43,394 bases of DNA, taken from contig JBOGWD010000229.1 in NCBI GenBank assembly GCA_050693275.1, forward strand, positions 1 through 43,394, read 5' to 3'. Position numbers and translations under genes: made by a program. Below, piece by piece: positions 1 through 43,394 of this stretch. Numbering within the stretch: the stretch's first letter is position 1; each line of letters starts with the position of its first letter. Under the pieces are notes generated by a model. The model was not told where the DNA came from, ran no database searches, and saw only the letters and a program-made list of their open reading frames with translations. This DNA comes from Actinomycetota bacterium (lineage in GTDB: Bacteria; Actinomycetota; UBA4738; CALAEC01).

Positions 1-1688
1 CCACCCGGCCCGACACGCTGTGGGGCGTGACGTTCTTCGTGTTCGCCCCGGAACATCCGATGGTCGAGGAGCTGGCCAAGGCCGGGGGCACCTCGGCCGA
101 GGTGACCGCGCTCCGGGACCGGCTCCAGGCCACCCCCCTGACGTCGCGGGAGCAGGCCGAGTCGAGGGAGGGCATCCCGCTGCGTGTTCACGCCGTCAAC
201 CCCGTGAACGGGGAGCGGGTGCCATGCTACGTGGCGCCCTACGTGCTGATGGAGTACGGGACCGGAGCCGTGATGGGGGTGCCGGGCCACGACCAGCGCG
301 ACTTCGAGTTCGCCCGGGAGCAGGGGCTGGAGGTCCGGGTGGTGATCCAGCCCGAGGGCCAGCCGCGGGACGCCGCCACGATGACCGAGGCCTTCGATCA
401 CGAGGGCGAGATGGTGCGCTCCGGCCAGTTCGACGGGACGCCCAGCCCCGGGGGGATCCCGCGGGTGATCGCGTGGCTGGATGAGCAGGGGAAGGGCCGG
501 GCCGCGGTCTCCTTTCGCATCCGGGACTGGCTGATCTCCCGCCAGCGGTACTGGGGGGCCCCGATCCCGATCGTCCACTGCCCGACGTGCGGAGAGGTCC
601 CGGTCCCCGAGGGCGACCTGCCTGTGGTTCTCCCGGACGACGTGGACTTCTCGCTCACCGGCGAGTCGCCGCTGGCCAAGCACGACGGGTTCGTGCACGT
701 CACCTGTCCCCGGTGCGGCGGAGCCGCCACGCGGGAGACGGACACGGTGGACACGTTCGTGGATTCCTCCTGGTACTACTACCGGTACCTGTCGCCGGGC
801 GAGGACACGCGGGCCTTCGACCCCGAGGCCGTGACCCGGTGGATGCCGGTCGGGCAGTACACGGGCGGCATCGAGCACGCCATCCTGCATCTCCTGTACT
901 CCCGGTTCGTCACCAAGGTCCTGAATGACATGGGCCTGGTCCCGTTCCGGGAGCCGTTCCCCCGGCTGCTGAACCAGGGCCAGGTGATCATGGACGGCGC
1001 AGCCATGAGCAAGAGCAGGGGCAACATCGTCGAGCCCATGCCGCTGGTGGAGAAGTGGGGTGCGGACGCCATCCGCGTGACGATGCTGTTCGCCAACAAG
1101 CCCGAGGACGACATCGACTGGGCCGACGTGTCCCCCGAAGGCGTCCGGTCCTGGCTGGAGCGGGTGTGGCGGGCGGTCCACGACGCCGCCGGAGGGGAGG
1201 GCGGGGACCCGGAGCCGCTCCGACGGTTCACCCATCGCACCATCGAGCGGGTGACCGAGCTGTACGACGGGTACCGGTTCAACGTCGCGGTGGCCCGGCT
1301 GATGGAGTTGACCAACGAGGTCCGGGCCGCCGTGGATCGAGGAGCGCCGGCCCGGGAGGCGGCGACCGCGCTGGTGCAGATGGTCGCGCCGATGGCCCCG
1401 TTCATCGCCGAGGAGCTGTGGCGGGAGGTCCTGGGAGGCCGGGAGAGCGTGCACGGACGGGCCTGGCCGGGCTTCGACCCGGACCTGGCCCGTCTGGAGA
1501 CCGTCACGCTGGTGGTCCAGGTCGACGGCCGGGTCCGCGACCGGATCGAGGTCCCGGCCGACGTCTCCCAGGAGGAGGCCGAACGCCTGGCCCGCAGCTC
1601 CGAGAACGCCCTCCGGGTGATCGGGGAGCGCCGGGTGGCCCGGGTGATCGCCCGTCCGCCCAGGCTCGTCAACCTGGTCACCGGCTGA
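1..1688 (+). CDS. leuS: Leucine--tRNA ligase, C-terminal part (5' end lies upstream of the window)
   Basis: The frame is open to the window edge. The class I KMSKS loop is present as AMSKSRGN. LeuRS-like zinc/editing and anticodon-binding regions are recognisable. GC3-rich codons. Confidence 0.95.
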   Translation, partial: TRPDTLWGVTFFVFAPEHPMVEELAKAGGTSAEVTALRDRLQATPLTSREQAESREGIPLRVHAVNPVNGERVPCYVAPYVLMEYGTGAVMGVPGHDQRDFEFAREQGLEVRVVIQPEGQPRDAATMTEAFDHEGEMVRSGQFDGTPSPGGIPRVIAWLDEQGKGRAAVSFRIRDWLISRQRYWGAPIPIVHCPTCGEVPVPEGDLPVVLPDDVDFSLTGESPLAKHDGFVHVTCPRCGGAATRETDTVDTFVDSSWYYYRYLSPGEDTRAFDPEAVTRWMPVGQYTGGIEHAILHLLYSRFVTKVLNDMGLVPFREPFPRLLNQGQVIMDGAAMSKSRGNIVEPMPLVEKWGADAIRVTMLFANKPEDDIDWADVSPEGVRSWLERVWRAVHDAAGGEGGDPEPLRRFTHRTIERVTELYDGYRFNVAVARLMELTNEVRAAVDRGAPAREAATALVQMVAPMAPFIAEELWREVLGGRESVHGRAWPGFDPDLARLETVTLVVQVDGRVRDRIEVPADVSQEEAERLARSSENALRVIGERRVARVIARPPRLVNLVTG

Positions 1689-1689
1689 G

Positions 1690-1980
1690 GTGCTCGACGT
1701 CCGGCAGAAGGACGGGAGGGTCCGGGTCTCCGCCCGGATCCGGCCCCGGGCCCGGCCCGGCCTCGAGGTCACGGACGGCGGGTTGGTGATCCGGGTGGCT
1801 GCCGTCCCGGAGAAGGGCCGGGCCACGGAGGAGGCGCTGCGTCTCCTGGCCTCCGCTCTCGGCGTGGCGCCGTCGGCGGTGGAGCTCCGCACCGGCGCCG
1901 CGGCCCGGCGAAAGACGTTCGTCGTCTCGGGCGTGTCGGCCACCGACGCCCGCTCGCGGCTCCTGGCCGCGACGGGCTGA
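1690..1980 (+). CDS. DUF167 (YggU-like) small protein
   Basis: 96 aa with a GTG start 1 nt after the leuS stop. The pattern ...GGLVIRVAAVPEKGRATEEALRLLASALGV...VELRTGAAARRK is typical of the DUF167 family. Confidence 0.7.
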   Translation: MLDVRQKDGRVRVSARIRPRARPGLEVTDGGLVIRVAAVPEKGRATEEALRLLASALGVAPSAVELRTGAAARRKTFVVSGVSATDARSRLLAATG

Positions 1981-1985
1981 GCCGG

Positions 1986-2627
1986 TCAGTCGATTCGCAA
2001 GGCCACCATCACCCCGTCGCGGGTCGGCACGACGGTCGAGCGGTAGCGGTCGTCCTCGGCGACGGCGTGGTTGTGCTCGAGCACGGCCTCGGTGATGCCC
2101 TCGGGCCCGTCGTCAGGCACACCCTCGGCCACGCGTCCTGCCCACAGCACGTTGTCGCACAGGTACAGGCCGCCGACGCGGATCCGCTCCCTGGCCTTCC
2201 GCCAGGCCTGGGGGTAGCCCTCCTTGTCGATGTCGTTGAAGATCACGTCGAACTCGCCGTCGAGCTCGTCGATGACCTCCACCGCCTCGCCGACGTGGGC
2301 GCGCACCCGCCCGGCCAGGCCGGCCCGACCGAGGTACTCGGCGGCCCGGGCGGGCATCTTCGGGTCGGTGTCGGTCGTGTGCACCTCGCCTCCCGGCCCG
2401 ACCGCCCGGGCGAACCAGTAGGCGGAGTAGCCGAAGCCCGAGCCGAGCTCGAGGACCCTGCGGGCGCCGATGGATAGGGCCAGCACCTCCAGCGTCACGC
2501 CTACCACCCGGCCGACGATGGGGAACCCGCCCGCGGCTTCCTCCATCGCGTCCGCCACCTCGTGTTCGCCGCCGACGAGGTGGCGCAGGTAGTCCTCGAT
2601 CCTCGGGTCCACGATGTCGATGCCCAT
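1986..2627 (-). CDS. Class I SAM-dependent O-methyltransferase (caffeoyl-CoA OMT-like, family 3)
   Basis: SAM motif I is VLELGSGFGYS. DIDKEGY and GGLYLCDNVLW are typical of cation-dependent OMTs. Confidence 0.8.
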   Translation of the reverse strand: MGIDIVDPRIEDYLRHLVGGEHEVADAMEEAAGGFPIVGRVVGVTLEVLALSIGARRVLELGSGFGYSAYWFARAVGPGGEVHTTDTDPKMPARAAEYLGRAGLAGRVRAHVGEAVEVIDELDGEFDVIFNDIDKEGYPQAWRKARERIRVGGLYLCDNVLWAGRVAEGVPDDGPEGITEAVLEHNHAVAEDDRYRSTVVPTRDGVMVALRID

Positions 2628-2770
2628 GTCCGTCCCTCCATCCGGGTGCGGTCTCCGCGGCGAGGATAGCGCCCGAGACCCATGTCACCGGGGGCCGCTA
2701 GGCTCCCGGACGTCGAGTCCTCCCCCTCCGGCCGGGCCGGTGCGTGGCCCGACGCGAACCGAAGGAGGCG

Positions 2771-3379
2771 ATGGACGGAGGCGTCCGGGACTGGCTGGCG
2801 GGGCTGACCCGTCGTGAGTTGGCCCTGGTTGCCGTGGTCGGGCTGGCCGTCGTGGGAGCCGCCGGGCTGTGGTACGCGCGATCCCTACCCCGCCCGGTCG
2901 AGGTGCGAGCGCCGGCTGCCGCTCCCACCCTCTCCGCGGAGCCTGCCACGGTGCTTGTGCACGTGGCCGGCTGGGTCCGCCGGGCCGGCGTGTACGAGCT
3001 TGACGAGGGCGACCGGGTCGTCGACGCGATCGATGCGGCCGGGGGACCGCGCAGGGGAGCCGATCTGGGAGCGCTGAACCTGGCGGCGGTCCTCGTCGAC
3101 GCACAGCAGGTGCTCGTGCCCAGGGCCGTGGACCAGGCGGAGGGGCCGGGGATCGACTCGTCGACGGGGGCGGGGACCGCCGCTCCTCAGCTCGTGAACG
3201 TCAACACGGCCTCACCGGAGGAGCTGGACACGCTGCCGGGCATCGGCGAGGTGCTGGCCGCCGCGATCGTCTCCTACCGCGAGGAGCACGGCCCGTTCAC
3301 GGCCGTCGACCAGCTCGTCGACGTCAGCGGGATCGGGGAGGTGACGATGGAGGAGATCCGTGACCTGGTGACGGTGTGA
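2771..3379 (+). CDS. comEA: ComEA-type DNA-binding competence protein (TM anchor, SLBB, tandem helix-hairpin-helix)
   Basis: C-terminal HhH repeats LDTLPGIGEVLAAAIV and VDVSGIGEVTMEEI. ATG 2771 is preferred over the track start 2744 because a GAAGGAGG Shine-Dalgarno lies 4 nt upstream. Confidence 0.85.
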   Translation: MDGGVRDWLAGLTRRELALVAVVGLAVVGAAGLWYARSLPRPVEVRAPAAAPTLSAEPATVLVHVAGWVRRAGVYELDEGDRVVDAIDAAGGPRRGADLGALNLAAVLVDAQQVLVPRAVDQAEGPGIDSSTGAGTAAPQLVNVNTASPEELDTLPGIGEVLAAAIVSYREEHGPFTAVDQLVDVSGIGEVTMEEIRDLVTV

Positions 3380-5823
3380 TGGCGAGGTGGGCCCTCCCGG
3401 TCGCCGCGGGGGGCCTGTGGGCCGGGATCCTGCTGGCCGGGCCCGCTCCTCTCGCTCCTGCCATCGCGCTGGTGGCGGGGCTGGCCGGGCTGGCCGCCGC
3501 GGCCCGGTGGGGGAGGGGGCGCCGGCGGACGTCGCGACGCATCGTCGACGCTGCCGGCCTGGCCGTCGTGGCGGACCCCCCGGGCCCTCGGGAACTGGTC
3601 CTGGCCGCCGCGGGGTTCCCCGTGGGCGTGCGTGAACCGCCGGATCCGGCCCGGCCCAATCGTCCCTGGGCTCGGGGGGTGGCCGCGACTGCGGCGTGCG
3701 TGCTCGTCGGTGCCGGTTGGGCGGGCGTCCGCGGCGCCCTGCGCGAGGGTCCAGGTCCGCTGGAGGGCCGGCACGTGACGTTCCGCGGGACAGCCGTCTC
3801 CGACCTCCGCCGGTTCGACTGGGGATGGGGCGTCGAGGTCGGCCTGGAGGAGGCGGCCGTGTCCGAGCGATGGACGGAAGTGGACCTCCGCGTGTGGGCC
3901 TCCGGTTCGGGTGCGGGTCCCTCGGTCGAGGCCGGCCAACCCGTGTCGGGGACCGGCACCCTGCGTGCCGTCGATCCCGCCGCGTCCGGGTTCGACGCCT
4001 ACCTGGCCGGCCGGGGGGTGGTGGCCCGGGCGAACGTGACCGGCCTGATGCCCCGAGGCCCCCCGGCGAACCCCGCGCTCCGGCTGGCCGCAGCCGCCCG
4101 GCGAGCCCTCCGCCGCGGGGCCCATGGCGCGCTGCCCGAGCGCGAGGCCGCGCTGCTGCTGGGGCTGTCGGTCGGCGACACCTCGGGGATGGATGCCGAG
4201 GTCGAGGAGGACTTCCGGGCGTCCGGACTGGCCCACCTCGTGGCGGTGTCCGGGTCCAACGTGGCCATGTTCCTGGCCCCGGTGCTGGCGGTGGCCACGA
4301 GGTTCCGGCTGCGCCTGCGGTCCCGGGTGATGCTGGGCGTGGCCGCCATCGGGTTCTTCGCCCTGTTGACGCGGTGGGAGCCGTCGGTGCTCCGGGCCAG
4401 CGCCATGGCCGCCGCGGCCCTGGCCGGGGTATGGGCGGGCCGTCCCCGGAGCACGGGAGCGCTCCTCGGCGCCTCGATCGTGGCCCTGCTGGCGGCCGAT
4501 CCGGGGCTGGCCCGATCCGTCGGGTTCCAGCTGTCGGTGGCAGCCACGGCCGGACTGGCGCTTCTGGCCGGACCGCTGGCGAGCCGCGTGGGGTTCCTTC
4601 CCCGCCCTGTGGCCCTGGCCGCCGCGGCGACCGCGGCCGCGCAGGTCGGGGTGACCCCCCTGCTCCTGCTGCACTTCGGCATCGTGCCGACGGTCACGCT
4701 CCTGGCGAACCTGCTGGCGTTCCCCGCCGTCGGCCTGGCGCTGCTCGGCGGCCTGGTCGCCGCGGGATCGGCCCTGGCCTGGGCCCCCCTCGGCCATGCC
4801 CTGGGCGGGCTCGCGGCGCTGCCGCTCTCCTACCTGATCGGCCTGGCCGACCGGATGGCCCGGGCTCCCTTCCCCTCGCTCGTGGGGAGCGGCGTGGCGA
4901 TGCCGGTCGCGGCCGGCGTCGTGGCCGTCCTCCTGGCGTGGCGGCTGCGGCGAGGTGGCCGTCCCCGGGTGGGGACCGTGATCGCCGTGGCCGCCGTGGC
5001 CGCCGTGACCTGGTCGGCGGTCCCAGCCGCAGGCCCGCCGCCGACGGTCACGGTCACCTTCCTGGACGTGGGCCAGGGAGACGCCGCGGTGGTCCGCGGC
5101 CCCGACGGGGCCACGATCCTCATCGACACGGGGCCGGACGAGGATCAGGTGGCCGCGGACCTGGCCGCGATGGGCATCCGGCGGATCGACCTGGCGGTGG
5201 CGTCACACGCCCATGCCGATCACGTCGAGGGGTTCCCGGCCATCCTGGCCCGGTTCCCGGTCTCGCTCCTGATCGAGCCTGGGTGTCAGGGGGACTCACC
5301 CTCGTACGCGCGGTTCCGCGAGTCGGTCCGGGCCGAGGGCGTCCCGGTCCGGCACCCCAGAGGCGGTGAAGGGTTCGACGTCGGGTCCCTGAAGGTGGAC
5401 GTCCTCGGTCCCGACGAGTGCTCCGTGGGCGGCTCGGAGCCGAACAACGACTCACTGGTGCTGCGGCTTCGATCCGGAACCGCCTCCATCCTGTTCCCCG
5501 GGGACGCCGAGGTCGAGGCGCAGCGCGATCTTCAGGACGACAGGGATCCGGTCAGGGCGATCGTGCTCAAGGTTCCCCACCACGGCGGCGACACGTCGGA
5601 CCCGGCATTCTTCCACGCCGTGGACGCGGCGGTGGCCGTGGTCAGCACCGGTCCGAACGACTACGGGCACCCGAACCCGGTGGTGCTGGCGGAGCTGCGG
5701 TCGGCGGGCATGACCGTGTACCGCACCGACCTGGCCGGTGACGTCACGGTGCGGTTCTCCCCCGACGGGCTTCTCGTGGAGGCCGCGGGAGTGCGTACAG
5801 ACCCAACGGTCGGCGGGCGGTAG
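3376..5823 (+). CDS. comEC: ComEC/Rec2 DNA internalisation channel with C-terminal metallo-beta-lactamase domain
   Basis: Polytopic membrane core followed by an MBL motif SHAHADHVEG. The start (GTG 3376 or ATG 3379) overlaps the comEA stop. Confidence 0.9.
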   Translation: MMARWALPVAAGGLWAGILLAGPAPLAPAIALVAGLAGLAAAARWGRGRRRTSRRIVDAAGLAVVADPPGPRELVLAAAGFPVGVREPPDPARPNRPWARGVAATAACVLVGAGWAGVRGALREGPGPLEGRHVTFRGTAVSDLRRFDWGWGVEVGLEEAAVSERWTEVDLRVWASGSGAGPSVEAGQPVSGTGTLRAVDPAASGFDAYLAGRGVVARANVTGLMPRGPPANPALRLAAAARRALRRGAHGALPEREAALLLGLSVGDTSGMDAEVEEDFRASGLAHLVAVSGSNVAMFLAPVLAVATRFRLRLRSRVMLGVAAIGFFALLTRWEPSVLRASAMAAAALAGVWAGRPRSTGALLGASIVALLAADPGLARSVGFQLSVAATAGLALLAGPLASRVGFLPRPVALAAAATAAAQVGVTPLLLLHFGIVPTVTLLANLLAFPAVGLALLGGLVAAGSALAWAPLGHALGGLAALPLSYLIGLADRMARAPFPSLVGSGVAMPVAAGVVAVLLAWRLRRGGRPRVGTVIAVAAVAAVTWSAVPAAGPPPTVTVTFLDVGQGDAAVVRGPDGATILIDTGPDEDQVAADLAAMGIRRIDLAVASHAHADHVEGFPAILARFPVSLLIEPGCQGDSPSYARFRESVRAEGVPVRHPRGGEGFDVGSLKVDVLGPDECSVGGSEPNNDSLVLRLRSGTASILFPGDAEVEAQRDLQDDRDPVRAIVLKVPHHGGDTSDPAFFHAVDAAVAVVSTGPNDYGHPNPVVLAELRSAGMTVYRTDLAGDVTVRFSPDGLLVEAAGVRTDPTVGGR

Positions 5824-5832
5824 CCTGGACCA

Positions 5833-6708
5833 GTGTTCGGGCTCACGCGGGCGAACCTCCGGCACCTCCTGGGGATGTTCCGTCTCGGGACTCGCCCGGC
5901 GGTGACGGTCTACGAGAGCCTCGGCACCGACTTCTTCCTGGCTCCGGCACCCGGCTGGCTGAACCTTGGATGGTGGGAGGGGGAGGGGAGCGAGGAGGAG
6001 GCTCCGGTCGCCCCGGGGCGGCTGGTCGAGATCCTGGCCGACCCTCTTCCTCGGGGCGGCGCGATCCTCGATGTCGCGAACGGCCTCGGCGTCCAGGACC
6101 CCGTGATCGCACGGGTGACAGCGCCCCGCCTGCTCGCTGCGGTCAACCTCACCGAGTTCCAGCTCCGGGCCGGGCGGGAGCGTCTCTCGTCGGCGGAGGC
6201 CCTCCCCGTCCTCGCCGACGCGATCCGCCTCCCCTTCGGCGACGCCTCCTTCGACGGGTTGATCTGTGTGGAGGCGGCGTTCCACTTCCCGTCTCGCGCG
6301 GGCTTCTTCGCGGAGGCGCTCCGGGTGCTTCGGCCGGGCGGGGTCCTGTCGATGTCGGACGTGACCGTCGAGCGGCGGCCCCGGACGCTTCAGGACGCCG
6401 CGGCCGGGCTCCTGCTGCTGCGGATATGGGGGATGCGCACCAGGCAGCTCGAGAGCGCCGGACGGATCGCCGGGTTGGCGGAGGCGGCGGGGCTCACCGA
6501 CGTCCGCGTCGAGCTGTGCGCCGCCCGCACGATCGACCCTGCCCTCCGGCTGGCCCGCGCCCGGCTCGCCTCGCCGCGGGGCCACCCGAGGGCCCATGTC
6601 TGGGGGGCCCGGGTGGGCATCCGTCAGATCGAGCGACTGCGGGCGCGTGGCTTCATCCAGTACGCGCTCCTCACGGCCCGAGCCCCGGCCGTCGGTTCTT
6701 CGGCCTGA
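5833..6708 (+). CDS. Class I SAM-dependent methyltransferase (Methyltransf_11-like)
   Basis: LNLGWW motif. Motif I is ILDVANGLG. Post-I/II region is LPFGDASFDGLICVEAAFHF...LRPGGVL. Confidence 0.75.
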   Translation: MFGLTRANLRHLLGMFRLGTRPAVTVYESLGTDFFLAPAPGWLNLGWWEGEGSEEEAPVAPGRLVEILADPLPRGGAILDVANGLGVQDPVIARVTAPRLLAAVNLTEFQLRAGRERLSSAEALPVLADAIRLPFGDASFDGLICVEAAFHFPSRAGFFAEALRVLRPGGVLSMSDVTVERRPRTLQDAAAGLLLLRIWGMRTRQLESAGRIAGLAEAAGLTDVRVELCAARTIDPALRLARARLASPRGHPRAHVWGARVGIRQIERLRARGFIQYALLTARAPAVGSSA

Positions 6709-6834
6709 ATCGGCCGTGGGCTGATCGCCGAGCTCCACAGGGCCGTCGGACGAACGCCCCCGGCTGGGTAGGACGGCGCCGTCATGACAGGGGTGTGTAC
6801 CGTCTCCGGCACCGATCGAAGGAGCTGAGGAGTC

Positions 6835-7338
6835 ATGGCCGCGTGGGCGCTGGAGCGGGCCCGGAACCCATCGATCCTTCGGCTCCATACGACGGTCGAG
6901 CTGACCCGGGCCACCATCGAGACCTGCCCTCCGGCTCGGGCGCCGTGGCCGGTGGACCGGCTCCCGTCAATCCCGGGTCTTCGGTCGATGGACCTTCACC
7001 GCTACCGGGCCCGGCTGAACCTCGCTCCGGGAACCGACCCGGCGCACGCTGAGGTCAGGATCCGGGAGATCCTGTCTCCGGAGCTGGGACCGCCCGTGGA
7101 CCTGCCGGCCGAGCCCCCGCCCCGAACGTTCGCCGTGCGGTACCGGGGTCCCCGGGCCGTTGCGGAGAGCCCGGTGATGGCTCGGTCACAGCCGGTGCTC
7201 CGAGCGGCGTTCCTCGCGATCGGAGTGGCCGAGGCCATCCTGACCGGGGGCGTGGTGCAGGTCCGTCTGGGGCGACTGTTCGCCTGGGATCAGGCTGAGG
7301 AAGCGGTCCGGAAAGTCCTCCGATCATTTGCGCCCTGA
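6835..7338 (+). CDS. Hypothetical protein with no recognisable domain
   Basis: An ATG is preceded by GAAGGAGCTGAGGAG. Codons are GC3-rich across 167 codons. I recognise no family motifs. Confidence 0.45.
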   Translation: MAAWALERARNPSILRLHTTVELTRATIETCPPARAPWPVDRLPSIPGLRSMDLHRYRARLNLAPGTDPAHAEVRIREILSPELGPPVDLPAEPPPRTFAVRYRGPRAVAESPVMARSQPVLRAAFLAIGVAEAILTGGVVQVRLGRLFAWDQAEEAVRKVLRSFAP

Positions 7339-7418
7339 ACCGCTCAGGCCCCGTCCCTGTCGGCCGATTCTCCTGACTCGCGGGCCGAGGCAGGGGAGTC
7401 ACCTGAGCGATGCACCCT

Positions 7419-8228
7419 TCAGGTGCCTCCCGCCTCCTCCGTCCGGCGTGCCTGCGGCTGCCCGTCGCCCCTGCCAAGGGCCGCGCCCAGGGCCCCGAGC
7501 GTGTCCATCGGCAACGGGAAGATCACCGTCGTCGTCCGGTCGGAGGCGATCTCGGACATCGTCGACAGCACCCGCAGCTGCATGGCGGCGGGTTCCTCCC
7601 GGAGCTGCCGCCCCGCCCGGGACAGGGTTTCCGCAGCCTCGAATTCCCCCTTGGCGTGGATCACCTTCGCTCGCCGGTCCCGCTCCGCCACGGCCTGGCG
7701 GGCCATGGCCCGGCGCATGGCCTCCGGTAGCTCCACGTCCTTCACCTCGACCAGCGTGACCTTCACTCCCCAGGGGTTGGTGAGATCGTCGATGATCTTC
7801 TGAAGGCGGCGGTTGATCTCGTCCCGGGACACCAGCAGCTCGTCCAAGTCGGCCTGGCCGATGACGCTCCGCAGGGTGGTCTGGGCAACCTGGGACGTGC
7901 CGAAGAAGTAATCCTGGATGGCCACTGTGGCCCTGATGGGATCCACCACGTTGAAGTAGCTGACCGCGTTCACCCGGACGGTCACGTTGTCCCTGGTGAT
8001 GATGTCCTGGCTGGCGACGTCGTGGGTCACCGTCTGGAGGTTCACCTTCACCATCCGGTCGATGACGGGGATGATGAAGAACAGACCGGGACCCTTCGCC
8101 CCGATCACCCGCCCCAGCCGGAAGATGACTCCGCGCTCGTATTCCTTCACGATCCGGATCGCCGAGATGGCGATGATCGCGATGAGCACCACCGCGGCCC
8201 CGATGCCGTAAAGCGTCGCCTGGCTCAT
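7419..8228 (-). CDS. SPFH/band 7 (stomatin-like, slipin) membrane scaffold protein
   Basis: N-terminal TM helix, then the SPFH core (IVKEYERGVIFRLGR...TRDNVTVRVNAVSYF...AMARQAVAERDRRAKVI). The start overlaps the NfeD stop (ATGA, 8225-8228). Confidence 0.9.
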   Translation of the reverse strand: MSQATLYGIGAAVVLIAIIAISAIRIVKEYERGVIFRLGRVIGAKGPGLFFIIPVIDRMVKVNLQTVTHDVASQDIITRDNVTVRVNAVSYFNVVDPIRATVAIQDYFFGTSQVAQTTLRSVIGQADLDELLVSRDEINRRLQKIIDDLTNPWGVKVTLVEVKDVELPEAMRRAMARQAVAERDRRAKVIHAKGEFEAAETLSRAGRQLREEPAAMQLRVLSTMSEIASDRTTTVIFPLPMDTLGALGAALGRGDGQPQARRTEEAGGT

Positions 8229-9640
8229 GGCTCTCCTTTCTCCTCTATCTCCTCTTCCGGTGCCTCCTGGTCCTCCACGATGAGGTCAAGGCCCTCGACG
8301 TCGACCACGCGCACGGTGGCTTCGTCCCGCAGCTGCTCGCCCCTGGTCCTCACGTTCCACCACGCCCCCTCCACCATCGCCTGGCCGGTGGTGCCGCTGG
8401 CCGAACTCACCACGGCGACCGAGCCCAGGAGCCCGCCCGCCCCGGTGGTCGGGGCCAGCCGCCGGGTCCGCCATGCGAGGCGACCGGCCAGCACCGTCGC
8501 CCCACCGACCACGATGGCCACGGGGATCAGCACCTCGGGATCCACCCCCACCCGGCCGCGGAACAGGAACAGCCCGCCCAGGACCAGGGACGCGGTGCCT
8601 CCCGCGGCGCCGACCCCGACGCCGGGGGTGAAGACCTCCACCCCGAACAGGATCGCCGCGAGAACGAGGAGCAGTCCTCCCAGGGCGTTCACGGGGAGTA
8701 CGGCCAGGGCGAACAGCGCCAGCAGGATCAGGATCACGCCCACGATCGCCGAGCCCCCGAAGCCCGGATTCGCCAGCTCGTAGATGATGGCCAGGGTCCC
8801 CAGGGACATGAACAGGAAGGCCAGGTTGGGGTCGGCCAGCCACTGCAGGACCGACCGGAACGCACCCAGCTCATAGGGGACGATCTGGGCCTCGCTGGTC
8901 TCGAGGGTCAGCCGGGTCCCGGTCGCTAGGGTCACCGTCTCCCCGTCGATGGCCTCGAGCAGGGCGGCCCGGTCCGGGGCGAGAAGGTCCACCACGCCGA
9001 TCCGCTCCGCCTCTTCGGCGGTGACCGACCGACCCTCGCGCACGGCCTCGACGGCGAACTCCGTGTCACGGCCACGAGCCCGGGCCACGGACTCTGCGTA
9101 GGCCGCGGCGTCCTCGATGATCTTCCGCTGGACGTCCCCGCCTTCGAGGTCCACCGGGGTGGCCGCCCCGATCGCGGTTCCCGGGGCCATCGCCGCGATG
9201 TGCGCGGACATCGTGATGAGAGCACCGGCCGAGGCGGCCCGCGCCCCGGAGGGGGCCACGTGGACCACCACGGGGACGTCGGCGCCGAGGAAGGCCTGGA
9301 TGATGTCTCGCATCGAGGCGTCGAGCCCGCCGGGGGTATCGAGCTCGATCAGGAATACGTGGTGGGCCTCCTCCTCCGCGAGGGCCACCCCTTCCCCGAT
9401 GTGGTCGGCGATCACCGGGGTGATCACGCCGTCCACCTGGGTGACCAGCACCGTTCGCGCCTGGGCCCGGGCGCCGGTGGCCGAGGCCGCCAGCCAGAGC
9501 GCGAGAGGGAGGATGAGCATGCCCAGCACGGTCCGCCGCCCCGGATGGGGGGCGAAGGGCAACGTCCGCGGCAAGCGAAGCATCAGATGCCCGTCCCCGT
9601 GGCTGGGGGCGTCCTCCAACTCCAACCTACCTCGCGGCAC
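8225..9640 (-). CDS. NfeD-family membrane-bound ClpP-class serine protease with C-terminal OB (NfeD) domain
   Basis: ClpP/S49-like N-domain (VVHVAPSGARAASAGALI), 4-5 TM helices, and a C-terminal OB fold (GQAMVEGAWWNVRTRGE). The true start may be internal at ATG 9583 or 9520, giving a signal-like MLRLPRT.../MLILPLALW. Confidence 0.85.
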   Translation of the reverse strand: MPRGRLELEDAPSHGDGHLMLRLPRTLPFAPHPGRRTVLGMLILPLALWLAASATGARAQARTVLVTQVDGVITPVIADHIGEGVALAEEEAHHVFLIELDTPGGLDASMRDIIQAFLGADVPVVVHVAPSGARAASAGALITMSAHIAAMAPGTAIGAATPVDLEGGDVQRKIIEDAAAYAESVARARGRDTEFAVEAVREGRSVTAEEAERIGVVDLLAPDRAALLEAIDGETVTLATGTRLTLETSEAQIVPYELGAFRSVLQWLADPNLAFLFMSLGTLAIIYELANPGFGGSAIVGVILILLALFALAVLPVNALGGLLLVLAAILFGVEVFTPGVGVGAAGGTASLVLGGLFLFRGRVGVDPEVLIPVAIVVGGATVLAGRLAWRTRRLAPTTGAGGLLGSVAVVSSASGTTGQAMVEGAWWNVRTRGEQLRDEATVRVVDVEGLDLIVEDQEAPEEEIEEKGEP

Positions 9641-9691
9641 CGGCGGGCGCTGGCGCGGTTCCCGGAGGGCTGAGCGCGGTCGGCGGGCGAT

Positions 9692-10753
9692 TCAAGTCTC
9701 GCGACCGGCGGGGTCCCTCCTGGTGAGCAACGCCCCGTAGAGCGTGAGCCCCGGTCCGAAGGCCACGCAGACCACGTGATCGCCCTCCCGGAGCGGTTGA
9801 CGCTCCAGGAGCCGCTGCAGCACGAGCAGCACCGTCGGTGAGGAGCAATTGCCGAAGTCGCGGAGGACCGACCTGGAGGGCTCGAGCTCGGCCTCGCCGA
9901 GCCCCAACGGCGCGGCAACGGCCTCGAGGATCCTCGGGCCCCCGGGATGGACCGCCCACCCGGCGACCTCCTCCGGAGACAGGCCGTGCCGGGCCAGCAG
10001 GGAGTCGACCAGAGGGCCGGCGTGGCGCTCGAGAACCTCGGGGATCTCCCGGCCCAGGCCCATCCGGAAGCCCCGGTCGGTGACGTCCCACTTCATGAGT
10101 CCCGCGCTCTGAGGGTCCGTGCGGGCGGCGACGTCGACGACCTCGAGCCCCGGCCCTCCCGGTCGAACCGCGACGGCCGCGGCAGCGTCGGAGAACAGCG
10201 AGTGAGCGATGATCTGATCGACCTCGTGGTCCTGGTCCTGGACGTGGAGACTGCACAGCTCGAGGCACAGGAGGAGACCCGTCTTCCTCCGGGCGGTGGC
10301 CGCATCCGCCAGGGTGGCCAGCGCGGGGAGAGCCGCGTAGCAGCCCATGTGGCCGACATGGAGACGCTGCGTATCCTCGGCCAGACCGAGCTCCCGCGCG
10401 AGCAGGATGTCCAAGCCCGGTGTGGCGTACCCCGTGCACGTGACCACGGTGAGGGCGCCCACCTCCCGGGGCGCCAGCCGTGCCTGGTCAATGCACGCGC
10501 TGAGCGCTTCGCGGCCGAGCGGGACGGCCTCCTCCAGGAACCGCTCCATCCTGGCCGCCGTTCCCCATCCCCGAACGTCCTCCTTCCAGGGGATGGCCAC
10601 ACCGTGTCGAGTGGTGACGCCCGACCGCCGCCACAGCCGCTCCGCCAGGCGGTCACCTCGATACTGCTCGGCGAAGAACCCCTCCCACACCTCCTCCTGG
10701 GAGACCGCGGTGGGGACCGCCGAGCCGAGCCCGGCGATCACGGCCGCTACCAC
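9692..10753 (-). CDS. Type III polyketide synthase (chalcone/stilbene synthase superfamily), about 353 aa
   Basis: Cys-His-Asn triad: GHMGCYAA (Cys codon 10340-10342), WAVHPGGP, FGNCSSP. I chose GTG 10753, which overlaps the upstream stop (10747-10749), rather than the track start 10975, whose 74-aa extension is R/G/P-rich. Confidence 0.9.
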   Translation of the reverse strand: MVAAVIAGLGSAVPTAVSQEEVWEGFFAEQYRGDRLAERLWRRSGVTTRHGVAIPWKEDVRGWGTAARMERFLEEAVPLGREALSACIDQARLAPREVGALTVVTCTGYATPGLDILLARELGLAEDTQRLHVGHMGCYAALPALATLADAATARRKTGLLLCLELCSLHVQDQDHEVDQIIAHSLFSDAAAAVAVRPGGPGLEVVDVAARTDPQSAGLMKWDVTDRGFRMGLGREIPEVLERHAGPLVDSLLARHGLSPEEVAGWAVHPGGPRILEAVAAPLGLGEAELEPSRSVLRDFGNCSSPTVLLVLQRLLERQPLREGDHVVCVAFGPGLTLYGALLTRRDPAGRET

Positions 10754-11934
10754 GGTTTCACCCCCTCCGCTCCCTCGACCCCCAGGGCCATCGCCCCCAG
10801 ATAGTCCCCGGACACGTCGCTGGACGGCGGCATGATCGCCGCGCTTCGGGCGTCCCTGAGGATCCGCTCCAGGGGGAGTCCCCGCCGAAGGGCGCCGAGC
10901 CCGCACGCCTCGGTCATGCTTGCCGCAACGCTCATGGCCACGTCTCCTGCCAGGAGCTTGGCCCGGTACGTCCACCGGTTCGTCTCTGGGTCACCGGGCC
11001 GCAGGTCGACCAGTCGGGCGGCTCGCTCCAGTGTCAACCGGGCGGCCTGGACCTCGGCCTCCGCTCGGCCGACCCGCTGCCGCACGGCGGCCAGTCGGGC
11101 CAGCCCTCCGCGCTCGTCGCCCACGCGCCGCCCTCGCAGGTACGACACGGCCTCTCGGACGGCGGCCTCGGCCAATCCCACGTACACCGCGGCGTATGAG
11201 GCGACGAGCCACTGGGGCATCCCGTAGGCGAGCGGGAGCACCAGGCCCTCCACCCCTCCCAGGAGCCCGTCATCCGAGACCCAGACATCGAGCTCCAGGC
11301 CGTTGCTGGCCGTGGCTCGCATCCCCAGCGGATCCCACGACCCGTCGACCCGGAGCCCCTCTCCGGCCGGAACCAGGAAGTAGGAGATGACCGGTGCGTC
11401 ATCGGAGGAGCCGGCCCGGCGGGCGGCCACGAGGTAGGCGTCGAGATGCCCCGCCCCCGAGCAGAAGCTCTTCGTCCCTCGGATCCGATAGCCCGCGCCC
11501 TCGGGCTCGTACGTGGATCGCAGCGCCGAGAGGCGGGAGCCGGCCTGTGGTTCGGTGATGGCCACCCCGTACATGGCCCCCTCCGCGGCGGCACGGAGGA
11601 TCCGATCGCGGGACTCGAAGAACACCTCCGTCGTGCCGAAGCCCCTGGCCACCTCATCGGGGATCGACGCCAGCCCGCCGGTGACCGACGCGTGCATGTT
11701 GAAGATCAGCGCGGTCGAGGCGTTGCCTCCGGCGAGCGCCACGGCCACCCGCACGTAGTCCTCGAACCCGGCCCCCATCCCCCCGAGCCGGGCCGGGACC
11801 AGAAGGCCCAGGAGGCCGTCCTCCCGCAGTTCCTCGACGTCGCGTTCGGGGAACGCGGCCTCCTCGTCGTATCGGGCCGCCCGGGAGGCCATCCGCTCGG
11901 CGAGCCGCTCCGCCTTCCCCAGGGCGTCCGTCAC
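10747..11934 (-). CDS. Acyl-CoA dehydrogenase-fold flavoprotein (possibly an ACAD-fold oxygenase), about 395 aa
   Basis: ACAD N/M/C domain pattern (LGLLVPARLGGMG...AITEPQAGS...GTKSFCSGAGH...). The C-terminal RDAR...IMPPSSDV replaces the canonical IYEGT catalytic-base motif. GTG 11934 overlaps the methyltransferase stop (GTGA). Confidence 0.8.
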   Translation of the reverse strand: MTDALGKAERLAERMASRAARYDEEAAFPERDVEELREDGLLGLLVPARLGGMGAGFEDYVRVAVALAGGNASTALIFNMHASVTGGLASIPDEVARGFGTTEVFFESRDRILRAAAEGAMYGVAITEPQAGSRLSALRSTYEPEGAGYRIRGTKSFCSGAGHLDAYLVAARRAGSSDDAPVISYFLVPAGEGLRVDGSWDPLGMRATASNGLELDVWVSDDGLLGGVEGLVLPLAYGMPQWLVASYAAVYVGLAEAAVREAVSYLRGRRVGDERGGLARLAAVRQRVGRAEAEVQAARLTLERAARLVDLRPGDPETNRWTYRAKLLAGDVAMSVAASMTEACGLGALRRGLPLERILRDARSAAIMPPSSDVSGDYLGAMALGVEGAEGVKPW

Positions 11935-12638
11935 GAGGTCTTCCTTCCCACTCCCTGGTAGACCGATGCCAGCGACCGGGTGGGCAGCATGCGGACCGAC
12001 CCACGTCGCCCGAGGAGGAACGCCAGGTAGTCGCGGAGGGACGGCCGCAGGCCGCGGACCCGGACACGGAGTCCATGCCGGCCGAGGAGGCGGGCGATGC
12101 GGCGGGGCCGAACGAACAGCGAGGGATCGTGGATCCGGCTGGGCGGCCCGCCCGGGACTCGCTCCCCGACGACCACCAGCGAGAGCCGGGACCACATCGT
12201 GTCGTTGATGGTGTCGAAGACCAGGACACCGTCCGGGCGGAGGACCCGAGCGATCTCCGCGATGACCCGGGGCAGGTCGGGGACGTGCTCGAAGAGCTCT
12301 CCGGCCACCACGACGTCCGCGGTGCGGTCACGAAGGGGGAGGGCCGCCGCATCGGCTCGCACTGGGACCACGCCATGACTCGCGGCGACGCGGAGCGACG
12401 GCGCCGAGAGGTCGACCCCGACATGACGGTACTGGGCGAGGTGGGTGGCCAGGAGACCACCGCCGCAGCCGATGTCCACGAGCGTGAGTCCCCGGCGTGC
12501 CGGAGCGGGGATCAGGTCAGCCCGAGCGTCCGCCAACCAGTGGAGGGCGGCCAAGGACCCCTTCGGGTTCCACCACTCGCCGGCCAGCCGGTCGTACTGC
12601 CTGGGATCGTTCCGCGCGGGCATCCTCACTCGTGGCAT
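11931..12638 (-). CDS. UbiG-like class I SAM-dependent methyltransferase
   Basis: N-terminal WWNPKGSLAALH motif, as in UbiG-type enzymes. Motif I is LVDIGCGGGLL, followed by ELFEHVPD...LRPDGVL. A GGAGGG Shine-Dalgarno lies 6 nt upstream of ATG 12638. Confidence 0.8.
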   Translation of the reverse strand: MPRVRMPARNDPRQYDRLAGEWWNPKGSLAALHWLADARADLIPAPARRGLTLVDIGCGGGLLATHLAQYRHVGVDLSAPSLRVAASHGVVPVRADAAALPLRDRTADVVVAGELFEHVPDLPRVIAEIARVLRPDGVLVFDTINDTMWSRLSLVVVGERVPGGPPSRIHDPSLFVRPRRIARLLGRHGLRVRVRGLRPSLRDYLAFLLGRRGSVRMLPTRSLASVYQGVGRKTS

Positions 12639-12701
12639 CCGCTGCCCTCCGCATACCCTGGCACGTTTCTCGCCTCACCGGAGACGCGATCCGCCTCCGA
12701 G

Positions 12702-13754
12702 TCAGGAGGTTCGCAGCACGACGAGTCGGTCGGCTCCCGACTCGGCTCCCCAGATCTCGCCGGTGCGGCCCAGCAGTTGCCGTACCTCCGCGCCCGGGGT
12801 GGGGAACCGGAAGACCCGAAAGCGTTCCGCGTTCGGATCGAACCGAACCAACGCGTTTGCGCCGAAGTCGGTGACCCAGACGACGTCCTCGTCGTCGACG
12901 AACACCGCGTACGGCTGGGGGTCGCTCCCCGGCAGCCGCCACTCGCGCCACGTTCGACGTGCGGGATCGTAGCGCGCCAGCTTCCCAGCGAACCACTCGG
13001 TGATCCACAGCCGGCCGAGGGCATCGCTCCAGATGCGCCGGGCGCCGCCGCCCGGCGTCGGCACGTCCACCAACGCGAGGCGGCCATCGGAGGAGCGGAT
13101 CCGGCCGATGTAGCTCCCCGCCAGGGAGGCCAGCCACACCGTGCCGTCGGGGGTGACCGTGATCCCGTAGGGGCCCTCGCCCCGCGGCGCGCCAAAGACC
13201 TCGACCCTCCTCGTCTCCGGATCGACCCGTCCGTAGACACCGCTCTGGCCGGTGAACCAGAGGATCCCGCCACCGTCGACGGCCGCCGTGTTCAGGTTGG
13301 CGTACCCGGGCTCCGGCAGCGGGAACCGTGCCACCTCGAGACTCTGCCGGTCGACCCGCACGATCGCGTTGAGCCCGCCATCGGTGATCCAGGGGTCCCC
13401 GTCGGGGCCGACGATGACGCCGTGCGGAGTCGATCCGGGGCCGAGCGCGACGTGACGGGTCCTCCGGGTGGCCGGGTCGAGCACGCCGAGCTCGCCCGAT
13501 CCCTGCGCCGTGTACCAGACACGGCCGTCGGGAGCCGGAGCGACGTCATGAGGGTGGGAACCGACGGGGACGGGATACTCCCGGAACGAGGGCCCGATCC
13601 TCGGCGTCGTGGTGTCGGTCGGCGAGGTCGTCGCTTCCGGCGTCACCACCGTGGGGGCGTCTCGGGACCGCGGGGGAGGGGGCGAGGAGTTGCAGGCGAC
13701 GGTGGCCAGCAGGATGCAGGCGGCCATCACTCGCCTTGGGCCGCGGACGGGCAT
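12702..13754 (-). CDS. Vgb (virginiamycin B lyase)-like beta-propeller protein, predicted lipoprotein
   Basis: Repeated blades of the form GPxGIxxGPDGxxWxTxxxxxxIxRxDP. The N-terminus MPVRGPRRVMAACILLATVAC carries a lipobox. ATG 13754 (or 13727) is chosen over the track start 14057. Confidence 0.7.
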   Translation of the reverse strand: MPVRGPRRVMAACILLATVACNSSPPPPRSRDAPTVVTPEATTSPTDTTTPRIGPSFREYPVPVGSHPHDVAPAPDGRVWYTAQGSGELGVLDPATRRTRHVALGPGSTPHGVIVGPDGDPWITDGGLNAIVRVDRQSLEVARFPLPEPGYANLNTAAVDGGGILWFTGQSGVYGRVDPETRRVEVFGAPRGEGPYGITVTPDGTVWLASLAGSYIGRIRSSDGRLALVDVPTPGGGARRIWSDALGRLWITEWFAGKLARYDPARRTWREWRLPGSDPQPYAVFVDDEDVVWVTDFGANALVRFDPNAERFRVFRFPTPGAEVRQLLGRTGEIWGAESGADRLVVLRTS

Positions 13755-13853
13755 GGTCTCGTCAGTGTGCCATCCCGTGCACACGAGGGGGCGATCCGCG
13801 CAGGCACCGCGGTCCCCGGCCGGCCGGTGCGGTTCACCCGGGGGGCCTCGTCG

Positions 13854-13859
13854 TAGAAT
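13854..13859 (+). promoter_or_regulatory. Candidate -10 hexamer TAGAAT for a (near-)leaderless holA
   Basis: A TANNNT hexamer ends 10 nt before GTG 13870. No Shine-Dalgarno lies in between. Confidence 0.35.
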
Positions 13860-13869
13860 CCGCGCGACC

Positions 13870-14841
13870 GTGAGCTCCGACGCCGCGCCCGTCCTCGTGC
13901 TGTGGGGCGACAGCTCCTTCCTCCTCCGGCGCGCCGCGATGGAGGCTTTCGGCGAGGTCCACCCCGTCGAGCTGGACGGGTCCGACTGGAGCCCCGGCTC
14001 CACGGCCGACCTGGCCACGCCGTCACTGTTCGGCGAGCAGCGGGGGCTGATGATCACCGCGGCCCAGGCGCTGCCTCGGGACGGCCTGGCCGAGATGGCC
14101 CGCTACGCCTCCGCGCCCGCCCCCGGCGCGAGGCTCGTGTTGGCCTTCGAGGTCGGAGCCCGGGCCAAGGGACCGCCCCGGGCCGCCCTGAAGGCCCTGG
14201 GCGACGCCGTGGAGGTTCGCCGGGTGGCCCTGGAGCGCCGGGACCTCCCCGAGTGGGTGCGCGGCCGGGCGGAGGCCCGGGGGATCCCCGCCACCCCGCA
14301 GGGCATCCAGACGCTGATCCAGACCCTCGGCGAGGATCCCGGCGTCCTCGATCAGGCCGTGGAGCAGCTGGCGGGCTCCCACCCCGGAGACGGCGTGATC
14401 CCCCAGACGGTGACGGCCCAGTTCCGGGGCCTGGGAGACCGCCGGATCTGGGAGCTGTGCGACGCGGCGTTCGGGGGCGACGTCCCCACGGCCATGCGGG
14501 CCCTGGTGGGGATGCTCGATGCGGGGGAGGAGCCGCTGGTGCTCCTCGGCGGGATCGCCTCACGGCTGCGCGATCTGATCCGGGTCCGATCGCTCCCCCC
14601 GAGGACCCCCCTGGCCCAGGTGGCCCGGCAGGCCGGGTTGCGGTTCGACTGGCAGGCCAGACGCTATCGGGACCAGGCCCGGCGGTTCACCCCGGACGGG
14701 CTGGCCCGGCTCCATGCCGAGCTCGTCGGGGCCGACCAGGCCCTGAAGCAGGGGGGCAGCGGCGAGACGGTGCTGACGACGGTGGTCAGCAGGATCGCCG
14801 TGCAGGAGGAGCGGCGGCCGGCACCGGCGGGTCGCCGCTGA
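13870..14841 (+). CDS. holA: DNA polymerase III delta subunit
   Basis: About 323 aa. The N-terminus PVLVLWGDSSFLLRRA and the conserved delta-subunit layout are present. The position next to rpsT is conserved in bacteria. The upstream part of track ORF 13609 is an R/G-rich extension. Confidence 0.8.
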   Translation: MSSDAAPVLVLWGDSSFLLRRAAMEAFGEVHPVELDGSDWSPGSTADLATPSLFGEQRGLMITAAQALPRDGLAEMARYASAPAPGARLVLAFEVGARAKGPPRAALKALGDAVEVRRVALERRDLPEWVRGRAEARGIPATPQGIQTLIQTLGEDPGVLDQAVEQLAGSHPGDGVIPQTVTAQFRGLGDRRIWELCDAAFGGDVPTAMRALVGMLDAGEEPLVLLGGIASRLRDLIRVRSLPPRTPLAQVARQAGLRFDWQARRYRDQARRFTPDGLARLHAELVGADQALKQGGSGETVLTTVVSRIAVQEERRPAPAGRR

Positions 14842-14856
14842 ACGGGCTGGAGCCGG

Positions 14857-15123
14857 CTAGGAGGAGGAACGGGCCGCCTGGCGGGCCAGCCTGGACTTGC
14901 GGCGCGCGGCCGTGCGCCTGTGGATCACGCCCTTGGACGCGGCCCGGTCGAGGAGCCGGGCGGTGCTCCGGAGCTGCGACGAGGCGGCCTCGGCGTCCCC
15001 GCTCTCGGCCGTCGTCCGGACCTTCTTGGCCTCGGTCTTGAGCCGGGACCGGACGGCCTTGTTCCGCTCCTCGTGCCGCTGGTTCTGGCGGTTCCGCTTG
15101 ATCTGCGACTTGATGTTGGCCAC
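14857..15123 (-). CDS. rpsT: 30S ribosomal protein S20
   Basis: VANIKSQIKRNRQNQRHEERNKAVRSRLKT... is a typical S20. It corresponds to only the last 88 codons of the 516-aa track ORF. GTG start at 15123. Confidence 0.9.
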   Translation of the reverse strand: MANIKSQIKRNRQNQRHEERNKAVRSRLKTEAKKVRTTAESGDAEAASSQLRSTARLLDRAASKGVIHRRTAARRKSRLARQAARSSS

Positions 15124-15131
15124 GGCGGGCC

Positions 15132-15137
15132 AGTCTA
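15132..15137 (-). promoter_or_regulatory. Candidate -10 hexamer TAGACT for leaderless rpsT
   Basis: On the minus strand, TAGACT ends 8 nt before GTG 15123. There is no Shine-Dalgarno. Confidence 0.35.
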
Positions 15138-15150
15138 GCACCGGCCCCGA

Positions 15151-15156
15151 TACGAT
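15151..15156 (+). promoter_or_regulatory. Candidate -10 hexamer TACGAT for leaderless lepA
   Basis: TACGAT ends 6 nt before GTG 15163. There is no Shine-Dalgarno. Confidence 0.4.
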
Positions 15157-15162
15157 GACCGC

Positions 15163-16971
15163 GTGACCGACCCTTCGCGGATCCGCAACTTCGCCATCAT
15201 CAGCCACATCGACCACGGCAAGTCGACGCTGGCCGACCGGTTCCTGGATCTCACCCACGCCGTCCCCGAGCGGCTGATGCGGGAGCAGTACCTGGACCGG
15301 ATGGACCTGGAGCGGGAGCGGGGGATCACCATCAAGGCCCAGGCGGTCCGGCTCCTCCACGAGCACGGCGGGTCCGAGTTCGAGCTGAACCTGATCGACA
15401 CGCCCGGCCACGTGGACTTCACCTACGAGGTCTCCCGGGCCCTGGCCGCGTGCGAGGGGGCCATCCTGCTGGTCGACGCGTCCCAGGGGATCGAGGCCCA
15501 GACCCTGGCCAACCATCACCTGGCCGAGGAGGCCGGGCTGACCGTCATCCCGGCCGTCAACAAGATCGACCTCCCGGCGGCGGACGTGCCCGAGGCCGTC
15601 CGGGAGATCGCCGAGCTGTCCGGGGTGGAGGAGGACCTGGTCCTGCGGATCTCGGCCAAGACGGGCCAGGGGGTTCCCCAGCTGCTGGCGGCGGTGATCG
15701 ACCGGGTCCCGACGCCCCGGGGGGATCCCGACGGTCCAGCCCGGGCCCTGATCTTCGACTCCGCCTTCGACGCCTACCGCGGCGTGGTGGCCTACGTCCG
15801 GGTGGTCGACGGCGAGCTCCGGGGCCGGGCCCGGATCCGGATGATGGCCACCGGCCTGGAGTCCGAGGCCGAGGAGGTCGGGGCGTTCGCCCCCGAGGCG
15901 GTTCCGGTCGAGCGGCTCGGCGTCGGCGAGGTGGGCTACCTCGTGGTGGGGGAGAAGGACGTGCGCCGGGCCAAGGTCGGCGACACCGTCACCTCGGTCG
16001 AGCGCGGGGCCACGGAGGCCCTCCCCGGCTACCGCGAGCCGAAGCCGATGGTATGGAGCGGGCTGTACCCGCTGGAGGGCGGGGACTACCCGGCGCTGCG
16101 GGCGGCGCTGGACAAGCTCCGCCTCTCCGACGCGGCCCTGGTCTACGAGCCCGAGTCGTCGAGGGCGCTCGGGTTCGGGTTCCGCTGCGGCTTCCTGGGG
16201 CTCCTGCACATGGACATCGTCAGGGAGCGCCTGGAGCGGGAGTTCGACCTCTCGCTCCTGTCGACGGCCCCCAACGTCGAGTTCCGGGTCCACCGGGGCG
16301 CCGAGGTCGCCGAGGTCCACAACCCGTCGGAGATGCCGCCGGCCGGCACGTACGACCGCGTCGAGGAACCGGTGGTCATGGCCACCGTGATCACCCCGGC
16401 TGCGCATCTCGGCCCGGTGATGGAGCTGTGCCAGGCGCGGCGCGGCTCGCTCGAGGAGATGAGGTACCTATCGCCCGAGCGGGTCGAGCTCCGCTACCGG
16501 CTGCCGCTGGCCGAGATCATCTTCGACTTCTTCGACCAGCTGAAGTCGCGGACACGCGGCTACGCGTCGCTCGACTACGAGCACTGGGGCTATCAGGAGG
16601 CCGACCTGGTCCGCGTGGACGTCCTCCTCCACGCCGAGCCGGTGGACGCGTTCAGCGCGGTGGTCCACCGGGACAAGGCTCAGCAGTACGGCCGGCAGCT
16701 GGTGGAGCGGTTGCGCCAGCTGATCCCCCGCCAGCTGTTCGACGTGGCCATCCAGGCGGCCATCGGCTCCCGCATCGTGGCCCGGGAGACCGTGAAGGCC
16801 AGGCGGAAGGACGTCCTGGCCAAATGCTACGGGGGCGACGTGACCAGGAAGCGGAAGCTCCTGGAGAAGCAGAAGGCCGGCAAGCAGCGGATGCGCCGGG
16901 TGGGGAAGGTCGACGTCCCCCACGAGGCCTTCATCGCCGCGCTCCGGGCCGAACAGGAGAGGGGACGATGA
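15163..16971 (+). CDS. lepA: Elongation factor 4 (translational GTPase LepA)
   Basis: G1 motif [20 protein letters not shown] and NKID motifs, and the LepA-specific C-terminal domain (...[22 protein letters not shown]). Confidence 0.97.
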
Positions 16972-16991
16972 CGCCGGCCCGGCACGAGGTG

Positions 16992-17018
16992 CTAGCACTC
17001 TCGCCCTGAGAGTGCTAA
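16992..17018. promoter_or_regulatory. CIRCE operator (HrcA binding site)
   Basis: CTAGCACTC-N9-GAGTGCTAA matches the TTAGCACTC-N9-GAGTGCTAA consensus at 17 of 18 arm positions. It lies 12 nt upstream of the hrcA ATG. Confidence 0.9.
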
Positions 17019-17029
17019 AAGAGAGAGGG

Positions 17030-17779
17030 ATGAACGCGACGGGAACGCTCGGAGACCGCCAGTCGGCAGTCCTGCGGGCCGTGGTCAGCGACTACATCCG
17101 GACCGGGGAGCCGGTCGGCAGCGCCACCGTGGCCGGCCGGTACCGGCTGGGGGTGAGCTCGGCCACCATCAGGAACGACATGGCCTCCCTGGAGGACATG
17201 GGCTACCTCCAGCAGCCCCATACCTCGTCGGGCCGGATCCCCACGGATCCGGGCTATCGCTTCTACGTGGACGCCCTCCCGAGGTGGCCCTCGCTCCCGC
17301 GGCGCGAGCGGCGGACCATCGACCGCTTCTTCGGCGAGGCGCCGGGGGACCCGGACGAGGTGGTGCGGGGAACGGCCCTGCTCCTGTCCAGGATCACCCG
17401 GTACGGGGCCGTGGCCCAGCCGCCGCGGTCGACCCACGTGGTCGTGGGCGGGGCGGCCAACATCGCCAGCGAGGAGATCTTCGAGCGCCGGGAGACCGTC
17501 CGCCGGCTGCTCGAGGCCCTGGAGGACGAGCAGGAGGTGCTCGATCTCCTGCAAGGCCTGGTCGACGAATCGGAGGTGACCGTGCGCATCGGCACGGAGA
17601 ACCCGCTCTCGGCGATGCAGGAGGCCAGCATCGTGGTGGCTCGGTACGGGAGTCGCGGCCGGATCCTCGGGGTCATCGCCGTCCTGGGGCCCACCCGGAT
17701 GCACTACCGGGAGTCGATCTCCACCGTGCGCTCGGTGGCCCGGCATCTGAGCCGGGCCATCGAGGCGCTGGCCGGGTAG
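17030..17779 (+). CDS. hrcA: Heat-inducible transcription repressor HrcA (unusually short, 249 aa)
   Basis: N-terminal wHTH ([22 protein letters not shown]...[12 protein letters not shown]) and a C-terminal [16 protein letters not shown] motif. ATG 17030 has an AGAGAGGG Shine-Dalgarno. The track start 17012 lies inside CIRCE. Confidence 0.85.
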
Positions 17780-17795
17780 GGCCACTCGCCGGGCG

Positions 17796-18884
17796 ATGGC
17801 GGAGCGAGACCTCTACGACGTCCTCGGGGTGTCGCGGGACGCCACCCAGGACGACATCCGGAAGGCGTACCGACGGCTGGCCCGGGAGCACCACCCGGAC
17901 GTCAACAGCGAGCCCGAGGCCGAGCGCCGGTTCAAGGAGATCAACCTGGCCTACCAGACCCTGTCCGACCCGGCCAAGCGCCGGCAGTACGACCTCTTCG
18001 GCGGGGAGGGGCTCACCCCCGACATGTTCGGGTTCGGGGACCTGTCCGACATCTTCGAGGCGTTCTTCGGCCCGTCACCGTTCGGTCGGACCCGGTCCCG
18101 GCAGCGGACCCGGATGGTCCGGGGCCACGACCTCCGGGTGATCCTCCCGCTCACGTTCGAGGAGGCGGTGTTCGGGACATCGAAGGAGATCCGGGTCGAC
18201 GGGCTGAAGGTCTGCGAGCGCTGCGGCGGCACCGGCTGCGAGCCGGGGACCCACCCCTCCCGCTGCACCACGTGCCGCGGGTCCGGGGAGGTCTCCGATC
18301 TCCGCCGGAGCGTGTTCGGCACGGTGATGACCTCGAGGACCTGCGCCACGTGCGAGGGAACCGGCGAGGAGATCGCTTCGCCGTGCCGGTCCTGCCGGGG
18401 GGAGGGTCGGGTGCCGGCCGGTCAGACGGTCACCGTGGAGGTCCCCGCCGGGGTGGCGGACCGGATGGAGATGCGCATGGAGGGCGGCGGGGAGGACGGC
18501 CGCGCCGGCGGCACCCCAGGTGATCTGTACCTCACGCTGTCGGTCGACCCCCATCCGGTCTTCGAACGGCGGGGTCAGGACGTCGTGGGGGTGCTCGAGG
18601 TCCCGGTGACGTCGGCCATGGTCGGCGTGGAGGTCGAGGTGGACACGCTGGACGGCCCGGCCACGGTCAAGGTCCCCGCCGGGACCAGGGCCGGATCGGT
18701 CCTCAGGGTCAAGGGCAAGGGGGTTCCCCACCTCGGCCGGCGGGGACGGGGCGACCTCGTGCTCCAGGTGGACCTGGAGGTCCCGCACAAGCTCGGGCGC
18801 GAGGAGCGCCGGCTCGTCGAGGAGCTCGCGGAGCGCCGGGGCGAGGGCGGCCCGCTCCGAGGCCGGCTCCGTCCTCGAGCCTGA
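17796..18884 (+). CDS. dnaJ: Molecular chaperone DnaJ
   Basis: J domain with HPD, a G/F region, and four CxxCxGxG zinc-finger repeats. Confidence 0.95.
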
Positions 18885-18888
18885 GCCG

Positions 18889-19617
18889 GTGAGCCTTCCC
18901 CATTTCTTCGCCGGGGCCCCGGACGCCGGCGACTCGGTGGTGCTGGCGCCCGAGGACGCCCGGCACGCCGTTCGGTCGCTCCGGCTGCGGGAGGGGGACG
19001 AGTTCACCTCCTCCGACGGGCACGGGGGGCTGGTCCGGTGCCGGGTGGTCCGGGCGGCCCACCTCCTGGTGGAGGGGGAGGTGGTCGAGCGGACCGTGGA
19101 GGAGCGGCCCCGCCCGACGCTCTCCGTGCTGTTGGCCTCTCCGAAGGGCGAGCGGCTGACCTGGGCGGTGCAGAAGCTGGCCGAGTTGGGGGCCGACGAG
19201 ATCGTCCTGGTGGAGGCCAGTCGGAGCGTCCGGAGGTGGCAGGGGGAGCGGGCGGCCAGGGTCGGCCCGCGCCTGGAGGGGGTGGCCCGGGAGGCCGCCA
19301 AGCAATCCCGCCGCCGGTTCCTCCCGTCGGCGTCCGGCCCGGTGCCCTGGGCCGAGGCCGTCGTCCCGGAGGAGGTCCCGACGATCGTGCTGTGGGAGCG
19401 GGCCACGGCGGGGTTCCTCGAGTCGCTGCCGGCGGAGCGCCCCGACGCGCTGGCCCTGGTCGTCGGGCCCGAGGGCGGGATCCCCGAGGACGAGGCCCGG
19501 GCCGCGGAGAAGGCCGGCGCCCGCCTGGCCGGGCTGGGACCGGCCGTGCTCCGGACCGAGACCGCCGCAGTGGCCGCGGCCGCCGTGGCCCTGGCCAGGT
19601 ACGGCCGGCTGGGATGA
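18889..19617 (+). CDS. rsmE: 16S rRNA (uracil1498-N3)-methyltransferase RsmE
   Basis: RsmE/SPOUT pattern: an N-terminal PUA-like domain and a C-terminal LVVGPEGGIPEDE...LGPAVLRTETA. Confidence 0.85.
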   Translation: MSLPHFFAGAPDAGDSVVLAPEDARHAVRSLRLREGDEFTSSDGHGGLVRCRVVRAAHLLVEGEVVERTVEERPRPTLSVLLASPKGERLTWAVQKLAELGADEIVLVEASRSVRRWQGERAARVGPRLEGVAREAAKQSRRRFLPSASGPVPWAEAVVPEEVPTIVLWERATAGFLESLPAERPDALALVVGPEGGIPEDEARAAEKAGARLAGLGPAVLRTETAAVAAAAVALARYGRLG

Positions 19618-19677
19618 GCCTCGACCGGGGTGGCGGCCGCGCGCTAGCATCCGGACAGGCGAGGGAAGGAGCCGAGC

Positions 19678-20022
19678 GTGCAAGACTGCCTGTTCTGCGG
19701 GATCGTGTCGGGCGACACCGAGGCCGACGTCGTGCACGAATCCGACAACGTGGTGGCCTTCCGGGACGTCAACCCGCAGGCCCCCGTCCACGTGCTGATC
19801 ATCCCCAAGGACCACATCGAGTCGGCCCGGGCCGTGAAGGACCGGCACGGCGACCTCCTGGCGGAGATGGTCATGGCCGCGGCCCACCTGGCCAAGGCGA
19901 ACGAGGTCGACCGGTCCGGCTGGCGGCTGGTCACGAACGTGGGCCCCGATGCGGGGCAGAGCGTCCACCACCTTCACTTCCACCTGCTGGGAGGCCGCCA
20001 GATGAAGTGGCCCCCCGGGTAG
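19678..20022 (+). CDS. HIT (histidine triad) family nucleotide hydrolase
   Basis: CLFCGIV start and the histidine triad HHLHFHLLGG. A GGAAGGAG Shine-Dalgarno precedes GTG 19678. Confidence 0.9.
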   Translation: MQDCLFCGIVSGDTEADVVHESDNVVAFRDVNPQAPVHVLIIPKDHIESARAVKDRHGDLLAEMVMAAAHLAKANEVDRSGWRLVTNVGPDAGQSVHHLHFHLLGGRQMKWPPG

Positions 20023-20028
20023 GCGGTG

Positions 20029-20034
20029 TAGAAT
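20029..20034 (+). promoter_or_regulatory. Candidate -10 hexamer TAGAAT upstream of the phoH operon
   Basis: A TANNNT hexamer lies 7 nt after the HIT stop. The predicted TSS falls at the foot of the 20042-20062 stem-loop. Confidence 0.3.
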
Positions 20035-20041
20035 GATCGGG

Positions 20042-20062
20042 CGGGGTCGCGATGCGACCCCG
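20042..20062 (+). terminator. Perfect 9-bp GC-rich stem-loop (CGGGGTCGC-GAT-GCGACCCCG) followed by TTTCT. It is either a terminator for the HIT gene or a 5'-terminal stabilising hairpin of the phoH mRNA.
   Basis: Base pairing was checked by hand for 20042-20050 with 20054-20062. It lies 20 nt after the HIT stop. Confidence 0.4.
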
Positions 20063-20092
20063 TTTCTACCAGGGGGGAACCCCGAGGAGCAG

Positions 20093-21103
20093 TTGGCAGG
20101 AACCAGCACCCAGGTCAAGATCCTCGTACCGGGCAGCCACTCGATGGTCGCCCTCCTCGGAGAGCGCGACGAGCTCCTCAAGATCGTGGAGGCCGCGTTC
20201 GACTCGCACATCCTCGTCCGGGGGAACGAGATCACCATCACCGGCGAGGAGGCCGAGACGGAGCGGGTCGCGCACCTCTTCGAGGAGATGATCGAGCTGC
20301 TGGAGCGCGGGCAGCAGCTCACGCCGTCCTCGATCGGAAAGACCATCGACATGATCAAGCAGGACGGCGTTCGCCCGTCGGAGGTATTGACCGACGTGCT
20401 GCTCACGTCGCGGGGCAGGTCGATCGCGCCGCAGACCGTCGGCCAGAAGGAATACGTCGACGCGCTCCGGCGGTCGACGCTCGTGTTCGCCATCGGGCCG
20501 GCGGGGACGGGGAAGACCTACCTGGCGGTGGCCACGGCCGTCCGGGCGCTCCAGGCACGCGAGGTGTCCCGGATCATCCTGACCCGGCCGGCGGTGGAGG
20601 CCGGCGAGAAGCTCGGCTTCCTGCCCGGCACGCTGTACGAGAAGATCGATCCGTACCTGCGACCGTTGTACGACGCACTGTACGAGATGATGGACCCGGA
20701 GGCGTCCGGCCGGCTGATGGACCGGGGCACGATCGAGGTGGCCCCGCTGGCGTACATGCGCGGCCGGACGCTCAACGATTCGTTCATCATCCTCGACGAG
20801 GCGCAGAACACCTCGCCCGAGCAGATGAAGATGTTCCTGACCAGGCTGGGGTTCGGCTCGCGGGCGGTGGTCAACGGCGACATCACTCAGGTCGATCTCC
20901 CGCCCGGCCAGCGCTCCGGCCTCATCGTGGTCGAGGAGATCCTCCAGGAGATCGAGGGCCTGGAGTTTATCCACCTGGGAGCCCGCGACGTGGTGCGGCA
21001 CAAGATCGTCCAGGACATCGTGGAGGCCTATCGGCGGTACGGCGAGCAGCGGCAGCTCGGCGAGCCGCAGGTGGGCGCATCCGATCGTGAGCGACGAGGC
21101 TGA
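20093..21103 (+). CDS. phoH: PhoH-like ATPase (PhoH/YbeZ)
   Basis: Walker A AIGPAGTGKTYLAVA. PhoH core LTRPAVEAGEKLGFLPG...DEAQN. I chose the TTG 20093 start (GAGGAG upstream) because the track ATG 20033 would place the hairpin inside the coding sequence. The start is uncertain; ATG 20144 is also possible. Confidence 0.88.
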   Translation: MAGTSTQVKILVPGSHSMVALLGERDELLKIVEAAFDSHILVRGNEITITGEEAETERVAHLFEEMIELLERGQQLTPSSIGKTIDMIKQDGVRPSEVLTDVLLTSRGRSIAPQTVGQKEYVDALRRSTLVFAIGPAGTGKTYLAVATAVRALQAREVSRIILTRPAVEAGEKLGFLPGTLYEKIDPYLRPLYDALYEMMDPEASGRLMDRGTIEVAPLAYMRGRTLNDSFIILDEAQNTSPEQMKMFLTRLGFGSRAVVNGDITQVDLPPGQRSGLIVVEEILQEIEGLEFIHLGARDVVRHKIVQDIVEAYRRYGEQRQLGEPQVGASDRERRG

Positions 21104-21509
21104 GGATCCCAGCCCTTCGGTGGTCCTCTCGGACCGCCAGGACCTCCCGGCCGACGGCCCGGGCCTGATCGACCTGGCCCGCCGGACGCTTCGAGCAGAA
21201 CGAGCCGGAGCCGTGGAGCTGTCGGTCTCGCTGGTGACGCCCGAGGAGATGGGCGACCTCCACGCGCGCTACCTGGAGGATCCGGAGCCCACCGACGTGC
21301 TGTCCTTCACCATGGACGAGGAAGGGCTGCTCGGGGACGTGGTGATCTGTCCGGCCGTGGCCGCGAGGGGGAACCCCGATCTGGGGGCCGAGCTCCGGCT
21401 GCTGCTGGTCCACGGCATCCTCCACCTCCTCGGCTACGACCACGACCAGGACGAGGAGCGGCGGGCCATGTGGGCCCGGCAGGAGCGGTACTCGGGGGTG
21501 GCCCTGTGA
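21087..21509 (+). CDS. ybeY: rRNA maturation endoribonuclease YbeY
   Basis: Zinc motif HGILHLLGYDH. Confidence 0.9.
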   Translation: MSDEAEDPSPSVVLSDRQDLPADGPGLIDLARRTLRAERAGAVELSVSLVTPEEMGDLHARYLEDPEPTDVLSFTMDEEGLLGDVVICPAVAARGNPDLGAELRLLLVHGILHLLGYDHDQDEERRAMWARQERYSGVAL

Positions 21510-22771
21510 TCTGGCTGCTCGCCCTGGTCGTGTTCCTGGTGCTGTTCGGCTCCCTCCTGGCCATGGCCGAGGCCTCCCTCACCAGGATGAACAGGGTGCG
21601 GGCCCTGGCCCTCGAGGACGAGGGCCGGAGGAACGCCGCCCGGCTGGTGCAGATCGAGACGGACCCGCCCCGGTACCTCAACGCGATCTACCTGTGGGTG
21701 ATGTTCGCCCAGAACGGCTCGGCCATCCTGGTGGCGATCCTCGCCGAGCACTACCTCGGCAACATCTGGATCACGATCGTGTCGATCCTGTTCACCCTGG
21801 CCTACTTCGTGTTCGTGGAGGCCATGTCGAAGACGTTCGCCATCCTCCACTCGGACCACGTGGCGCTGGGCCTGGCGCCGCCGGTGTTCTGGCTCGCTCG
21901 GATCCTTCGAGGCCCCACCAGGGTGCTGATCGGCGTGGCCAACCTCCTCCTGCCGGGGAAGGGGATCCGGGAAGGACCGTTCGTGTCGGAGGAGGAGATC
22001 CGCTCGATGGCCGAGGTGGGCAGCCAGGAAGGCGCCATCGAGGAAGACGAGAAGGAGATGATCCACTCGATCTTCGAGTTCGGCGACACGGTGGTCCGCG
22101 AGGTGATGACCCCCCAGCCGGACATCGTGTCGGTCGCCGAGTCGAGCTCGCTCGACCACGTGCTCGACCTGGTGATCCGCCACGGCTACTCCCGCATCCC
22201 GGTCTACCGGGAGAACCGCGACGAGATCGTGGGCATCGTGTACGCCAAGGACGTCCTGCGGGAGCTGCACTCGGGCGCCGACGGCAGGTCGATCCGTGAG
22301 CTGGCCCGCCGGGCGTACTTCGTCCCGGAGTCCAAGCGGGTGGCCGACTTGCTCCGGGAGATGCAGCAGGAGAAGGTCCACGTGGCCATCGTGGTGGACG
22401 AGTACGGCTCGGTGGCGGGCCTGGTCACGCTGGAGGACCTCCTGGAGGAGATCGTGGGGGAGATCGCCGACGAGTACGACCGTGAGGAGCCACAGGTCGA
22501 GCCGGCCGGCGACGGCCGCTTCCGGGTCAACGCCCGCCTCCCGGTCGACGAGCTCAACGAGCTCCTCGAGTCCGAGCTGCCGAACGAGGAGTGGGACACC
22601 GTTGGCGGGCTGATGATGGGGATCCTGGGCCGGCTGCCGGCGCAGGGCGAGCAGGTCGAGTTCGAGGGCCTCCGGTTCACGGCCGAGCGGGTCCAGGGAC
22701 GGCGGATCTCCAAGGTCCTGATCGAGCGCCTCCCCAAAGAACCCGTGCCGGCCGAGGAGGAGCGCCCCTGA
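21506..22771 (+). CDS. CNNM/CorC-type membrane protein (DUF21 + CBS pair + CorC_HlyC)
   Basis: Four N-terminal TM helices, a CBS pair, and a C-terminal transporter-associated domain. GTG 21506 overlaps the ybeY stop (GTGA). Confidence 0.9.
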   Translation: MIWLLALVVFLVLFGSLLAMAEASLTRMNRVRALALEDEGRRNAARLVQIETDPPRYLNAIYLWVMFAQNGSAILVAILAEHYLGNIWITIVSILFTLAYFVFVEAMSKTFAILHSDHVALGLAPPVFWLARILRGPTRVLIGVANLLLPGKGIREGPFVSEEEIRSMAEVGSQEGAIEEDEKEMIHSIFEFGDTVVREVMTPQPDIVSVAESSSLDHVLDLVIRHGYSRIPVYRENRDEIVGIVYAKDVLRELHSGADGRSIRELARRAYFVPESKRVADLLREMQQEKVHVAIVVDEYGSVAGLVTLEDLLEEIVGEIADEYDREEPQVEPAGDGRFRVNARLPVDELNELLESELPNEEWDTVGGLMMGILGRLPAQGEQVEFEGLRFTAERVQGRRISKVLIERLPKEPVPAEEERP

Positions 22772-23178
22772 GCGACCTCTCGCCGGAGACGAAGGACGAG
22801 CTTCTGGCCGAGGCCCGGGCGGCCCGGGAGCGGGCCTACGCTCCCTACAGCGGGTTCCGGGTGGGAGCGGCGCTCCTGACGGACGAAGGCAGACTCGTCG
22901 CCGGGGCCAACGTGGAGAACGCCTCGTACGGCCTGTCGATGTGCGCCGAGCGGACCGCGGCGTTCCGCGCGGCGTCCGAGGGCGCTCGCCGGCTCCAGGC
23001 GGTGGCCGTGGTGGCCTCGAACGACGAGCCGACCTGGCCGTGTGGGGCCTGCCGGCAGGTCCTGTGCGAGTTCGGGCCCGACCTGACGGTCATCACGGAG
23101 GGCACGGGCGGCCGCCGCGAGGAGCGGAGGCTCACCGAGCTCCTGCCCGACGCGTTCGGACCCGCCGACCTCGAGTGA
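22768..23178 (+). CDS. cdd: Cytidine deaminase
   Basis: Zinc motifs CAERTA and PCGACRQV. No in-frame ATG or GTG sits in a sensible position. CTG 22768 overlaps the upstream stop (CTGA), so the start is uncertain. Confidence 0.85.
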   Translation: MSDLSPETKDELLAEARAARERAYAPYSGFRVGAALLTDEGRLVAGANVENASYGLSMCAERTAAFRAASEGARRLQAVAVVASNDEPTWPCGACRQVLCEFGPDLTVITEGTGGRREERRLTELLPDAFGPADLE

Positions 23179-24059
23179 GCACCTTCCGGTCCGGGTTCGT
23201 GCCCGTGGTGGGCCGCCCCAACGTCGGAAAGTCGACGCTGGTGAACGCGCTGGTCGGCCAGAAGGTCTCCATCGTCACCGACAAGCCCCAGACAACGCGA
23301 GGCCGGATCCGGGGGGTGCTCACCACCGACGAGTTCCAGATCGTGTTCACGGACACGCCCGGCTTCCACAAGCCCCGGACGGCGCTCGGCGAACGGCTGA
23401 ACCGGATGGTCGTCGACAGCACGGATGACGCGGATGCCGTGGTCCTGGTCGTCGACGCGGGTGCCGGCGTGGGCCGGGGGGACGCGTACGTGGATGTCAG
23501 CCGGCTGGCCCCGCTGCGGTGCCCCAGGGTGTGCGCGGTGAACAAGGTGGACCTGGTGAAGGGCGACGCCGTGCTGCCCCAGCTCGATGCGGCCTCGAAG
23601 CTGGCGGCGTTCGACCACGTGATCCCGGTCTCCGCCCGGACCGGCCGGGGACGGGACAACCTGGTCCGGGTCCTGGTCGAGGCCCTCCCGGAGGGCCCGG
23701 CCCTGTTCCCACCCGGCCAGGCCACCGACCAGCCGGTCGAGCTCCGGATCGCCGAGATCGTCCGGGAGAAGGCCCTGGCCCTGACCCGCGAGGAGGTCCC
23801 GCACTCGATCGCCGTCCAGGTCGACGAGCTGAGCGAGGAGGACGGCCTCACCAGGATCGGGTGCCTGCTCCTCGTCGAGCGCGAGTCCCAGAAGGGGATC
23901 GTCATCGGGCGGGGCGGATCGATGCTCAAGCGGATCGGCACCCTGGCCCGGGAGGAGCTCGAGGCCCTCCTCGGCTCGAAGGTCTTCCTGGAGCTCCGGG
24001 TCAAGGTCCAGCGGGAGTGGCAGCGCGACCCCGCCGCCCTCAGCCGCCTGGGCTACTGA
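23175..24059 (+). CDS. era: GTPase Era
   Basis: G1 GRPNVGKSTLVNAL, DTPG, NKVD and a C-terminal KH domain. GTG 23175 overlaps the cdd stop (GTGA). Confidence 0.95.
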   Translation: MSTFRSGFVPVVGRPNVGKSTLVNALVGQKVSIVTDKPQTTRGRIRGVLTTDEFQIVFTDTPGFHKPRTALGERLNRMVVDSTDDADAVVLVVDAGAGVGRGDAYVDVSRLAPLRCPRVCAVNKVDLVKGDAVLPQLDAASKLAAFDHVIPVSARTGRGRDNLVRVLVEALPEGPALFPPGQATDQPVELRIAEIVREKALALTREEVPHSIAVQVDELSEEDGLTRIGCLLLVERESQKGIVIGRGGSMLKRIGTLAREELEALLGSKVFLELRVKVQREWQRDPAALSRLGY

Positions 24060-24072
24060 CCGGTCGGGCGGA

Positions 24073-24474
24073 CTACTCGACGACGATGGTGCCGACCATG
24101 CCCTCGTCCTCGTGGAACCGGCAGAAGAACCGGTGGGTGCCGGCCTGGACGAACTCGCCGACCTCGTCGGTCTCCTCCTCCTCGCCGGGCCCGAGGTCCA
24201 GCGAGAGATCGGAGCCCTGGACGGTGAGGTTGTGGTCGAGGTTGCCGGCGTTGGTTACCGACAGGACCTGCGTGGAGGACATCGCCAGGCACAGCGGGTC
24301 GAAGAAGGTGTCCATCATCGTCACCGGGGCCGGGGCGCCCTCGGAAGCCGAGACCTCGGCGCACTCGGTCGGCGTCTCCCTCGGCGCAGCCTCTGGCTCC
24401 TCGTCATCGTTGGGAAGGTCGCACGCGACGAGGAGCGCGGGCAGCACGAACATGGTGAGCACCGCTCGCTTCAT
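24073..24474 (-). CDS. Cupredoxin (type 1 blue-copper-like) lipoprotein
   Basis: Lipobox LLVAC. Copper ligands His (LDHNL) and Cys-x2-His-x4-Met (FFCRFHEDEGM). Confidence 0.75.
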   Translation of the reverse strand: MKRAVLTMFVLPALLVACDLPNDDEEPEAAPRETPTECAEVSASEGAPAPVTMMDTFFDPLCLAMSSTQVLSVTNAGNLDHNLTVQGSDLSLDLGPGEEEETDEVGEFVQAGTHRFFCRFHEDEGMVGTIVVE

Positions 24475-24522
24475 GATGCTCGGCTGCGTACCCGGTTCGC
24501 CCGGCCGTCAAACCATGCGGGC

Positions 24523-24999
24523 TCAGCCGGCCTCGGTGATGGTGATCTCGCCCTCCATCCCTCGAGAGCGGTGGTACTCGCAGTAGAAGGTATGTGTCCC
24601 CGGCTCCACCACCCCGCCGATCGCCCTGGTCCTGACCGTCTCGCCGGGAGGCGTGTCGATGTCCACGTCAGAGCCCTCGATGCTGAAGTTGTGCACGCTC
24701 GCGCCTCGATTGGCCAGCTTGATGCCCTGTCCGCCGAGCACCGTCAGGCACGCGGGGGAGAAGGAGTCGTCGACCTGGCGGATCGTGACCTCGGGCCTGC
24801 CGGTGACCGTGGCGTCGACGCATTCCTCCTCGCCGGGCGGGGTCAGCTCGACGAACGGCGAGTCGGTCGGGGAAGCCGTAGGCGTGGGGGACTCCGAGGG
24901 TGGGGGAGCCACGGCCTCCTCTGCGCACGCTCCCAGGAGGAGTGTCACCGCGAGCAGCGGACGAAGCATCGAGACGAGCATACGCGCTTCGGCCGGCAC
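24523..24999 (-). CDS. Cupredoxin (type 1 blue-copper-like) lipoprotein, paralog of the adjacent gene
   Basis: Lipobox LLGAC. Ligands His (SVHNF) and Cys-x2-His-x4-Met (FYCEYHRSRGM). The start is possibly the internal ATG 24981. Confidence 0.75.
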   Translation of the reverse strand: MPAEARMLVSMLRPLLAVTLLLGACAEEAVAPPPSESPTPTASPTDSPFVELTPPGEEECVDATVTGRPEVTIRQVDDSFSPACLTVLGGQGIKLANRGASVHNFSIEGSDVDIDTPPGETVRTRAIGGVVEPGTHTFYCEYHRSRGMEGEITITEAG

Positions 25000-25058
25000 G
25001 TCGATCGCGGGGTGATCCGACCTCCGGGAGGTATCATTGAAGGCCCCCCGGGAAGGAC

Positions 25059-26021
25059 GTGATGGCCAGGGTCCCCGCCGAAGCCCGAACGCAGGTCCCC
25101 GAGTCGCCGTGGAGCCCGCAGGCGGCCGAGGCGGCCATGGTCCGCGTGACCCCGGTGGACGCGGTGGGCCTGGAGGAACGGGCCGCCTCGCTGGGCACCC
25201 GGTCGATCAAGCGTGAGTCCAAGCTGTACGCGCTCGACCTGGCGGTCCGGTGCGCCGACCTGACGACGCTGGAGGGGGCCGACACCCCGGGCAAGATCAC
25301 GGCCGTCTGTTCCAAGGCGGTTCGACCGGACCCCACCGACCCCACCATCCCGTCCGTGGCCGCCGTTTGCGTGTACCCCACGCTGGTCCCGGTGGCTGCG
25401 GAGCGGCTCAAGGGCACCGGGGTGAAGATCGCCAGCGTCGCCGGTGGCTTCCCGTCGGGCCTGGCGCCGCTGGACGAGCGGCTCGACGAGATCCGCCAGG
25501 CCGTGCGGTGGGGGGCCGACGAGATCGACATCGTCCTCAACCGCTCGGCGTTCCTGGCCGGCCGGTACCACCAGGCCTACGAGGAGGTGGCCCTGTCGAA
25601 GGAGGCCTGCGGCGCCGCGCACCTCAAGGTGATCCTGGAGATAGGCGAGCTCGGCTCGTACGACCAGGTCCGGAAGGCCTCGATGCTGGCCATGGCCGCC
25701 GGCGCGGACTTCATCAAGACCTCCACCGGGAAGATCGCCGCCAGCGCCACCCATCCCGGCGCGCTGTGCATGATGGAGGCCGCCCGCGACTTCCACCGCC
25801 AGACCGGCCGGGCCGTGGGGATCAAGGTCGCCGGGGGCATCCGCAAGGCCAAGGAGGCCTGGATCTACCTGGTGATCCTCCACGAGACCCTCGGTCCCGA
25901 CTGGCTCACGCCGGATCTGTTCCGCTTGGGCGCCTCGACCCTCCTCAACGACCTCCTGATGCAGATCCGCAAGGAGCGCGACGGCCGGTACCAGGGCCCC
26001 GACTACTTCACGATCGACTGA
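25059..26021 (+). CDS. deoC: Deoxyribose-phosphate aldolase
   Basis: Class I aldolase with the Schiff-base lysine motif DFIKTSTGK. A TATCAT hexamer (25032-25037) and a GGGAAGGA Shine-Dalgarno lie upstream. Confidence 0.9.
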   Translation: MMARVPAEARTQVPESPWSPQAAEAAMVRVTPVDAVGLEERAASLGTRSIKRESKLYALDLAVRCADLTTLEGADTPGKITAVCSKAVRPDPTDPTIPSVAAVCVYPTLVPVAAERLKGTGVKIASVAGGFPSGLAPLDERLDEIRQAVRWGADEIDIVLNRSAFLAGRYHQAYEEVALSKEACGAAHLKVILEIGELGSYDQVRKASMLAMAAGADFIKTSTGKIAASATHPGALCMMEAARDFHRQTGRAVGIKVAGGIRKAKEAWIYLVILHETLGPDWLTPDLFRLGASTLLNDLLMQIRKERDGRYQGPDYFTID

Positions 26022-27544
26022 TGCCGAAGAAGAGACGCGACGAGCTGGAGCGAGCCGACAGCCCCGCCTCCAGCGCCCTGGCCGAGCGGACGCCGTTCGT
26101 GTACGCGACGGCCCCCGAGTCCACCGAGATCGTCCGCATCGAGGACCGGTACGGCCTGTTCATCGGGGGCGAGTTCGTCGAGCCGAAGAGCGGGACGTGG
26201 TTCGACACGATCAACCCGGCCACCGAGGAGAAGCTCGCCGAGGTCGCCGAGGCCGGCCCGGAGGACGTCGACGTGGCCGTGACCACGGCCCGGGGATCCT
26301 GGGAGCGGTACTGGCGAGACCTCCCGGGCCGGGAGCGGGCCAAGTACCTGTACCGCATCGCCCGACAGATCCAGGAGCGGAGCCGGGAGTTCGCGGTGCT
26401 GGAGACGATGGACGGCGGGAAGCCGATCAAGGAGTCCCGCGATGTCGACGTGCCGCTGGCGGCAGCGCACTTCTTCTACTACGCGGGATGGGCCGACAAG
26501 CTCGAGTTCGCCTTCCCCGGCCGCCTCCCCAGGCCGCTGGGCGTGGCCGGACAGGTGATCCCGTGGAACTTCCCGCTCCTCATGGCGGCGTGGAAGCTCG
26601 CCCCGGCCCTGGCCACCGGGAACGCGGTGGTGCTGAAGCCGGCCGAGACCACGCCGCTCACCTCGCTGCTGCTGGCCGAGGTGATCCGGGAGGCGGACCT
26701 GCCGCCCGGCGTGGTGAACGTGGTAACCGGGGCGGGGGAGACCGGGTCGAACGTGGTCACGCACGAGGACGTCGACAAGGTCGCCTTCACCGGGTCCACC
26801 GAGGTGGGCAAGGTCATCCAGCGGGCCATCGCCGGCACCAGGAAGCACCTCACGCTCGAGCTGGGCGGGAAGGCCGCCAACATCGTGTTCGAGGACGCCG
26901 CCCTGGACCAGGCCGTCGAGGGCATCGTCAACGGGATCTACTTCAACCAGGGCCACGTGTGCTGCGCCGGCTCCCGGCTGTTCGTCCAGGAGTCGGTGTT
27001 CGAGCCCCTGCTGGAGCGTCTCAAGGACCGGCTGGCCACCCTCCGGGTGGGCGATCCGCTGGACAAGAACACCGACATCGGGGCCATCAACTCGAAGCAG
27101 CAGCTCCGCAAGATCGAGGAGCTGGTCGAGTCCGGCGTCGAGGAGGGAGCGGAGATCTACCAGCCGGCCTGCGACCTCCCCGCCCGCGGCTACTGGTTCC
27201 GGCCCACGCTGTTCACCGGCGTCGCCCAGTCCCACCGCATCGCCCGGGAGGAGATCTTCGGGCCGGTGTTGTCCGTGCTCACGTTCCGAACGCCCGAGGA
27301 GGCCCTGGAGAAGGCCAACAACACGCCGTACGGGTTGTCCGCTGGGGTGTGGACGGAGAAGGGCTCCCGGATCCTGTGGATGACCTCCCGGCTCAGGGCC
27401 GGCGTGATCTGGGCGAACACGTTCAACCGGTTCGATCCCTCCAGCCCCTTCGGCGGCTACAAGGAGTCGGGGTTCGGGCGCGAGGGCGGGCTGCACGGGC
27501 TGGAGCCGTATCTCGAGTTCGAGGGGAACGGCCATGCCGGCTGA
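26021..27544 (+). CDS. NAD(P)-dependent aldehyde dehydrogenase, full length (507 aa)
   Basis: ELGGK catalytic Glu motif, NQGHVCCAGSR catalytic Cys motif, and FTGSTEVG. ATG 26021 overlaps the deoC stop (TGATG). Confidence 0.9.
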   Translation: MPKKRRDELERADSPASSALAERTPFVYATAPESTEIVRIEDRYGLFIGGEFVEPKSGTWFDTINPATEEKLAEVAEAGPEDVDVAVTTARGSWERYWRDLPGRERAKYLYRIARQIQERSREFAVLETMDGGKPIKESRDVDVPLAAAHFFYYAGWADKLEFAFPGRLPRPLGVAGQVIPWNFPLLMAAWKLAPALATGNAVVLKPAETTPLTSLLLAEVIREADLPPGVVNVVTGAGETGSNVVTHEDVDKVAFTGSTEVGKVIQRAIAGTRKHLTLELGGKAANIVFEDAALDQAVEGIVNGIYFNQGHVCCAGSRLFVQESVFEPLLERLKDRLATLRVGDPLDKNTDIGAINSKQQLRKIEELVESGVEEGAEIYQPACDLPARGYWFRPTLFTGVAQSHRIAREEIFGPVLSVLTFRTPEEALEKANNTPYGLSAGVWTEKGSRILWMTSRLRAGVIWANTFNRFDPSSPFGGYKESGFGREGGLHGLEPYLEFEGNGHAG

Positions 27545-28406
27545 GCGCGAACGCCTCTCGGTCCGGAAGACCTACAAGCTGTACGTCGGCGGCGACTTCC
27601 CCCGGTCGGAGTCCGGACGGTCCTATCCGGTGTCGGATCGGAACGGGGAGGTGGTGGCCCGGGCCGCCCGGGCCACCCGGAAGGATCTCCGGGAGGCGGT
27701 CCGGGCCGCCCGCGGGGCCTTCCCCGGCTGGTCCGGGGCCACCCCCTACAACCGGGGCCAGGTCCTGTACCGGGTGGCCGAGCTGATGGAGGGCCGGCGC
27801 GACCAGTTCGTCGAGGAGATCGCCCGGGCCGGCGCCACGGATCCTGAGGCCGGGGTGGACGCCTCCATCGACCGATGGGTGTGGTACGCGGGCTGGGCGG
27901 ACAAGATTCACCACGTCCTCGGGTCCGTGAACCCCGTGGCCGCGCCGTACTTCAACTTCACCATCCCCGAGCCGACCGGCGTGGTCGGGATCGTGGCCCC
28001 GCCGGACGCGCCCCTCCTCGGACTGGTGTCGCGCTTGGCCCCGGCCGTGATCTCGGGGAACTGCACGGTGGTGCTGGCCAGCGAGCCGTCGCCGCTCCCG
28101 GCCATCACGCTGTCCGAGGTGCTGGCCACGTCCGACGTCCCCGGAGGGGTCATCAACATCCTCACCGGGTACACCGCCGAGCTCGTGCCGTGGCTGGCCG
28201 GGCACATGGACGTCAACGCCATCGACATCACGGGCATCCCGGAGGAGCAGCGGGCCGAGGTGGAGCGGCTCGGCGCGGAGAACGTGAAGCGGGTCATCCG
28301 GGCGGAGGGTCCGGAAGCCGAGTGGCTCGACGACGCCGCCCAGAGCCCGTACGCGGTCACGGCGTTCATGGAGATGAAGACCGTCTGGCACCCCATGGGC
28401 GCGTGA
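27534..28406 (+). CDS. Aldehyde dehydrogenase-like protein lacking the catalytic domain (290 aa)
   Basis: The ALDH N-terminal/NAD-binding region is recognisable (KLYVGGDF..., WSGATPYNRGQVLYR, GVVGIVAPPDAPL). ELGG is replaced by RAEG and there is no catalytic Cys segment. The C-terminal strand FMEMKTVW is retained. Confidence 0.7.
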   Translation: MPAERERLSVRKTYKLYVGGDFPRSESGRSYPVSDRNGEVVARAARATRKDLREAVRAARGAFPGWSGATPYNRGQVLYRVAELMEGRRDQFVEEIARAGATDPEAGVDASIDRWVWYAGWADKIHHVLGSVNPVAAPYFNFTIPEPTGVVGIVAPPDAPLLGLVSRLAPAVISGNCTVVLASEPSPLPAITLSEVLATSDVPGGVINILTGYTAELVPWLAGHMDVNAIDITGIPEEQRAEVERLGAENVKRVIRAEGPEAEWLDDAAQSPYAVTAFMEMKTVWHPMGA

Positions 28407-28744
28407 GCGACGAGACCAAGCGACTCCATCCCCTCTCCCAGATCGCCCGGTTCATCGGGCGGAGCGGCAAGCGCATCGCGGTCACCGTCCTCGGGTTCGC
28501 CCTGCTCATCGCGGGCCTGGTGATGATGGTTACGCCGGGGCCCGGCGTCCTGGTCATCGTGACCGGGCTGGCCATCCTGGCCACCGAGTGGGCCTGGGCC
28601 GAACGGGCCCTGGACCGGGCCAAGGCCGGGGGGAAGGTGGTCCTGGACCAGGCCACGGCCTCGCCTCTCCGTATCGCGCTCTCGGTGGTGGTCACGCTCG
28701 GCGGCATCGCCGCGGTCCTGGTCTACTTCCTCGTCATCCGGTAG
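28403..28744 (+). CDS. PGPGW-motif small membrane protein
   Basis: Two TM hairpins with MVTPGPGVLVIVTGLAILATEWAWA. GTG 28403 overlaps the upstream stop (GTGA). Confidence 0.6.
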   Translation: MSDETKRLHPLSQIARFIGRSGKRIAVTVLGFALLIAGLVMMVTPGPGVLVIVTGLAILATEWAWAERALDRAKAGGKVVLDQATASPLRIALSVVVTLGGIAAVLVYFLVIR

Positions 28745-28783
28745 CGGGCATCCGGGCCGCGTCCGGTTGGTACCATTCCGGCG

Positions 28784-29536
28784 ATGCCGCTGTACAAGGA
28801 GCAGGGGATCGTCCTGGGCTCGATCAAGCTCGCGGAGGCCGACAAGATCGTCACGATCCTCACCCAGGGCGAGGGGAAGGTCCGGGCCGTGGCCAAGGGC
28901 ATCCGCCGCACCACCTCTCGGTTCGGGGCCCGGCTGGAGCCATTCACCCACGTCAGCCTGATGCTGTACCGGGGACGGAACCTCGACACCGTGACCCAGG
29001 CCGACATCCTGTCGCCCTTCCGGGCCGTGCGGGAGGACTTCGCCCTGTTCTCCGCCGGCGAGACCATGCTCGAGGCCGCCGACAAGGTGGCCGAGGAGCA
29101 CGAGCGCAACCTCCGGCTGTTCCTGCTCCTGCTCCAGGGCCTCCGGGCCCTGGAGACCGGGCCGGCCGACCCGGCCGCGGTGGCCGAGGCGTACCTCCTG
29201 CGGCTCCTGGGCCTCTCGGGGTTCGGGCCGGCCCTGGCGGCGTGCGCCGTGTGCGGTTCCACCGACGTCCGCCGCTTCTCGGCCTCCCAGGGCGGAGCCG
29301 TCTGCCAGGACTGCCAGGATCGCGAGGCCCGCCGGGTGAACCCCGCGGCCCTCCGGTGGCTGGCCGGGCTGGAGGCCGGCGACCTCGAGGCGGCCGGGCA
29401 GGCGCCGGTGGCGCCGGAGGTCCGGGCCGAGGCCAGGGCGATGCTGTACGGCTTCAGCGAGTACCACCTGGACCGCCGTCTCCGGAGCCTCCCGCTGCTG
29501 GCCCGCACCCGCCCCACGCCGGCACCGGCCCCATGA
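28784..29536 (+). CDS. recO: DNA repair protein RecO
   Basis: N-terminal OB fold (GIVLGSIKLAEADKIVTILTQGEGKVRAVAKG) and a C-terminal Cys4 zinc motif (CAVCG...CQDC). Confidence 0.9.
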   Translation: MPLYKEQGIVLGSIKLAEADKIVTILTQGEGKVRAVAKGIRRTTSRFGARLEPFTHVSLMLYRGRNLDTVTQADILSPFRAVREDFALFSAGETMLEAADKVAEEHERNLRLFLLLLQGLRALETGPADPAAVAEAYLLRLLGLSGFGPALAACAVCGSTDVRRFSASQGGAVCQDCQDREARRVNPAALRWLAGLEAGDLEAAGQAPVAPEVRAEARAMLYGFSEYHLDRRLRSLPLLARTRPTPAPAP

Positions 29537-30267
29537 GCTACCTCCAGGACCTCGACCCGAGCCGGATCCCCACCCACGTGGCCATCGTCATGGACGGCAA
29601 CGGGCGGTGGGCCGCCCAGCGTGACCTGCCCCGGACCAGGGGCCACGAGGCCGGGGAGCGGGCGCTGTACGACGTCGTGGAGGGTGCTCTCGAGATCGGC
29701 CTGCCGTACCTGACCGTGTACGCGTTCTCCACTGAGAACTGGGACCGGCCCGCATCGGAGGTTCGCTTCCTGATGAACTTCAACCGGACCCTGATCCGGG
29801 CCCGCCGGGACGAGCTCCACGAGCGGGGAGTGCGGATCCGGTTCCTGGGCCGGCGCGACTGGCGGCTGCCCCGCTCCGTGCAGCGGGAAATGGAAGCGGC
29901 CGAGGACCTCACATCGAGGAACGCCACGATGCAGCTCGGCATCGCCCTGAACTACGGCGGCCGGGCGGAGATCGTCGACGCGGTCCGCTCGCTGTTGGAG
30001 GAACGCGGGGGAAAGCGGGGACGCGGCCAGCGGGTCACCGAGCGCAGCATCGCCCGGCGGCTGTACGTTCCCGACTTCCCCCAGCCCGACCTGCTCATCC
30101 GCACCAGCGGCGAGATGCGGACCTCGAACTTCCTCCTGTGGCAGGCGGCCTACTCGGAGCTGTGGTTCACGCCGGTGCTGTGGCCCGACTTCAGCAGGGA
30201 GCACCTGTTCGAGGCGATCCGCGACTACCAGAAGCGGGAGCGGCGGTTCGGCGGTGTGACCGAGTGA
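29533..30267 (+). CDS. uppS: Isoprenyl (undecaprenyl/decaprenyl) diphosphate synthase, cis-prenyltransferase
   Basis: HVAIVMDGNGRWA, YAFSTENW, and RTSGEMRTSNFLLWQ. The ATG overlaps the recO stop (ATGA). Confidence 0.92.
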   Translation: MSYLQDLDPSRIPTHVAIVMDGNGRWAAQRDLPRTRGHEAGERALYDVVEGALEIGLPYLTVYAFSTENWDRPASEVRFLMNFNRTLIRARRDELHERGVRIRFLGRRDWRLPRSVQREMEAAEDLTSRNATMQLGIALNYGGRAEIVDAVRSLLEERGGKRGRGQRVTERSIARRLYVPDFPQPDLLIRTSGEMRTSNFLLWQAAYSELWFTPVLWPDFSREHLFEAIRDYQKRERRFGGVTE

Positions 30268-30725
30268 CGCACTACTTCGCGTACGGATCGAACATGGACC
30301 CCCGGATCATGCACCGGGCCGTGCCCAAGGCCAGCGTGGTGGGGCCGGGGCGTCTGGACGGCTTCCGGCTCGAGTTCAACGTGTACTCGGACCGGTGGGA
30401 GGGCGGCGCGGCGAACCTCGAGCCCGACGAGGACGCCCACCTGTGGGGCGTGGTGTGGGAGATGGAGCCCGACGACCTCGGCAAGCTCGATACCTACATC
30501 GGGCACCCCACGTTCTACCGCCGCGAGGACGTCGCCGTGCAGGTCGGTCGGGACCCGCTCGAGTGCGTGACGTACCGGGTGGCCCATCAGCGCGGCTACG
30601 TGCGGCCCACGAACTCCTACCTGGCCCGGATCCGGGGGGCCATCCGGCTGCAGGGGCTGCCCCCGGAGGCCCTGGACATCGTGGAGGCGGCCGCCGAGCC
30701 GCCCAAGCCGCACATCTCAACGTGA
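30264..30725 (+). CDS. Gamma-glutamylcyclotransferase/AIG2-like protein
   Basis: YFAYGSNM start motif and the overall GGCT-like pattern. The GTG overlaps the uppS stop (GTGA). Confidence 0.75.
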   Translation: MTHYFAYGSNMDPRIMHRAVPKASVVGPGRLDGFRLEFNVYSDRWEGGAANLEPDEDAHLWGVVWEMEPDDLGKLDTYIGHPTFYRREDVAVQVGRDPLECVTYRVAHQRGYVRPTNSYLARIRGAIRLQGLPPEALDIVEAAAEPPKPHIST

Positions 30726-31489
30726 CGGGCCGGCCGAGGCTGTACGGGGAGCTGGCCTCGTGGTTCCATCTGCTCACGGCGCCCGAGGAGTACGCGGACG
30801 AGGCCGGGATCTACCGGGCGCTCCTCGGAGAGGCCTCCGACCGGCCCATCGAGACCCTGCTCGAGCTCGGCAGCGGGGGAGGGAACAACGCCTCCCACCT
30901 GAAGCGGCACTTCACCATGACCCTGACCGACCTGTCGCCGGACATGCTCGAGATCAGCCGCCGGATCAACCCCGCGTGCGAGCACGTCGAGGGCGACATG
31001 CGGACCCTCCGCCTCGGCCGGGAGTTCGACGCGGTGTTCGTCCACGACGCCATCGACTACATGACCACCGTCGAGGATCTGCGAGCCGCCATCGAGACGG
31101 CGTTCGCCCACCTTCGGCCCGGCGGGGTGGCGCTGTTCGTGCCCGACTACGTGAAGGAGCGGTTCGAGCCGCGGACCAGCCACGGCGGCAACGACGGCCC
31201 GGCCAGCGCGCTGCGCTACCTCGAGTGGGTGTGGGACCCGGACCCGACCGACGCCGCGTACCTGGTCGATTTCGCCGTCCTGCTCCGTGAGGCGGACGGC
31301 ACGGTCAGGGTGGACCACGACCGGCACGAGTGCGGGGTGTTCCCCCGGGGCACGTGGCTGGGTCTCCTCGAGGATGCGGGCTTCACCGCCGAGAGCCGGG
31401 TCATCCACCACGTGTACGAGGAGGTGGCCTCCGAGGCGTTCCTGGCCGTGTCTATGCCGTCTCGGACCGATCCAGCTCGGGGAGGGTGA
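30722..31489 (+). CDS. Class I SAM-dependent methyltransferase, TylM1/DesVI-like
   Basis: YGELASWFHLL..., motif I LLELGSGGG, and GDMRTLRLGREFDAV...HLRPGGVALFVP. The GTG overlaps the upstream stop (GTGA). Confidence 0.75.
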   Translation: MTGRPRLYGELASWFHLLTAPEEYADEAGIYRALLGEASDRPIETLLELGSGGGNNASHLKRHFTMTLTDLSPDMLEISRRINPACEHVEGDMRTLRLGREFDAVFVHDAIDYMTTVEDLRAAIETAFAHLRPGGVALFVPDYVKERFEPRTSHGGNDGPASALRYLEWVWDPDPTDAAYLVDFAVLLREADGTVRVDHDRHECGVFPRGTWLGLLEDAGFTAESRVIHHVYEEVASEAFLAVSMPSRTDPARGG

Positions 31490-32591
31490 CCGACGTGGGG
31501 CCGAGCGGCGCCGGGCGTCCGAAGAGGAATCCCTGGCCGTAGGCGGCCCCCACTCTCCTGAGCGACCCCACCTCCTCCCCGGTCTCGATGCGCTCGGCGA
31601 CAACCAGCGCGCCCAGCTGCTCCGAGCAGGCCACCACCCCCCGCGACAGGGTGAGGCGGGGCCGGCTCAGCTCGGCACCCCGCCACAGCGAGTCGTCCAG
31701 CTTGACCATGTCGGGGGAGAGCGTCACGACGTGCCGGAGGGTGGCGAAGCCGGCCCCGACGTCGTCGATGGCCACCCGTCCCCCGCGGGCCCGGATCGCG
31801 GCCAGGGGCCGGGTCAACCGCTCGTAGTCCCGCACCTCCTCGTGCTCGGTCAGCTCGATGACAAGCCGTGTCCACGGTAGGGCGTCAATGAGCCCCGCGA
31901 ACTCCTCCGACTGGAGCGCGTCCGGGGAGAGGTTCACGGACTGGAACAGTCCCGTGGGAAGCCTCCGGCCGGCATCGACGGCCTTGGTCAGGGCGGCCAT
32001 CTCGAGGTCGACGCCGAGACCCGCCTCCCGGGCCTGGGCGAACCATCGGTCGGTGGGCTGATCGATCTCCTCGGGGAACCGCGCCAGGCTCTCCATCCCC
32101 ACGACCCTGCCGGTCGAGAGCTCCACGATGGGCTGGAAGTGCACCGCCAGCCTGTCCTGCTCGATCACTCGCCGGATCGTCGCCTTCAGGCCGCGGGCCC
32201 GGCCGACGGCCTGGGGAGTCCCGAGCTCTGCCGTGCGGCGCAGGCCGAAGAGGACGGCGGCGAGCTCGCCGACGAACAGGAAGGAGAAGGCCCGGACGAG
32301 CCAGAGCTCGGTCGCCTGCGGGACCGCGGTGACGGTGTCGAAGGGGAGGAGCGGGCCGGCCAGCATCGTCGACGCCAACGCGGTCACGGCGGCGCCCGCC
32401 GGTCCGAACCTCGCGGCCGCGTACAGGATGGGGACGTAGAACCAGTGTCCGGCGCCCCACTGCGCGCCGATGCGGAGGCCGAAGCTCCAGCCCAGCACGA
32501 GGAGCAGGCAGATCAGGAGAGCCGCGGCCCTATCCGTCAGCCGTCGCTCCGTCGGTGCCACGTTCGCTGCCATACAGAGTGAGTACGACAC
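31452..32591 (-). CDS. Membrane-anchored stand-alone EAL-domain protein (putative c-di-GMP phosphodiesterase)
   Basis: About 4 N-terminal TM helices. EAL-domain motifs are FQPIV, ESLAR (an EAL variant), NLSP, ELTEHE, DDVGAG, KLD, ERIETGEE and QGFLFGRP. Confidence 0.85.
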   Translation of the reverse strand: MSYSLCMAANVAPTERRLTDRAAALLICLLLVLGWSFGLRIGAQWGAGHWFYVPILYAAARFGPAGAAVTALASTMLAGPLLPFDTVTAVPQATELWLVRAFSFLFVGELAAVLFGLRRTAELGTPQAVGRARGLKATIRRVIEQDRLAVHFQPIVELSTGRVVGMESLARFPEEIDQPTDRWFAQAREAGLGVDLEMAALTKAVDAGRRLPTGLFQSVNLSPDALQSEEFAGLIDALPWTRLVIELTEHEEVRDYERLTRPLAAIRARGGRVAIDDVGAGFATLRHVVTLSPDMVKLDDSLWRGAELSRPRLTLSRGVVACSEQLGALVVAERIETGEEVGSLRRVGAAYGQGFLFGRPAPLGPTSVTLPELDRSETA

Positions 32592-32706
32592 GGGGAGTCG
32601 TCTCCCTGCCTGCTCCGACGAACAATGCGACGAAGGGACGAGAATCAGCCGAACGCTGTCGGCCGAATGGCGGAACGGTGTGGGCCGACCGTCGTGGCTC
32701 TTGCGG

Positions 32707-33366
32707 CTACCCGGGCAGGTCCAGGGCCGAGCGCACCGCCTGATCCTCCAGGGACGTCACCACGAGGTCGGCCTCGACCTCGAGGTCCGGGAGATAGGGG
32801 ATCCCGATGACGTACAGGCCGGCGGCCCTGGCCGACGCCGCGCCCCTGGGCGAGTCCTCGACGGCCACGGCGCTCCCCGGCACCGTCCCCAGGCGCCGGC
32901 ACGCCTCGAGGTACAGGTCCGGGGCCGGCTTGGGGCGGGGGACCTCGTCCCCGGCGATCACGGCGTCGAAGGCGTCGGCGAGTCCCGAGCCGCGGAGGGC
33001 CAGGTCGACCAGGCGCCGCTGGGAGTTCGACGCCACCGCCATCGGTCGGCGGCGGCCCCGGAGCTCGGCGACCAGCTCGAGTGCGCCGGGCATCGGCTCC
33101 ACCGGTCCGGCGAACTCCTCCGCCGCGAGCTCCAGCAGCTCCTGGAGGAGGTCGTCGGAACCCCCCGGCCGGTCCAGGAGCCCCTCCAACGCGCCGGCCG
33201 TCTCCTCCAGCGAGCCCCCGATCAGCCGGCGCTTCTCCTCGATCCCGTACGTCCGTCCGTACCGGGCGAACAGCCGGGTCTCCGCTCGGGTCCAGGCGCT
33301 CTCGCTGTCGAGGAGCACCCCGTCGCAGTCGAAGACGATGGGCGGCTCGGGGGTCGGGGGGCGCAT
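32707..33366 (-). CDS. HAD superfamily hydrolase (beta-phosphoglucomutase-like subfamily IA)
   Basis: Motif I is FDCDGVLLDSE, motif II is ASNS, and motif IV is VEDSPRG. Confidence 0.85.
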   Translation of the reverse strand: MRPPTPEPPIVFDCDGVLLDSESAWTRAETRLFARYGRTYGIEEKRRLIGGSLEETAGALEGLLDRPGGSDDLLQELLELAAEEFAGPVEPMPGALELVAELRGRRRPMAVASNSQRRLVDLALRGSGLADAFDAVIAGDEVPRPKPAPDLYLEACRRLGTVPGSAVAVEDSPRGAASARAAGLYVIGIPYLPDLEVEADLVVTSLEDQAVRSALDLPG

Positions 33367-33373
33367 CGACCGG

Positions 33374-33380
33374 TAGGATA
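33374..33380. promoter_or_regulatory. Overlapping divergent candidate -10 boxes: TAGGAT (+, for glyQS) and TATCCT (-, for a leaderless HAD gene)
   Basis: Plus-strand TAGGAT is at 33374-33379, 50 nt before ATG 33430, which has a GAAAGGAG Shine-Dalgarno. Minus-strand TATCCT is at 33380-33375 and ends 8 nt before ATG 33366. Confidence 0.35.
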
Positions 33381-33429
33381 GTGCTCACGCCAGCGGCCGC
33401 AGCCGGCGGCCGGGAAAGGAGCTTCTGCG

Positions 33430-34812
33430 ATGGCCGACCTGATGGACGCCATCACCTCCCTGGCCAAGCGCCGGGGGATCGTCTTCCAGTCCAGCGAGAT
33501 CTACGGCGGCCTGCGCTCCTTCTGGGACTACGGGCCGCTGGGGGTGGAGCTGAAGCGCAACGTCCGGGCGGCGTGGTGGCGGGACGTGGTCCAGATGCGG
33601 GACAACGTTGTGGGGCTGGAGTCCTCGATCATGATGTCGCCGAAGGTGTGGGAGGCCAGCGGCCACCTCGAGTCGTTCACCGATCCGCTGGTCGAGTGCC
33701 TCAACTGCCACCAGCGGTTCCGGGCCGACCACCTTCCGGGGTTCCACGCGCCGCAGTCCGGCCACGAGGCGGGGGAGGATGCCCGAACCCTCGACATGAC
33801 GGAGAAGCCCAGGTGCCCGAACTGCGGCCACGACCGGTTCACCGACCCCCGAAACTTCAACCTGATGTTCAAGACGCATATGGGTCCGGTTGAGGATGAG
33901 GCTCACGAGGTGTTCCTTCGCCCCGAGACCGCCCAGGGGATGTTCGTGGACTTCGTCACGGTCCAGGGCGCCAGCCGGAAGAAGCTGCCGTTCGGCATCG
34001 CCCAGGTCGGGAAGTCGTTCCGCAACGAGATCACTCCGGGGAACTTCATCTACCGGACCCGGGAGTTTGAGCAGATGGAGATGGAGTTCTTCTGCGAGCC
34101 CGGGACCGACGAGGAGTGGCACGAGTACTGGATCGAGCAGCGGGTGGACTGGTACAGGCGGCTGGGGATGAAGGAGGCGAACCTCCGGACCCGCGAGCAC
34201 GAGCAGGACGAGTTGAGCCACTACTCGAAGCGAACCGTGGACGTCGAGTACGCGTTCCCCTTCACGGACTGGGGCGAGCTCGAGGGGATCGCCAACCGCA
34301 CGGACTTCGACCTCAGGGCGCACGGAGAGCACTCGGGACAGGACCTGACGTACTTCGACCAGGAGAAGGACGAGCGGTTCCACCCGTACGTGATCGAGCC
34401 GGCGGCCGGCGTGGACAGGGCCGCGCTGGCGTTCCTGTGCGACGCGTACACGGTGGAGGAGGCGCCCACGGCCAAAGGGGACACTGAGAAGCGCACGGTG
34501 CTGAAGCTCCACAAGGACCTGGCCCCGATCAAGGTTGCGGTGCTGCCGCTGTCGAGGAACGAGAGGCTGGTCCCCAAGGCCCGTGAGGTGTTCGACCTTC
34601 TGAAGGGCCACTCGATGTGCGACTACGACGATGCCGGATCGATCGGCCGGCGGTACCGACGGCAGGACGAGGTCGGTACGCCGTTCTGCGTCACGGTGGA
34701 TTTCGAATCGCTCGATGACAACGCGGTGACGGTCCGCGACCGCGACTCCATGTCCCAGGATCGCCTTCCCATAGACGGTCTCGTGACGCACCTGTCCGAG
34801 CGCATCGGCTGA
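33430..34812 (+). CDS. glyQS: Glycine--tRNA ligase (dimeric class II type)
   Basis: Typical GlyQS N-terminus ...[17 protein letters not shown]..., class II motifs, and a C-terminal anticodon-binding domain. Confidence 0.95.
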
Positions 34813-34824
34813 GCCGGCGTTCCG

Positions 34825-35460
34825 CTAGGCGGGGGTCTGGAGGGCGGCTCTGATCAGGGCGGCGCGCCGGGCGATCTCTCTCAGGTTCCCCGACTCGACA
34901 GCATAAGGGGGGGCCAGCGAGGTTCCGATGTACACGGCGAGCGCGCCGGCATCGAGGTACGAACGAAGGTTCTCGGGCCCCACTCCGCCCGACGGGATCA
35001 GAGACAGTTCGGGGAACGGAGCCAGGAGGTCTCGGATGTACTCGGGGCCCCCAACCCGCGCGGGGAAGAGCTTGATGGCCGCGGCGCCCACCTCTACCGC
35101 TGTCCGGACCTCGGTGGGGCTGAACGCGCCGAGGATCACCGGCACGTCGAGGTCGAGGCACGTGTCGACGACATCGGGCCGAACCGTGGGCGTCACCACG
35201 AAGCGAGCTCCGGCGTCGATCGCCTGACGGGCCTGCTCCGGCACCAGCACCGTGCCAGCGCCGACCAGCGCCCCGCCGTCGGTCGAGGCCCGGATCGCGG
35301 GGAGGATGTCGGGAATGGTGAACGTGTACTCCACGCACCGGATGCCGTTCGCCACGAACGTCTGGGCCAGGCCCGCCGGGTCCGCGACCCGGGATCCCCG
35401 AACCACTGCGATCACCCGGTCTTGCCGAAGGGACTCCAGGGGCGCGCTGTCGACCGCCAC
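34825..35460 (-). CDS. eda: 2-dehydro-3-deoxyphosphogluconate / 4-hydroxy-2-oxoglutarate aldolase
   Basis: KDPG aldolase pattern: VIAVVRG..., CVEYTFT, GAGTVL, FVVTP, and IKLFPA (catalytic Lys). Confidence 0.85.
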   Translation of the reverse strand: MAVDSAPLESLRQDRVIAVVRGSRVADPAGLAQTFVANGIRCVEYTFTIPDILPAIRASTDGGALVGAGTVLVPEQARQAIDAGARFVVTPTVRPDVVDTCLDLDVPVILGAFSPTEVRTAVEVGAAAIKLFPARVGGPEYIRDLLAPFPELSLIPSGGVGPENLRSYLDAGALAVYIGTSLAPPYAVESGNLREIARRAALIRAALQTPA

Positions 35461-35463
35461 CGG

Positions 35464-36483
35464 TCAGCCCTCCTCGGAGGTCGTACTGATCCGGCTGACC
35501 TCGAGGCCCTCGGCAGCGAGGAACCGGTCGACCTGTGCCCGCGTGGGGATCGGCTCCACCGCGCCAAGACCCGACGAGGTCAGGGCCGCCACCGCGTTGG
35601 CAAACTCGGCGGCCTGTCGGGGCCGACTCCCGTCCAGCCACCGCACCAGGAACCCAGCGTCGAACGAATCGCCCGCCCCGGTGGTGTCCACCGGCCGAAC
35701 CGGAAACGCCGGCACGGACACCCGGCCCCCGTCGGACTCCATCACCCGGCAGCCTCGGTTTCCCGTCTTGACGACGACCATCCGCGGGCCGTGTGCAAGC
35801 ATCTCCTCCACGGAACGATCGACCGGTGCGTCGCCGTACAGATAGCGGAGATCCTCGTCGCTCACGAACACGATGTCGGCGAGCTCCACGGTCGACTCGA
35901 ACATCTCTCTGAGTTCGGGCAGAGGAGCGAGCTTGGGGCGAACGTTGGCGTCGTAGCTGACAGCCACGTTCCCCTCCCTGGCTGTGGCGATAGCCGCCTG
36001 GGTGGCCTCGCGGCAGGATTCGGAGATCGCCTGCGTGATCCCGCTGATGTGAAGGACGCGCGCGCCCCCGAGGTAGTGGGGGTCGAGATCAGCGGGTTGG
36101 AGCCGGCTTGCCGCCGAACCCTGACGGTAGTAAGTGAAGTCGTGGACGCCATCATCCTCGAACGCCACGAAGTACACGCCGGTGAAGGCCTCTGGATCGA
36201 TCACCACCCGCGACGTGTCTATGCCTTCCTCCTGCCACAGCGCCAGGAACGAGCGGCCGAACTCGTCGGATCCCAGCCGCGTGACGTATCCGACCGAGGA
36301 GCCGAGCCTCGCCGCAGCGACTGCGGCGTTCGAGGTGTCGCCGCCCCAGCCTCGGCGGAACGTGCGCATGGTTCCTAGCGAGCCCTGCTCCTCTGCGGTG
36401 AACTCCACGAGGGGCTCCCCGAGGGCGACGATGTCCAGGGAAGAAGGACGTGCGCCGCTCTCTGGGTTGCGTCCCTTACCCAT
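35464..36483 (-). CDS. kdgK: PfkB-family sugar kinase, 2-dehydro-3-deoxygluconokinase-like
   Basis: ALGEPLVEF...GGDTSNAAVAAARLG and the PfkB signature VDTTGAGDSF. It is adjacent to eda. Confidence 0.85.
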   Translation of the reverse strand: MGKGRNPESGARPSSLDIVALGEPLVEFTAEEQGSLGTMRTFRRGWGGDTSNAAVAAARLGSSVGYVTRLGSDEFGRSFLALWQEEGIDTSRVVIDPEAFTGVYFVAFEDDGVHDFTYYRQGSAASRLQPADLDPHYLGGARVLHISGITQAISESCREATQAAIATAREGNVAVSYDANVRPKLAPLPELREMFESTVELADIVFVSDEDLRYLYGDAPVDRSVEEMLAHGPRMVVVKTGNRGCRVMESDGGRVSVPAFPVRPVDTTGAGDSFDAGFLVRWLDGSRPRQAAEFANAVAALTSSGLGAVEPIPTRAQVDRFLAAEGLEVSRISTTSEEG

Positions 36484-36486
36484 GGC

Positions 36487-37482
36487 TCAGGACAACTCGT
36501 CGGCCGTGGTTATGCGGCGGGCCAGGACCGCCACGACGATGATCAGACCCTTGAGGATCTGCTGGTAGTACGACTGGACGTTGAAGAGGTTGAGCAGGTT
36601 GTCGATCAGTCCAAGCGTAAGCACGCCGCCGAGGGTCCCGATGACGCTCCCACCCCCTCCGCCGAGGATCGCCCCACCGATCACGCACGCTGCGATGGCG
36701 TCCAGCTCGTACCCGACCCCCACGTTCGGCTGGGCGATTCCCAAGCGGGAAACCAAGAGAACACCGGCCAACGCGGAGAGGAATCCCGACAGGATGTAGG
36801 CCAGGACCATGTGAGGCCGGACGGGGACGCCGGCGAGCCTGACGGCTTCCGCGTTGCCACCGATGGCCACGATGGCTCGGCCTGGTGTGGTGCGGCCGAC
36901 GAACAGCCACACGATGACGTAGCAGATGACCATGAAAACGACGGGGACCGGGACGGGTCCGATAAAGCCTCCTCCAAGGAGCGATCGGAACGAGAGATCG
37001 GCCGGGGTGATCGGGGTATCCGAGTACACGAACACCAGGCCCCGGAACGCGCTCAGCGTGGCCAGGGTGACAATGAACGGAGCCAGTCTGAACCGGGCCA
37101 CCAGGAACCCGTTGACTGCTCCCGCCGTGCTGCCCACCGCCAGCGCGATGACCACGGCCAGCGCCACCGGCAGGTCGGCCTGGACCCCCGAGGCCATGAT
37201 CCCCGCAAGCGCCACGACCGCGCCAACCGAAAGGTCGATCCCCCCTGTAAGGATGACCACCAGCATGCCCAGGCTGATCAGCCCGTTGGTCACGATCTGG
37301 CGGGCGATGTTGGTCAGGTTGGTCTGGCTGAAGAAGAACTCTGACGAGAAGGCCGCGACCAGCACCAGGAGCACGAACACCGCCATGAACGCGTAGTCGA
37401 CCACCCGGCCCCGGCTGCCGCTCCCCAGGCGCTTCCAAGGCAACCCTCGGCCCCCCAGCCCCGTGGCCGCGCCATCCTTCAC
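36487..37482 (-). CDS. Sugar ABC transporter permease (RbsC/AraH-like)
   Basis: Polytopic, with the LTGGIDLSVGAV motif. GTG 37482 overlaps the ATPase stop (GTGA). The upstream part of track ORF 36487-38079 is an artefact. Confidence 0.9.
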   Translation of the reverse strand: MKDGAATGLGGRGLPWKRLGSGSRGRVVDYAFMAVFVLLVLVAAFSSEFFFSQTNLTNIARQIVTNGLISLGMLVVILTGGIDLSVGAVVALAGIMASGVQADLPVALAVVIALAVGSTAGAVNGFLVARFRLAPFIVTLATLSAFRGLVFVYSDTPITPADLSFRSLLGGGFIGPVPVPVVFMVICYVIVWLFVGRTTPGRAIVAIGGNAEAVRLAGVPVRPHMVLAYILSGFLSALAGVLLVSRLGIAQPNVGVGYELDAIAACVIGGAILGGGGGSVIGTLGGVLTLGLIDNLLNLFNVQSYYQQILKGLIIVVAVLARRITTADELS

Positions 37483-38990
37483 GATCGACCCCCCGCCGCC
37501 GGCGCCAGCAGGGCCTCCTCCGTGGCCCGGGCTCGATCGAACTCGCCGACCATGCGTCCCTTCCGCATCACCAGAACGCGGTCGCTCATCCCCAGGATCT
37601 CCGGCAGCTCCGAGGAGATGAGCAGGATGCCCACGCCCCGCTGGGCCAGGGCGGCGGTCATCTGGTACATGTCGACTTTCGTGGCCACGTCGACCCCCCG
37701 GGTGGGCTCGTCGAGGATGAGGACCTTCGCCGCGGTCAGCAGCCATTTGGCCAGCATGACCTTCTGCTGGTTCCCCCCGCTCAGGCGGCCGACGACGCGC
37801 CACGGCTGGGGCGGGCGGATGTCGAGCTCGCGAACCTTGGCCTCCACGACCCGCTCCTGCATCCGGCGATCCAGCAGCCCCCACCGCCCCAGACGCCGCA
37901 ACGAGGCCAGGCTGACGTTGTCGCGGACGGTGTCCGTGATCACCAAGCCGTCTCGGGCCCGGTCCTCGGTGAGGTAGGCCACGCCCGCAGCGACGGCTTC
38001 GGCGGGGGAGCGTGGCCGGAAGGGCCGCCCTTCCAGGCGCATGTGGCCCGAGGTGGCGGGCTCCGCGCCGAAGATGCATCGGGCCATCTCCGTGCGGCCG
38101 CTTCCTACCAACCCGAAGAGCCCCACGATCTCGCCCCGGGCAAGCGAGAACGACACGTCGGCGAAGGCTGCGTCGCGGCCCAGCCCGTGGATGCCGAGCA
38201 CCTCTTCCCCCCGACCTCCACCACGCCTCGGATAGATCTCCTCCAGGGTCCGGCCGACCATCATCCGGATCAGCTCTCGCTCGTCGGTCTCCCGGGGCCT
38301 CACCGTTCCCACGACCTCGCGGTCTTTGAGGACGGTGATGCGGTCGGCGATCTCGAAGACTTCCTCCAGGCGATGTGAGACGTAGAACACCAGCGTTCCC
38401 TCTCGGGCGAGTCGCCGGACCAGGTCGAAGAGGCGGCTGAGCTCCTCCCGCGACAAAACCGCGGACGGCTCGTCGAGGATCAGGACCTGAGGCCGCTCGA
38501 TAACGGCCTTGGCGATCTCGACCAACTGCCGGCCCGACACCCGCAGCCGGGAGACTGGTCGTCGGACGTCCAGACCGGTGAAGCCGATCTCATCCAGGAG
38601 ATCCTCGGCCGAGCGGTTCATCTTCGACGGGTCCACCCACCAGCGATTCCTGCGGAGGGACCCGCGGCTGAGCCATATGTTCTCGGCGATCGAGAGATTG
38701 GGGACCAGGCTGAACTCCTGGTAGACGGCGTGCACCCCCAGCCGGCGGCCCTCCGCGGGCTCATTGATGCGGACGGGGGTCCCGTCCAACCGGATGTCTC
38801 CTTCCTCGGGCTGCACGGCGCCCGAGAGAACCTTCATGAGCGTCGACTTTCCGGCCCCATTCTCTCCGACCAAGGCGTGGACCTCGCCCGGCAGGCCCGT
38901 CAGGCCCACGCCCCGGAGGGCGATCGTCACCCCGTAGCGCTTGCTGATCCCCCGCATCTCGACGGCGGGAGCATGGCCGCCGCCGCTCAC
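37479..38990 (-). CDS. Sugar ABC transporter ATP-binding protein (fused double ABC domain, RbsA-like)
   Basis: Walker A GENGAGKST, signature LSGGNQQKV, and two nucleotide-binding domains. Confidence 0.95.
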   Translation of the reverse strand: MSGGGHAPAVEMRGISKRYGVTIALRGVGLTGLPGEVHALVGENGAGKSTLMKVLSGAVQPEEGDIRLDGTPVRINEPAEGRRLGVHAVYQEFSLVPNLSIAENIWLSRGSLRRNRWWVDPSKMNRSAEDLLDEIGFTGLDVRRPVSRLRVSGRQLVEIAKAVIERPQVLILDEPSAVLSREELSRLFDLVRRLAREGTLVFYVSHRLEEVFEIADRITVLKDREVVGTVRPRETDERELIRMMVGRTLEEIYPRRGGGRGEEVLGIHGLGRDAAFADVSFSLARGEIVGLFGLVGSGRTEMARCIFGAEPATSGHMRLEGRPFRPRSPAEAVAAGVAYLTEDRARDGLVITDTVRDNVSLASLRRLGRWGLLDRRMQERVVEAKVRELDIRPPQPWRVVGRLSGGNQQKVMLAKWLLTAAKVLILDEPTRGVDVATKVDMYQMTAALAQRGVGILLISSELPEILGMSDRVLVMRKGRMVGEFDRARATEEALLAPAAGGRS

Positions 38991-38995
38991 CGTGC

Positions 38996-40441
38996 TTAGA
39001 AGGCGCCGGACAGCGCGTCGTGCACCAGGATCGACTTCTGCCGGGTCATGGCCTCCAGGGTGTCGTGGAGCCCCTCACGGCCGTGGCCGGTCAGCTTGAC
39101 GCCCCCGAACGGGAGGTTCTCCACTCGAACCGCCGAGGACCAGTTGACGATGACCCCGCCGACCTGCAGCCGGTAAGCGATGTCGAAGGCCCGGGAGATG
39201 TCCTTGGTGAACACGGCAGCCTGGAGTCCGTAGGGCGTGTCGTTGGCCAGTTCCACGGCTTCCTCCACGTTGTGGAAGGGCACGACAGGGACCACGGGGC
39301 CGAACACCTCTTCCCGGAAGAGGGGAACAGCGGGGGGCACGTCGGTGAGGACCGTGGGCTCGACGAAGGCGTCTCGCCGGTGGCCTCCTGCCCGGACGGT
39401 GGCCCCGGCGGCCACGGCCTCCTCGATGAAGGCTTCCACCCGCTCGGCGGCCTCGGTGGTGATCAGCGGGCCGACGTCGGTGTCCGCTTCCATCGGATCG
39501 CCGACTTTGAGGCCGAGGGCCTTCTCGGTCAGGAGGTCGGTCATCTCCTGGTAGGACGACGCGTCCACCAGGACCCGCTTCACCGCGCAGCAGATCTGGC
39601 CGTTGCCACGGGCCAGGCGGCCGAGCACCACGGCCTCCGCCGCCTTCTGCAGGTCGGCATCGTCGCACACGATGAGGGCGTCGTTGCCCCCCAATTCCAG
39701 GTGCACCGGCTTGAGCGTGGCCGAGGCCAGCTCCGAGATCCGTCGCCCCGTCCCCACGCTGCCGGTCACCGTGACCAGGTCGATGCCGTCCGCCGACGCC
39801 AGGAACTCGCCCACCGGCACGCCGTGGCCGGGGAGGACCTGGTGCCCACCCTGAGGCAGGCCGGCCTCCTCCAACATCTCCGCGATACGGAGCAGGGTGA
39901 GCGGGCACTCCGTCGGGGGTTTGGCGATGACCGCGTTACCGGCCGCCAGGGCCGCAGCCGCCTTGTGGGCGTAGAGCTCGATCGGGTAGTTGAACGGCAC
40001 GATGGCCGCGACCACACCGACTGGTTGGCGGACCGTCAGCGCCAGGTGTTGCTCCATCCCCGGCACGGCATCCATGGGGACCACGCGCCCGATGACCCGC
40101 TTGGCCTCCTCGCCGAACCCCCAGAAGATGCGGATGGCAACGCGAACCTCCTCCGTGGTCTGGAGGAGGGGCTTGCCATTCTCGGCGGCGAGGAGCCGGG
40201 CCAGGGCCTCCAGGTCCTCCTCCATGGCCTGGGCCGTCCGGAAGAGGATCGCCGCGCGCTGGTGGGCGGGAAGCCGAGCCATCCGCTCCTTGGCTCCTAG
40301 GGCTGCGTCCAGGGCCCGGCGGGCGTCCTCGAGCGTGGCCTGGGGGACGGAATCGATCACATCACCGGTTGCCGGGTTCCTGACCTCGATCGAGGCGCCG
40401 TCGGAAGCCTCGACCCATTCGCTATCGATCAGCATCCGCAT
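38996..40441 (-). CDS. NAD(P)-dependent aldehyde dehydrogenase (481 aa)
   Basis: Catalytic Glu motif LELGGND and catalytic Cys motif GQICCAVKR. It is embedded within the ABC transporter operon. Confidence 0.9.
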   Translation of the reverse strand: MRMLIDSEWVEASDGASIEVRNPATGDVIDSVPQATLEDARRALDAALGAKERMARLPAHQRAAILFRTAQAMEEDLEALARLLAAENGKPLLQTTEEVRVAIRIFWGFGEEAKRVIGRVVPMDAVPGMEQHLALTVRQPVGVVAAIVPFNYPIELYAHKAAAALAAGNAVIAKPPTECPLTLLRIAEMLEEAGLPQGGHQVLPGHGVPVGEFLASADGIDLVTVTGSVGTGRRISELASATLKPVHLELGGNDALIVCDDADLQKAAEAVVLGRLARGNGQICCAVKRVLVDASSYQEMTDLLTEKALGLKVGDPMEADTDVGPLITTEAAERVEAFIEEAVAAGATVRAGGHRRDAFVEPTVLTDVPPAVPLFREEVFGPVVPVVPFHNVEEAVELANDTPYGLQAAVFTKDISRAFDIAYRLQVGGVIVNWSSAVRVENLPFGGVKLTGHGREGLHDTLEAMTRQKSILVHDALSGAF

Positions 40442-40503
40442 GGCGCATCCCCCGCTGGGCGGACGATATCCGGTGTCGCCGCTCGCGTGCGAGCCGGCAG
40501 CCC

Positions 40504-41475
40504 TTAGAAGACGCTGTCGGGGTCGTAATAGCTCTCGACGTTCTCCCTGGTGATCAGGGGGGAGGGCAGGACGGTGTCCTTCTCAGAATCGGCCCCGGCC
40601 AGGATGGCCATCAGCCGGTGGAAGCCGGCTCGCCCGATCTGGTCCGAATCGTTGAGCCCCGTGGCCTCGTAGTTGGTGCCCTCCAGGATGGCCAGGAGCG
40701 CCTCCTTCTGCCCGTCCACCCCGACCAGGAAGATCTCGTCGCTGCGCCCAGCATCCTCGATGGCCGTCTGCGCCCCGAGGCACATCGAGTCGTTCTCGCA
40801 GAAGACGACGTCGATGTCATCGTGGGCGGCGAGCAGGTCCTCCGTGACGGCCAGACCACCGTCCTCGCTCCACTCGCCGAACTGAGGCGCCCGGACCACC
40901 TCGATGTCGGTCTGCTCCACGACCGACAGCATCCCATTGGTCCGGGCCAGCCCGATCGTGTTGTCGGCGGGGCCGCCGCTGATCACCACCAGCTTGCCTT
41001 CCCCTCCGAGACGGTCCGCGATGTACTCGCCGTCCTGCCGGCCGATGGCTTCGTTGTCCGGCCCGATCCAGCTGGTGTAGGGACCGTCGGTCAGCTTCCG
41101 GTCGACCATGACCACAGGGACGTCTGCCCGGTCGGCCGCCTCCAGAGCGGCCGGGGCGGCCTCCAGGGGGCCCGCGCTGATGATCAGGCCGTCGATCCCC
41201 TGGGCCAGGAGGTCCTCGATGTCGGAGGTGAGCTTGGCCGCGTCGCCGTTGGCGTCCGTGGAGATCACCTCGACGTTCCCGTAGGCCTCGGCTTCCTGCT
41301 GGGCCGCTTCGTCCATGCCGATGAAGTACGCACAGCACAGGGTGAAGTTGGCCATGCCGATCCGCAGGCTCTCGGCCTGCTCACCTCCGTCTTCCTGGGC
41401 TTCTCCGCCTCCTTCGGTGCACGCGCCCAGCACCAGCACCGCGGCGAGACCCACACCAGCAAGCCGCACCTTCAT
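40504..41475 (-). CDS. Sugar ABC transporter substrate-binding lipoprotein (periplasmic binding protein type 1, RbsB-like)
   Basis: MKVRLAGVGLAAVLVLGAC has a lipobox, followed by a type I PBP fold pattern. ATG 41475 has a G-rich Shine-Dalgarno. The rest of track ORF 40504-42207 is an artefact. Confidence 0.85.
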   Translation of the reverse strand: MKVRLAGVGLAAVLVLGACTEGGGEAQEDGGEQAESLRIGMANFTLCCAYFIGMDEAAQQEAEAYGNVEVISTDANGDAAKLTSDIEDLLAQGIDGLIISAGPLEAAPAALEAADRADVPVVMVDRKLTDGPYTSWIGPDNEAIGRQDGEYIADRLGGEGKLVVISGGPADNTIGLARTNGMLSVVEQTDIEVVRAPQFGEWSEDGGLAVTEDLLAAHDDIDVVFCENDSMCLGAQTAIEDAGRSDEIFLVGVDGQKEALLAILEGTNYEATGLNDSDQIGRAGFHRLMAILAGADSEKDTVLPSPLITRENVESYYDPDSVF

Positions 41476-41497
41476 GCTCGCCCCCCCTCGACTTGCA

Positions 41498-41522
41498 CAG
41501 GATTTCGATATATGAAACCCTG
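41498..41522. promoter_or_regulatory. Inverted repeat CAGGATTTC-N7-GAAACCCTG in the only AT-rich patch of the divergent IclR/ABC intergenic region. Candidate IclR (KdgR-like) operator.
   Basis: The arms match at 8 of 9 positions. The core TTTC-N7-GAAA resembles KdgR/IclR half-sites. It lies between divergent starts at 41475 (-) and 41593 (+). Confidence 0.4.
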
Positions 41523-41592
41523 TTCCTATGACCGCAATCGAGTCTACCCCGGGGGTTCGGGGTCCGCAAATCGAGCTCGGGGAGGCGGAACG

Positions 41593-42357
41593 GTGAGTCA
41601 GTCGGCCCGCCGCACGGTGCAGATCGTGGAGTATCTGGCTGAGACTGGCCCGTCGAGCCTGTCGTCCATCGCCTCCTCCCTGACGTTGAACAAGTCCACG
41701 GCCTTCCGCTTCGTCTCCGCCCTGGCGGTGATGGGGTGGGTCCATCAGGACCCCTCCACCCGGGTGTACGGGCTGAGCCCGAAGGTCCTGGAACTGGGCT
41801 CGATGGTGCTCGATCGCATGGAGGTCCGGAAGGAGGTTCGGCCTCACCTGGAGCGGTTGGCCGAGCTCACATCGGAGACTTCCCACCTCGGCGTCCTGGA
41901 TGGGCTGGAGATGGTGTACATCGACAAGGTGGAAGGACGGCAGGCGGTGAGCATGGCGTCGCGAGTCGGTGCACGGGGTGCCTGCCATTCGACGGCGCTG
42001 GGGAAGGTCCTGTTGGCCGCCCGAACCGAGGAGGAATGGGTCCGCTACGCGGAGGAGGTGGGACTGTCCCCCCGGACCGACCGCACCGTGGTGCACCCGA
42101 AGCGGTTCCTTGAGGAGCTGAAGCGGGTCCGCCGGCGAGGCTACGCCGTCGACAACGTCGAGAACGAGGACGGGATCCGCTGTGTTGCTGCCCCGGTCCG
42201 CGACCACACCGGAGCGGTGGTGGCGGCGATGAGCGTCTCCGGGTGGACGGTGAGCATGACCCCGGACCGCCTTCCCGAGGTGATCCCGGTCGTTACGGCG
42301 CAGGCGGACCGGGCCTCGGCCGCACTGGGCTTCCCGACCGGCGTCGGCGCCACGTAG
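41593..42357 (+). CDS. IclR-family transcriptional regulator (KdgR-like)
   Basis: N-terminal wHTH (VQIVEYLAETGPSSLSSIASSLTLNKSTAFRFVSAL) and a C-terminal IclR effector domain (GYAVDNVENEDGIRCVAAPV). GTG 41593 has a GGGGAGG Shine-Dalgarno. Confidence 0.9.
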   Translation: MSQSARRTVQIVEYLAETGPSSLSSIASSLTLNKSTAFRFVSALAVMGWVHQDPSTRVYGLSPKVLELGSMVLDRMEVRKEVRPHLERLAELTSETSHLGVLDGLEMVYIDKVEGRQAVSMASRVGARGACHSTALGKVLLAARTEEEWVRYAEEVGLSPRTDRTVVHPKRFLEELKRVRRRGYAVDNVENEDGIRCVAAPVRDHTGAVVAAMSVSGWTVSMTPDRLPEVIPVVTAQADRASAALGFPTGVGAT

Positions 42358-42362
42358 GCTCT

Positions 42363-42695
42363 TCAGGCGAGGCGGGCCGTGCCGAACGCCAGCGTGGCCA
42401 CGGCCAGCACCATCGCCGAGTTCGTGACCAGGAAGGTGCGGAAAAGCGTCTTCGTCTGCTCGTTCACCTGTCCCAGCAGGTCCGCCCTGAGGTCGGACAA
42501 CTTGCGGTCCATGCGCTCCTCGAGCAGATCGAACCTGGATCCGACCCGCTCTTCGAGCAACCGGAGCTCGGTCCTCAGGTCCTCCACTCCCCGTCTTGTC
42601 CTGCTGAGCTCGTCCATCAGCGTCCGAGCCTCGTCGGTACCGAGGACCTCTTCGAGCCGCCGGTGAAGCTCCCGTCGAGGTTCATCCACTGCCAT
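42363..42695 (-). CDS. Hypothetical coiled-coil protein with a C-terminal TM anchor (DUF1640-like appearance)
   Basis: Heptad-like charged region (DLRTELRLLEERVGSRFDLLEERMDRKLSDLRADLL), then a hydrophobic tail FLVTNSAMVLAVATLAF. ATG 42695 has a GGAGG Shine-Dalgarno 7 nt upstream. The track start 42722 is TTG. Confidence 0.45.
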   Translation of the reverse strand: MAVDEPRRELHRRLEEVLGTDEARTLMDELSRTRRGVEDLRTELRLLEERVGSRFDLLEERMDRKLSDLRADLLGQVNEQTKTLFRTFLVTNSAMVLAVATLAFGTARLA

Positions 42696-42801
42696 TCTGG
42701 GCCTCCATCGGACGCCTGACAAGGCAGGCGAACTGTCTGGGGAGGCGGGAGGACGGTATCAGGGGCCGCTGACACCCTGGCCGGGAGCCGTCATCATAGG
42801 G

Positions 42802-43394
42802 GTGATGAACGGGGACAGGGGCTCGGGCCCACCGAGGGACGAGGGATCGAGGGAGCCAGTCATAGACCGGCTGACCCTGCGGTTCCGCGACCCACAGCTT
42901 GAGGCGGCGTACCGAGCCGACTCGTATCGGCACAACCTAGGGAACATCCGGTTCGCGCTCCTGGGCGGGGCGGTCCTGTGGGTGGTCTGGGGGGTCGTGC
43001 TCTACCCCCACCTGCTGGCGCTGGCGGACAAGCGGGTCGACCTCATCATGCGGTACGGGGTCTTCGTCCCCGTCCTACTCGTCGGCTTCGCGCTCTCGTT
43101 TACCCGCTGGTTCGAACGGATCTGGGAATGGGTGGCGGTCGGGGTGGTCCTCGTGACGATTGTGGCGTGGGTGTACTACATCGAGCAGGTCCTGACGATG
43201 CCGGCGGAGTACGGCTACGTGGGGCTGATCCTGATCACCGCGTTCACCTACACGCTGCTCCGGCTCCGGTACGTCCTGGTCGGGCTGATCACCCTGGTCG
43301 GTATCGCTCTGTATCTGCCGTACGCCGTCTCCGCCGTCTACATCTTCGGCGTGACCACGGTGCTGGCGGCCCTCTTCCTGGTGACGTTCGGCGT
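42802..43394 (+). CDS. Polytopic membrane protein N-terminus, open at the window end. Possibly the sensor/membrane domain of a class III nucleotidyl cyclase or similar signalling protein.
   Basis: It is absent from the ORF track because there is no stop in the window. My own translation gives VMNGDRGSGPPRDEGSREPVIDRLTLRFRDPQLEAAYRADSYRHNLGNIRFALLGGAVLWVVWG..., followed by at least 5 hydrophobic helices. Codons are GC3-rich. Confidence 0.5.
   Translation, partial: MMNGDRGSGPPRDEGSREPVIDRLTLRFRDPQLEAAYRADSYRHNLGNIRFALLGGAVLWVVWGVVLYPHLLALADKRVDLIMRYGVFVPVLLVGFALSFTRWFERIWEWVAVGVVLVTIVAWVYYIEQVLTMPAEYGYVGLILITAFTYTLLRLRYVLVGLITLVGIALYLPYAVSAVYIFGVTTVLAALFLVTFG

Follow-up and report, generated by a model that had tools for sequence, protein, structure and literature searches.

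What does a type III polyketide synthase (PKS) produce when its gene is coupled to those of a UbiG-like class I methyltransferase (MT) and a flavoprotein with the acyl-CoA dehydrogenase (ACAD) fold? This question is raised by three minus-strand genes on a contig of 43,394 nucleotides from an Actinomycetota bacterium (the whole of this stretch is referred to here as the window). The operon belongs to a cassette which has already been cloned and studied in actinomycetes, which is conserved across the phylum, and whose products are membrane lipids of the alkyl-phenol type, hydroxylated and methylated. We consider it probable that the trio is an Agq-type phenolic-lipid operon without the prenyltransferase, acting through the steps proposed below.

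Organisation of the operon and its surroundings

The MT gene (11931–12638, minus strand, 235 aa) starts with an ATG at 12638, and a GGAGGG motif lying 6 nt upstream of this start (12645–12650, minus strand) resembles a ribosome binding site and may act as one. It is followed by the gene for the ACAD-fold flavoprotein (10747–11934, minus strand, 395 aa) and by the type III PKS gene (9692–10753, minus strand, 353 aa), both of which have GTG starts. The TGA stop codon of the MT gene overlaps the start of the ACAD-fold gene in the sequence GTGA (11931–11934, minus strand), and the TAG stop of the latter overlaps the PKS start in GTGGTAG (10747–10753, minus strand). Judging from the sequence, these overlaps would couple the translation of PKS, ACAD-fold protein and MT. 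Identical overlaps of 4 nt and 7 nt are found in L081 and L082, two relatives known from metagenomes, and the arrangement can therefore be taken as conserved rather than as a product of chance. The GC3 values of the three genes (0.86–0.89) are typical of coding sequence in a window with 72% GC. A sequence-only reading of this locus had described three coupled genes of these identities; their Pfam domains, both overlaps and the triad motifs of the PKS were all confirmed.

The rest of the window is taken up by housekeeping genes, from leuS and comEC through to holA, lepA and dnaJ. Genes for an ACP, KS/AT, thioesterase, acyl-CoA ligase, UbiA or flavin reductase were not found among the called open reading frames of the 43 kb window. 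The earlier observation that the first four of these are not adjacent to the trio thus holds for the whole window, and the suggestion that the PKS is primed from the cellular acyl-CoA pool is supported. The UbiA Pfam model had no matches in the called open reading frames, and tblastn searches of the window with UbiA proteins from other loci gave only antisense artefacts over the MT gene. In L081 and L082, which are close relatives, the trio also has no adjoining UbiA gene.

No promoter emerged from a scan of positions 7000–14200 for promoters and terminators, and the three terminator-like sites that it gave are weak, lie inside genes and are not meaningful. Neighbouring genes were weighed as possible further members of the operon and dismissed. 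Downstream, Band7 and NfeD have no homologues in the 80 loci surveyed below and neither is adjacent to the trio in L081 or L082, and the upstream gene for a Vgb_lyase-like propeller is not adjacent in either of these relatives.

Conservation of the cassette in the Actinomycetota

The survey covered 80 genome loci spanning the Actinomycetota, in which architectures were counted by tblastn because a crude gene caller based on GC3 had overlooked some genes. An MT homologue (50–64% identity) adjoins the PKS gene in 71 of the 80 loci, so that MT and PKS form the conserved core. An ACAD-fold homologue (55–65% identity) lies between the two in 31 of the 80 loci, including those of Micromonospora and Rugosimonospora, and is dispensable in 40 of the 71 loci with MT and PKS. 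Co-conservation of the trio, on which the sequence-only reading had depended, is therefore borne out for the core but only in part for the ACAD-fold gene. Where all three genes are present their order is kept, as seen in 31 genomes at species level that represent several classes.

The cassette is present in Nitriliruptoria, Thermoleophilia, Acidimicrobiia and Actinomycetes, mostly amid housekeeping genes. The layout in Micromonosporaceae, Frankiales and Mycobacteriales is disA, radA, UbiA (divergent), MT, (ACAD), PKS, carD, ispD. In Micromonosporaceae and Frankiales-type genomes the divergent UbiA prenyltransferase gene lies upstream of the cassette at a fixed radA/carD locus, whereas the locus in the window is comEC/holA. 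In loci from outside the Actinomycetes, genes for an SDR, an amidase and a further methyltransferase and a thioredoxin-reductase-like gene recur near the cassette; these are not consistent partners.

The type III PKS

The PKS has Chal_sti_synt_N and Chal_sti_synt_C domains, contains the motifs GHMGCYAA, WAVHPGGP and FGNCSSP, and has a catalytic triad (C138, H269, N302) that is invariant in 13 homologues. Its top solved relatives are the long-chain enzymes Pks11 (156.8 bits) and Pks18 of M. tuberculosis. THN synthase 1u0m scores lower than both (129.7 bits), and the score with the DpgA model (192.6 bits) falls short of its cutoff (425), which places the enzyme outside the DpgA/RppA type. Identity to the PKSs of the 80 cassette loci is 52–63% (54–56% to those of Salinispora and Micromonospora, with Salinispora at 54%), and a neighbour-joining tree places the window PKS within the family of cassette PKSs. 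Homologues carry the name 'alkylresorcinol/alkylpyrone synthase' at JGI. On the basis of these comparisons, and of the alkylresorcinols made by LosA, the M. endolithica PKS at the corresponding position of its locus, we propose that the PKS is an alkylresorcinol synthase of the AgqA/LosA type.

The ACAD-fold flavoprotein

The three Pfam domains of this protein (Acyl-CoA_dh_N, Acyl-CoA_dh_M and Acyl-CoA_dh_1) make up the three-domain ACAD fold. In a Foldseek search its AlphaFold model (pLDDT 83.9, pTM 0.86) matched TdsC/DszC monooxygenases and true ACADs alike, at TM 0.80–0.84 with TdsC on top. As the search does not separate the two groups, the argument for a monooxygenase rests on active-site residues. 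In alignments with 5ol2, a butyryl-CoA dehydrogenase of C. difficile, and with 4n5f, P369 falls on the Glu of the YEGT motif; this Glu is the catalytic base of ACADs (Glu376 of MCAD). A Leu aligns with what is presumably the position of the alternative base of the IVD/LCAD type (the LDLER motif of IVD). P369 is invariant across 31 orthologues, with Pro in every orthologue examined, including those of Micromonospora and Salinispora. The glutamate base that marks a bona fide ACAD is thus missing from the protein.

The top solved sequence relative is 5z8t, titled 'Flavin-containing monooxygenase', and the other solved relatives include nitrososynthases, DszC/TdsC and MsuC. In UniRef the Micromonospora and Salinispora orthologues are named 'Dibenzothiophene monooxygenase'; a protein search with the Micromonospora orthologue matched only Micromonospora, Salinispora and Plantactinospora, at identities of at least 86%. 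Among the NCBIfam models the window protein scores best with the Rv1679/FadE16 'acyl-CoA dehydrogenase' family, but its 184 bits fall short of the cutoff of 600. Because an invariant Pro replaces the catalytic Glu and a flavin monooxygenase is the solved protein nearest in sequence, the protein is most likely a ring hydroxylase (AgqB-like) and not a desaturase of the starter unit.

Group D two-component flavin monooxygenases (DszC/TdsC, MsuC, the nitrososynthases KijD3, ORF36 and DnmZ, and PDB 5z8t) share with the window protein the ACAD fold, the absence of the ACAD catalytic Glu and a FCSGAG-type motif in the middle domain. However, their identity to it is only 22–30%, and they act on thiophene, sulfinate and amino sugar substrates, whereas the window enzyme presumably acts on a phenolic lipid. 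An NAD(P)H:flavin reductase as partner is neither encoded in the window nor conserved in the loci; the flavin reductases of two-component monooxygenases are often unlinked.

The methyltransferase

The MT has Methyltransf_11 (2.5e-22) and Methyltransf_23 domains and the SAM motif LVDIGCGGG. Among solved proteins it is closest to UbiG of E. coli (4kdc; 6e-18, 68 bits), and it passes the NCBIfam UbiG model TIGR01983 by a marginal amount (107.3 bits, cutoff 102.95). Both enzymes would O-methylate a hydroxylated benzene ring bearing a lipid tail. Unlike UbiG, the window MT is linked to a type III PKS and not to ubi genes, and its function is therefore taken to be paralogous rather than that of UbiG itself. 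To our knowledge, the quinone of Actinomycetota is menaquinone and not ubiquinone. We propose that the MT is an AgqC-type O-methyltransferase acting on a hydroxylated alkylresorcinol.

Relation to agq, los and other known systems

The sequence-only reading had not recognised the trio as a described type of cluster. The gene table of M. endolithica BAC I7 lists DisA, RadA, a hypothetical protein, UbiA prenyltransferase, methyltransferase, acyl-CoA dehydrogenase, type III PKS losA, two hypotheticals, CarD, IspD and IspF, and losA placed behind an inserted promoter in S. albus gave C21–C23 alkylresorcinols from host fatty acids (PMC7587189). Because the tailoring genes of M. endolithica had not been activated, that study did not show what they make (PMC7587189). 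A run of MT, 'acyl-CoA dehydrogenase' and type III PKS genes after UbiA was thus already on record together with alkylresorcinols from LosA, which essentially amounts to a prior assignment of the trio in MIBiG or the published literature, and the claim to novelty has to be given up. In Phytohabitans, a PKS has been called an agqA orthologue and three adjacent locus tags orthologues of agqB–agqD (PMC7692728). AgqA makes alkylresorcinols which are then hydroxylated and prenylated, and the function of phenolic lipids of this kind is still termed enigmatic (PMC10896814).

A Micromonospora type III PKS cluster is matched by antiSMASH to the A. missouriensis agq cluster. The cassette layout in the related genomes agrees with the M. 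endolithica gene table, and the gene order also fits agqA–D of Actinoplanes missouriensis. Awakawa et al. in 2011 reportedly identified AgqB as a monooxygenase, AgqC as a methyltransferase and AgqD as a UbiA-like prenyltransferase, and the product of agqABCD is said to be alkyl-O-dihydrogeranyl-methoxyhydroquinones. Gene order in related genera, elimination and these reported assignments lead us to infer that AgqB corresponds to the ACAD-fold gene; our literature search found no statement on the fold of AgqB.

The window and the agqABCD/losA-type loci have in common the order MT, ACAD-fold gene, type III PKS, with 54–56% identity to the Salinispora proteins (56% for the ACAD-fold protein). The ACAD-fold proteins of Salinispora and Micromonospora likewise lack the Glu in their active site, and the expected chemistry, from alkylresorcinol through ring hydroxylation to O-methylation, is that of agqABCD. 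A PKS of the AgqA/LosA type, an adjacent putative monooxygenase gene and a SAM methyltransferase are all present in the window, but an adjacent UbiA is not. Unlike agqABCD, the window has no AgqD-type UbiA beside the trio or anywhere in its 43 kb, and O-prenylation is therefore not expected. The host also differs from those of agq, being an uncultured, deep-branching lineage of Actinomycetota.

The pathway logic is shared with SrsABC in Streptomyces griseus and with the operon MSMEG_0808-0810 of mycobacteria, where a type III PKS that makes alkylresorcinols, a hydroxylase and a methyltransferase lead to alkyl-methoxy-quinone or hydroquinone lipids (PMC8730385). However, the tailoring enzymes of SrsABC and of the mycobacterial polyketide-quinone operon are not homologous to those of the window, which are a soluble class I UbiG-like MT and an ACAD-fold flavoenzyme; the window genes include no pair of ICMT-family methyltransferase and UbiH-like FAD hydroxylase. 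In SrsABC these roles fall to SrsB, a membrane methyltransferase of the ICMT type, and to SrsC, an FAD hydroxylase resembling UbiH. The earlier idea that a PKS, a hydroxylase and an O-methyltransferase with folds unlike those of SrsB and SrsC lead here to a hydroxylated, O-methylated alkyl-phenolic lipid or quinone is supported.

Proposed pathway

From its orthology to LosA/AgqA, the PKS would use a long-chain fatty acyl-CoA from primary metabolism and three malonyl-CoA units, and would cyclise the extended chain to a 5-alkylresorcinol. The ACAD-fold protein would act as a two-component (group D) flavin monooxygenase, and not as a dehydrogenase, receiving reduced flavin from an unlinked reductase and converting the resorcinol ring to an alkyl-hydroxyhydroquinone. 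This hydroxylation is suggested by the missing catalytic base, the closest relatives and a position equivalent to that of AgqB. The MT would then O-methylate one ring hydroxyl to give a 6-alkyl-2-methoxyhydroquinone, which could be oxidised to the benzoquinone. In contrast to the Actinoplanes product, this compound would probably not be O-prenylated, and a non-prenylated alkyl-methoxyhydroquinone or quinone is thus the likely product. As identity to the Micromonosporaceae cassette proteins is only 54–56%, chain length, regiochemistry and the choice between pyrone and resorcinol could differ.

Alternative explanations

The ACAD-fold enzyme could instead be a true acyl-CoA or acyl-thioester dehydrogenase providing an alpha,beta-unsaturated or otherwise modified starter, with the MT acting on a plain alkylresorcinol or alkylpyrone. 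The complete domain architecture would fit this, as would the Rv1679/FadE16 match, well below its cutoff though it is, and several true ACADs that score near the monooxygenases in both sequence and fold searches. However, the Pro at the YEGT Glu and the Leu at the presumed IVD-type position leave the enzyme without a dehydrogenase base, a gene that is so often dispensable fits tailoring better than starter supply, and LosA alone takes host fatty acyl starters. A dehydrogenase is therefore very improbable, and the unsaturated starter that the sequence-only reading had offered as its alternative is disfavoured by the invariant Pro.

The scaffold itself may also be questioned. If the PKS made alkylpyrones or some other scaffold, the operon would lead to methylated pyrones by a BpsAB-like logic, and the ACAD-fold enzyme would oxidise elsewhere, e.g. 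on the alkyl chain. Pks11 and Pks18 are pyrone-forming enzymes, the JGI name covers both product types, and identity to LosA-type PKSs is modest (~54–56%). Nevertheless, the PKS sits inside the cassette family on the tree, and LosA, the only member of that family for which a tested product was found in the literature, gives resorcinols, as is also reported for AgqA. A UbiG-like phenol O-methyltransferase with a ring-hydroxylase-like partner also suits a route from resorcinol to hydroquinone, and we regard a pyrone pathway as unlikely. That unrelated housekeeping genes have been juxtaposed by chance, with no shared pathway, might be thought from the housekeeping content of the remaining window. 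This has next to no probability, as gene order and overlaps are kept in relatives with wholly different flanking genes, and likewise in the 31 species-level genomes; it is effectively refuted by synteny.

Significance of the cassette

The proposed resorcinol-to-hydroquinone operon described here adds an example without a prenyltransferase, from an uncultured, deep-branching lineage, to a cassette that is already partly characterised and routinely flagged by antiSMASH. The annotation 'acyl-CoA dehydrogenase' in such clusters is better read as ring monooxygenase, as the dehydrogenase base is missing in all orthologues examined. The MT and PKS core is kept at housekeeping loci in several actinobacterial classes, whereas the monooxygenase has been lost repeatedly; this pattern may point to a physiological role of the phenolic lipids.

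A bolder view, which we hold to be doubtful, is that the cassette is an ancient and mostly vertically inherited module of the Actinomycetota whose product has a core membrane or redox function and is not a 'secondary metabolite', with the window trio as its minimal form. If so, an alkyl-methoxy-hydroquinone or quinone could, e.g., carry electrons in an auxiliary capacity, as the polyketide quinones of mycobacteria do, and the chemistry of SrsABC and the polyketide quinones would have been reached by a UbiA-less trio with unrelated tailoring enzymes.

Gene structure of the trio

The three genes lie on the minus strand, in the order methyltransferase (MT; 12638-11931, 235 aa), acyl-CoA dehydrogenase (ACAD)-fold protein (11934-10747, 395 aa) and type III PKS (10753-9692, 353 aa). 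Reading of the minus-strand ORFs shows that stop and start codons overlap between consecutive genes. The MT gene begins at an ATG preceded by GGAGGG, the ACAD-fold gene at the GTG within GTGA and the PKS gene at the GTG within GTGGTAG. GC content of the window is 72%, and GC3 values of 0.86-0.89 support the coding status of all three. Pfam matches were obtained to Chal_sti_synt_N/C (PKS), Acyl-CoA_dh_N/M/1 (ACAD-fold protein) and Methyltransf_11/23 (MT). Together, the ORFs, overlaps, Pfam matches and GC3 bear out the gene identities and translational coupling proposed in the sequence-only reading. The Cys/His/Asn triad motifs that it quoted are likewise present in the PKS and are unchanged across homologues. 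The MT narrowly passes the NCBIfam UbiG model (score 107.3, cutoff 102.95), and among solved structures it is closest to E. coli UbiG.

The ACAD-fold protein

This protein is best read as a predicted group D flavin-dependent monooxygenase. Its best sequence matches among solved structures are 5z8t and 5gj7 (105 bits), the former titled 'Flavin-containing monooxygenase' in Foldseek, and Micromonosporaceae orthologues carry the UniRef name 'Dibenzothiophene monooxygenase'. An alternative put forward earlier was an alpha,beta-dehydrogenase that generates an unsaturated starter unit. True ACADs do occur among the lower matches, mixed with ACAD-fold oxygenases (the nitrososynthases KijD3, ORF36 and DnmZ; DszC/TdsC; MsuC). 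The ACAD fold of the AlphaFold model (pLDDT 83.9) does not by itself decide the matter, since TdsC/DszC and true ACADs fit it to the same degree (TM ~0.8). The active site is more informative. In HMMER alignments the window protein has IMPPS opposite the IYEGT motif that holds the catalytic Glu in the true butyryl-CoA dehydrogenases 5ol2 and 4n5f, and the Glu is thus replaced by P369. At the presumed alternative base position, of the IVD type, it has a Leu. P369 is unchanged in 31 orthologues, with Micromonospora and Salinispora reading HPAT. Given Pro at the Glu site and a closest match titled as a monooxygenase, a dehydrogenase that prepares an unsaturated starter unit is considered unlikely.

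Conservation and distribution of the cassette

The trio recurs with identical 4-nt and 7-nt overlaps in two close metagenomic relatives, L081 and L082, whose ACAD-fold proteins are 82% and 72% identical to that of the window. Because the overlaps are kept despite entirely different flanking genes, the trio can be regarded as a self-contained cassette. PKS homologues are abundant in uncultured Actinomycetota metagenomes, and a scan using one genome per species gave 80 loci whose PKSs are 52-63% identical to that of the window; they belong to Egibacteraceae, Euzebyales, Nitriliruptorales, Thermoleophilia/Solirubrobacterales, Acidimicrobiales, Frankiales and 'Mycobacteriales' MAGs, Geodermatophilaceae, Nanopelagicales, Pseudonocardiales and Micromonosporaceae. 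By tblastn, an MT homologue adjoins the PKS in 71 of the 80, and an ACAD-fold homologue lies between the two in 31 of these 71. Six of the nine MT-less loci have a contig end no more than ~350 nt from the PKS. MT and PKS therefore make up the conserved core; the ACAD-fold gene often accompanies them but can be dispensed with.

Loci with the trio and loci with only the MT-PKS pair are interspersed within taxa on a neighbour-joining tree of the PKSs: the trio is present in Micromonospora and Rugosimonospora and the pair in Dactylosporangium, and Egibacteraceae has loci of both kinds. The ACAD-fold gene is thus variably present even within single families, a pattern that fits repeated loss. In the class Actinomycetes the slot is fixed, the order being disA, radA, UbiA (a divergent prenyltransferase gene), MT, (ACAD-fold), PKS, carD, ispD and ispF (especially loci L004, L008, L014, L049, L079; L084). 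An independent gene call in Salinispora arenicola gave an identical radA/carD layout. It is conceivable, if rather improbable, that a cassette so widely conserved and set amid housekeeping genes supplies Actinomycetota at large with a membrane or redox lipid of physiological importance.

In Patulibacter/Solirubrobacterales (L006, L007, L027, L053) the MT is downstream of the PKS and convergent with it, instead of upstream and co-directional, so the pair has stayed together through a rearrangement. Several ACAD-less Nitriliruptoria/Solirubrobacterales loci carry a short-chain dehydrogenase gene (adh_short) close to the pair: L024 and L078 have it directly upstream, L003 one gene off and L032 shortly downstream.

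Relation to the Agq and Los clusters and proposed pathway

In the phenolic-lipid cluster of Actinoplanes missouriensis 431 (genome AP012319), agqA-D, which MIBiG lists for alkyl-O-dihydrogeranyl-methoxyhydroquinones, AgqB is reportedly a monooxygenase, AgqC a methyltransferase and AgqD a UbiA-like prenyltransferase (attributed to Awakawa et al., 2011). As the PKS neighbours in this family are the ACAD-fold, MT and UbiA genes, AgqB would by elimination correspond to the ACAD-fold gene. The PKS AgqA has been reported to form alkylresorcinols, which are later hydroxylated and prenylated, and the function of these lipids has been described as enigmatic (PMC10896814). A PKS of Phytohabitans, also in the Micromonosporaceae, has been termed an agqA orthologue, and the three locus tags beside it orthologues of agqB-agqD (PMC7692728).

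The trio had been thought to represent an undescribed type of cluster. This was wrong, as the gene table of Micromonospora endolithica BAC I7 lists DisA, RadA, a hypothetical protein, a UbiA family prenyltransferase, a putative methyltransferase, an acyl-CoA dehydrogenase, a type III PKS (losA), two hypotheticals, CarD, IspD and IspF (PMC7587189). The losA locus is the same cassette as the window trio family. With a promoter placed ahead of losA, host fatty acids were turned into C21-C23 alkylresorcinols, the loseolamycins, in Streptomyces albus (PMC7587189). The trio is thus essentially one with a product already assigned in the literature or MIBiG.

For the window trio we infer a pathway, along with its final product and the substrates and regiochemistry of its two tailoring enzymes, the hydroxylase and the MT. 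In this pathway the PKS would convert a fatty acyl-CoA and three malonyl-CoA into an alkylresorcinol. The ACAD-fold monooxygenase would then hydroxylate the ring, with reduced flavin supplied by an unlinked reductase, and the UbiG-like MT may O-methylate a ring hydroxyl to give an alkyl-methoxyhydroquinone or quinone. The chemical logic is shared with the Streptomyces griseus operon SrsABC but the folds differ, as had been proposed. Among the called ORFs of the 43 kb window, none encodes an ACP, acyl-CoA ligase, thioesterase, UbiA or flavin reductase. No UbiA gene adjoins the trio in L081 or L082 either, so prenylation of the Actinoplanes type is not expected here; the Actinoplanes product is prenylated, whereas that of the window is expected to lack this modification. 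We place the locus in the Agq-type kind, as a minimal form without the prenyltransferase in an uncultured, deep-branching actinobacterium.

Surroundings in the window

The window is a housekeeping stretch, ordered leuS, comEA, comEC and a class I methyltransferase, then holA, lepA, hrcA, dnaJ, rsmE, phoH, ybeY, era and recO; the trio is placed in the interval from comEC to holA. Starting 51 nt downstream of the PKS stop is an overlapping pair of minus-strand genes, NfeD (8225-9640) and Band7/SPFH (7419-8228), conserved beside the cassette in none of the 80 genome loci. On the other side a Vgb_lyase/SGL-like beta-propeller ORF (12702-14057, minus) ends 63 nt upstream of the MT gene on the same strand; no such gene adjoins the trio in L081 or L082. 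Its longest-ORF start overlaps that of holA (13609-14841, plus) by ~450 nt. The beta-propeller ORF is first matched by Pfam at residue 157, so one or both starts are probably further in.

Two further methyltransferase genes are present, a Methyltransf_3 (caffeoyl-CoA O-methyltransferase-like) gene (1986-2627, minus) and the class I Methyltransf_11 gene (5833-6708, plus) directly after comEC, and no evidence links either to the PKS operon. Further along, a full-length aldehyde dehydrogenase (26030-27544, plus; 537 bits) precedes a 290-aa ORF (27534-28406, plus). The match of this ORF to the Aldedh profile (461 positions) is confined to positions 13-233, and it appears to be a truncated or half-size tandem copy. 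After this comes a small PGPGW membrane protein (~28470-28744).
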